Source: Anthoceros angustus
Taxonomy: Eukaryota > Plantae > Anthocerotophyta
Length of the DNA: 64,000 nt
Direction of reading: 5' to 3'
NCBI GenBank assembly: GCA_010909165.1
Contig: VJWM01000016.1
Location: 558,001 to 622,000 of the forward strand
The translations under genes and the position numbers were made by a program. The notes under the pieces were generated by a model, which saw only the letters and a program-made list of their open reading frames with translations, was not told the origin of the DNA and made no database searches. Positions 1 through 64,000 of the stretch are shown here, piece after piece (within the stretch, counting starts at the first letter, position 1; the number at the start of each line of letters is the position of its first letter).

Positions 1-345
1 AAGGCCAGGCCTGCAGCTTCAAGATTAGCTCCCTGCATCCCTCGAGGCTGGAAGTTCAGAAAATCTTGATTGCATGGCTCACCGGGGTACCCAACATGCA
101 AAATCTTACAAAGCGGCAAAACTGTTCTGGATATGTCCATTCGAAATCGTACATAGTGGCAAAACTGTTCTGGATACGTTCCAGACAAAAAGCTGCATCC
201 TTCGTAGGAACCTTGGGTGTCCGCTAGATACCTGCACAGACTACACAGTACTAGTCTAGAGCGCGAATAACAATTGCAAGCCAAGCCACACAGCCACAGG
301 TCTGCAGATTAGCAGCTCTGCCGGAGGCTCACACAGCCACAGATT

Positions 346-1560
346 TTACGACAAGCTAGAACTAAATTTGCAAATCCGCTCTCGTCTTGCTACAAGCTTG
401 CACAGGGGCTTTTCAGAAGGCAGGCCAGAGTAAGTAACATCGGTAGCCAAACTCGGGCCCTCCTGCTCCATTTGTCCATACACAACAATCGCCTCATAAA
501 TGTCCCAGACCTTGCTGTAGATTATAGACCCAGCAATCTGCAGGGCATTCCATGACGGTACCACATCCTGTGTTGGCCGGCCAAGCTGTCAAAAACCTGG
601 CGTGCATCCTCGCTCCACTTCACCACATTTTCGCATACAATCTCATGTGCACCAGACAGGTGGCCACCACGTGCTACGTAACGTCATCCAGCAGTCCTCC
701 TTCGACAATCTATGAGTGCAGTTGCATGCCCTTCTGTAAGCTCCACCGCTGCTTCAAGCCCACAGGCCTTGTGACAAGCAAAAGTAACATGGTTAGCCGA
801 AAGCAGGCCCTCCTGCTCCATTTGTCCATACACAACAAGCGCCTCTTGGCCCACTGGTCATTGCTGTTTAGTGCATACTCCATGTCGCCACATCCTTTGT
901 GGCCAAGCTGTCAAGACCCTGGCGTTGCATGCCCTTCTGCAAGCCACCCCTGCTTGGCTTCCACAGGCCTTCAGAAGGCAAGCCAACAAAATTAACATGG
1001 TCAGCCAAAATGAAGCCCTCCTGCTCCATTTTTCCATATCAGAACAGGCGCCTAGCCTCATATCCGAGCCCCTTGCTGGCCATACCCAGCTATTAGGGCA
1101 TTCCATGTCACCACACATCCTTTGTGGCCAAATTGTCAAAAACCTGGCGTGCATCTTTCAATTCACCACACTTCGCATACATGTCCACCGGGCAGTTGCC
1201 CACCACTACTACGTAACGTCATCCAGCAAACTAGTCCGCTTTCGACCATCCGCTGAGAGTGCAGCTGCCCTTCTGTAAGGCGCCAGTGCTTGCATAGGGC
1301 CTCAGAAGGCAGGCAAGCAAGCACAAGTCCCCACTACCTACCTGCACTAACCCACAGCCTTCAGAGCAGCAAGACCAGGGTTTGGTGGACTGACCAGGCC
1401 ACGGTGAATGGCAGTGCCCACAAAGCTGCTGAACAGCGGGCATCTAGCTGTGCTCAGAACCTGGCAAAATACTACAGGATAGCAAGGCTGGACTGCACCT
1501 GGAGAAAGTACCATTGGCACCTGCACCGGAGAATGTAGAATTGCCACCTGCAACCTTCTT
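346..1560 (-). pseudogene. Degenerate PLS-class pentatricopeptide repeat (PPR) gene
   Basis: Frameshifted minus-strand fragments read as PLS PPR motifs: WNAL.IAG, EAIVVYGQMEQEG, ASTGALQKG, LVDMYAKCGEL, DVVTWNALIAGY. Closely similar to the plus-strand PPR relic at 19.8-21.4 kb. Multiple stops and frameshifts; boundaries approximate. Confidence 0.8.
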
Positions 1561-2629
1561 CCACGCATGGTCATTATGCTTGACTTCGAGCTCCTAAGGT
1601 AAGCTGATGAAGAAGAAAGTGCCACCACGTCATACCACGTCGCAGGCCTCCAACAGGTGGCAGTCACTGACACGCATAGCTGCATCTCCATGGACAACTG
1701 TGTCCTGCCCCCAGACTTGCCGAACATGATGAGAGCTCGTGTCAGCACCTCATGTAAGAAGTCCAGGCTCGGCGATGAGCTCCCTCGCTTTCCAGAAGAT
1801 GCCCTTCCTTTTCTTTTCTGGTGTAGTAGTTTACATCCATGTGGGAATTGAACTAGAACTGAGCCCCCATCTCTCATTTTCCATATGTTGTACTTGATGG
1901 TCCATTACATGGAAAATGCACCATAAGTGTTTAGGTAATAATAATTTTTCAAGAGAAAAATAAATATTAACATCATTCAGTCTTCCTTGGTTAAACACAA
2001 AGTTGATATATATCAAATACACACACATATGTGTGCATTGTCAAGTGTGTGTTATTCTTTAGATTTAGGATTGTTTATTGTATAAAGTGTAAATTTGAGT
2101 GTTTAAGGAAAGAGACGTTGTCTACCTCAAGAGACAGCTATTTATTGTTTATGATGTGTTTCTCAGTCTGCATGACATCCTTATGCAGGCTTCTTGCTCG
2201 TACTCGATTCCTCCTCCTCGTGAGAGATGGATGCAGAAGACCTCCCCTTCCACTCCTTTATAAGCTTCTACATTAGCTTCAGAAGATCATGAGGCGGCTC
2301 ACCCTCAACTTCTTTTGAAACAATAGGAGTGAGCGGAATCCCAGTAGAATCTACCAACAGCTGCCACTACAAGAATAGAGTGGCTTTTACAATGAGTATT
2401 ACAATGTACTTTACGACATTATTTAATAACCTATTGTAAATCAGAACGTTGTAGTGGATGCGGCCCCAATACATTATAAATACGTAAATATTTGTGCCAC
2501 CTTTTGTTGTAAAGGTAAAGACCCATTGTAAATTAGGTTCGGTGATACATCACCATGCCACATCACCTTCCCCCGTCACATTAGCAGATCATAATGATGG
2601 CCAAGAAATAACAACATAATTAAAAACAG

Positions 2630-3384
2630 GCATGTTATTATATAATTTATAACAAATACAACGACAAGCCCTACAATGTCAACAAAGAACAGCTTCTACA
2701 ATGATATTTACCACACAAATTACAACATCTATTACAGTTAATTATAATAAATGATAATTATTACTTAAATATATTAAATATATTATATAATTTTAATACT
2801 ATAATTTAATTAGTTTTAATTAATAATTAAATTTTAATAAATTTTAAATAATCATAAGAGCGTGCAAGGCGTTAATTACAACACGGATTATAAATGTTGT
2901 GCACATCGTCTAGCTAGTGCTTGAAAAACCCCGATTGACTCCTAAGACACATGTACATCACTAGAAGGGCGACCACATAGGATCCTTAAAGCTCTCCATA
3001 GCGCATGTTATTATATAATTTATAACAAATACAACGACAAGCCCTACAATGTCAACAAAACGACTTCTACAATGATATTTACCACACAAATTACAACATC
3101 TATTACAGTTAATTATAATAAATGATAATTATTACTTAAATATATTAAATATATTATATAATTTTAATACTATAATTTAATTAGTTTTAATTAATAATTA
3201 AATTTTAATAAATTTTAAATAATCATAAGAGCGTGCAAGAGCGTTAATTACAACACGGATTATAAATGTTGTGCACATCGTCTAGCTAGTGCTTGAAAAA
3301 CCCTGATTGACTCCTAAGACACATGTACATCACTAGAAGGGCGACCACATAACAGATCCTTAAAGCTCTCCATAAGCGCATGTT
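2630..3384. repeat. Near-perfect tandem duplication of an AT-rich unit of about 373 bp
   Basis: The unit starts gcatgttattatataatttataac at 2630 and again at 3003; gcatgtt recurs at 3378. Only a few small indels between copies. Confidence 0.95.
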
Positions 3385-4619
3385 GAAAGATTTGTTATCT
3401 GCCATGACAAGCCAACAGTGGCCGATTGGCAAAGAAGCGCAGCAAACCTCGCAAATGACATGCAAATGAGAAATCTCATCAACATAAAAAACAAGAACAT
3501 GTAGCTACTTACCAGTGCCCTTGCTTCCTGGAAAACCGAGGACAACAAAACGCACTATGCACATTGCATAACAAGGCCATCACTCACAGAAAACGTTAAA
3601 TTACAGCCCTCCAATAAAATCCTTAGGCAGGCTTGCAAACTAAAATGACAAAAACGAATGAAAATCATACCAGCTGAAGGCCACACTCTGGTTGTGATAG
3701 CAATGTAGCTGCCACCTCTACCAAATTACCCAGAAGGCAGATGCTTGACGGAAAACCCAGAGCTATATCATGAAGGTAGGACATTATGGTAAAGAAGATG
3801 CCAACTAGTGGACTCAGAAAGCCCAAAGGTCATAACTTACACACGCCTGATACAACCCCAATAAGTGACAAAATGACCGTTTAGATTCACTTCCAATCCA
3901 CAGTCAAGAGCTTCACGAACTACTAGGAGCCTGATAGAAGGGTTTTCTGCAAAGTACCTCCTTCAAAGAAAGACAGTGCTGCCATAGCCATGGGACATTC
4001 AAAATGACGCAAGAAACAAATCGGTCAAAATATATCTTCACCAAAAAGCAACAAACTTTGCCATTATCTAGCAATGGATTTTTGCAGGGAATAGGCAATG
4101 GAACTTGATGTAGTTTATTGTAAGAGGAGGCGCAACACTAGAGTCCTAGCCTCCATCGCCCAGCACATGTAGCTCACTCCAGCCGCCACAATAGTATTGC
4201 AACAATTCCCGAGTGGAGCAGGTGGCCATTTTCCATCGCTCCCCTCGCATTCAGTGCTTGCGCTTGCTTTTCAAAGATGCTGCCTATTTTCGAAGGCATC
4301 CACCCGAGCTTGTGATACCGTCATTAGAAGTTGAGTTTATTAAGCTTTGGTAATCAACCTTACTAAATTCATTGCATCAATCACGTTAACTATGTTATAA
4401 TACAATGTTGCATGACAAGGCTTAAGAAATAAACAAGTTTGCGCATCTACAACTTTTGACTCATTTTGCACAAACAAGCTTGCACATTGCCATGTTGGGT
4501 GCCCAAACTTGTTTGCACACTCATCTCGTTCTTTCCGTTTTTTAAGAGAAACGCTTGTATGGGATGAATGACGGATATGCGGAAATAGCGTGTAACTAAC
4601 GGTTCTGATGGTATAAATG

Positions 4620-4889
4620 CATTCTCCTCTCCGTCTACAGTCCATTCTCATCCTTAAGCACTGTCGCAGCTGCATACTGCGAGTTACATAATCAAAGCAG
4701 CCCTAGCTTGACAAGCTCTTGGCATCGATTCTCAACCACATCCCACTCATCCTTGCTGAGTCTGTGCCTCTTGCGGAGCACTGGTTCATCCGTGGTCAAT
4801 TCTATATGGAACTTCCCCTTGGTATACTTCCTCATCTCCGCAAGTGTGAAAGTAAACACATGTCGCGATGCCACCAGCAAATTCTTCAA
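4620..4889 (-). pseudogene. Gypsy reverse transcriptase N-terminal fragment
   Basis: ORF 4692..4889 continues in frame past a stop as LCNSQYAAATVLKDENGL*TERRM. This matches the gypsy RT start pattern (E..L...GLI.PS.S.YAS..V...KKDG..RMC). Confidence 0.75.
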
Positions 4890-5089
4890 CTAACACCATT
4901 GATTACTCTTCAACTCGACGCCTGTCAACCACTCATGTGGCTGTGGCTCGGATGGCTTGCACGCTTCCTCTACGTGCTCACTCTCCTTGCCCTCCAAACT
5001 TGCATTCTCCCCTTAAGATGCGAGTGCTGGAATGTCCTTTACCCACTGAACTTAACCCTGCTTTCTTCTGGCTTCAAAGTTGGTAAGCA

Positions 5090-6025
5090 ACTCCAGCGCT
5101 GAACAACCAGGTCATCATGTTCATGTCAAATGTGCCCAAGCAATCGACACCATTCCTTCTCGGTCACTCACGGTATCTTCGTGGCTTCGATAGCAAATCC
5201 CATAGCCAACTCCCTCTCTGTGGCTGTTGGCTCCCTCAAGGCCTCGCCATGTCTTGCCACCACAACGTCAGGGCCATGGTTCATGAAGCCGTAGTACTTG
5301 GACTTGGACACAAAGGTAAACCAAGCCGCCATGGGGTGTCCAAGTGTGTTCACAAGGAAGTGTAGCAACTTGTTAGTCTTGATGCCTTGGTGGGCATGCC
5401 TTCCCGATGCTAGCACATCTTTGACAACATGATCAGGTCGCTTGGTGAACGGCCTCGTAGACTTCAGATGTTCGAAGGGAGCAAGGTTAGTCCACATAGA
5501 CCTCAACCTATGAGCCCTCGAACCAAATTGAGCTGCATCTAACAGCAGCTCTTGACCAACACTCCTCGGATCATGCCAAAGTCCTCTTGGACTTGCTTCT
5601 TCACGCTCATGCATACTGGCATATTCTCCTACATGTATCTACAAAGCCTTTCATGCCCTTTGTGGATCAAGCGCAAGATCCTCATCAGGTCATAGAACAG
5701 TGTTGTTCGTGGGTCCTTCAGACCCTGATCCTGCCTACAGAGGAGAATCCTCGACACTCCCAACCTGCAATCACGAGGTCCACTGGTTGCCCAAGACAAC
5801 TCAAATGGGACAACCCTATCATGCAAACGTTCATTGACAACGCCTTTTTGTAATCCTTCAATGACTCCCACGTCAGAAGGTTGAGGTACTCCCCCATCAA
5901 GTCTTTCACGCGCTTCTGTGACACAATCCTAGCTTTCAGTTCCGGGTCACAATGCACGTGTCTTCATACTTTGATGCCATATTTCAGCACTGCTTCCAAA
6001 CCATGATGCCTCCAAAGCTTCTATC
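5090..6025 (-). pseudogene. C5-cytosine DNA methyltransferase domain (transposon-borne, decayed)
   Basis: Motifs occur in canonical order. I: (E.)FGGI..GLEAVL at about 6020-5980, frameshifted. IV: VDLVIAGWECRGFSSVG, Cys codon 5754-5756, followed by QGLKDPRTTLFYDLMRIL. VI: YM*ENMP, 5620-5628. VIII: DAAQFGSRAHRLRSMWTNLA. IX/X: LREPTATERELAMGF...RLLG..FDMN. Confidence 0.85.
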
Positions 6026-6033
6026 GGCACTAG

Positions 6034-6110
6034 GCTATCTTCCTATCTTCCCGAGGTTGCTATCTTCCTATCTTCCCGAGGTTGCTATCTTCCTATCTTC
6101 CCGAGGTTGC
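6034..6110. repeat. 3 x 25-bp perfect tandem repeat next to the PBS-like site
   Basis: gctatcttcctatcttcccgaggtt at 6034, 6059 and 6084. Confidence 0.95.
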
Positions 6111-6112
6111 CA

Positions 6113-6331
6113 TGTGAGTACCTGAACCTTTAAATCACAAACATCTTGAACTTACAATTCTCGGACACATGTCCTCTTGCAGTGGGAGCACGCTTGACCT
6201 TGCCTTGCTTGGGGAGTTGTAAGTTTCAATTAAGGAGATTAAGGTTGTGTGCGTGAGAACCCCCCCCTTTATCTTAAAAGGAAAGCTGGTTTGTACTGCG
6301 CATGAATTAACTAGATACTCGATGTTATACA
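6113..6331 (-). repeat. Putative 5' LTR (219 bp) of the DNMT-bearing element
   Basis: Bounded by TGT...ACA. On the minus strand it is followed immediately by TGGCAACCTCGGG (PBS-like TGG start). No second copy was seen in the window. Confidence 0.5.
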
Positions 6332-6485
6332 CTGAACAAAGACACCATGGGCATGCCTATCCATGAGCAGAGCATGCGTATTGAGCTGCCCGCTCGTCTT
6401 CCCGTAACACGAAAACTGTACAAAGAATGCACCTAGAAGTCGTCTAGCTGATTCTACTAGCCACAAAACATGGTAGGAAGAACAA

Positions 6486-8247
6486 CTAGTGGTGTTGGGT
6501 TTCCACCAAATCCAAACATTGAGACCAAGCTACCATGGCAGCCCCGACAGCAGGTTCCACCTGCATGTTCCACCTCATTTGATGTGAGAACAGTGAAAGA
6601 GCAAAAGCTTCATGAACAATGCGACCCTTTGATTAAAAGCATATGACCTTGGGTGAGATTGGCTGTGCCCCGGGGAACTCCTCACAGATGCTGCGAACAA
6701 GAGGTTTCCTCAGGTCCCAATCATCCTCGTTTTCCAAGACTCCACCAACCATAACCAGTGGAAACGATTCCTTACCATCTGCCCACCACCCACATATCAA
6801 AACCACACATCAACCACAAACCAGACACAGGAAACTAGCTCAGCACCATTATTGAATCATAGCATCAAAGAATAATACCTGCCCCACCCAGACGAAGGGC
6901 TTTCACAACAGCCCGCACAGTATTCACAAGCTCCTGTACAGCGTCACCCAACACGCTGATTGCAACTACATCACCTGCTGCCGCACACCGTTTCACAGTG
7001 GGCACCAGTGCAGCTACACGAGCCCATGAAGAGTCTGCATAAGCCCAGCTGCTCAGCCTCAAGTTAGGACATACACTGCATTTATACATTAAAGAACATG
7101 AAACGAGAAACTGACAGGCACCCGGTATGGTCTACACGATTGTGCAAAATTCCCTAACTTACCCAATGAGATCGTCAGCTGCTCGAAGATGAAGCTTGTC
7201 AAGAATAGCAGCCTTCAAGGCAGTTGATGGGCCTCTTCCATCATGTGCCCTCATAATTGCAGCTAAAGCCTGTTGACCTATGGCATATCCGCTAACACCA
7301 GTCACAACATATTTCAGTCCCAGACCATGAAGCAAATAGTTGGCGAATTGCGATGACATGGGTCTCAAGTACTACTGACCTGCCCTTATCCCCAAGCAAG
7401 GGTCCATTACCCGCAGCTCGAGCCTGCCTACCATCATCAGTAAAGCCTACAGCAATTGTGCCAGTGCCAGATATGAGGACACAACCATGTATGTGACCAC
7501 CAGTCCCGCTGGCCAAAGCAGCTACAGAATCATTGTATACCGAGAGATCGACACTCAAGGGGAAAATCTCCCTGCACATGACAAACCCTGAGCAGTTAGT
7601 TGTGACTCCAACATCTGCTCTCCCTTTGTCCATACACATGCACAAGCAGACATAGAGCCTAGAAGCTATAATAGACTGAAGGGAAGACAAAATACCAGCT
7701 GCCATCAGGTCCAGGGCAGCATCAAGTACGATAAACACACCTAAGCCATGATAGTACACGTTTTGCATCGCAGGGTCGGTCAACACCAGCAAGAGACAAG
7801 CACACAGCTTGCACCACAGACCGGGGAACATTTGCCTGACGCAATGCTCCGGCCATGGCCTGCTCTATAGCCTTTCTCGATGCTTCCTCTGTGGGCGGCA
7901 ACACAGAAGATAAAAATGAGACATGCCCAAGCAGAAATCTTCAACTTCAGCAAAATCCACACAAAAAAACCTGCTCAAAGCTCGAATTCCCCTCTCTCGA
8001 ACAGCAACATGTTATTTCTCCTACCTCCGACGCTGTTCTGGTTGGAGCTGCCACAAATTGCCCGCGCAAGAACTGGGGGAGGATCCCCGAGGAACAAGGG
8101 CAGCGGCACAGCCACGCAGACGCACACAGTCGAGGTGGCACCACCATCCACACCTAAAACCACGCCCTTCCGATGCTTGGCAGGATTCAGGTGCGACTCA
8201 AAGCCCCACACATCATCCTGCCCGGAATCCGTGCACTGCCCGGTCAT
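6486..8247 (-). CDS. GNK: N-acetyl-D-glucosamine kinase (BadF/BadG/BcrA/BcrD-type ATPase fold), 7 exons
   Basis: Exons 8247-8025, 7888-7741, 7571-7380, 7291-7163, 7048-6879, 6778-6648 and 6560-6486, all GT-AG and phase-consistent. Motifs VVLGVDGGATST, NDSVAALASGTGG, LISGTGTIA, GPLLGDKGSGY, FPLVMVGGVL, VEPAVGAA. Confidence 0.92.
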
Positions 8248-8985
8248 GGTCGCGGGCTGCTCCGTCAGCTTCTGCACGCACAAGGGAGCAAAAATACAGA
8301 TCCTGCTCCTCCCGAAAGCCCTGACATGGGGAGGCAGCCTGCTGTGCAGAATCAGGCCGTGGGTGGCAATATACGACAGTCCAAGAAAAGCTTCGTTGTG
8401 GAGAGCCAATTTGAATCCTACTCCCGATGGGACCATTCCAACCGGCCATAGACAAGACAAAGCGAGGTCAAAGCTCCATGCCTCGTCCCCGACCGCTCCC
8501 CCGCTTGCCCTAGATAGAATACAGTAACCCGGTTCCCCTCACACCATCAGCGTTGATGTTGCCTTCCTCGGGACTTCCCCAGCCGCTAAACTGTCTGTTT
8601 CCTGGTCCAACTGGCGGAGGCTCCAAATCGGCAAGAATCTGCCGCCTTCCCTGCCGCTGCTGCCGTCCCCGACCTGAGATCACACACTTCCTTACCCGCC
8701 GCATTTACTGGAATAGAAAAACACTTTATCCCCAACTGCAGTTAGGCTACGCATATACCGTCCGAGTCGACACTGTGTCATATGACATTCAGGGGATATG
8801 CCAGTGGCTGCTATGCAGGTTCCCTGCTCTGGACTCTGTTGCTGGGCGCTGCATTGCCGTGCACGAATTGCTGCGGTTGGATGTATCCTGCAAGGGAAGA
8901 TGAGGTGAGAGCGGGGCCACCATCGCATCGTTCTTATCGAGGGGCGGGTTGTGGAGCTGGTGCTCTTGGTAGGTAGGCAGACGGG

Positions 8986-9909
8986 ATGGCCAACCTGGCT
9001 GTCAGTGTCCAGGGAGCGGCAACAGGAGCGGAGCTATGGGGGCTGGAGCAGGAGCAGGCCCAGGGCAGGGGCTCGCTGCCCTGCGTGCCCTGCCTCCAGG
9101 CGATGGCGATGCGCGCCTGGCCCCTGCCCCTGCCGGTGGTGCGCATTCTGCGCACATCGTGGCAGGAGCAGCAGCGTCGCCAGCGGCAGCACCTGGTGGC
9201 GGCTGGGTCTCGGAGGGTTGTTAGGTTTCGGAGGCGGAGTACGGGGGAGGAGAGCGCCGATTGGAAGAAGGAGGTGCGGGAGTCCCTGAGCAGGCAGGGG
9301 AGTCTGGGGCTGGCCCTGCTCAGCACGTCGGCTGTGGCCAAGAGCCACATCAGTCCCTTCATCGAGGCCCTGCGCCACAACCCTATCTTCATGTCCGGGA
9401 TGCTGGCCTGGGCGCTGGCGCAGACCTTGAAGGTGTTTACGACGTATTTCGTCGAGCGGAGGTGGGATTTGAAGATGTTGATGGGGTCCGGGGGAATGCC
9501 CTCGTCGCACTCCGCTCTGTGCATTGGGCTGACCACGTCCGTGGCACTTTGTCATGGCGTGAGCGACGCCCTCTTCCCTGTTTGCTTGGGATTCAGTCTC
9601 ATTGTCATGTACGACGCTACTGGAGTGAGACGGCATGCTGGGATGCAGGCTGAGGTGGGTTTCAGTCGCTTTTGGTTTTTCTGCGATTCGGGTTCCGGGT
9701 TTCCTGTTCCCAGGGTTTTACTGAACCCCGGTGGTTTTGTTCGACAGATACTGAACATAATTGTGGAGGATTTGTTCCAAGGCCATCCTATCAGTCAGAG
9801 GAAATTGAAAGAGCTGCTGGGGCACACGCCTTTGCAAGTAGCTGCAGGGGCGTGCCTGGGGATGCTGGTTGGGTATGCTTGCTCGCAGAGTTACATGATG
9901 GTTTCTTGA
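8986..9909 (+). CDS. DUF212 acid phosphatase/vanadium-dependent haloperoxidase-related membrane protein with N-terminal extension
   Basis: Motifs AQTLK, SGGMPSSHSA, VMYDATGVRRHAGMQAE, LKELLGHTPLQV. One 93-nt GT-AG intron at 9655-9747. Confidence 0.9.
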   Translation: MANLAVSVQGAATGAELWGLEQEQAQGRGSLPCVPCLQAMAMRAWPLPLPVVRILRTSWQEQQRRQRQHLVAAGSRRVVRFRRRSTGEESADWKKEVRESLSRQGSLGLALLSTSAVAKSHISPFIEALRHNPIFMSGMLAWALAQTLKVFTTYFVERRWDLKMLMGSGGMPSSHSALCIGLTTSVALCHGVSDALFPVCLGFSLIVMYDATGVRRHAGMQAEVGFSRFWFFCDSGSGFPVPRVLLNPGGFVRQILNIIVEDLFQGHPISQRKLKELLGHTPLQVAAGACLGMLVGYACSQSYMMVS

Positions 9910-11074
9910 CCCTTCCTGCCTCTCTATCCCTTTCTGACCTAATTACCTTAAATTCTGTACTAATTTGAAGTTGGTTTGAAATTGAACCTGCTATGGTAGT
10001 GCCATTTGAGCGCAGAGCCCAAGAAGGAGGAGGGCTTGGCTGTACATTGATTGATATTGTTGTACATTGTAGACTGATTCGTTAAAGCAGAAGAGCAGAC
10101 ACCTGCAAGGAGTCTAGGTGGTCAACAGCACCTGGGCTGTTCGTGTGTCCGCTGCCTGGCGAGTTTGATGAGAGTCTCCTGTGTCAGTGTGTGTAGAATG
10201 AACTGTCCACTTTCGTGCACTTGACTGTCGAGGACTACAGCAATGTACATTTCTTGGATGGCTTCAGGCTTTGAATGCACCAGGTTGAACTTGCAAACCA
10301 GTCTGAGGCTTCGGCCAAAGATTCAAACCAGTCTTGAATCGATTATCGGTCCATCCTGATTGATTGCCGTCATTCGAGACGGTGATTCCTCTTGAACAAA
10401 AAAGTCTCCCCAAGGAAAACAGGTTCTCCCGCTCTTTCAAGGTCCATCGAGAAACAGCGGCTACAATCTCTCTAATCTTGTCTGCTAAACAAGTTCCCTG
10501 TCACTGACGACATCCTGAGGGTCTCACCGACCACTAAAATACAAACTTGTGAAGGACAGTCGGACAGACATCTGATGGCAATATTTCAGAAAATTAGATT
10601 ATCCCACACCGGAGAGACCAAGGTCAGACCTGGAAGGACCTGCAGTTATGCCAAACTGCCTGCTACAGGGGATGGAGGTTGATGTGTTGGAACGGCGCTA
10701 TGTTCTTAATACTGTATAGCTGCTTACCTCTACATACAGCATCCAGATGGTGAGGCTGAAGCCTTGAGAAGCACCTTCACAAAGGTTCTTCACCAAAGTC
10801 GAGCAGTGACAAGTGTTATGCTCACCCACAACGGGCGCAGCGTGAGTGTGTTAATTCCCCTATCGTTTTCAGCCGCTACAATGGTACGGGGATGGAACTG
10901 TTCTCGGATCCTTTTTAGTCATGCACAGGTGATGATATGTGATTCAACTCAGAAATTGTCATACAGATGTTGCCAGTCAGAGTAGGCCTCTCATGCGGAA
11001 GGGCTTTACCTGTCGTGTCGTCTGCGTGAGTCCATGTGTCCAGGTTTGTTGCATGGAGGTACGCGTTCATCTAA

Positions 11075-11421
11075 CGATCCTTGCTTCCCTTTGATCAAGG
11101 TATCACCTAGTGGAGCGAGCACGCAAGAATGCAAACATTTCGGCAGTCATGGGGTTTGTGCGTGTGCGCAACATGGAGAAGCAAGCCGTAAACAGAGCGT
11201 TTCGCGATTTGGTCGCCCGCCGGAATAGGAATATTGGCTAAGGTTGCAGGATGAACCCCAAGCAGTAGACATGATCAGTCATACTACACTTGTTTTTGGC
11301 CTTTCACCACAATAAAACCGCAAGTATGTGAGAAATGGTTGTGAGGAGACGTGGTCGAAGGCATGACATGGGTTTGGGCGCTTTTCCATAGAGCCTCACA
11401 TTGCAGTTAAGGAGTTGTATT
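11075..11421 (+). repeat. Dispersed copy of the segment flanking the PPR relic (homolog at 21434-21642), with an insertion of about 145 bp
   Basis: Shared strings gatccttgcttc..tttgatcaaggta..acctagtggagcgagca and gcaagtatg.gagaaatggttgtg..gagacgtggtcgaaggcatgacatgg. Confidence 0.85.
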
Positions 11422-12391
11422 TGTCTCAAAATGAGAATGGAGAGATTGTAACTTAGATTGTGTGTATTACGTATCGTAAGTGTGCAAGGGTGATGCTCCG
11501 GAGAGCATATGGAAGAAGTCTCACGAAGAGACACGAACTATTCATATGAGGCATGACTTCTAAATTCCTAATCTCACGGTCAGCTTATCTACATGTGTTC
11601 ACACATGCTCCCACACTACCTTAAGCACAAATGGGGAGATTGGGAATATCCAATTGTAGAGTGAGGAGAATTCTGTAAGTTCTTTGTGGAAATTTTATAT
11701 GAGCATAGGATTCGTCTAGGTTGATGAGTTTCTCTATGACTGAGTTCTGGACTTCTTCTATTTCATATTCAGATGGCAGCATGAAGAGATTGTGTTGTCG
11801 GCATAAGAGGCTAAGTCGTGAAAGGACTTGCTCTTTGACATTGTTTAGGGAGATAGGGGCAATTATGTCTAGGCAGGTCATGAACTCTTTCTTCATTGTT
11901 GGTAGAGTAGTTATTCGACCTGAATGTATGACCAATCATACTCATTGGGATCTACATACCGTCTTTGTGTGATCTCTTCTGCTATTAGCAGTAATACGCT
12001 ACAGGTTCTAATCCAGCCATAATGCAAAAGATTCTCTTTTGCTTCCTTGAGAAATTATATTACTATGTGAGATTCGCGCCATTCGAGATACTCAGCATGC
12101 TTGCGTGTCTTTCTTTCAAGGCGTTGGTGCTTCTTATCGCCTAGCATTGGAATGCCAGTGGGCAGGGAATGGTGTTGCTGGATTGATTATCAGCAAGGCT
12201 GAACCTAAAGTGGGTGAAGGTTTTTGTTTGCGAATGATGCTTCGCAACGAAGCAGAAACGTTATTTATAGGACACGAGTAACCGTTCTAGTCAAAGTACC
12301 GATTCGTTTTGGGCGTGAAACGTGCCCTAAACCTAAAGTCTGACGCTATTTGATAACTTGACAGACTCCGATTTGCAATACTAACAATTGC

Positions 12392-13788
12392 TCATCGTTT
12401 GTGTCCTTCGATTATGGAGAAGCCACCAGGGAATGGAACGAATTCAACGCGGCTCCATCCTGCAGCAGACAGGATTGCTTGCCACTCGGCAGCGGTTCGT
12501 TCCTTGCCATTGGTATGGGCAAGCATTAGCATGTCGGCGTCTAATACTCGGGGTGGCTTGTCGTTCTCCTGACCAGGGGCCGGTACCACTGCCTCCAGCA
12601 GCACAACCTTCCCATCCTCCGGCACCGCCTTCCAGCAGTTTTTCAAAATCTGGATGCACTCTTCGTCGTTCCAGTCGTGAAGAATCCACTGCACCCGAAC
12701 GCAGGCATTTCACTCAACTACTTCCTTCCTCACCTTAAATCATTAAATTTAATGTACACCAAGGAGGGAAGGAAGGGAGAAGGGCTTCTACAATGCCAGT
12801 ATTTACCTTCATGTAGATAGCACCCGCATTAGGCACGCTTTTGAACATGTCTCCCCCAACATGCGTGACACCTGACCAAGAAAGAGACAGGTCTGTCACA
12901 TGCCTTTCATCAATTGTAGCCTTAACAAAGTATAAAAGAAGCGATGAGACATTGCTACTGGTCAATCAGCTCACCCACCAGGTATCTCAAGAGCTGTGGC
13001 TACCACCTCGGGCAGGTCAAAATTGATGCCTTTGATGTGGGGATTAGTGTGGAGGATTTTGCGCAAACTCATGCCCACACCTCCTCCAACGTCAGCGACC
13101 ACACCGACATCCTTGAAGCCTTGGTATGCAGGAATGATGGCGTCCAGCAATTGATCACTGAGAGTGGCCATAAGTCCATGGAACAAGGCGCCAAACTCCT
13201 GATCCTCCTTGCAAACGTCCCAGAGATCCTTCCCACCGTTGGCCACACGGAAAGGCTCCGTGCCTTCCTTCAGAACTGCCTCTTGAAGATACCAAAATGG
13301 AGTGGTGAAGGTAGGATGCAGAACACACCGAAGGATCGGAGCGTTTGAGCGGACCGCGCTGCTGACCATGAGTTGGGATATGGGCGTGAGACCGTATCGG
13401 ACCTCCGAGGCGCCATCTCCTACACAAGCACAAGCACAAGCACAAGCAGAGTCTGATTCACAGACTGCAAGCAGAATTCCACAATGTAGGCGGATGTGAC
13501 TGCACTCGAAGCGAACTGCTCCTCAGACTTACCGTATTGGGCTCGGAACACCTTGTGAGCTACGAGAAAGCGAAGAATGCGATTGAGAGCTGCGACGCCA
13601 GGATTGGAGGTGGGCAGCTGGGCGGCAATCTCCTGAGCTGTGAGCAGGGAGGCCTGACCAGCCCCTGCTATGATGTCCGCAATGCCAAGCTTCACAGCTG
13701 CATTCAGCACCGCGGAGCGGAGAGTTGCCAGCTGAAGATCCATAAGAGCCTCGACATATTCAGGACCTCCAGAAGCGTGATCACCCAT
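12392..13788 (-). CDS. Class II SAM-dependent O-methyltransferase (COMT-like), 4 exons
   Basis: Exons 13788-13533, 13419-12979, 12871-12807 and 12688-12392. Dimerisation region (LNAAVKLGIADII), SAM-binding VADVGGGVG, FDLPEV, GGDMF, KWILHDWNDE, GKERT. Confidence 0.92.
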
Positions 13789-13864
13789 TTTCCAAATCCA
13801 GAAACTCACAACCGCTAAGAAGTGTCTGCAGCTTGCGGCAATAGCTTCCTCCAGAACTGGAAGA

Positions 13865-14063
13865 GGCAACCATTTTGTTGAGAAATCCTTCCAAGGAAGC
13901 TCCTCCGGGACCTTCGTGGAGGCTAAATGATAAAATTCGGGCAAACTAACCCCATTGGTTGAGGAACGATCTGGAGCAAGGAACCATTTTGTTGAGCAAT
14001 CCTTCCCAGGAAGGTCCTCAGGAACCTTCCTGAACGCTAAATGATAAATTTCTGCAAACTAAC
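13865..14063. repeat. Imperfect duplication with a 114-bp period upstream of the OMT
   Basis: accattttgttgag..atccttcc..ggaag.tcctc.gg.accttc...gctaaatgataaa.t...gcaaactaac at about 13869 and about 13983. Confidence 0.85.
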
Positions 14064-15347
14064 GTCATCGATTACCGAAAGGTCAATTACAAACAGCATG
14101 GCAAAGCGCCTTGCTGAATCGTCCTATGCGAAACCTGGCATGTATGCCAATGTGCAAAACCCTAACCAATTAGATCTAATCACAAACTAATACATCTCAC
14201 TTGACGGAGTGAACCGCCACTAAATCCTGGAGGTTTATAGCACAGGAAGAAACAAAGAAGTATACATTTTATTTTAGATAAAATATAATATAGGAGTAGA
14301 TAAAATATAATATCCCTTTTATCCCATCTTTTTCTGGAAGACGTAGGCCATAGAGGCTCTTGTCTTTCTGATTCCAGGAGTTGGGAATCCGAGTCGGGAC
14401 ACGAGAGGGACCCAGTCACCCAGGCCCCTCCAAGCTTGCATCCCTGTTGATAAACGCCCGTTTGAAAGCATCTTAAGATGAGCCTGAGGATATTTCACCA
14501 TAAAGCGTGCAAGCACATACCGTGGCCTGGATCCATCCAGTTGGCGGGACGAAAAAGGACTTGGAGCCGAAAGTAAGGACATGGAATGGGCAACGACGGC
14601 CCGAGGCCAAAAGTGAGGACACCGAGTGGGCGGAAAGATGGCCATTAGTCTTGCCTGCATAGGAACTTGAGAATTTCAGGCGTCTGGCCAGCGCCTTGGG
14701 GAAATATTAGGAGATTTTATTGAGGTGAAAAAACGATGGAAAAAGCCCATCTATAGGAGGGGACAACCAAAGGGGACCAGGGGGTCAAGGTGAAGAGGAG
14801 CGACTGAGCTCCCTACCTAAAGTCTTGGGGTGTCTCTTTTATGTTTTGCTCCTTTGCTCGTGTTTCTTCAATCCAACCCATGTGCCGAGGAACAGGCGGC
14901 GTGCGTTGTGAAGCTCGCTCACGGCGAGGTGGCCTGTCGCAGGCGGTTTCCCGTGAGTATGGCACGGTTCCCACACAGACAAAGGTACACATACATACAT
15001 CGGATATGATAGACGAGGGAGAAGATGATCATGCCACGGTCATCTTCACCATGGGCATGCTGCACGGGCTTGTCAGTGGGGCCATATCTGGCTGACGAGC
15101 ATACAACCTACGTGAGTAGAACCTTGAAGCCAGAAATGGATATCGCGCACCGAAGTGATTCAAGCCAGATCGTCCTCCATCACATGCCGTTAACAGGACC
15201 TTTGACATGTAGTGCAGTCCAGCCTACCCTTTGTTTGCTGCCGAATATCTACTTCGCCTGCGGGCAGACCTACAAAAGTGTTGGCTGGCCAGTGGCGACA
15301 ATGTTGTGCGCCTACCAATTCTGAGTTCCGATTGAGAAGCGGTAGCA

Positions 15348-16844
15348 ATGGCCCTCTGCCCCCAACAATCGTATACCTTCGGATCGGATTCCAACGCCCA
15401 CCAAGGGCAACTCACGGCGCAGGCACACTGCGCCATCTCTCCAGCTGGCGATCGCTCAACTCCCTCACCACTTGCTGCGACATTGCAGAAGCAAGGCCCT
15501 GCACACGTACGTGGTGGCCATGGCGGGGTCATCCTGCCAACGCGGATCCACACGCAATTCCGGCAGCTTCCTGTACGGCGGCATGCCATAGCGAGTGCCC
15601 GAGCGAGCTCATCAGCTGGTGGGCTGGCCGTGACCGGTCGCGAGGAGGCGGAAGTGGAGCGGGAAGACCCTGCCAAGTGGAGAAGGGTGCAGAAGGAGCT
15701 GGTGGACGGGACGCTGGATCTGGAAGGACTGAAGCCGTCTCCAGCGCGGCGGGCGGAGCTGGTGGAGCAGGCGCTGGCGGGCGCGGAGACCGGATTCTTC
15801 TACATCAGCAACTTCGGCGTGGACCAGGCCCTCCTGGATGACGTGCGGGCCGAGTCCTTCCGCTTCTTCTCGCAGCCCATGGAGGAGAAGTTGAAGACGA
15901 GGACGATGTTGAAGATCAACGACGGGCGGGCCTACGGCTACGGCGTCGACTTTGGCGGCGACGCCGCCAACACGGAAGGTGCAGCGCTGCCGGAGCCCAA
16001 GATCCGGGAGGTGTACCGCCTCCGAGTGCACCCGGAATCTCACCGGGTGGAGAAGGCCTGGCCTCCCGCGCTGCCCAGCTTCAGGGAGAAGTTCTCGCTG
16101 TACGGGGACCGGATCCTGGCGGCGGCGCACTTCCTGGGAGGCCTGCTCACGGAGGGGCTGGGCCTGTCGGAATCCTACATCACCAACACCTACGGGCCGC
16201 TGCTGCTCAACATGGTCATGGCCAGGCGCCTGGCCCGGCCGCAAGGAGGAGGAAAGGGCCTGCCCACGCACACCGACAGCAACCTCTTCAATTTCCACGT
16301 CGCTGACGGCGTGCGGGGCTTGGAGCTCTTCCATGACGGGCAGTGGTTCACCGTGCCACCGCTGCTGGACCGCGCGCTCTTCACCATCGGGGAGGACATG
16401 GAGGTACGTGCGTGCGCTATTTGATGAACATTGCACAAGCAAGCTCTGCTCATGACAATTCTGTCTGAATCATCAATGCGTTGCAATTAAACATCGCAGA
16501 CTTTGAGCAACGGTAGGTGCTACGCCGTGTACCACAGAGTTGCGGCTGGAACTCGATTACGGCAGTCGATGATCACCACATGCGATGTCGGGCGGGATGA
16601 GATCATTGGACCCGCGCCGCAGCTCATCGACGACCACAATCCCGCTCGATACTTGGTGAGAAAGCAGGCGGACCGGACCGACCACATCCTTCAGGCCTTT
16701 CATCGTGGGATCAAGCCTGACCGCACCAAAGCCCCTCTCCTCGTACATCCCGACCGACACCTCGACCGCACCAGGAACCTTTATTATCACGGAGAGGGAG
16801 AGGAGGAGTTGCTCTACATCAATGGCGAGCCGTTGCTCTACTGA
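15348..16844 (+). CDS. 2-oxoglutarate/Fe(II)-dependent dioxygenase (DOXC-type), 2 exons, 466 aa, long N-terminal extension
   Basis: Exons 15348-16403 and 16500-16844. GFFYISNFGV, Fe-binding HTD, distal YHRV and 2OG-binding RQS are all intact. Confidence 0.9.
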
Positions 16845-17206
16845 CGGGTATATGCTTGCTCCAAATGCACCAAAAGCTCTTCTTTCGTTTCGTGGTGTGT
16901 GCCTTCACTTGTGTGACAGGAAAACACATCCTTTACAGGGGGGGCAGGATCCAAAGGCAAAATCCTTCCCATCCTGTTAGAACATCTCCAAGTCGAAGGA
17001 CGGTTCCCAGCCTTCCAACATCTAAGAAAACGGTACAGACGGCTCTCCTATACATGAGAAGAGTCCCTTCCCTTTAGAAGAAGCAGCCAGCAAAAGAACC
17101 AGGTTCCGAGGGTGGACGTGAATGGCAAGGAACTTCTCCAGTCCAGAGACATTTTAGATGTGGTGGTGATTCATTGATATGGCACAAAGACGTAAGGGAA
17201 CCATTC

Positions 17207-17552
17207 ATACGTGGTGGTGATTCATTGATATAGCACATAGACAGATCGGTTGATGTGCTGCTCCATGGCCCCGGATGTAGACTACAATTCCATAATGTAC
17301 TGGGACTGTGAGACACTTGAGATACGTGGTGGTGATTCATTGATATAGCACATAGACAGATCGGTTGATGTGCTGCTCCATGGCCCCGGATGTAGACTAC
17401 AATTCCATAATGTACTGGGACTGTGAGACACTTGAGATACGTGGTGGTGATTCATTGATATAGCACATAGACAGATCGGTTGATGTGCTGCTCCATGGCC
17501 CCGGATGTAGACTACAATTCCATAATGTACTGGGACTGTGAGACACTTGAGA
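17207..17552. repeat. 3 x 115-bp identical tandem repeat, plus a partial unit at about 17160
   Basis: gtggtggtgattcattgatatagcacatagacag... starts at 17211, 17326 and 17441. Confidence 0.95.
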
Positions 17553-17841
17553 GAGACTCTACAATTTAGAGTATCTTATCCTTTGCAACAAAAGGTAACT
17601 TATGGGAGTTGCGCTTGTGGATGCTATACTAGTACCTAGGCTTGCAATATTCCTTGAAAGAGGATCTTGCCCGTGGCGGGTTGGTCACCTCGTGCACACA
17701 AGGTGCAGAGTCTTGGTGTGCGACCTATAAATGCACAATAGTACTAGTTCTAGCTCTCGGTCGAGTGAAGGGACTGTGAGTTGAGGTGCAATTAAATACC
17801 GGTAGATGCAGCTGAACTAAGCAGGGTGCTGCTCGATTGCA

Positions 17842-18482
17842 ATGGCCCTCTGCCGGCATCAGTCCCTGCCATTGTGCGCTCGCGGTGGGATGCGGTGAAC
17901 GCGTACGAGATCCTGCACCACCGCCCTCAACCTCGCCCTCTGCAGCATGGGTTGCAGGTTGTACGCAGCAAATCCCCAGCTCCAACTCCCTCACCGCTAC
18001 CTGCAGGGGTCAGACGTCCGAGACGAATTCGGGAATGGCGCACCTCCGATTGCAAGTTCGCCGTGCCACTGCTGCATACGGCTGCCGCGCACGGCATCGC
18101 CCGAGCCTCCTCCTCATCAGGCCAAGGGCTGGCCCAGCTGGCGGAGGGTGCGGAGGCTGAGCTTCCCATGGAGTTTCCGGTCGAATCCCCTGCGAGCTGG
18201 AGCAGGGCCGACAGGGCGCTGGTGGACAGGACGCTGGACCTAGAAGGGTTGCAGCCGTCCCCGGCCCGGCGCGCGGAGCTGGTGAAGCAGGCGGCCGCGG
18301 GAGCGGAGACCGGCCTGTTCTACGTCAAGAACTTGGGCATCGACTTGGGCTTGCTGGAGGACGTCCGGCGGGAGGCGTATCGCTTCTTCACACAGCCGGT
18401 GCAGAAGAAGGCCAAGACGGTGGCGTCCCTGCCCGTCCCCGACGGCCGCACATACGGCTACTCCTTCGACTTCGGCGGGGAC
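17842..18482 (+). pseudogene. 2OG-Fe(II) dioxygenase paralog, 5' part (frameshifted and truncated)
   Basis: ATGGCCCTCTGC start like copy 1, but out of frame with the conserved part (LDLEGLQPSPARRAELV, GLFYVKNLGID, GRTYGYSFDFGGD). Homology stops abruptly at about 18482, before the HxD motif. Confidence 0.85.
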
Positions 18483-19824
18483 AGGCTCCAGGACTCTCTT
18501 AACTGAATGATTTGAATGTCGGAGCTGCACTTAACCAGGTTTTACAGATATCCTGCAGAGTCGGATGACCGACTCCTCTCTCAGGCGCAATCAGAAGCTC
18601 CCATAACAGTAGGAACAATGATCACTACGACCTACAGCAATGATCTACGACTGAGCTGCACACAACGGCTAAAGTTTGTCAGGCAACAGAGGAACAATTC
18701 GACTCTATTAGGCAACCGACTGTCCAGCTCCCAATTAAAAGCTTAAACCTTTAAGGCCAAAGGAAGAGATAACAGCACAAATTGGATTTTGATGCTTGCA
18801 GACCCACACAACTAGGCGGAAGAGAGCAACAGATGTCTCAAATCAGGGATGCTACCCGAGGTGTGGATGGAAATCAGTTTGCTTTCAGTCTGATCTAGCC
18901 CAGAAAGGCGAGGGCAGCAACAATAGGGTCCAAGTTCCAACAATTCAAAGTAACACCTGACCACAGAGATAAAGCGATGATTGGTGCTGTCCAATGTTTG
19001 CCATCCAGTGATGCAAAGATGCTGCCCAACATTCCGCAACACGACAGCAAGGCCAGACAGGATTTGAATTCAAGGTTCTCATGGAGATACCTCATCGGCT
19101 AGCAGAATTTGATGCAGAGCTTTGTGACAGTGTTACAAGCATGGAGAAACGTGCGCGCGGGATCTTGGTAGACTGACCACAAAGGGTTGATGCAGAGCTT
19201 TATGGTAGTGTTTGGTTACTGGCAGGGGGAAACGTGCGTGATCTTGACAGACTGACGACAAAGGGTATGGTGAGAGACACGACCAGGACGTATCCGATGA
19301 TGACTACACGAGCTGGTAGGACGGAAGGCCCGGTGCTCATCCATAACAAGGAGGAACGGCATTCACAGTCTATAAGACAGAAAACACAACGGAGATGGCG
19401 GATCAACCCTATCTTGGAGGCATCGGAGCCTGCATCACTCGCCCCGATTGCTGGGGTTTTGCGGCTCGGGAGTAGGAAGGTGCCAATCGAGCCGGTGGCT
19501 CTGTGGCGAAGGGTTGGGACCACCAGGGCACCTCGGGGCAGGCCGGCTTCGCAGGTCTCTTCCGGGGCATCACTGCCCATCAATTTGCAGGCATCGCAGC
19601 TGGAGCGGGAATTCCTTCTGCCGCGTGTGGCACTCTTGTGCCGCCCATCGGCCGGCTCTCAATCTGCAGCTCAGAGTTCCGCGGACCAGGCCGGCGACTT
19701 CGCAGGTGGAATCGGGCAGCGTTCTTTTGCGCTTGCATGGCTTGATCTCGGGAGGATAGGTACCTACTAGGTGGTATGGATTGTTGAGGTCCCGGTTTTG
19801 CACCGGTGGAGCGAGGATTGAAAA

Positions 19825-21400
19825 ATGGCAGACCAGCTATCTGCTTGCAAGCGGAAGCTCTCCAGCTTGTGTGAGCGCCGCCAGATTCGGAAGCCTGAAT
19901 CCACAGATGGGTTATGTACCTCTCCTTCTATGTCAAGTACTCGGGATAAGCCTGAACTGCAAGCGTGCAGAATCGAAAATGGGCATCGTAACAGCTGGAA
20001 TGGTGGGCATGTCATGTCAACAGGGAAAGCCCTCAAAGGCCGTGCAGCCCTGAAATTTCTCGCTCACATAGACACTGCTATTTCTCGGTCTCTGCTCCCC
20101 ACTGTGCTATAGTTGTGGACAGCTGGGAAGAAGTTGGTTGTGGGGAACAAGTCCATGACCAAGCGCGCAGGATGGGTACTGAGCGTGATAACGGCTGGAA
20201 CTGTGAGCATGCTTGGTCAGCAGGGGTAACTCTCTGAGGCCATTGGAGCCCTGGAATTTCTTGCTTGCACAGACTATGACATTTCTCAGTCTCTGCTTTA
20301 CACGTTGCTCAGTGTCAATCTTGGGTACGAGTCCGGTGCGTACTTGATGAACCGTATCTAGCGCATCTACATGTGGTGCGGTAGGCTGCAGGAGGCCATG
20401 AAGGTGTTCACCAAGGTTGGCAAACCCACTGTCCTCGTGTGTTTTCCTTAATTTCTGCACATGCTAAGCGCCGGAAACCTAAGGAGGGCATACAACTCTA
20501 CCATGAGATGCGTAGGTCAGGAGTGAAGGTGAATATGAATTGTCACATATTTGTAGCTGCCCTTCAGGCTGGCACATCTGCCGCCGACTTGGAATCTGGC
20601 AGAAAAGTGCAGTGTGAGGTGATGCACATTGGCACTCCTACTAACATCTTTGGGAACTACCTGGTGGACATGCAGGCAAAATGTGGCGAACTGATAGACA
20701 CACACTGAAAGATGCACGCCAGGTTTCTGACAGCATGAACACTAAACAATCTGGTGCCATGGACTGCCCTGATAGCTGGATATGCCCAGCAAGGGCTCGG
20801 ACATGTGGCGCTTGTTGTGTATGGACAAATGGAGGAGGCGGGCATCATTTTGGCTGTCCATTTTACTTTTGCTTGCCTTCTGTAGACCTGTGCAGGCACT
20901 GGCGCCTTACTGAAGGGCAGGCAGCTGCACTCACACAGATTGTTGAAAGAGGACTCTTTGATGACGCAGTGGTGGGCACCTGCCTAGTGGACATGTATGC
21001 AATGTGGTGAACTGGAATATGCTCTCACAAGGTTTTTGACAGCATGAACACAAAGAATCTGGTGACATGGAATGAATGCTCTGATCACTGGGTATGCACA
21101 GAAAGGGCTCTGGCATGAGGCGCTTGTCGTGTATGGACAAATGGAGCAGGGGGAGCTGGTTTTAGCTTGCCAAGTGACTTTTGACTGCGCTCTGAAGGGC
21201 TGTGCAAGCACTGGTGTCTTGCAGAAGGGCAGGCAGTTGCACTCACAGATTGTCGAAAGAAAACTGTCGAATGACGTGGTGGTGGGCACCTGCCTGGTGG
21301 ACATGTATGCAAAATGTGGTGGACTGGAAAATGCATGCCAGAATTTTGACAGCATGTACACGAAGAATGTGGAGTCATATGCGCATGGACCGCCTGATAT
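19825..21400 (+). pseudogene. Degenerate PLS-class PPR gene lying between the two halves of the dioxygenase paralog
   Basis: MWCGRLQEAMKVF, LYHEMRRSGV, LVDMQAKCGEL, NALITGYAQKGLWHEALVVYGQME, VVVGTCLVDMYAKCGGLENA. Many stops and frameshifts; no E/DYW domain recognised. Confidence 0.85.
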
Positions 21401-21704
21401 CTGGGAGGAAAGATCTGCAATTGTGCAAGCAGGCGATCCTTGCTTCGCTTTGATCAAGGTAGTACCTAGTGGAGCGAGCATGTAAGATTGCAAACATTTC
21501 GGCACTCGTGGGGTTTGTGCTTGTGCGCAACCGCAAGTATGGGAGAAATGGTTGTGGAGAGACGTGGTCGAAGGCATGACATGGTTTTGGGCGCTGTTGC
21601 CATATCCATATAGCATGACTCTGCAGGTTAAGGAGTTGAATTCTATGCCTCAATTCTGCAGCTGGTTATGAGGAAGCCTTTGAGCACCTCAACGATACAT
21701 TACT

Positions 21705-22124
21705 CCGGCAGATAAGAAATCATACATCTTGCTGAAGTGCAAGCCGATCCCAGCAAAGCTTGGACGGGAGCTCGAAGACGTCTGTCAATGCTTATAAATT
21801 TTGACGTTGGCCGGGACGAGGCCATCGCGCCTACAGAGCAGCTCATCGACGCTCTCGATCCCGCTCGATACCGCGGAAGGAGGGCAGGACGACCAGACCG
21901 ACTACTTCCTCGACTCCTTTCAGAACTCGTGCAAGCCAGACCGCACCAAATCCTACATGCTTCTGCATCCCGCCCAACACATCGACTCAACCAAGAATCT
22001 GTATCACCAACAGCAGGGCTTGCTGTACATCAATGGCGACCCGCTGCTGCAACCACCTGCTGGCTTCCACCACCTCTTGCAACCACCCCACTTTTCATTG
22101 CTCTTCGAACCGCTGCTGTATTAG
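21705..22124 (+). pseudogene. 2OG-Fe(II) dioxygenase paralog, 3' exon remnant
   Basis: FDVGRDEAIAPTEQLIDALDPARY, then after a frameshift KPDRTK..LLHP..HID.TKNLY..GLLYING.PLL. Homologous to exon 2 of the intact copy. Confidence 0.85.
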
Positions 22125-22229
22125 CCTTAGGCTTCCACCCACATCCCCACATTTCATTGCTCTTTGGAATGTTTTCAGCCCCTAAAAAACGCACAACGTA
22201 GTATATGTCCTGAACCAAGGAGCGCATCA

Positions 22230-22301
22230 AGCTCCCGGCGAGGATTGAACTCGCGACCTTTCGCTTACGAAGCGAACGCACTACCACTATGCTACGGAAG
22301 C
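22230..22301 (-). tRNA. tRNA-Thr (anticodon CGT)
   Basis: 72 nt GCTTCCGTAGCATAGTGGTAGTGCGTTCGCTTCGTAAGCGAAAGGTCGCGAGTTCAATCCTCGCCGGGAGCT. Cloverleaf with anticodon arm TTCGC-TT-CGT-AA-GCGAA and TTC T-loop. Confidence 0.96.
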
Positions 22302-22499
22302 GGCGCATATGCGGGAATTGAGTTAAATTATGATCACAAGATACCCGTCCCAAAGAACATTTTTATTATTTTATTTAAGTCCACTAAGTACGGATTTCCG
22401 TCGTGGGACTGATCTGACACATATACATAGAGTCCATAATGAAAATTAACTGCTATTATGAATATGGTCTAGAGACTAGTGCTCTGAAGCATAATCAAA

Positions 22500-24050
22500 T
22501 ATCCCGCAAGTTGAGAAGTTGAATTTGATTGGTCCTCATTTTCCACATTTGTTTCAAGAAAACTCCTGCAATAATATAATAGGGTCAGGAAAAAAGAAAA
22601 AACTCCTGAGTGAAGATCGAGCTGTTGTAAATAGATTGATAAATGTATGCCTGATATCTTCATATGTAGGCCAGAGGAAAACAAAATGTCTCAACACCCC
22701 TGTTGCATAACTTGCATATTCGGGTCTCCTTATGTGGCTTTGGATGCAGCCATCTATCAGTCTCAACCCTGAGATGATGGGACCCCACTCGAAGATGACC
22801 CATAATCATCCTAAGCTTGAAGGACACATGGGTGTGAAGATAGAGAGAAAGCATTGGTTTCCCAGAGTTGGAGAGGATAAGAAAAAGTTGTTTGTAAGTT
22901 TCCAGCTTAGTGGGTAAGGGAAAGATAGGAGACCAGATATAAGACAAATAGGTAGTTGTAGTTCAAGGCGGATGGACTTATTCGGGGGAGGGGGAAGAAA
23001 CTGAAAGACGGGGTGGGCTGGAAGACTCTCGGGACAGAATCCAAACTTCTGGAGCTAGGAAGAAGACTGGGCGTACCAGCAGGTCTTGTTTCTTGAGGAG
23101 GCTAACTTCCGGGATGACTGGAATGCAAGAAGGAGGTATGAGGGAGTGGAGGTGGGGTGATTAGACTGAGCTTCTTCTAAAGAGTAGAGGCGGTATAGGA
23201 AATTTGGTTAGGCGAAATAGATCCTCAAGTTCAAGTGGGAAAGCGGCAAACTCTGTAAGAAAGATGGCAAGGGGGACGGACTTCTTACATGCAATGTGGG
23301 GCCAAAGAAAGGATGTCTGCACCTGCTCCATCCTGCACTAGTCGTCAAGTGAGAGATAGGGTCCCCAAAACTCGGTCGCATACATAGCCGAAGGAACAAC
23401 AACTGTGTTGAAGAGCCATTGCTAAGTGGGGATGCCCTTGATGTGCATCCTCGAGCACTGTCTTCGAAGCCCACATGCAGATGCCATACCCTTGACAATG
23501 CGAGTAGAGGCAGAGAGCTTCCACTAGAGTGTCGGGCCATAGAGAGTGCCACCTAGGTAGACATAAGATCGAACCACCTCCACAGGCTCACCATTGTAGA
23601 ATAACCTCAGATTGTGTTCAACTAGATCCCGCCAGTTGAAAAATGGTCTTGGTCTTCTTCAAATTCACTGACCTTGGTCTTCTTCAAATTCACTTCTAAA
23701 TCTCTTGCCGTGCAGAAGCGGGGCAATGTGTCTAGTTGCTGTTGAAAACCCTCAGAAGAATGGGACAAAAGTGCAATGTCATCTGGATACAAGAGAATAG
23801 CTATATATACCAAGGAGAGGAGGCAGCCAAGATCCTTAGACTCCGCTGTCCAAGACTCCAGCTCATCAATATACAAGCCAAATAGGTTAGAAGAAGATGA
23901 TCTCCCTGCCGCACTCCCATATTGCAAAGTGGGAGGCAGGATAACCTTTAGCTATACCACAACTACTTTAGAATACCAAGGAAGAAGGAGTGGATGCCGT
24001 TGGTGCAAGTAGCTTAGGCACGCCGTGTTACTAGTTGTTGAGTACCATGA
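22500..24050 (-). mobile_element. 5'-truncated LINE (non-LTR retrotransposon) ORF2 remnant
   Basis: RT motifs NLFGLYIDEL, LLYPDDIALL (YADD-equivalent), LEVNLKKTKV. C-terminal RVGSHHLRVETDRW...RICKLC...VET motif. Confidence 0.85.
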
Positions 24051-24639
24051 CTGGAAAGAATTTCGTCCAAGTGGACTATAATAGACATCTTCTCCTTAAC
24101 TCTGCAAACGAATCATGGCATAAGGATGTGGACTCTAGTTCTCTTATCTCTTAGCATTAGTTCTAGACTTTTGTGGGCCTTGAGCTTGGCGTGATTTTGT
24201 CCTTTGATACATACGATGGTAGCTAGGACATTTGGTGACATGCTTTGGAGCTACTGCTGCTCCCACCTGACAACCACGTGCCTCACTTTTCATTGCTCTT
24301 CGAAATGTTTACAGCTCTGAGGGGAATGGTTTGAAGTCATCAGGATGTCGACTCTAGTTCCCTTACTTCTAAACAGTGCCTTGAGCTTGGCGTGATTCTG
24401 TCCTTTCACACATACGATGGTAGCTTGTGAATATTTTGTGACATGCTCTTGAGCTGCCGCTCTTGTAAGAACAAGCACTTCGACTGTTTTTCTCTGGGGC
24501 TCCAGTCCTCTACCACAAGGGGATCGAACTGGCACAGTGCCTGTAGACTCACTCTCGGAGTCTTGAGGGCAGCGACACGACTTACACAAGGTGACAACAG
24601 AGGATACCAATCCTGAGTAATGTTAAGCTCTGGAGCGAC

Positions 24640-29809
<5,170 letters not shown>

Positions 29810-32210
29810 TGCTCCTCCCCCTCTGGCAGCCGTCCGTCACCAATCCGTGGCCCCCGCTGCCACCAGTTCTGCCGCTGCGGCTGCGGCTGCGGCTGCGGCT
29901 GCAGTAGCTGCCATGGACCGTCCCGTTGCAATGGCGGCCCGGCCATTCTCCCGATTTCTCAGTTTTGTAGGAAGGCTTGATGGACGCTCCCTCCTCCATG
30001 TTTCCCGCCACTGCTCCCCACGCTGCGCAAACAGTCCTCAAGGCGTGCAAAGCTCGTCGCTGAAATCCCGGGCTGCCTCGGAGTCCCAGGCCCATGACTC
30101 AACACTGCAGCAGTTGGGAACTTGTAACCTACCTGTCTACCTACCTACCTACCGACCTGTTTACGTAGGTATATTTTTAAGAAAACGCGAAAGCTTGGTA
30201 AAAGCTTACCAATAAAAATATTATTATCCTGATAAAACCTGATTGAAGGCCGATTTGAGAAAATCTATCACATCTTTCTTTCATTCTTAATGGTAGATCC
30301 GGGTTCAATTTCTTGGGTTGAGTGTGCCGATGTGCTTGCATTCCGTGATGCAATTGCTTCCGTTATGACTGGTTAGCGATGCTGCCTACTTGCTTTGGTT
30401 GCCTCTCTCGCAGCCCTCTCTCGTGCCTTTTTGTGCTTGCTTCTCCCGATGCTTGTGTTCTCGTTCCAAGCGCTTTCTTTCCAACTAGATTACTCGATTG
30501 CTGCCCTTGCCCTTGCTGCTTTGGCCTTAGCCTCCTCCTCCACCTTTGGATTCGCAATCTCAATCCTCATCTTCTCCTTCCCAGCCCGACGATCCAGTCT
30601 CTCAGGCCTCTTGCATTCAGCAGCTGTCTCTTTCATATGTAGAGCAATTTGACTTTCCCTGCTCTCTTCAACTTATAAGAGCCCAGGCGTTGCATTCAAG
30701 GGTGTTACATTGTAGGCGGAGATGAGGAGAGGCACTTTGGTGGGATTGTTAGGCCACAATTTCAGGTAGAACTCAAACAATGGGTGAGGTTTTCATTCAT
30801 GGTGTCTTACCAAAATTCAAGTCAAGGGAGACACGATGTTAATTAGTAGGATTATTACATCTCATGATGACAAGACCTAGAAAATAGGTGAGAAACGCAG
30901 CGTTTCAGTTTGTATGTACATAAGAGGTGGAGCAGTCGACATCACGTAAGCAAGGTGGCAGTGCTGGCAACGCACAGTCCCCGGTGATGCGTCGCAAGCT
31001 GGAATTCCTCTGCCACCATGGAAACAGATACCGTGCGTAAGTGTGTGGGACTCTGCTCCAGGCACGTTATAGCCCCCGCCCCCCTTTCCATGCAGTCTAG
31101 CCTCCTGCAATGCATGTACTGAAATGTCACACCTCTTTTCTCCCAAAATCTTGGAATGTGGGCAGCCCCAGCCGCACGTCCTCCGTCCTCCGTCCTCCGT
31201 CCTCGATTGGCGAGTTGTCATCCGAGGACCGAGCCTCACAGTCTTTCCCCTAAACAGCATCGAGCAGGCCTCCAGTCTCACCAAGTATGTATCGGGCATC
31301 GGGCATCGGGCTTGGCGCTTGGGTTGGGGTGAAGTGGCTGGGCACTGACGTGACGAGCCGACGAACCGACTCCCCTAACACTGGCCTCTCAATATTAGAA
31401 TATATGTTTGTGCATACATACGAAGTACACCTGTTCCCCCTCCCCCCCTGTGAACTCTGAACAGGCCCAGGCTCACTGTCAGGCTCTCACAGGCTCTGGG
31501 ACTTTTTATAGCATTTCCATTGCATCTCATGGGTATTCTTTGCTGTGGAAAGAACAAAAATGGAAATGGCAACGGAAATGGGTTGGCCACGGTCAACGGG
31601 AGGCGGGTAGTACTGGCTGCCGCACCGCACGGGCTGCTGGAAGTGAGAGTGCGCAGCAGCGAGATGTGCGGGCACACTGCCACTATCCTTGAGTAGAGCC
31701 CGCGTTGCACGGCGGGGAAGCTTCTCGGGATTTCACAGCTTGAACTGGAGGCGGGAGGGGAGCCTGAAGGCGAGCTAACCATGTATGTACGCTTGGTTGG
31801 AATGTCGTCCTTTTCAGCGTGTGGCTCCTGGGCAGCGGGTGGGCCGCTTTGTCCCTTCTCTTTGCCCTTGCCTGCTCCAGGCTCCAGGCTCCAGGGCGTG
31901 CATTGGCGACCTGCGTCTCACTCATCGTGATGCTTGCGCACTACCTGCTGCGGAATGCGCGTGTCCAGGTAATGGCAGCGCTCGGAATCTCACTGCTCGA
32001 TTGCGGCTTGCCGGGAGACGGAGTTCGGGAGCAGTGAGCATGAGCTCATCTGCAGGCTGCTGAGTGAGGTAGGGGAAGGGGGGGAGTGAGAGGCGTCTTC
32101 GACTTGGCTTGTGTTGCTGTGTCAAGTGGTGATGGAGGAGGAGGAGGCGCTTGTTTTTATGGAATTCCTCATGTCATCCAGGTACCAGGCAGGCTCGCCG
32201 GTTGTGCGTC

Positions 32211-37305
<5,095 letters not shown>

Positions 37306-37873
37306 TAAAAGTGCCGATTTAGCTGTAAGTCTGCAAGATCGCAATTGTTCAATCGAACTGCCAGGAAAGAACTCTTTGAAAGATCGAAATTGTTCAATTG
37401 AACTGCCAGGAAAGAACTCTCCGGACTTGCAGCAAATGTGGATATCCGGAGAGGGACTATCATAATTTGGCTAGCACCTTGATTGTCAAGCAAGTCAAAG
37501 GCCGGAAACGTGGTATTGCGGTTGTGGCCTTGACTGCCGTTAACGGTATTACATATTTGGTTCTTCATGACAACGCACCTGTCCACCTTCCTAGTACGAC
37601 TCTACACTGGGAACGTAAGAAGGCATCAAGGGTGCAATGAAATGATTGGTCCGAACACTACAATATAAATGCTGCCCAGTTCCTATCTACTGCAAAGAAT
37701 TGCACTGGGCAGTCGCTGTCAATTGTTGCATCTTCGGACCAGATGCAACAGATACACATGGACAGCCCTACGAGCAAGTTGGTTGACTGAAACTGGATAC
37801 TTAGGGAGCAGCTTCCTCTGTAGCCGTGTTGAATGCACTCCGCGAATTCCCTTCCCTGTACATATGCGCAGTG

Positions 37874-37879
37874 TATAAG
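37874..37879 (+). promoter_or_regulatory. Candidate TATA box for the peptide gene at 38126
   Basis: TATAAG about 250 bp upstream of the ATG. Confidence 0.35.
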
Positions 37880-38125
37880 TTGAGTTCCAACTTCTTCACT
37901 GACATCACACCCTCCTCCTCGACGCTAGTCCTGAGAAACAATCTCCCAGACGAGCTAGTAGCACTGCCAGTGCCCGCTGCCCAGCAAGCAATTTGCTCAG
38001 TGGTCACTACCTGTGCCCAGGAAGCAGGAAGCAGGAAGCAATCTCCGGAGTGCCCACAGCCAGTCAGCCTTGCTCCGAAATCGTCTGTGTCGGGTTGAAA
38101 CGGACCAGGAAGGTGTAATTGGAGG

Positions 38126-38524
38126 ATGGCTTCTTCAATTTTGGCGATCTTCGTGACGATTCTTCTGCTCATAACCATGTCCACAGAGAGTGTTCTGGCC
38201 ATCAGGAAAGCCACCACTTTCAATGACAGTCCGCCTGCTGCACCGACCATAGGCTGCCCCGACGCGCATCAATTCAAAGACGTTGATATGACAATGGTAC
38301 CAGCTGGAATCCGATTCGGAATAGCCGAGGAAGATGCAGACGAAGACATGGACAGAGACTCGGACACGGACACAGACAGAGATGCAAGCAGCTTTGTTCC
38401 GGAGACCCATGGTGGATTCGCGTTGGAGGGTGCCCCACCGGCCCCGGGTCCTAGAATGGCGCCCGATGTTGATGTGCGAAGGATGCTGTGCGTGACCTCA
38501 ATACCCGGTGGTTGCTCCCCCTGA
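38126..38524 (+). CDS. Small secreted peptide precursor (132 aa) with C-terminal RRML-CVTSIPGGCSP
   Basis: Hydrophobic N-terminal signal (ILAIFVTILLLITM...VLA), acidic pro-region and C-terminal two-Cys loop. Clear paralog at 40163-40519. Confidence 0.8.
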   Translation: MASSILAIFVTILLLITMSTESVLAIRKATTFNDSPPAAPTIGCPDAHQFKDVDMTMVPAGIRFGIAEEDADEDMDRDSDTDTDRDASSFVPETHGGFALEGAPPAPGPRMAPDVDVRRMLCVTSIPGGCSP

Positions 38525-39299
38525 CTGATTTTTTTCGGTCCCGTCTGCTCCGTCTGTCAGGAATGCCTGTCTGCTCGGACCGGCATTCCCGACCGGCCGG
38601 ATCGATCTTGAGCTGGGCTTCCATCCAACTTCAATTTGAAGTGCCAAACAACGCACTTGAAAGATTCTTGGTAGGAATTTGTTTGTGTTGAGAGCCTCAT
38701 TGGCTAGGTGTAAGTCCTATAGGACATTCATTTATGGCTGTTTCCAGACAGGAAAGAGCCACACGGATTGGAATAGCACACTGCTCGCACGGAGCAGCAG
38801 AAGCTGGGCAAAATCGTCCATGGCTGTAAATGTAGTCGATTTCAGGGGTCGAATCCTTGATTTTCATGGTTTAACAGTTGCTGCACACTTGTTCTAATGG
38901 ATTTGGCTATCTCCAACAACGTACGAGACCCTGATTAAACGGCTTGCAAGTGGCGGGTGAACCCGTCAAGTTATGTGTAAAAGTATGGATCTGGATACTC
39001 CTACTGTAAAGAGCACACGGCACCGTGCAAGCACTTTATGCAAGCCATTCCTGACGGAAAATGAAGCTTGCAAGAAAGCAGCCATCTACTAAATACGCAT
39101 AGGCGGCTGGGCAAAGCCAGGCCGACAATTTCAATGGAGGAGAGCCTGCCAGAAATTGAATCGTGCACAGAGAATATCCTCAAGGCGTGCAGACACAGTA
39201 CCCTGGTGACCGCCATTCAGACTGTAATTTAGCTACACAACTTGCAACTTACAATCCACCGCAGCCACATGCACATACACAGTACAATGGTACACAGCT

Positions 39300-39380
39300 G
39301 GGCAGGGGCAGGGGCAGGGACAGGGGAAGGGGCAGGCACAGGGGCAGGGGCAGGGGCAGGGGCAGGAGCAGGAGCAGGGG
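39300..39380. repeat. (GGGGCA)n G-rich microsatellite
   Basis: About 13 imperfect hexamer units. Confidence 0.9.
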
Positions 39381-40162
39381 CCAGGTTGAAGTCTTCAAGG
39401 GATGACCACTGACAACCTGCCAGGAAGTGAATACTGCGTGACCCAGTCTATCTGACATCACCGCTTGACCAAACCGGCATGCGCGATGCGTCATCGCATT
39501 CCTGGCATTAAAGGGAGCTGTCCGTTTACACGCATTGACCGAAGGTCTCCACAAAGACTTGACAGTGTTAATTGCCTGGAGTGCGGGCCAAGTCTCCGCC
39601 CACGGTTTTGATGAGGATGGGGATCAAGCAGGTCTGAGGAGCAGCAAAACTCATCTTTCAGATTTTCAGAGCAATTTGCTCCGTCTTAATAAGGGGACCT
39701 GAGAACACGCAATGTGCAATGTGAACGGTCGAAATCAGGAATTTCTACACATCATTTCCTATCTCCAATCAGCTTATGATGAGAGACGTCTAGTAATTAG
39801 GAGGGGTCGGATGCCCCTGTCCACCTCCAACTCCGGGCTCAGCTCCGGGGGAGTCCACATGCCAGGGATGCACCTGAGGTCTGCCCCCGGCGGTCGGTGG
39901 GGGGAAACCCTTCTGTGCCCTGGCGTTCTGTGATGCCCCTCGTTGTCGAAGGGAATTGAGCTTGAAGAATATCGCCGGGAATAGATGTAGCCCAGCCAAG
40001 GCCCAATGCGACTGTTGGCCACCTTTCCGCAAGGAACCGCAGCGCGAAAACAAATCGATGCCTGGTCTCAAATACTGTTGAGCTCCCAGTGGGCGGCGAA
40101 GACGAAGATTACTTCACAATGTTCGTTCTGCATATACCATCCCTGTACGAGAAGTACCATTT

Positions 40163-40519
40163 TCAAGGAGAGCAACCCCCGGGTAAAGTACTCAAGCAAT
40201 ACAGCTCTCGTCGCTGTAGCACATCGGGAGCCAACCTCAGACCTCGAGACCCCAGGAATTGGTCCGACCCAGCTGCTGGAGGAGGCCTAAGGTCTCCAAC
40301 CTGCTGCGCTGGGGCCTCCGCAGTCCCAAACTCAATCCCTCCCACCAGGTGCCCATGCCCGTCCTCGAATTCCGCCAGGGTCGCCTCGGAGGGTGCTGGT
40401 GCCGGCGTGCTGTTGAAGGTGGCGGATTTCCTAGCGGCCAGAGCAGAATGTGCGAAAAATGCGAACAGCAGAAGCGAGCAGAAGAAGAGAGCCCGCGCCT
40501 CGTGAAGAGATGACGCCAT
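40163..40519 (-). CDS. Small secreted peptide precursor (118 aa) with C-terminal RRELY-CLSTLPGGCSP
   Basis: Signal peptide (LFFCSLLLFAFFAHSALA). Shares RK..TFN, GI.FG.AE, R.APDV..RR.L and C..(S/T)(I/L)PGGCSP with the 38126 gene. Confidence 0.8.
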   Translation of the reverse strand: MASSLHEARALFFCSLLLFAFFAHSALAARKSATFNSTPAPAPSEATLAEFEDGHGHLVGGIEFGTAEAPAQQVGDLRPPPAAGSDQFLGSRGLRLAPDVLQRRELYCLSTLPGGCSP

Positions 40520-40806
40520 TGCTGCAGCGGAACCCAGAATCGCAGGCCTCCTAGGAGCCGAGTGTCGAATTGAAGTCCAGCTCCAGCACCTGGAGATGTA
40601 GATACACCAGCAGCAGTTGTGTCGGTCGGGATGGGATCGGGGTCTGGTCGGGGTCGGTGTCGGACAGCTGGAAGCCTGGAAAGCGGAGTAGCCGATTGTG
40701 GGTGTCAGAGCACAGTACAGCTCGTGGTGTGCTGTGGTGTTGGGCTGTGCTGGGCTGCGTTGCGCTGCAGTGATGCGGGTTGCTGGAGGTTGGGCGCGAG
40801 CCCAGA

Positions 40807-40812
40807 TTTATA
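40807..40812 (-). promoter_or_regulatory. Candidate TATA box for the peptide gene at 40519
   Basis: CTATAAAT on the minus strand about 290 bp upstream of the ATG. Confidence 0.45.
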
Positions 40813-42899
40813 GAGGACCCAGCGACCCCTGGCCAGGCACTGGCTGCCTGCACTCGGAGCTTCACCGCTTCACCGTCGGTTGGTTCAACACGGTTAGGGG
40901 AGAAGCTGCTCCAGCGACCCCTGGGCCCTGGCAGCTGCTTGCCTTGTTGGTCATCTGTCAGAGACTGTCGGTTCTGAGACGCCATCGTTGCCTGGCTCTT
41001 AGCGGGTCTGTCAACGCCACTCGCCACTAAAAAAAGTCGGCTCGAAATTGCTTTGCTATCCCGCGCTTGACTCCCTCTTCCCCCCATCGGCTGCCATGAA
41101 AATGCTGAAATGCATTTCGCCCACAAAGTCACCCCACTTTGCCCTAAATCTCCGCAGCCCGGTTCGGGCTCGGAACTTGCATAATGTGCGTCCGCCAGTG
41201 AGAGACCGCGCCTGCCGTTCGCACATTTGTCAACCCTTTACCTGTCGGGACAACGGGCCCCGGTGTTGCTCGTCTCCTCGCCGCCGCATGCCGCCTATAT
41301 GAATTCTATACACCGTAGCGGCGCACTGGCTGCTTGTCAATGGCCGAAAGACGAAATCCCGGACCAGTCTTGCAACTTCCGCAACCGAGTCTCAGGCTGG
41401 TCAGCAGTGGGTCTTGTACAGTGGTTGTAGTGGTCTTTTAGCACCGGTCGGTTTATTTTTAAATTTTGATGATGCTTGAGCACAGCAAAGGCTGTGGCAC
41501 AAGCATCGTTCGAAAGCCAGTCAGGCAGCAGGCTTCGTCGAAACTGAGTTGGCTTGAGTGAAGAGTTTGGTCCGAAGTGGAACGCGCAGCTTCCCGTTCC
41601 AAAGAACTCCTGCGGGACCGGGTTCTCACAATGTGGTGGACGGGGGGTTACAGTGCAGCGGTAAGTTTTTTGGTGAAAGTTCGGAACAGACCGGTTCGGG
41701 CCTTACCTATTACAGCCCAGCCTTGGGTTTTAGGATTTGGAGGAAAAGGGATACGCCTTGAAGGGAGCCAAAAAGGACCCATCACCCATCGTTTGTTGCC
41801 GTACCACAACACTCTATACCTATGCGGTGGTGGATCACAAGGGCAACGTCTGGCACGGCTCGAGTCAAGGAGTTTGGCCCGTTTCAACCCCTATTGGAGT
41901 TTGGAGGTGATTATAACTAGGAGTCAATTTCCCCACTCTTTAGTCCACAATGACGCCGAGCTGTTGTTTCCTACCGGCAACTCAGGCTTTATAGGGTTGC
42001 TTGGCTTTAATATTTCTTCCGAGTCTAGATCTCCTAAATCTTAAATAATAGTTAAATATTTATTAATATTTTTACAATATCTGATTATTTAAAATATTTA
42101 AAGTATGTAAATTTTATTTTATATAATATAATAAATGATAAATATTACATCTGTAAAGTGACGTAGTGTGAACCGTATCCCAAATATATAACTGCTAGAA
42201 ATACATACACGAAAGACTCAAAGCCCTTCTTCCATTCTTTCCATTGCGACTAAGTGCCCATTTCCACCTAAAGTTTCATCAAAGGATTATTTTCACACTA
42301 TACAAAAGAAAGGATTTGCATTTCGCCCTCGCATGCATTTCGTGACATGCATCACATGCATGCATTTCAGAGATTCCTCCTCCCGCATCCCGTGATCCAA
42401 TTGTTCTTGACCTAACACCTTTTGGTGACTCTTCTTCATAAAGCGGCACAGGAAAACCAGTGGCAATATCTCATGCCCTTGGTGAAATACCTAGAATACC
42501 TGGGTAAAGTATAAAGGTAAGATGGAACTTCTTGAAAGGTACTCACATTATATATCGACTTTGAGGTCGTTCATATTACAGCCGCCATAGGTACCATTGC
42601 TACTCTAAGTACCCTTGTTCCGATATTTGGAGTATTTTTGTTTATCACCAATTAACTCATAAAATAATCAATCCTAACCTTAGCAATTAATCAATAACTT
42701 AAACTAGGGATTTAGATATAAAGAGCGCACTAATTTAGATAGTGCCTCTAAGATACTATTTCATCAAGTACCTTGTTTACAAGTAGCACCATATATTCAA
42801 TTGTGCCTTATTCCATTGGAGCTCTCACACTTGGGCTTGAGGGTTAAGATTTTGAAATGCAAGGTTTGGAACCCTTCTGGCACTACGCCATCTCTCCAA

Positions 42900-43810
42900 T
42901 ATCCAGGGGAGGGGAGGGCCGGAGGGGGGCAGGGGACGCTCTTTCTTCACAAGGACTTCGCGTATTGAACGTCCCGATGGGACCCCCGGACTTCATTCAG
43001 GTATTCGTGAGTGTGGCTTTTGCGGAAGACTTGGCTCACATTGACAATCTCTCTCAATTAGGGGACCCATAAGTGGCCTTTGGTATCCTCTCTTCCTGCT
43101 TCGTGCGTCGGCCATGGTACCTCACCAAAACTATGGCTCCATCCCTCGCTTTCTGATCGAGTCAAAGGAACTTCGATAAATAGCTTATACAAGTGCTTGG
43201 AGACATCATTGGGCCAGGCACCTTTTAGTGCGTAGCACGGAGTCCGGCGCGGCAGCAAGCGTCCCTACCTGTCGCCTTTGGGGGCACAAGTCTGTTGGCC
43301 ATGGAGGCCTTGGCACAAGCAGCCCTCCTAGGGAGTTGGGCTCTCTCTGCCCCCATCCTGGCCTCTCAGTTCTTAATCCGGGATTCCCCCATCTTAGAGG
43401 CCTTCATCTCGGACATGGAGGAGACGGCCTTCGCCTTGCAGGTTTCCCTAGGGTTGGCTAGGGCGGCCATCCAGGCTTTCTAAATCGCACCCACCTCTTT
43501 CTCTACCGTGATGAGGTTTCGCATGGGCTTAGTCCAACCTTTGGCCCGTTCCCTCTCAACATGCAGCTGTGGGGCCCCACTCGACGACTCTGGGTTCCAC
43601 CTGGCTCGTTGTCCCACTGGTGGGCAACGTATTGGTACACATGATGCTATTCATGACGTTATGTTCGCTTTGGCCAAGGATGGAGAATTTTTCCCTACAA
43701 GGAGCGCCCATACACTCTGCGCAATGGCGTATCACTCATGGCTTATCTATTTCAAGCTAGGGGGGATCACATCTCTCTTGCAGATGTGGTTGTAATAGAC
43801 CTTACCCGGG
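42900..43810 (+). mobile_element. CRE/R2-like (RLE-type) non-LTR retrotransposon remnant, post-RT to zinc-knuckle/RLE region
   Basis: QGLRVLNVPMG, QASLPVAFGG..L, and CSCGAPLDDSGFHLARCPTGGQRIGTHDA (CCHC motif typical of RLE elements), then LADVVVIDLTR. Confidence 0.75.
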
Positions 43811-44784
43811 ATACCATTTCTGAGCATGTCATCATTAAGCCTCCGGGTTCTCATCATTTGTATGATTCTCATCATGATATCAAAGCATAAAGTGAGTACA
43901 ACTGGAGTTGTTGAATGAGGCTTGAAGGATGTTAAGTATACAATGAGTATAGCAGGAGTAGTTGAAGGAGATCAAGCATACAGTGAGTATACATCAAGAG
44001 TTGTTAAAGATTTCTTTGTCTTCACAAAAATATTTGCTCCAAGAGGGGGCCTCGACTTTGCCAAGTTCCTCATTCTTCTTTTTTCTACAATCTTTTACCA
44101 TATGGTTAGGTTTCTATACTTATTACATATTGTTCCACTCTTCTTTTTATCTCTTGCAAGTGTTGAAGAAGATGACGGCTCTCTAGTCTGAGAGTTATAT
44201 TGGGGTCATTGGGAAGCAGAATCTCAGCCTCAGCTTCGTCCTCTTCCTCTGCCCCTTTGTGTTTACATCACTTGCTGCAAATACCCACTGATCATAGGTG
44301 TAGTGCTTCTCCTCGACATCCGAAGCATTTGACACAAGTACAATAGGATCTTTCTTGGTGTCACCATTCTTATTTTTGGCTCTTCTAGCACCGAATCTTT
44401 CTAGGACATCGCGAGGCCGCCGTTGAGCATGATGCCAATTGATAAAACGTCTGTGCCACAAAGAAGCCTCCTTAAGATATTGTCCGTGACCTAATTGCTC
44501 ATATTGGAGGATGTGCGAGATGGCAGAGCCAACCAATGTGAAGTGCAGGATGTTCTGACAACTTACAAAGTTAGTACCCGTCAACATCGGGATTCTCATC
44601 TTATTCTTACAAGAAAATCCAATAAACGCATTTTTTGTTTTCATTATGAAGTGGCTATTTTATTATGGAATTAATGGTCTATCATAGTAGCTTATTAAGT
44701 TAGGTTAAGAAAAACTATTTTTTCGTTCTCCCTTTAAGGAGTGATATTCAAATATGAGCGTTCACGTAAAGCATGCTTCCGCTA

Positions 44785-46780
44785 GATCAGTACTTTGACG
44801 GGGTCTTGCCCATCCCCCAACCATAAACATCATGCCCTCGTCCCCAGTGTAATACTCAAACATAAATTCATGCGAACTCCACAGCAAGACATGAGTTCAA
44901 TGAACTTATGGGAACTCCACAGCAAGACATGAGTTCAATGAACTTATGGGAACTCCACAGCGAGACATAAGTTATATAGAACTCCACAACCACACGTGAG
45001 TTCACAGGAACTCCACAATTAGACATAAGTTCATTGAAACTCCACAGTTAAGCCAGTTAAGCGTCCTTCGGATGGATCATTACTTAGATTGGGTATTGCC
45101 CATCCTCGGATTAGTACTTGGATGGGGTGTTGTCCATCCTCGGATCAGTACTTGGATGGGGTGCTACCCATCTCCAGATTAGTACTTGGATAGGGTGCTA
45201 CCCATCATCGGATCAGTACTTGGATGGGGTGCTACCCATCTCCAGATTAGTACTTGGATAGGGTGCTACCCATCATCGGATCAGTACTTGGATGGGGTGC
45301 TGCCCATCCTCGGCTCAGTACTTGGATGGGGTGCTGCCTATCCTCGGCTCAGTACTTGGATGGGGTGCTGCCCATCCCCGGCTCAGTACTTGGATGGGGT
45401 GCTGCCCATCCCCGGATCAGTACTCCGATGAGGTGCTGCCCATCCTCGGATCAGTACTCTCATGGGGTGCCCATCCTCGGCTCGATCTTGGATGGGGTCT
45501 TGCCCATCCTCGGCTCGATTTGGATGGGGTGCCGCCCATCCCCTCTCAAGACTTGGATGGGGTGCTGCCCATCCCCGGATCAGTACTCCGATGAGGTGCT
45601 GCCCATCCTCGGATCAGTACTCTCATGGGGTGCTGCCTATCCTCGGATCAATACTCAGATAAAGTGCTGCCCATCCCCGGATCAGTACTTCGATGGGGTG
45701 CTAGCCATCCCCGGATCAATACTCTGATGCAGTGTTGCCCATCCTCTACCTATAAACATCATGCTCTCATCCTCACAGTGTGCGGAGCCGCCAGTTGTTA
45801 GTGCCCTATGGGGTTACTCCAATTGTTAGGCCAGTTGTTAGTGTGTTAGTGCCCTACAGGGATAATGCAATTGTTAGGCCAGTTGTTAGTGTGTTAGTGC
45901 CCTACGGGGATATTACAATTGTTAGGCCAGTTGTTAGTGCCCTACATAGTTACTGCAATTGTTAGTCCAGTTATTAGTGTGTTAGTGCCCTACGGGGTTA
46001 CTACACTTGTTAGGCAAGTTGTTAGTATGTACTTAGTGCCCTACAGGGTTACTATAATTGTGAGGCAGTTCATAGAGTGTTAGTGCCCTACAAGGTTACT
46101 ACAATTGTTAGGCCAGTTGTTAGTGGTACTGCCCATCCCGTATCAGTACTTGGATGGGGTGCTGTCCATCCCCGGATCAGTGCTCCGATGGGGTGCTGCC
46201 CATCCCCGGATCAGTGCTCCAATGGGGTGCTGCCCATCCCCGGATCAGTGCTCCCATGGGGTGCTGCCCATCCCCGGATCAGTGCTCCAATGGGGTGCTG
46301 CCCATCCCCGGATCAGTGCTCCAATGGGGTGCTGCCCATCCCCAGATCATTGCTCCGATGGGGTGCTGCCCATCCCCTAGCTAAACATCATGCTCTCATC
46401 CTCAGAGTGTGCGGAGCCACCAGTTGTTAGTGCCCTACGGGTTACTCTAATTATTAGCCCAATTGTTAGTGTGTTAGTGTCCTACGGGGTTACTCCAATT
46501 GTTAGTACCCTATGGGGCTATTACAAATCAAAGTTGTGAGTGCCATATGGGGTTACTAAGATCAAAGTTGTTAGTGCCCTATGGGGTTACTACAGATCAA
46601 AGTTGTTAGTGTCCTACGGGGTTACTACAGATCAAAGTTGTTAGTGCCCTACGAGGTTACTCCAATTGTTAGTGCCCTATGCGGCTACTCCATATCAAAG
46701 TTATTAGTGCCCTATGGGGTTACTGCAAATCAAAGTTGTTAAAGCTCTACATAGTAACTCTAATTGTTAGTTTCTTACCT
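44785..46780. repeat. Composite higher-order minisatellite built from three hairpin-containing unit types and a recurring junction motif
   Basis: A units are 34 bp (cagtacttggatggggtgctgcccatcctcggat): about 19 copies at 45075-45746 and about 7 at 46126-46379. B units (gttagtgccctacggggttactacaatt) at 45792-46125 and 46420-46775. C units are 38 bp (gaactccacagcaagacatgagttcaatgaacttatgg) at 44874-45050. The junction taaacatcatgc.ctc.tcc occurs at about 44824, 45753 and 46382. Confidence 0.92.
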
Positions 46781-46899
46781 TAACTTCATATACTACCGTT
46801 GAGATGAATATCAATTAGTGATGACATTGATATCCCAGCTATGTTTGTGTACACCGACGATATTCCTAGATCACTTGTTTAAGAGACATGAGGCAATTA

Positions 46900-48450
46900 G
46901 CCTGGTCACTTTCCATTGCAAACCCTTTTTTTTCGGTGGCTCATGCTACATATCTTCGACCACGACCATGCATGTGACTTTCCATGCGAATGCTCGCGGG
47001 TAAGTTGTCCGTTTTATCGGGGTTATTTCGGTGAACATCTATTGGGTGGCCGAATAGCTCCGCGCACAATGGAACTTCACAAGTGCTCTAGTGTTGTAGC
47101 TATCAACAGTTTTGTTACGACCGCCATCTCCATGCCTATCGCACTGAATTTCATGGAGATTCTCACTGATCTACTTCACACCCGAACATGACGTAAGAGG
47201 CTTTAAACAATGAGCCCATATGAAGAAGTATTACGATCATGCTGTATTTATTAGCAGCAACCACAAATTGCTAGCTTTCCAAGAACAGAATGTTCACAGG
47301 TGAGTGATATATGAAAGACATATCCCTTCTTTGGTGGAGATTGTATAAGGAAGCAACCTTCCATAGCGATCCAAAGCTACCTTCCACACGATGTAGGGTA
47401 TAGAACAATTCCTATACACAACGTCAATGAAAATAGTGTACGGCTTAGGACAATGATAGCCAACCATTAGTGGTTTGAGTACCAAAGTGAGGCATGATCA
47501 CATCTTACAACTTGTCACCTATTTCAGTGAGTGCTTCACCAATTAATTGCAATGCACTTACAATGCACTTGACCAATTTGTCTTTGTATGTCGATCAACT
47601 CTTTGTTGCGAGCCATAGTGTCTTTATGGACTTGAGCATCAAAGGTCATATGCTCCTTATGCCTTTTGTGTTTTTTGTCGTCAGTGTCTTGTAATTGTCT
47701 TATGAATCGACTCGTCAATTGTGCAAAAAGCTCCTTTCCCTTTTGGGCACTCAAATATTTATGCGTCTTCTCATGGGCACTTTTTGTTTTTGTAGTGATT
47801 TGCTTTACTCAATTAACAAAGTACAACAGAAGAACTACTCCAAATACTCAAAAGTGCCTAAAGAGTCAATGGCAATCTGAACTAAGTCGAGAAAGATGGT
47901 CTTCGTAGAAGCCACCATGCGACGTAACTGATGAATCGAAGTTTCCAAGGTGTCAAAATTGCATGACATTCCAACAATTTGTGAAGAGGCACGTCATGGA
48001 ATCTCAGACAATGCTTCGTGGATGTGCCAAAGAGGGTCGTGAGAGCGGCAAGGTAAGCCCAGAAAAGAACGCAGCCTCGAGCACTTACGGGCACTTCTAA
48101 GGATAGCCATGTGCACTTGGGTCTTCTAGATTGACACTTATACAATTGCCTTTTACTCCTCAAACAATGAAGGTTGATCCCTGTCCCTAAGAAGTCATTT
48201 AGTGCCTTCACAAGAAATTGTTGGAATAGAGCTTGTGTCTGCAAAAGAACAGAGATTGCTCAAGACATCTGATAAATGAATTGGGAACAAATACTTGGCA
48301 GCCTACACATATACCTGAAGCACGCAAATTACTTGGATCTCCTAACTGCTCTATCCAGAGAGCTCCCAAAAGGCACAAGGAGCAGATGACCTTTGATGTT
48401 CTATCCAAAGAACGAGCACACAAGTGCTTCCACAGGTGAGCCGATATTGG
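46900..48450. mobile_element. Degraded DNA-transposon-like region (possible PIF/Harbinger-associated trihelix/coiled-coil fragments) with internal inverted duplication
   Basis: Coiled-coil-like fragment KRHKEHMTFDAQ (minus, about 47600-47700) recurs inverted as KRHKEQMTFDVL (plus, about 48370-48410). Family assignment is weak. Confidence 0.35.
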
Positions 48451-51400
48451 CAACGGGACAAGCCCATAATGACAGCCGTAGTACCGGTAAAGAAGGAGAA
48501 GACACCGAAAATTTTCCCAAAGGTACTCTACCCCAAATATTTTCAAGTATGTATCAACTTACTAGTTTCTCAGCGCTACTGGGCCATGCATGTTCATTAA
48601 TAGAAATTGTAGACATGGAAGAAGCCATGTGGCTCTCATGGAAAGTGACTCTTCCTCTGCTGCTATAGCAGAATGTCCCCATTTGAAGAAATGGTGTGAA
48701 GCGGTTCACCAATCTGCAACTTATGATAGAATGTGACAACTACAAGGTAAATCTCACTGATTTGAGCAGTGCTGTAATACCTCATTTTGTTCATATTACC
48801 AACCTTGATGTCATGATGCATATGAATGTGTTTGATTTCCCAACATGTTGAACAACTGCGGTGAATTGTGCTGTCCTTGTACCCAACAATCTCATTAAGT
48901 AAGGGAGAAATGGAGTTTGAGACACCTTAATGCGATGTCTTATCCAAGGGCTGACCCAGACCTTGCAGGAATTCCGAAATCGGGGCCATGAGTTCCAAAG
49001 AGAGTCATATATGTATTATACCGTCTCTGCTCTGATGTCTCAGAACATGACGCACACACCCATGCATGCCTCAAACCCAATTTGTTGCCGAAACAAGACT
49101 TATCCCACCCCATCCTATTAGTGGGTAGGATGGGTAGCTTTTAGAGAGAAGTTTTACGACTAAATTATGTAATATTTTTTAAAGTTATATAACCTAATTA
49201 ATAACCATAAGATCATCAAATTAGATTATGTTTTTGAAAAGGCCGCAACATGCTGGCCCTTCTAGGAGTATGATTTTATGGCTCATGTAATCAATATTAT
49301 AATTATTTTAAGTCAATGTATATTATTAGCTAATAATTTTTCTAGGTAAAGATAGGTAAGGTGGTTGTGGGGTAATTACATTGAGTTCACACTGCCACGA
49401 CCATTTGAAATGTCGTAGTAAGTTGGTCAAATTCGAGATGGATGTCTTCCACGACCATTTGAAATGCCATAGTAAGTCGGTTATATTCGAGATGGATGCA
49501 AAGACACCATGGCAAATGTTTGTCAGCACCGTGAACGTTGCTCATTAATAAAAGGGTGAACTTCATTTATAAAAATATCCCATGGTGAATTAGTGGGGTG
49601 GTCATTGACGGTGAGCAAGCGATTAACGACTACCCCAATTGACATAGGTTGTTTATCTTGACACTTGAGCCTTAGGAAGAGGTGAATTCTTAAAGGTGGG
49701 AAACTTTTCTGTCCAGAGAATGAGGAAAATCAAAACAAGGGATGAGAAACGCTTTGAGAGGATGCTTCCAATTTGAGTCCGAAAGATCCTTGCTTTAGTC
49801 TCGATTTAAGTCTCGAAGATCGTTGCTGTATGCTCGAATTAAAGAAAAATAAATATAATAATTTTGATCACCTAATGAAAGAGTTTTATTCACTTGAAAA
49901 ATCATAACATTCGTCCACGATGCCACGCTACAAAATATTCGTTATGGGTAGCAAATACATATATCGGTGAGAGTGTGCGAGGGAGATATATGCACGGCAA
50001 AGGGCATCATCTGGCCCTATCCGCGGCCTGATGCAGGCGTGGCCCAGTAGGCACGGAGAATCAAGGCTACACCGAATATGTGTAGGGGAATCCTGTTGCC
50101 AATGGCAGTGAAGGCACATTGCAAAATCCCAGGAAGTTCCAAACCGGCTCCCGGTTGGTTGCGACGTGCACCGGCATGATGATAGTCATGGCATGTGGCG
50201 GGGCTCGCACGCTTGAGGCCTGCCAACGCCTTGTTTGTTTGCTGTCACCGACTGATGAAACGGCAGGCTGTTGCGGGCGCCCCATGTGCCGCATTAAATC
50301 TGCTCCGCACTGAACGAGTTTAATAAGCTCTTCAAGTTCCTGCCATCGGATGAGAGATGACCTCGAGCCCGGCGCGGGGCTGCGAGTTGCAGCGGCATCG
50401 GCTGCCTCGCTCGCTGCTGGGGCCCTGGGCCTCTGGCTGCATGGCAGTGGGCTCTGCCAAATGCCCACCGCCAATTCGCTACCGGGCTGCATAAAATACT
50501 CGTACGGTAACCGCGGCGCTGCAACGGTGGCCGCAGTTGTGGGCCGTGGCTGGAGCCTGGCTGCCTGGGCCTGGGTGGTTCAGCTCCCAACATATGCCGC
50601 GGCCACACTTTGGCTGGGCCTTTTGATGCGCTCCATGCGTTGCGTTGCTTTGTGTAGTGTGCAGCCTGCGGGGGCTCGGGATTCCATCTCCACCCACAGC
50701 GAGCTAAACGTGTTGCCACCTTTCGCTAATCCCGCTTACCAGTCCGTTTGGTCCGCTGGAGATGGCCATCGGAATTGGATAGAACTTTTGAATTTGACGA
50801 GCTTGTCACGTGACCGCAGGAAGTCCGTTGTCGTTAATGATGGGCGATTATTCCCTGCCGGGAATTCTGACCGCAAGCAAATCTCGAGCTCCGGCGGCAA
50901 GCTGGCCAAGCTTGGATATGATGTGTGCATACTATGTACATATGTACAGTACATGTTGTTCATCATGCAGGCTGCACTCGAGCAGCGGAAGCATCGAACA
51001 TCGAACGCGGGCGAGGGGGAGGAGTGAACGCTAATTTGCGTCCCTGGTGAGCGAAATAAATTTGGGCATTTATGAATCCGTCAGCGGAGAGGAGGGCCAG
51101 GCGATATTGGAGCTGCCGGTCGGCATTCCCGAGGCTCGCTCAGTACAGCGGCGGGCCGGCCGGGCCTGGCCTTTACTGTTCTGCACAAGGCCTGTGATAG
51201 CAGATAGCAGGCCTGCAATGCCCACAATAGTAATGCAGGCCTGCAACTGCAGCGCCGCTGTCTGTGCTCCACCGGCTGCTTCTGGCGACTGTGGAGGGCA
51301 GCGTACAGTGGCTGCCGCACTTGCAGTGCTAGCAACAAACATACATACCTACAGTGCTGACGACTGTGACTGTGGGCCTATTTCCGGGCCAGCTGGACCC

Positions 51401-52631
51401 GTTGCCGCGTTGCAACTTTGAACACACACTCTACTGTACATACATGCACACAGTCACACTGTTACTGTATCACTATTTTACAGTGGGACAAGCTGGAGAC
51501 GAGATGCACTGCACAGACTGTGACCGGGAATGCTACCAACAAGTGCCACTGCTGATGAGAATAAAACAGCATGGTGGAGGGAGCCATTTGCGCGTGCGAA
51601 TATATCAAACCATTTATAGCAAGCTATTGTCCTGCACGACATGCCACCCGATAAAATACTCCGCCCCATCGCTTGCATTGCACTGCACGTATCATTGGCG
51701 CTGCCAATGAGTGTGTTTCGTGATGACGGGAATGAATGAACACACCTGGAATGAATTTCCAGCTACAGTAGGAGCCTGGAGGTAGTAGTCTACAGATGTT
51801 CCTAGTGCGCAATCTCATGACTTTGACAAATTTGTGCTTTCCGAAGTCCGATCTCCAACAACCGACGGTGGTGTCTCATCTAGGCTTGAGGAGGCAGGAA
51901 TGGGACACACACATGGCGGGGCCTCCAAGCACACTTTTTATTACACTTATATTCAGAATGTGGCTAGCTAGCTAGCTAGCCAGCCAGTCACTTGCTTCTC
52001 ATGATGGTGAGACAAGTCATGATCACACAAAGTCATTCACAGTTGTCTAGTCTTAAAACTGCTAGCTGGAGCGGGAGCCCCTCAGCCTGAATCAATACAT
52101 ACGGCAAAATCGTAAAGACTAACTTGTCTTTTTGAGTTTTCTGGTTTTCCAGGAGCTCTACCAATAGTTCAGGGCGCATGCCAGGGTTGCCTGAGCCTTG
52201 TGTAATGTACAAAGTGAGCGGAAATGATCTGCTGCTAGTATAGCTTGGGCTGTCCTGGCAATCTAAGCCGTCGTTGTGCGCAGCAATTTTGCTCCAGCCG
52301 CTGTTGCAGCCCTAGCCTGTCCAACTATTGACAATTTGGGAGATTGTGCAGGTTGGCGAATCCAATTGCAATCCCCCGATCACCCTGGCAACCAAATTCC
52401 GGTAAGGAAAATAAACTCTTGCAGCTGCACGTGTATCTGCACCTGCCCCTGCACCTGCTTCCACCATCTACCTCAGTGCCAGTGCTGAGCTAGCCCCGCC
52501 GAGAGAAATGTTGAGAGGAATGTGAAAGCAGGGCCAGCTGCAGATGCAAAGGCAATTGCAGTTGCGGTTGCGGTTGCACCCGCCTGTGGTAGTCACACGG
52601 CACACATCTCTACAATCCTGGACCCTGTATG

Positions 52632-53084
52632 CTATTGCGAGCGTGCCGATGCAGGTAGCTGTCGGTCCTGAGTCCTTAGTATCTGGCTTTCCGACGAAGG
52701 CAGCCCAGGATCCTTGTGATCCGCCGCCGCCGCCGCCGCCCCCTTCCCCTCCACCCTGGCCTCCAAACCGCTGCCGCCGGCAGAGGTCTCGGCCGTGATC
52801 CGGCGCACAACAAACCCGGCCGGCCCAACATCGTTGTGGATAGGCGAGGGCCCGGACGGGGGGATGCGCGGGGCTCTGGACAGCGTGTACCCCCCCGTCC
52901 GTTTCACCGGTACAGGATCCCGCTCCCCCACCACCACAGGGACATCTCCACTCCCAACTGCCACCTCCACCAGCAGCTTGGGCCCGGGCCTCCCGGCCGC
53001 AGCAGGCAGCATGGCCGGCCCCGCAAGCAGCAACGCCGCGGGTGCCAGCACCAGGAGGAGAAGGAGACGGACGAGGGCTGCCAT
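52632..53084 (-). CDS. Small secreted peptide precursor (150 aa) containing the IDA/CLE-like dodecapeptide RIPPSGPSPIHN
   Basis: ATG at 53084 gives MAALVRLLLLLVLAPAALLLAGPAMLPAAAG (signal-like). The motif is encoded at 52868-52833 within GGYTLSRAPRIPPSGPSPIHND. Confidence 0.78.
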   Translation of the reverse strand: MAALVRLLLLLVLAPAALLLAGPAMLPAAAGRPGPKLLVEVAVGSGDVPVVVGERDPVPVKRTGGYTLSRAPRIPPSGPSPIHNDVGPAGFVVRRITAETSAGGSGLEARVEGKGAAAAAADHKDPGLPSSESQILRTQDRQLPASARSQ

Positions 53085-53570
53085 CACACGCACACTGCAC
53101 ACACCACTGCAGCTGTTGCACCAGGGAGGGACAGAGTGTGGGCCGGACTGTGCACAGCCTCGGGGCTGCACCCACCACGGCAAGATCGCTTACAAAACAA
53201 ACACACACGCACACACACTCAGGCAGTGAGACAGACAGAGACACGGGCTCCTGCAGAGACAGAGACAGGGATGCAGGGGCTGGGGGAGACACGGCAGAGC
53301 ACAATGTACCGGGACTAGGAGGGCGGAGAGGCGCGGAGGAGGCGGAGCAGGGGGAGAGGGAAAGGTGGGTTTGTGGGTGCAGAACTCAGAGGTGGTAGGA
53401 GCGGCGGGGATGTGGAGAGGGCGCCGGCGGGCCTTAGTGCGGCTGACATCGCCACCTGCGGCAGCAAGCATCGGGCGGCAACGTGCTCAAACGTGGCTGA
53501 GGCTGAGGCTGAGGGTGACTTGGTGCGCGATCGCGCCCGCTCCTCATCATGCTCCACCTTCATCAACTTC

Positions 53571-53576
53571 TTTATA
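53571..53576 (-). promoter_or_regulatory. Candidate TATA box for the IDA-like precursor
   Basis: TTTATAAA about 490 bp upstream of the ATG, followed by a CT-rich leader on the minus strand. Confidence 0.35.
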
Positions 53577-54641
53577 AATTTGGAAGAAGTGGCTGCGCCT
53601 GCAGCTGGTTGCCTCCCGCTCCGCTCCGGTGCGCTCTCCTCTCCTTCCCTTCGCTTCCCTTCCCTTCCCTTGGCTCGTCTCGTGGCGTCTCGACTCGATT
53701 TCACTCCCCTCCACCTCCTCTCGTTTTTGTCTCGTCTCGACTCCCCAGCAACACGCATCCCCTCTGGGCCCGGCCCCGCGAGCCATGCCATTTTGCCATC
53801 GCGCGCGCGCTCCGGGCAGGCGCTGGGGCCCGGGCGGGCTGGCGGGCCCCGCCGCTCCATAATCTATATTCTCTATGCACATACAGAGACATATCTGTAT
53901 GGCGTAACGACATTTAGCGGGGATGATGATGATGATGCCCGTGGGCCATGGCTGCATGGCTGCTTGCCCGGCGCTGCGCATGCGCCCTTCGCGTTTCGCC
54001 GTTTAGCCGTTTCGCCGTTTCGCCGTTCGGCGGTCAACGCTACGGCCCAGTCACACCTGGTCAGTCACTGGCCCACTCCCGCAGCCGCAGCGGCACAGGT
54101 GAAAGTGAAACCGCCGGTTGACCTCAGATTCATTTTCCACCAGATTCCCCCCCCCGGCCCTGCCTCGAACCAGCAATCTGCGGTAGCTACCTACTCTACA
54201 CTCTACTCGATTTTATACATGTAACATACACACGGACTGCATACTGTACAAAACTACAAATGTACAGACATGTCGGACTCGTCTACGGTTGCATGTTTGA
54301 CTTGTCGGGCACGGGCACGAATCATGATGCCGTGGGTCCCTTCCGCGTCAGCCCAGTCAGCCGTCAGCCTCTGCGGGTGTCCGAACGGAATGGGCGTCCC
54401 GGTCGCCCGCAGGTGCCGTCAACCGTCCTGCCCAATGGAATGTGCATACTGGGGCGCTGGCCGGTCTGGGCTGCCGCGCTCTTTGACATCGGCGACCACG
54501 TATGTGCATACATCGCGGTAGTACGATAATGTGGCGTATGTATGACGCATGTGAGCGTGCGTGAGTCGCGGGAGCTTGCCATGCCATGCCATAACATATG
54601 TGATTATGTAGTAGTAAAACACGAGGTTGCAGTAGGTTGTC

Positions 54642-54716
54642 GACCGGACCGGACCGGACCGCGTCGCGGGCTAGTCGACGGGGGAGCCTCCTGACCGGAC
54701 CGGACCGGACCGGACC
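54642..54716. repeat. Two short (GACCG)n tracts
   Basis: gaccggaccggaccggacc at about 54642 and about 54694. Confidence 0.85.
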
Positions 54717-54807
54717 GCTCTTTCCTTCTCGCACACTCCCCTTCGCCTTGTACACTTAGTGGACGCCTCTCGCATTAAACGCTGCTGGACCTGACTTTCT
54801 CGTTTCC

Positions 54808-54814
54808 TATATAA
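54808..54814 (+). promoter_or_regulatory. Candidate TATA box for the peptide gene at 55081
   Basis: CTATATAAT about 270 bp upstream of the ATG. Confidence 0.45.
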
Positions 54815-55080
54815 TGCGGGCATTCCCCCATTGTCATCACCCACGACTGCAAAGCAGCCAGCCAGCAAGCGTCCCACCGGATTCGAATGCGATGCGACCT
54901 GCACACACACAACAATCGAATCGACACCCAAGGCAGCTGCCAGCACCCAGGGCCTCGGATCGTACGTCGAGACACTCGCTAGGAGGAAGTGGCAGTTTTT
55001 TCAGTTTATCAGGCTTGCAACACATCCCGGTTTTGGAGTCGTCGAGATTTGGCGTTTACAAATCTGAATACTTGGAATCC

Positions 55081-55488
55081 ATGGCGGGCAAGTGCAGTGG
55101 AGCATATTGCGTGCTTCTGCTCTGCCTGCTCCTGGCGGGATTCTGCGAGCAGGGGATGGCCGGAAGGCGGGGCATGCCAGCTGCTGCAGCGAAGGAGCCC
55201 TCGGTCGTGGTCCCGGTCGGGGACCCGAGGGATGCCACTCAGCGCTGGACCGCGACCGGGGGGGACTCGGCCGGGCCGGTAGCTAAGGTGATTTCCGTGA
55301 GGAAGTGGAAACGTCCCGAGTCGCCTCCTTCCATGCCGTGGAGCGACATCGGGGAGCTGCTGGTGGACGGACGCGTACGGGAAGCAGCCAAGCAGCCTGC
55401 CCGCTACTCCAAGAAGCCTGCCACTCCGTCGCCGACTCCTCCCTCCCACCCGGGCACTTGCATCAGTACCGTGCCCGGGACTTGCTGA
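55081..55488 (+). CDS. Small secreted peptide precursor (135 aa) ending PATPSPTPPSHPGT-CISTVPGTC (CTNIP/SCREW-like)
   Basis: Signal peptide (AYCVLLLCLLLAGFCEQGMAG), then GRR, and a Pro-rich stretch before the terminal C-x7-C loop. The ORF track starts upstream, but the ATG at 55081 precedes the signal. Confidence 0.78.
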   Translation: MAGKCSGAYCVLLLCLLLAGFCEQGMAGRRGMPAAAAKEPSVVVPVGDPRDATQRWTATGGDSAGPVAKVISVRKWKRPESPPSMPWSDIGELLVDGRVREAAKQPARYSKKPATPSPTPPSHPGTCISTVPGTC

Positions 55489-56348
55489 TCACCTGCATCC
55501 ATGGGATGCGTCTCAGCATCCCATGCAAGTGATGAGCAACGTGCAGGTTAGCAGAAATGGGAGAAACTGGTGTCAGCTCCGGATCAGGAGCTCCCACGCG
55601 TCCGCTGCAATGCGGCCATGCAATATCATTGCTGCAATCGTCTCTGCTAGCGTGACATACGTGGCGCAGCAATCCTGGGCAGTGCAGCAAGCGAGCTCTC
55701 GTATGCGCAACCTGCGACCGCTACTGCCCAAGCTTGTTGAATCGAGTGTAGTTGCACCCATGCGTTCTTTTGTAGGTGACAGATTGTCACGGTTAGCGTT
55801 AGAGTAGGATCATTCTTTGCCAAGTCCACACATTGTGCACTTGGTTGCAGCCAGGGCATAATTGTCCTGATGTGAACCGGTACCGTCCACAAGCCGAGAC
55901 GGGAAAATCTTTCAATGTGCACCACGACGCCGTCCAGATAATATAATTCCAAGGTTGTCCAATTCCACATGCTTACACCAAGTTGCCTTTCTGCAACATT
56001 GCCAGTATGCCACAATCACTCCAATCAGATCCCAGGGTACATCACCGCACAAGATGGTTCTCATCAACTGCCGTCATTCCGAGAGCAGACTTGACTGGAT
56101 TGCGTGAACGCGTGCACAGCCTCCTGCAACTTCGGGGCTCAGCTCTTGAACACCGTCCTTCAACTTCGGTGCTCAGCTGCTTTTAACTCCTCACGGCTGC
56201 TCTACAGGGCTGGCTTTTGCGCAGTCTTTTTAGTATGCAGTTCTGCTGCGCCCCTGCAGGCGCCGGCTCTAATTCCTTTATACATACCTTCCAGCTGCTA
56301 ATCTGCTTCCCGTATTGGAGTATACAAGACTGACGCAGTTAGGAGCCC

Positions 56349-58266
56349 TGTTAGCCAATAGGGCCGTTAGGGCTACACACCCCCTTCACCAGGAGTCATA
56401 CCTCCTCACCAATAGACCTCACAGTGTTGTCACCTAGACTTTGTTCATTTTTCTTCCGTGATGGTGTCTTCGTCACGCTAGGGGTGGTTCCTCTGGCCTA
56501 GGGAGGCAGCATTCACTCTCCTCCGATTCCGGGAGGGGGATTGGGAGGCTCTAGAGGAGGAGGGAGGGCGCACAGCGAGATCTCATTGAGGAAAGACACT
56601 ATGAGGAGGAAGAGGAGACGGATCTGGCCATCCTAACGCTAGAGGGCATGGCAGCTTTGGAAACCGAGGTGGCTAGATGGTATGAAGAGAGGAGGGCTAT
56701 GCTGGATATAGCCCGACAAGCGAGTGAAGAAGTACCCAGGTCCACCCCGGTAGGACCTTCCTTAAGTGGTGGGAGCTAGTATCGGACGAGGAAGAGGGAG
56801 ACAGGCCTAATCCTACCAGTGCGTCTACAAAGGTAGGCACCAGAGAGGCCGAGGGGAATTCATCCCCCTCAGAAGGAGGACAAGAAGTAGGGGAACAAGC
56901 CCCCGGAGAGAGAACTGTGGAGCTACTTAATTAAGTCCACATATGCGTATGAAGAGGTAGGAGGACGACCTCCTACAAGTGTCGTAGGGACGAGGGTGAC
57001 AGAGGTAGGGGATTTACCTCCTACTAATGGGATGGTAGGAGGAAAACCTCCTACAAACGAGGTGGTAGGAGGGAAACCTACGGATGAGCCGGTAGGAGGA
57101 GCACCTCCTACAAGAGAAGAGGGGGAGATTGTTTCTTCCCCAGGGGCAAGCCTACCTACGGAACGGATGAAGGTAGGAGGTGAAACCAGGGGCAGTTCCG
57201 ATGAACGATCCGAATCAGGAGGAGGTAAGCAACCCGCTGAAGATGAAGGCGATAGCGCGGGAGTTAGAAGAAGAAATGAAGGCGGACCTCTTAGCTGGTA
57301 GGACGATTCGTAGGATGACTTGTAGAAGCATTCTTTTTTGGACACTGACATCAAAGTGGGGCCCATATTTATAGCAATCTCAAGATGCAACCTGCACAAG
57401 GAAACAGGAAACTGGTTGAGAGGCGGGGGTGCGCGCTCCTTCCCTTTGGCTCAGCACCTCCGGTGAACCTCGCTCTCCTCCTCTGACGCACCGTTTGGGG
57501 GACAGCGGATGGTCGCGCGCACACTCACAGCAGGGGTGCGCCACCAGGGGGAAGAACCATAAGGATTGATATTGAACTGTTTACATGGCTCCCCTTTTAT
57601 AGGTGGAGCGTTCCCTCATGGAATCCGGAGGGTCATCTCGCATTTAAGACGCACATATTTCGAGAGATGCTTGCTTGCTTGTTGGCATCTTGCAGGGCAC
57701 TAATGTTAGGGACTCGTTGGAAGTAAACCTTGGGGGAGTTTCCAAACCCAAGAGCGCTCACGTTAGGGGCAATCTCCAGGCTGCCGGCCCAAGCAAAAAC
57801 CCCATCGATTCGATCACTTTAGGCACCTGTGCCGTAAGAGCGATTCGTGTAGTTTGTCATGTGTAGGTTGGTGATTGGAGGAAGAGTTTACGAGGTTGAA
57901 ATATTAGAATGTTGTCGTTGTAGTGTTTCTGAGCGTAGGATTTAGAGGAATCTGGGAGGCTCGAGGCGGAGCCAGGGGCCAGTCGACCTAATATCCGCCA
58001 TTGGTGAAGAATTTTGTGACGGAATTGTGGCGAGTCATGGCGGTAAAATGAAACACCTCTTAGACAAGCGCATCCAAACAAGTCTCTTGGGATCGAACCT
58101 ACGTATTCGACGACTGTGGGATAAGTGTGGCCACCGAGGCTAGCTCTGTGTGACCGGGGTGAACCTACCACATTTTTTACGCCGTTGCCGGGGATTTGGT
58201 CACTGGATAGCTTGCTTTGAGGGTAAGATAAGAGTTGAATGACTGGTCGAGGGAGAGGGTCTTTAT
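56349..58266 (+). mobile_element. LTR-retrotransposon internal remnant (gag-like low-complexity region with decayed zinc knuckles, ending in a PPT)
   Basis: Glu/Gly/Pro-rich degenerate ORFs, CCHC-like RCRGFGHWIAC at about 58170-58215, and purine tract GAGGGAGAGGG at 58249-58259 just before an LTR-like TG. Confidence 0.45.
56957..57111. repeat. Five GTAGGAGG-n4-CCTCCTAC hairpin units
   Basis: Units at 56957, 57005, 57035, 57065 (degenerate) and 57092; they encode VGGxPPT on either strand. Confidence 0.85.
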
Positions 58267-58474
58267 TGTCAAAATACAATTAACCCTGGACTATGCTTAA
58301 GTTAGTTATGGTTAGGGTTGAATGGGTATAAGTTAAATATGTGACCTTTAGATATTAGGGCTTAGTATAAAACACACTTGAGACATTTTGTTAATTATTA
58401 TTATCAGTTTTGTCTATCTTGCTTTTGTCTATCTCGTCTCTAAGCTGTCTTAGAGTACGTGATTATGTCCAACA
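58267..58474 (+). repeat. LTR (about 208 bp, TG...CA)
   Basis: Begins TGTC right after the PPT and ends CCAACA a few bases before a canonical PBS. Confidence 0.6.
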
Positions 58475-58481
58475 ATTGATA

Positions 58482-58493
58482 TGGTATCAGAGC
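58482..58493 (+). other. Primer-binding site complementary to initiator tRNA-Met 3' end
   Basis: TGGTATCAGAGC, the standard plant LTR-retrotransposon tRNA-iMet PBS. Confidence 0.85.
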
Positions 58494-59549
58494 TTCAATC
58501 TCCATTGTCCACATATTTGCAAGATGCCTAACAGGGGAAGGGAACACACGCGGGGCGTCAAAGAGTGGAGAAGCTGCATGTTTTGGAAGAATTCCAAATC
58601 AAAGCTTTTGCTCTCCTGAAGACGTAGCAGACCTCTACGCTTCTAACTACCCTGAGTACTATCTAAGGCAATTTGTGGACAAGAGATCCGATCGAGCAGA
58701 ACAGAGAAGGGCAGATCAAAGAGAAGCCAACAACTTTAGAGTTGACGCCATCTTTCGAGCACGTTGTAGACAGAGGGGACAGAACCCTCATCTTTACTTC
58801 GAACGCCCTGAGCTGCCCCTGTGGAATCCTTATTTCAACCAAGACCTGCAACACAGCATTGTGATTAGGAAGGATCATCACACAAAAACCACAATAATCA
58901 AAGCATTCTGAGCAAGATTTTTGCAACAGTTGTCCATGTGGAGAAGTCCCTTTCTTTCCTGCTATCAAAACAAGAAGTATTGAAAGCAAGAATTGAAGAA
59001 TTGCATATTGAAATTGAGCAAACCCATTGGGTGATAGAAGCCAAGCGCAAAATAAACGATCTTGTGATAGAAATCTCCAGGACACTACAGTACCTGGATG
59101 CAGCAACACAAGGGGATTACGGAGTGCTAGCTTCAAGATCAAACGAGGGAACACACTCAACAATTCAGCCATCCACTGATGGCTTACTTGTCTGAATTTT
59201 TCCGCTGCGTAAGGGCTTGCAAGCGCTAGAGATGTGCAAGTTTGCTGCTAGATTCGAACCGTCGCTTTCAGATGAGGCACCTCTTCACCAGTGTAATCTG
59301 ATTCATTACATTGGTCCAACTAGGTACGTTGTTTGGTGTCTTGCGCCTCTTCACTTTCCAGTGACTCCTGGCAGTTAGGTTTGAAACGATATGAGTTAGA
59401 AAAATGTCTTTTCACATGTACAAAATTTGTCTTTACGTTGACTAACCAAAAGCACACAGAAGACCTCGACGGGGAGGTTAGCACGGGCAGGCCAGGATAC
59501 ACCTTATCCCTTACCCTCCCGGGCTAGCCCTTCCCGTCGAATCCCCTAC

Positions 59550-60540
59550 ATGCCATGGTTAGCCAGGCTATCCGGGCCCTTAGCCCAAGGCCCGTAGTGC
59601 CAGCCCCGAAGGAGACCATCATTGCTCTTCGTGCACTTCACCCGGCTCCAGGTGACCCCATTCTTCAAGATATCCTGGAATTCGTGGTTGAGGAGCCCTT
59701 TTGTCTGGATAGGGCAACTTTCGCCCTAGCTCTTACCACTGCCCCACGACTTTCTTCGAGTGGGGGTAAAACTCCCCATCGAATTTTCCAGGTGTTGGGT
59801 GCTAGCAGGTTATTCACTGTGGAAAAGCCCACACTAGGGGAGCGCCTTATCGCCATGGGGGAGGCATTTTTGCAACTCATTAGCCGCAGCATTTTTTCTC
59901 CAACTCCAGGAGCAGTTCTTGGCTCATCTTAGCCCTCATCAATTTGGGATAGCCATTCCGAGGGCTGTGAATTGGTCGCGTTCGGTATTAAGGCAGTTCT
60001 TAAGTCACATTCAGATTGGGGCTTGGCAGTTCGATGTTGAGAACGATTTCAATGCTATCTCCAACAGGGCGGCCATTTTCAATGAGCGCAAAGACGAGAG
60101 CACGCAGCTGGCAAGTTCTATTCAATTTGTTCGTTCCTTTTATGGTTCCTCGTCTTATCTTTAATATCAGCATGGTCCCTCGATGGAAGGGGTCTCTTTG
60201 ATGGACTCAGCAATGGGGACTAGGCAGGGGGACCCTGTGGGGGGACCCGGCACGTGCCTTCTTTGCCATGGCACACTTCATGGCACTATCGGCCACTGTC
60301 TCCTCGGTTCGGGAGTGTCTTTATCCGTCAATAGCGAACGACACTCATCTCCTAGGGCCGGGGGCTAAGGTGAAGGAAGCTTTCGAACTCTTCTCCTTTG
60401 ACCTCTCCTGCCTAGGTTTGAAGGTGAAGATCTTGAAGTGCAAGGCTTGGTCCCCATGGGCATCAGTGTTACGCTCTCTTTTCAATATCCCGAGGGGGAT
60501 ATAACTTCTCCGCAAGGACTTTGCGTTTCAGGGATTGTAG
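59550..60540 (+). mobile_element. CRE/R2-like non-LTR retrotransposon RT-domain remnant
   Basis: LRALHP, HQFGIAIP, QFDVENDFNAIS, FVRSFYG, GTRQGDPVGG, SIANDTHLLG (YADD-equivalent), LGLKVKILKCKAWSP. Frameshifted. Confidence 0.8.
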
Positions 60541-61097
60541 AGTGCCAAATCCGATGTTCATAACCCCGGTAGCTTATTTTATGCTCATTTTGTTTCTTTC
60601 GAGCTGTTACTTTTTTAGTAGGATAGGGCGGAGTTAGCCAATAAGGCGATTTTTTGTCAGATTGCACTTATAGTGCAATCCTTAGACCGATTTCGCATGT
60701 GCCCGGCTCCGGTTTCAGGTGACACTACACGACAGAATCCTTATGAAAAATCTCCATATTAAGCATACGGAAGAGCCTCCCTATGTGTGCGGTGCCTAGG
60801 CCATTTTTAGGTAGGTATACATTTTCCGGTTCCGAAAAGCGGCCTCCTGCCGGTGCTGGCCGGTCTCTTGCGTGCGTCTCTTTTCATCGTGCCCACATCT
60901 CTGACCGTAGCACCTTGGTTCAGACTCTGTTCACCTCTTTGCGATCCGAGCCGTGTTGATCCGCCTACTTTTTGGCGGGCATAATGCAGCACCCATTTCT
61001 TCTCGCGAGCTCTTCTCTCTTGCGTCCGCAGGCAACCACAGCTGAACTTATGGCACTGGATATCGTGCCTTGTTTCACACCAAGCTAAACTCCACAA

Positions 61098-61987
61098 GTG
61101 TCAACACTTGCAACGAGTCAGGCTCCTACAAGGAAGAGATCAAATTGGACAGAATCTGAATTACGCATCTTGCAGGCAGCGAAGAGAGAAGACATGGATT
61201 GTCACCACGCTGGTGGTGCGAAGGAAATGACCAAATCTGCAGCCCTCCGGTGGGCTGCAATTGCTAGGTCATGTGCAGCACAAGGCGTTTCACAAACTCC
61301 TCGGCAATGTCAAGAGAAGTGGGATTCTTTGTTTTGCGATTACAAGAAGATCAGTGATTACCAAAAAGCCAGATGGGTATTGGAATCAGATAGGAAATCT
61401 AGAGCTCAAGCCAGTTTACCTTTGAATTTCTTCTACCAAGTGAATGAATTAATGAGTGCATGGCTGCAGCAGAGCAAGAGTGTGAATCCAGCCGGCTTAG
61501 TTCTCGACTCTAGAGAGCTGAGCAATGCAGGTATGCTTCTCATAGCCATTGTATGCTAAATTGACAACTGCTGCTTGGCTGGAGTACACTATTCTCATGA
61601 TCAAATGGTCACTTTGTGTGTGCAGGTACATGTAATCAGGCTACACCTTCCAGTAGTTCCGTTCCCACTTATGAAGAGTTCGATCTCTTTGGACACGGCC
61701 AGAACCCAGATGTTACACAAGTGCAAGGTCATTGGAGTCAATCTTCTGAAGATATGGAAGCTGGAAGGAGCCAACGAACACCAGAGACTACAAGTACGGC
61801 TATGTCACCTTTGAAGGGTTCCAATCAAGGAAAAAGGCGAAAGCTGAGTTCACCATACTGGATACCATTCAGAAGTCGGGACGTGAAGCCTTCCAAATCG
61901 GGAAGAAGGGCTTGCAATGCTGAGATCTTCAACACCACAGACTGTACGGCCATGTCCAATTCCTCTTGGGAGTGTTCAAGAACCTGA
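61098..61987 (+). CDS. Trihelix / Myb-SANT-like DNA-binding protein (GT-type; possibly pseudogene or PIF/Harbinger-derived)
   Basis: NWTESELRIL, RWAAIA..C...GVS..PRQCQEKWDSLFCDYKKI.DY. Phase-compatible intron 61531-61625. The start is GTG rather than ATG. Confidence 0.65.
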
Positions 61988-62004
61988 GATGATATGCCAT
62001 AAAA

Positions 62005-62226
62005 TGTATTAGGGAACGGACGCGCGGAGGGGCGTCACAGCCGAGAACGGTCGAGGCCGTGAGGCCGAGACCGTTCTAGGCCGGCGCCCGACGGCGTCCG
62101 GCCTCAAGGCGAGGGAGCGGCCGAGTCCGGGGCCGAGGCAGCGCCTTTCATTGCGGGGCCGGGGCGGGAGCCGAGGTCTGTGAACTTGTTTAGACTGGGT
62201 GCCTATACCACCCGGCTTATATGTCA
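62005..62226. repeat. GC-rich insertion bounded by TG...CA (possible solo LTR)
   Basis: Sharp GC-rich island in AT-rich surroundings; starts TGTA and ends GTCA. No target-site duplication recognised. Confidence 0.3.
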
Positions 62227-62899
62227 TTTCTCTCTCTCTTACAGTAACTTGCCCTTCACTACGGTATCATTTTCGTTTTTTCAATCCTTTTACACAATAA
62301 AAGGATTATCATTCGTCATTGTCGTAATTAGGCTCTAATCAAAATAGTTTTGGTTAAATCACACATATTCTATTGGAGTAGATGGAGTGTAATATGGTTC
62401 TGGTTGTCCCGTCTCTTCAGAATAGTACTTTTTGAGCTGCTGATTGTATGGTCCAGATAAATGTATAATCATTTGAATATTTCATCAAGCGAGAATATTT
62501 ACGCAATTTAAACCATTGTCGAATTCATATATAAAACTTATCTATTTTTTAACTTTAGTACTCACCTCAAAGAGTGAAAACAACTCGTTTTGATTCTCCG
62601 ATAACTACAAACAAAAAGTAAAAGTAATTAGTCATTTACCTCCATTTCAATTCGGAGAAGATCTTTCTTTGCATATACCTTTTCGACAAGCGTTAAACAC
62701 GTCTTTGTGAAGATTCCCCACTGCGGAAATGTGATCGTATGTTACGAAGAAACATAAACATTAGAATTTTTTTGGAATGCAAGCGGATATTACCTTTCAA
62801 GCGATGTACCTTTTGAATGTTTTTAGTTGTCTCCGGTTCTTCCATGAGAGACAACAAGTCTGTCGTTTTCAACTCCTTATTTTCAATTGCTGCCCCTAT

Positions 62900-63850
62900 C
62901 TCTGCATTGAATGCATACAGAATTATATAACATGAAATTATATGTAATGAAAATAACAGAGAGAGAGGAAGTTATCGCGGCTTACTTGCTTGGATCTGTC
63001 TGTACTGCTCGAATGTTGGGTTGGACCCATCTTCATTCAAAATGGGTTGTACTTGCTCTTTTAGACTATGCTCCCAAAGTGCAGCATACTTAGTTTTAAA
63101 GTCTTGAAAAAGTGGTGGATACTGAAAATTGCACATCCACTTTCCAAACTTGGTGAACTCAAGTGACGGCCCGTAAGTTGGACCATCCTCCTTGAAGTCA
63201 TCAATTTTTCTCTTTTTTGCCTGGTCAAAAACCAAAATGATTACTTTCTTAAACGAAAATCATATTAATCCAAATTATATACATTATACATTTTGTATAC
63301 GATTGGAGATGGCTGCGTTGTCAATGTTGTCAATGTTGTTGTCAATCTTATCGACTTTGTCCTTTATGTTTTTTGCGGCAAATTTTGTTTTCCAAAGATT
63401 CAGAATGCCATGTTATAAAAGAAGCATGTGAAGACAAAGAAGGTATGAATGTAATTTGATTACCTCGATTGCTGGATTGAACTTTGATATCCCTCCAACA
63501 TTGTTTGCATTGAAATCGTGTCCATTAAACCTTTCCACAAGTGTACGCTTCACCCAATTGAGTTGTTCAAGGTTCTTTTGATATCCCGCAGAGATAAATT
63601 TAGGGTTAAGATTTTGGATTTGAGCATAATTAGATCAAGTTTATGAATTAAAGAAAAGTGCTTACCTTCTTTATCTTATTCAATCAAGGTGCATCTCGCA
63701 AAGATGCTTGAGGTCTTGTTTGTCCATGACAGAGAACATTGTGTGCTCGCAGAGGACTGCAACCCACGGGTTTTGTTAGACTCTGACCAACGAGAACATA
63801 CATGACTAACTGCAATCATTTATCCTGAATACCTTTTTCTACAATTTTCC
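62900..63850 (-). pseudogene. Degraded AT-rich multi-exon coding remnant of unknown (probably transposon) origin
   Basis: Short hydrophilic open segments with GT-AG-like boundaries and stops; no family recognised. Confidence 0.25.
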
Positions 63851-64000
63851 TTATCTCCAGCAGTGGTGGTTCAAACTCTGCGTTTGCGGCATATCCTGGA
63901 TCCCCATGGGTGGGAAGTAATTTGTCAGAGTTGCGCTCACAGGGTGGCGTCCTGTAGTTGCTGTCTGCAGGGGGTTGCGCAACAAGTATTAGTAAAAGTA

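Follow-up and report, generated by a model that had tools for sequence, protein, structure and literature searches.

Three genes in the 64-kb window (the whole stretch of DNA that was analysed) form a candidate new signalling-peptide family, as judged from their sequences, since searches assigned them to none of the protein or peptide families described so far. The evidence supports two of them, A and B, as genuine genes that are transcribed and whose coding sequence is constrained; the third, gene C, would be more distantly related to this pair. We propose, with a confidence somewhat short of even, that they are lineage-restricted secreted pro-peptides yielding a C-terminal disulfide-loop peptide, or a somewhat longer form of it, that most likely acts as an extracellular signal through a cell-surface receptor. 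All three precursors are shorter than about 200 aa and follow the general plan of small secreted pre-pro-peptides: a signal peptide (called by heuristic), a variable pro-region and a conserved C-terminus.

Gene A (38126–38524, + strand) encodes a precursor of 132 aa that ends in RRML-CVTSIPGGC-SP, and gene B (40163–40519, − strand) one of 118 aa that ends in RREL-Y-CLSTLPGGC-SP. The genes are convergent, separated by 1.6 kb, and are paralogs by BLASTP (E 2e-17, 35% identity); coordinates, sequences and alignment agree with the initial annotation, which had described two convergent intronless paralogs with a signal-peptide-like start and a conserved tail. Signal peptides were called by heuristic hydropathy and the −3/−1 rule: a hydrophobic N-terminus with small residues at −3/−1 is present in 3 of the 3 proteins. 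In A the signal-peptide-like segment (38126–38200, +) has a hydrophobic core with V-L-A before the likely cut; in B (40436–40519, −) the likely cut is preceded by A-L-A. AlphaFold2 (AF2) models only the N-terminal helix of precursor A with confidence, the remainder having pLDDT below 50.

The tail common to A and B has the plan R[ML]APDV..RRxL(Y)-C-x7-C-SP at the very C-terminus. In A it spans 38453–38521 (+), as delimited by the A/B alignment and dN, and contains the candidate subtilase site RRML of the S1P/SBT6.1-type RRxL class (38477–38488, +; sequence and literature precedent) and the C-x7-C loop CVTSIPGGC (38489–38515, +). Its counterparts in B are the candidate RRxL site RREL (40202–40213, −) and the loop CLSTLPGGC (40172–40198, −). 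Conservation had been described as concentrated in this tail. It does peak in the last ~24 residues, yet it extends beyond them: the paralogs also keep a post-signal block, RK..TFN[DS][ST]P, with an N-x-S/T sequon inside (conserved NDS in gene A, 38222–38230, +), and a mid block, GI.FG.AE. The conserved tail itself starts at G.R[ML]APDV, 8–9 residues upstream of RRxL. The middle region differs in length between A and B and between the two species compared below, and both proteins carry SP/AP/TP-rich stretches.

Transcripts were looked for and found: run X1, a probable RNA assembly from the same species (its RNA nature is our guess), holds a separate unspliced contig for each of A and B, 100% identical to the genome. 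Contig A (970 nt; 37920–38889, +) has 0 differences and 0 gaps, with a 5'UTR of 206 nt and a 3'UTR of 365 nt; contig B (1147 nt; 39635–40781, −) has 0 differences, a 5'UTR of 262 nt and a 3'UTR of 528 nt. The 745-nt stretch between the contigs has no X1 coverage. Because both contigs are colinear with the genome, without joints, A and B are intronless as far as the contigs reach. Neither 5'UTR contains an upstream ATG, and the Kozak context is good in both. A TATA-like box (TATAAG; 37874–37879, +) lies 41 nt before the 5' end of contig A, and a TATAAA box (40807–40812, −) 26 nt before that of contig B. Further upstream, each gene has a copy of a 29-nt element, at 37805–37833 (+) for A, about 90–115 nt before the contig end, and at 40884–40912 (−) for B, about 100–130 nt before it. 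The two copies form an inverted repeat (I1, 83% match), which is the sole alignable block between the upstream regions of A and B and recurs nowhere else in the window, where chance would give 0 matches.

Coding constraint is visible at two distances. Between the paralogs, the tail is the most constrained region: the last 24 codons give dN 0.29 and dS 1.13, against dN 0.68 elsewhere, and 26 of the 49 degenerate residues conserved between A and B are encoded by different codons. A related species, with contigs from runs X2, X3 and X5, has a transcribed ortholog of gene A (contigs X2 and X3). Its coding indels measure +3 and −6 nt and keep the reading frame, and its non-coding indels, in the UTRs, are of 1, 1, 1, 1, 2, 5 and 1 nt; together these are all the gaps of the two contigs. 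Across codons 1–98 of this ortholog (substitutions were compared up to 38419, upstream of the tail) pN/pS is about 0.37, and the nonsynonymous changes are chiefly hydrophobic swaps within the signal peptide. All homologs detected come from this genus-level species pair, which gives no ground for claiming deep conservation.

Searching the window for the loop motif uncovered a third signal-peptide ORF, gene C (55081–55488, +; 135 aa), 15 kb from the A/B pair. After the signal peptide it has the lead-in PTPPSHPGT, then the loop CISTVPGTC and directly the stop, so that the chain ends at the second Cys; RRxL is absent. The tail is the sole part that gene C has in common with A and B. In the six-frame translation of the 64-kb window, the pattern C[ILV][ST][ST][ILV]PG[GT]C has 3 matches against 9e-5 expected, and 200 shuffles of the window gave 0. 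The lead-in of gene C is Pro-rich, and its Ser-to-Cys spacing equals that of CTNIP4.

The idea of an undescribed family stood up within the reach of the tools used. With Pfam, at E up to 10, neither A, B and C nor an IDA-like ORF nearby could be placed in a family, word-index protein searches returned no match for A, B or C, and a profile of A and B had 0 matches among 1.84 billion representative proteins. Searches of PDB sequences gave nothing meaningful, a metagenome scan with back-translated A/B motifs gave no confirmed relative, and the strings PGGCSP, SIPGGC, TLPGGC and TVPGTC had 0 occurrences in papers. Twelve metagenome loci with the DNA pattern C-x3-[hydrophobic]-PGGCSP-stop were rejected as short frames without precursors, in roughly the number expected by chance. 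An exact look-up found none of A, B and C in a collection of 15 billion proteins; this absence indicates that small plant ORFs are poorly covered there, so that these negative results argue only weakly against the existence of relatives. The distribution of the family seems limited to a single lineage of plants, probably the hornworts.

The lack of homologs in the databases searched, together with the absence of the exact sequences from so large a collection, is also what one would expect if the ORFs were chance frames in non-coding transcripts or a decaying duplication. We regard this as extremely improbable: synonymous divergence underlies the conserved residues, the indels of the related species preserve frame in the CDS only, the 5'UTRs are clean with a good Kozak context, and a third ORF ends in the same loop.

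For the fate of the precursors we infer secretion, a disulfide, a cleavage site, a mature length and a signalling role, as follows. A and B would be an old inverted duplicate pair of intronless genes, transcribed independently. The signal peptide would send each precursor into the secretory pathway, with a pro-region that is probably disordered, of variable length and partly acidic or Pro-rich, and in the ER a disulfide would join the loop cysteines, which have 7 residues between them. The RRxL that directly precedes the loop in A and B could plausibly be cut by a Golgi S1P/SBT6.1-type subtilase, as the initial annotation suggested: RRML and RREL match the documented SBT6.1-cut sites RRIL of RALF23 and RRAL of GLV1 (PMC13157962). 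Such a cut would release an uncharged cyclic peptide of 11–12 residues, C-x7-C-SP, and this peptide or a longer form may be perceived by a cell-surface receptor as an extracellular signal. There is precedent for a plant LRR-RK ligand that depends on its single disulfide loop (PMC13585564, PMC13261660). The general plan would be that of the CTNIP/SCREW/DEP peptides, with no homology to them. The lack of charge on the short loop peptide makes an antimicrobial role unlikely. Prenylation at a CaaX box and attachment of a GPI anchor were rejected, as the chain runs on for just two residues after the last Cys and has no hydrophobic tail at its C-terminus.

The mature peptide could equally well be longer, because conservation sets in 8–9 residues ahead of RRxL and this motif is missing from gene C; with two further blocks conserved in the 'pro-region', the product may exceed or differ from the 11–12-mer. 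One such form, which we think possible if rather unlikely, is the whole tail of ~23–25 residues, in which R[ML]APDV..RRxL would be a linear anchor ahead of the loop, with RRxL serving as a basic anchor in the ligand and not as a cut site. It would account for the A/B conservation that begins well upstream of RRxL, at G.R[ML]APDV, and would parallel CTNIP4(46–70), which has a 12-residue linear part and a loop and whose high affinity requires the linear N-terminal part including Arg47 (PMC13585564); gene C, with an IDA-like PTPPSHP in place of RRxL and a CTNIP4-like Ser-to-Cys spacing, fits it as well. However, RR.L abuts the first cysteine in both paralogs (with one Tyr between in B), which fits SBT6.1 sites exactly, an IDA-like PxPxS motif is missing from the A/B lead-in, and no upstream cleavage motif is evident.

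The proteins might also remain unprocessed, each being as a whole a small, disordered, glycosylated secreted or cell-wall protein with the C-terminal disulfide as a structural cap. The post-signal block with its N-glycosylation sequon and the SP/AP/TP-rich stretches of A and B would suit such a protein, and a comparison of language-model features in the ESM Atlas placed Streptophyta 'cell wall protein' clusters nearest, at a best score of 0.77 that is non-significant and below the useful threshold. We consider it improbable, as constraint is strongest on the C-terminal tail, the middle region varies in length across paralogs and species, and the tail alone is common with gene C.

Single-disulfide signalling peptides of plants are described as poorly characterised, SCREW/CTNIP and DEP of seed plants being the only ones elucidated (PMC13261660), and a 2024 preprint places all lineage-specific peptide families identified to date in the angiosperms (10.1101/2024.05.13.593875). 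An apparently bryophyte-restricted family under selection, with A and B transcribed, would give a hornwort model a few candidate ligands or inhibitors that can be made by synthesis. It would also allow one to ask whether loop-type ligands, together with their receptors, predate the seed plants; as the peptides are short, at 11–25 aa, the question is directly testable with synthetic material.

Among known systems, RALF and GOLVEN/RGF peptides are likewise made from secreted pro-peptides with RRxL immediately before the C-terminal bioactive part, a site present in A (RRML) and B (RREL) and absent from C. The present proteins have neither the YISY motif nor the four-cysteine core of RALF, no Pfam RALF match and no sulfated DY motif of GOLVEN/RGF, and the proposed mature part, at 11–12 aa, would be far shorter than in either.

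The loop had further been likened in geometry to those of Bowman-Birk inhibitors (BBI) and SFTI-1 (compare CTKSIPPIC), and it might act as a minimal inhibitor of extracellular serine proteases. Part of the likeness holds: set against the Bowman-Birk motif C-T-P1-S-X-P-P-X-C (PMC7760496), the nine-residue disulfide ring is of the same size, and P1' Ser/Thr, aliphatic P2' and P3' Pro occur in 3 of 3 members. The rest does not, as P2 carries Val, Leu or Ile where Thr is conserved, P4' has Gly in place of Pro, and P1 is Ser/Thr, not a residue on which the specificity of trypsin, chymotrypsin or elastase usually rests. McBride et al. (1998) are said to have found that substitutions of the P2 Thr strongly weaken BBI loop peptides. 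The Bowman-Birk domain (PF00228, seven disulfides) is not matched at E up to 10, nor is any PDB sequence, and the mature part has 2 cysteines in B, 2 in C and 3 in A, against 14 in the BBI domain. SFTI-1/PawS1 differs as well: the present precursors have no albumin domain, the peptide lies at the extreme C-terminus and ends in Ser-Pro, and there is no flanking Asn/Asp for cyclisation by asparaginyl endopeptidase. An inhibitor of this kind is therefore very unlikely in our estimate.

CTNIP/SCREW and the monocot DEP peptides are phytocytokines, ligands of LRR receptor kinases of the HSL3/NUT superclade (PMC13261660), and the present family resembles them in that the proposed peptide has exactly two cysteines, which would close one loop with an aliphatic-Pro pair. 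A closer likeness to the CTNIP/SCREW core, suggested in the initial annotation, fails on ring size, motif register and the C-terminal HN. Confident CTNIPs were filtered by two conserved cysteines with 9–11 residues between (PMC9191895), whereas A, B and C have 7; CVTSIP, CLSTLP and CISTVP follow the register C-x-x-x-[ILV]-P, with the aliphatic-Pro pair one residue later and no Asn, compared with C-T-N-[I/N]-P directly after the first cysteine in CTNIP/SCREW/DEP (CTNIP4 sequence from PMC13585564); and A and B end in SP and C at Cys, with no HN end. Sequence similarity to CTNIP/SCREW is not detectable. The motif PVPxSGPN/S is common to SCREW and IDA, whose core is PIPPSAP (PMC13261660). A and B carry R[ML]APDV..RRxL in its stead; in C alone is the loop preceded by an IDA-like lead-in of Pro and Ser, which partly matches that of SCREW (PTPPSHPG) and resembles the IDA core (PTPPSHP). 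IDA/IDL peptides lack cysteines, are linear and finish in HN; their core is absent from A and B. Elsewhere in the window, at a distance of 2 kb from gene C, there is an IDA-like gene (RIPPSGPSPIHN); when its precursor was compared with A, B and C by BLASTP, the matches were weak and compositional, with single pairs at E 0.004–0.05, and gave no evidence of paralogy.

CTNIPs are reported in angiosperms only (PMC9191895) and the NUT receptor clade is reported to originate in gymnosperms (PMC13261660), whereas the genome here is apparently that of a bryophyte. In Anthoceros the HSL clade comprises 3 undifferentiated receptors (PMC8462819). It is conceivable, if unlikely, that the C-x7-C peptides are receptor ligands on the CTNIP/SCREW/DEP plan, with a linear anchor and a disulfide-locked loop, that arose in a bryophyte beside an IDA-like gene. 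Gene C would then still bear an IDA-type PxPPSxP core ahead of its loop, and cyclic-loop ligands for HAE/HSL-type LRR receptor kinases would either predate seed plants or have evolved twice from IDA-like genes.

Two paralogous small genes lie in convergent orientation, with 1.6 kb between their stop codons: gene A at 38126-38524 on the + strand (132 aa) and gene B at 40163-40519 on the - strand (118 aa). An ORF listing recovers both with the sequences given in the initial annotation, and BLASTP confirms the paralogy claimed there (E 2e-17, 35% identity across the full length). Of the columns aligned by MAFFT, 44% are identical. The similarity falls into four blocks: an N-terminal one (MASS and a hydrophobic core); LA-x-RK-x-x-TFN-[DS]-[ST]-P, directly after the hydrophobic segment and holding an N-x-S/T sequon; GI-x-FG-x-AE in the middle; and the tail, R-[ML]-APDV-x-x-RR-x-L-(Y)-C-x7-C-SP-stop.

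Conservation had been described as concentrated in this tail. The tail is indeed the best-conserved part, with a Nei-Gojobori dN of 0.29 over the last 24 codons versus 0.68 over the remaining mature protein, but the N-terminal, post-signal and mid blocks are kept as well. Synonymous divergence is saturated (dS >1), and 26 of the 49 identical residues with degenerate codons use a different codon in the two genes. The gene pair stems from an old duplication, and selection has preserved its shared residues, above all in the tail.

A six-frame scan for the same terminal loop brings in a third member, gene C, at 55081-55488 on the + strand (135 aa from the first ATG). Its N-terminus is hydrophobic, as in A and B, and its C-terminus reads PTPPSHPGT-CISTVPGTC-stop, with no RRxL. 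The pattern C[ILV][ST][ST][ILV]PG[GT]C occurs three times in the six-frame translation of the window against 9e-5 expected, and never across 200 shuffles. No further member emerged when the window was scanned more broadly for ORFs that combine a signal-peptide-like start with two cysteines close to the C-terminal end.

The most economical reading of these sequences is that A, B and C encode secreted pre-pro-peptides. Each starts with a short polar stretch followed by a hydrophobic core of at least 12 residues (mean Kyte-Doolittle 2.7-3.4), the -3/-1 positions being occupied by small residues (A, VLA|I; B, ALA|A; C, GMA|G); by this heuristic judgement the N-termini are signal-peptide-like. Consistent with that call, a weak AF2 model of precursor A, built on a two-sequence alignment, is confident only for an N-terminal helix (residues 2-33), with pLDDT <50 elsewhere. 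The remainder is hydrophilic, in part acidic (A) or Pro/Ala/Ser-rich, and differs in length among paralogs and also between species. Past the signal peptide, the only cysteines of B and C are the two of the loop; A has an additional one, Cys44. None of the three has a transmembrane segment, a CaaX box or a C-terminal hydrophobic tail, and the lack of the latter means that there is no GPI signal.

In X1, a same-species run whose RNA type is guessed (71,256 contigs, 29 Mb in total), 73% of the sampled words are present; four runs of a related species also matched. Exactly two X1 contigs fall within 37700-41000, each 100% identical to and colinear with the genome: 37920-38889 (970 nt) over gene A and 39635-40781 (1147 nt) over gene B. 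Within that interval neither the 745-nt intergenic gap nor the outer flanks are covered, reads over the intergenic microsatellite (39294-39389) having been left out of contig placement. From this coverage pattern and from the small assembly total, typical of a transcriptome rather than a genome assembly, we infer that the contigs are unspliced mRNAs of A and B, in line with the intronless structure previously assigned to both. A TATAAG box (37874-37879) lies 41 nt upstream of the 5' end of the contig over A, and a TATAAA box (40812-40807, - strand) 26 nt upstream of that over B. The 5'UTRs (206 nt in A, 262 nt in B) contain no ATG, and each start codon is flanked by a purine at -3 and a G at +4; all these features agree with the mRNA reading. 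About 100 nt before each transcript start is a 29-nt element (37805-37833, + strand, for A; 40912-40884, - strand, for B). Its copies, 83% identical, form the sole alignable block of the two upstream regions, with no other copy in the window, making it a candidate common cis-regulatory site kept since the inverted duplication. Between the genes, the microsatellite, of GGGGCA/GGGCAG type, gives rise to spurious Gly-Arg and Gly-Ala ORFs. At 39448-39616, outside both transcripts, a 180-nt contig of the related species (run X2) matches at ~90% identity; it may be either a stretch of conserved non-coding sequence or a short transcript of its own.

Contigs of the related species (runs X2 and X3), ~91% identical, span gene A (37895-38826). 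Counting every gap in them, the coding sequence shows just two indels, +3 nt following 38240 and -6 nt within the acidic D/T repeat at 38374, against UTR indels of 1, 1, 1, 1, 2, 5 and 1 nt. The ortholog thus stays in frame. Among the substitutions listed, taken as complete to 38419 and so covering codons 1-98, upstream of the RRxL-loop tail, 8 are synonymous and 10 non-synonymous (pN/pS ~0.37). The latter mainly exchange one hydrophobic residue for another within the signal peptide; in codons 57-98 none of the five listed changes alters the amino acid.

Around A and B lie ordinary plant genes; these neighbours, the TATA boxes and the monocistronic transcripts with UTRs mark the DNA as eukaryotic and most likely from a plant. 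Two genes for ABC transporters, with ABC_membrane domains (26696-29836, - strand; 32133-37305, + strand), stand head to head, gene A beginning ~600-800 nt past the end of the second. Farther away are a DUF212 (divergent PAP2) gene (8977-9906) and tandem 2OG-Fe(II) oxygenase (DIOX_N) fragments on the + strand (15336-16421, 17796-18503). Next to the latter, one translated context seen at 17268, again at 17383 and at 17498, points to a ~115-nt tandem repeat (17268-17509). Two kb from gene C, a 150-aa signal-peptide ORF (52632-53084, - strand), lacking a Pfam match, encodes an IDA-like precursor with the peptide RIPPSGPSPIHN (52868-52833), an IDA/PIP-like motif with an HN end. Together with A, B and C, this makes four candidate secreted-peptide genes in the 64-kb window.

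Sequence, profile, structure-database, metagenome and literature searches for a relative gave either nothing or matches no better than chance; as far as they reach, the family proposed earlier stands as undescribed. The exact A, B and C sequences are missing from a large protein collection, which therefore covers unannotated plant small ORFs poorly, so blank searches are no proof of confinement to one genus. Overall, the original observation is confirmed and now extends to gene C, to transcripts of A and B, to the ortholog of A and to the promoter element that A and B share; the initial interpretation is supported in part. The genes form an undescribed family of precursors that look secreted and have a conserved disulfide loop at the C-terminus.

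In the proposed maturation, the signal peptide would be removed, the two loop cysteines oxidised in the ER into a 9-residue ring, and the C-terminal module freed by proteolysis. The ring is preceded by RRML in A and RREL-Y in B, matching the RRxL type of SBT6.1/S1P cut site that had been noted for RALF precursors and is documented in RALF23 (RRIL|A) as well as GLV1 (RRAL|G) (PMC13157962); in PROSCOOPs, RxxL/RxLx motifs are used by SBT3-type subtilases (PMC13157962). A cut after RRxL would yield CVTSIPGGCSP (11 aa) from A and YCLSTLPGGCSP (12 aa) from B, both uncharged. Caution on these exact products is due, since A/B conservation begins at R[ML]APDV, 8-9 residues before RRxL, and gene C has no such site. 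Both points favour a serious alternative, by analogy with CTNIP4(46-70): a mature peptide of ~24 residues, with a linear anchor and the loop. Further in its favour, the lead-in PTPPSHPGT of gene C recalls the IDA core PIPPSAP and the motif PVPxSGPN/S, common to IDA and SCREW and placed in receptor pockets (PMC13261660), and the Ser-to-first-Cys distance is five residues in C and in CTNIP4.

The loop peptide may act as a signal or as an inhibitor. We favour signalling by analogy: the precursors are built like those of plant peptide hormones, the uncharged loop speaks against a membrane-active antimicrobial, and a single disulfide loop serves elsewhere as the element recognised by an LRR receptor kinase and co-receptor, as structurally demonstrated (PMC13585564, PMC13261660). 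Such loop peptides are cheap to make synthetically and to assay, and little has been explored of plant peptides with a single disulfide or of bryophyte peptide families restricted to one lineage.

Among known families, CTNIP/SCREW/DEP has the same general plan, but the suggested resemblance does not extend to membership. Its cysteines are 9-11 residues apart (the filter of PMC9191895) rather than 7, the aliphatic-Pro pair of C-T-N-I-P comes one residue later in A, B and C, the terminal HN is absent from all three and the IDA-like lead-in from A and B, and no sequence similarity is detectable. CTNIPs are reported from angiosperms onward (PMC9191895), and the NUT/HSL3 receptor superclade from gymnosperms onward (PMC13261660). 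The proposed likeness to the Bowman-Birk/SFTI-1 loop, CTP1SXPPXC (PMC7760496), holds for ring size, P1' Ser/Thr, P2' aliphatic and P3' Pro, but not for P2 Thr or P4' Pro, and P1 is Thr/Ser. With no BBI domain, albumin precursor or Asn/Asp processing site, the common geometry is a lead, not membership. With RALF, A and B have the RRxL site as their sole common feature. We class A, B and C with the small secreted peptides of plants that carry one disulfide loop.
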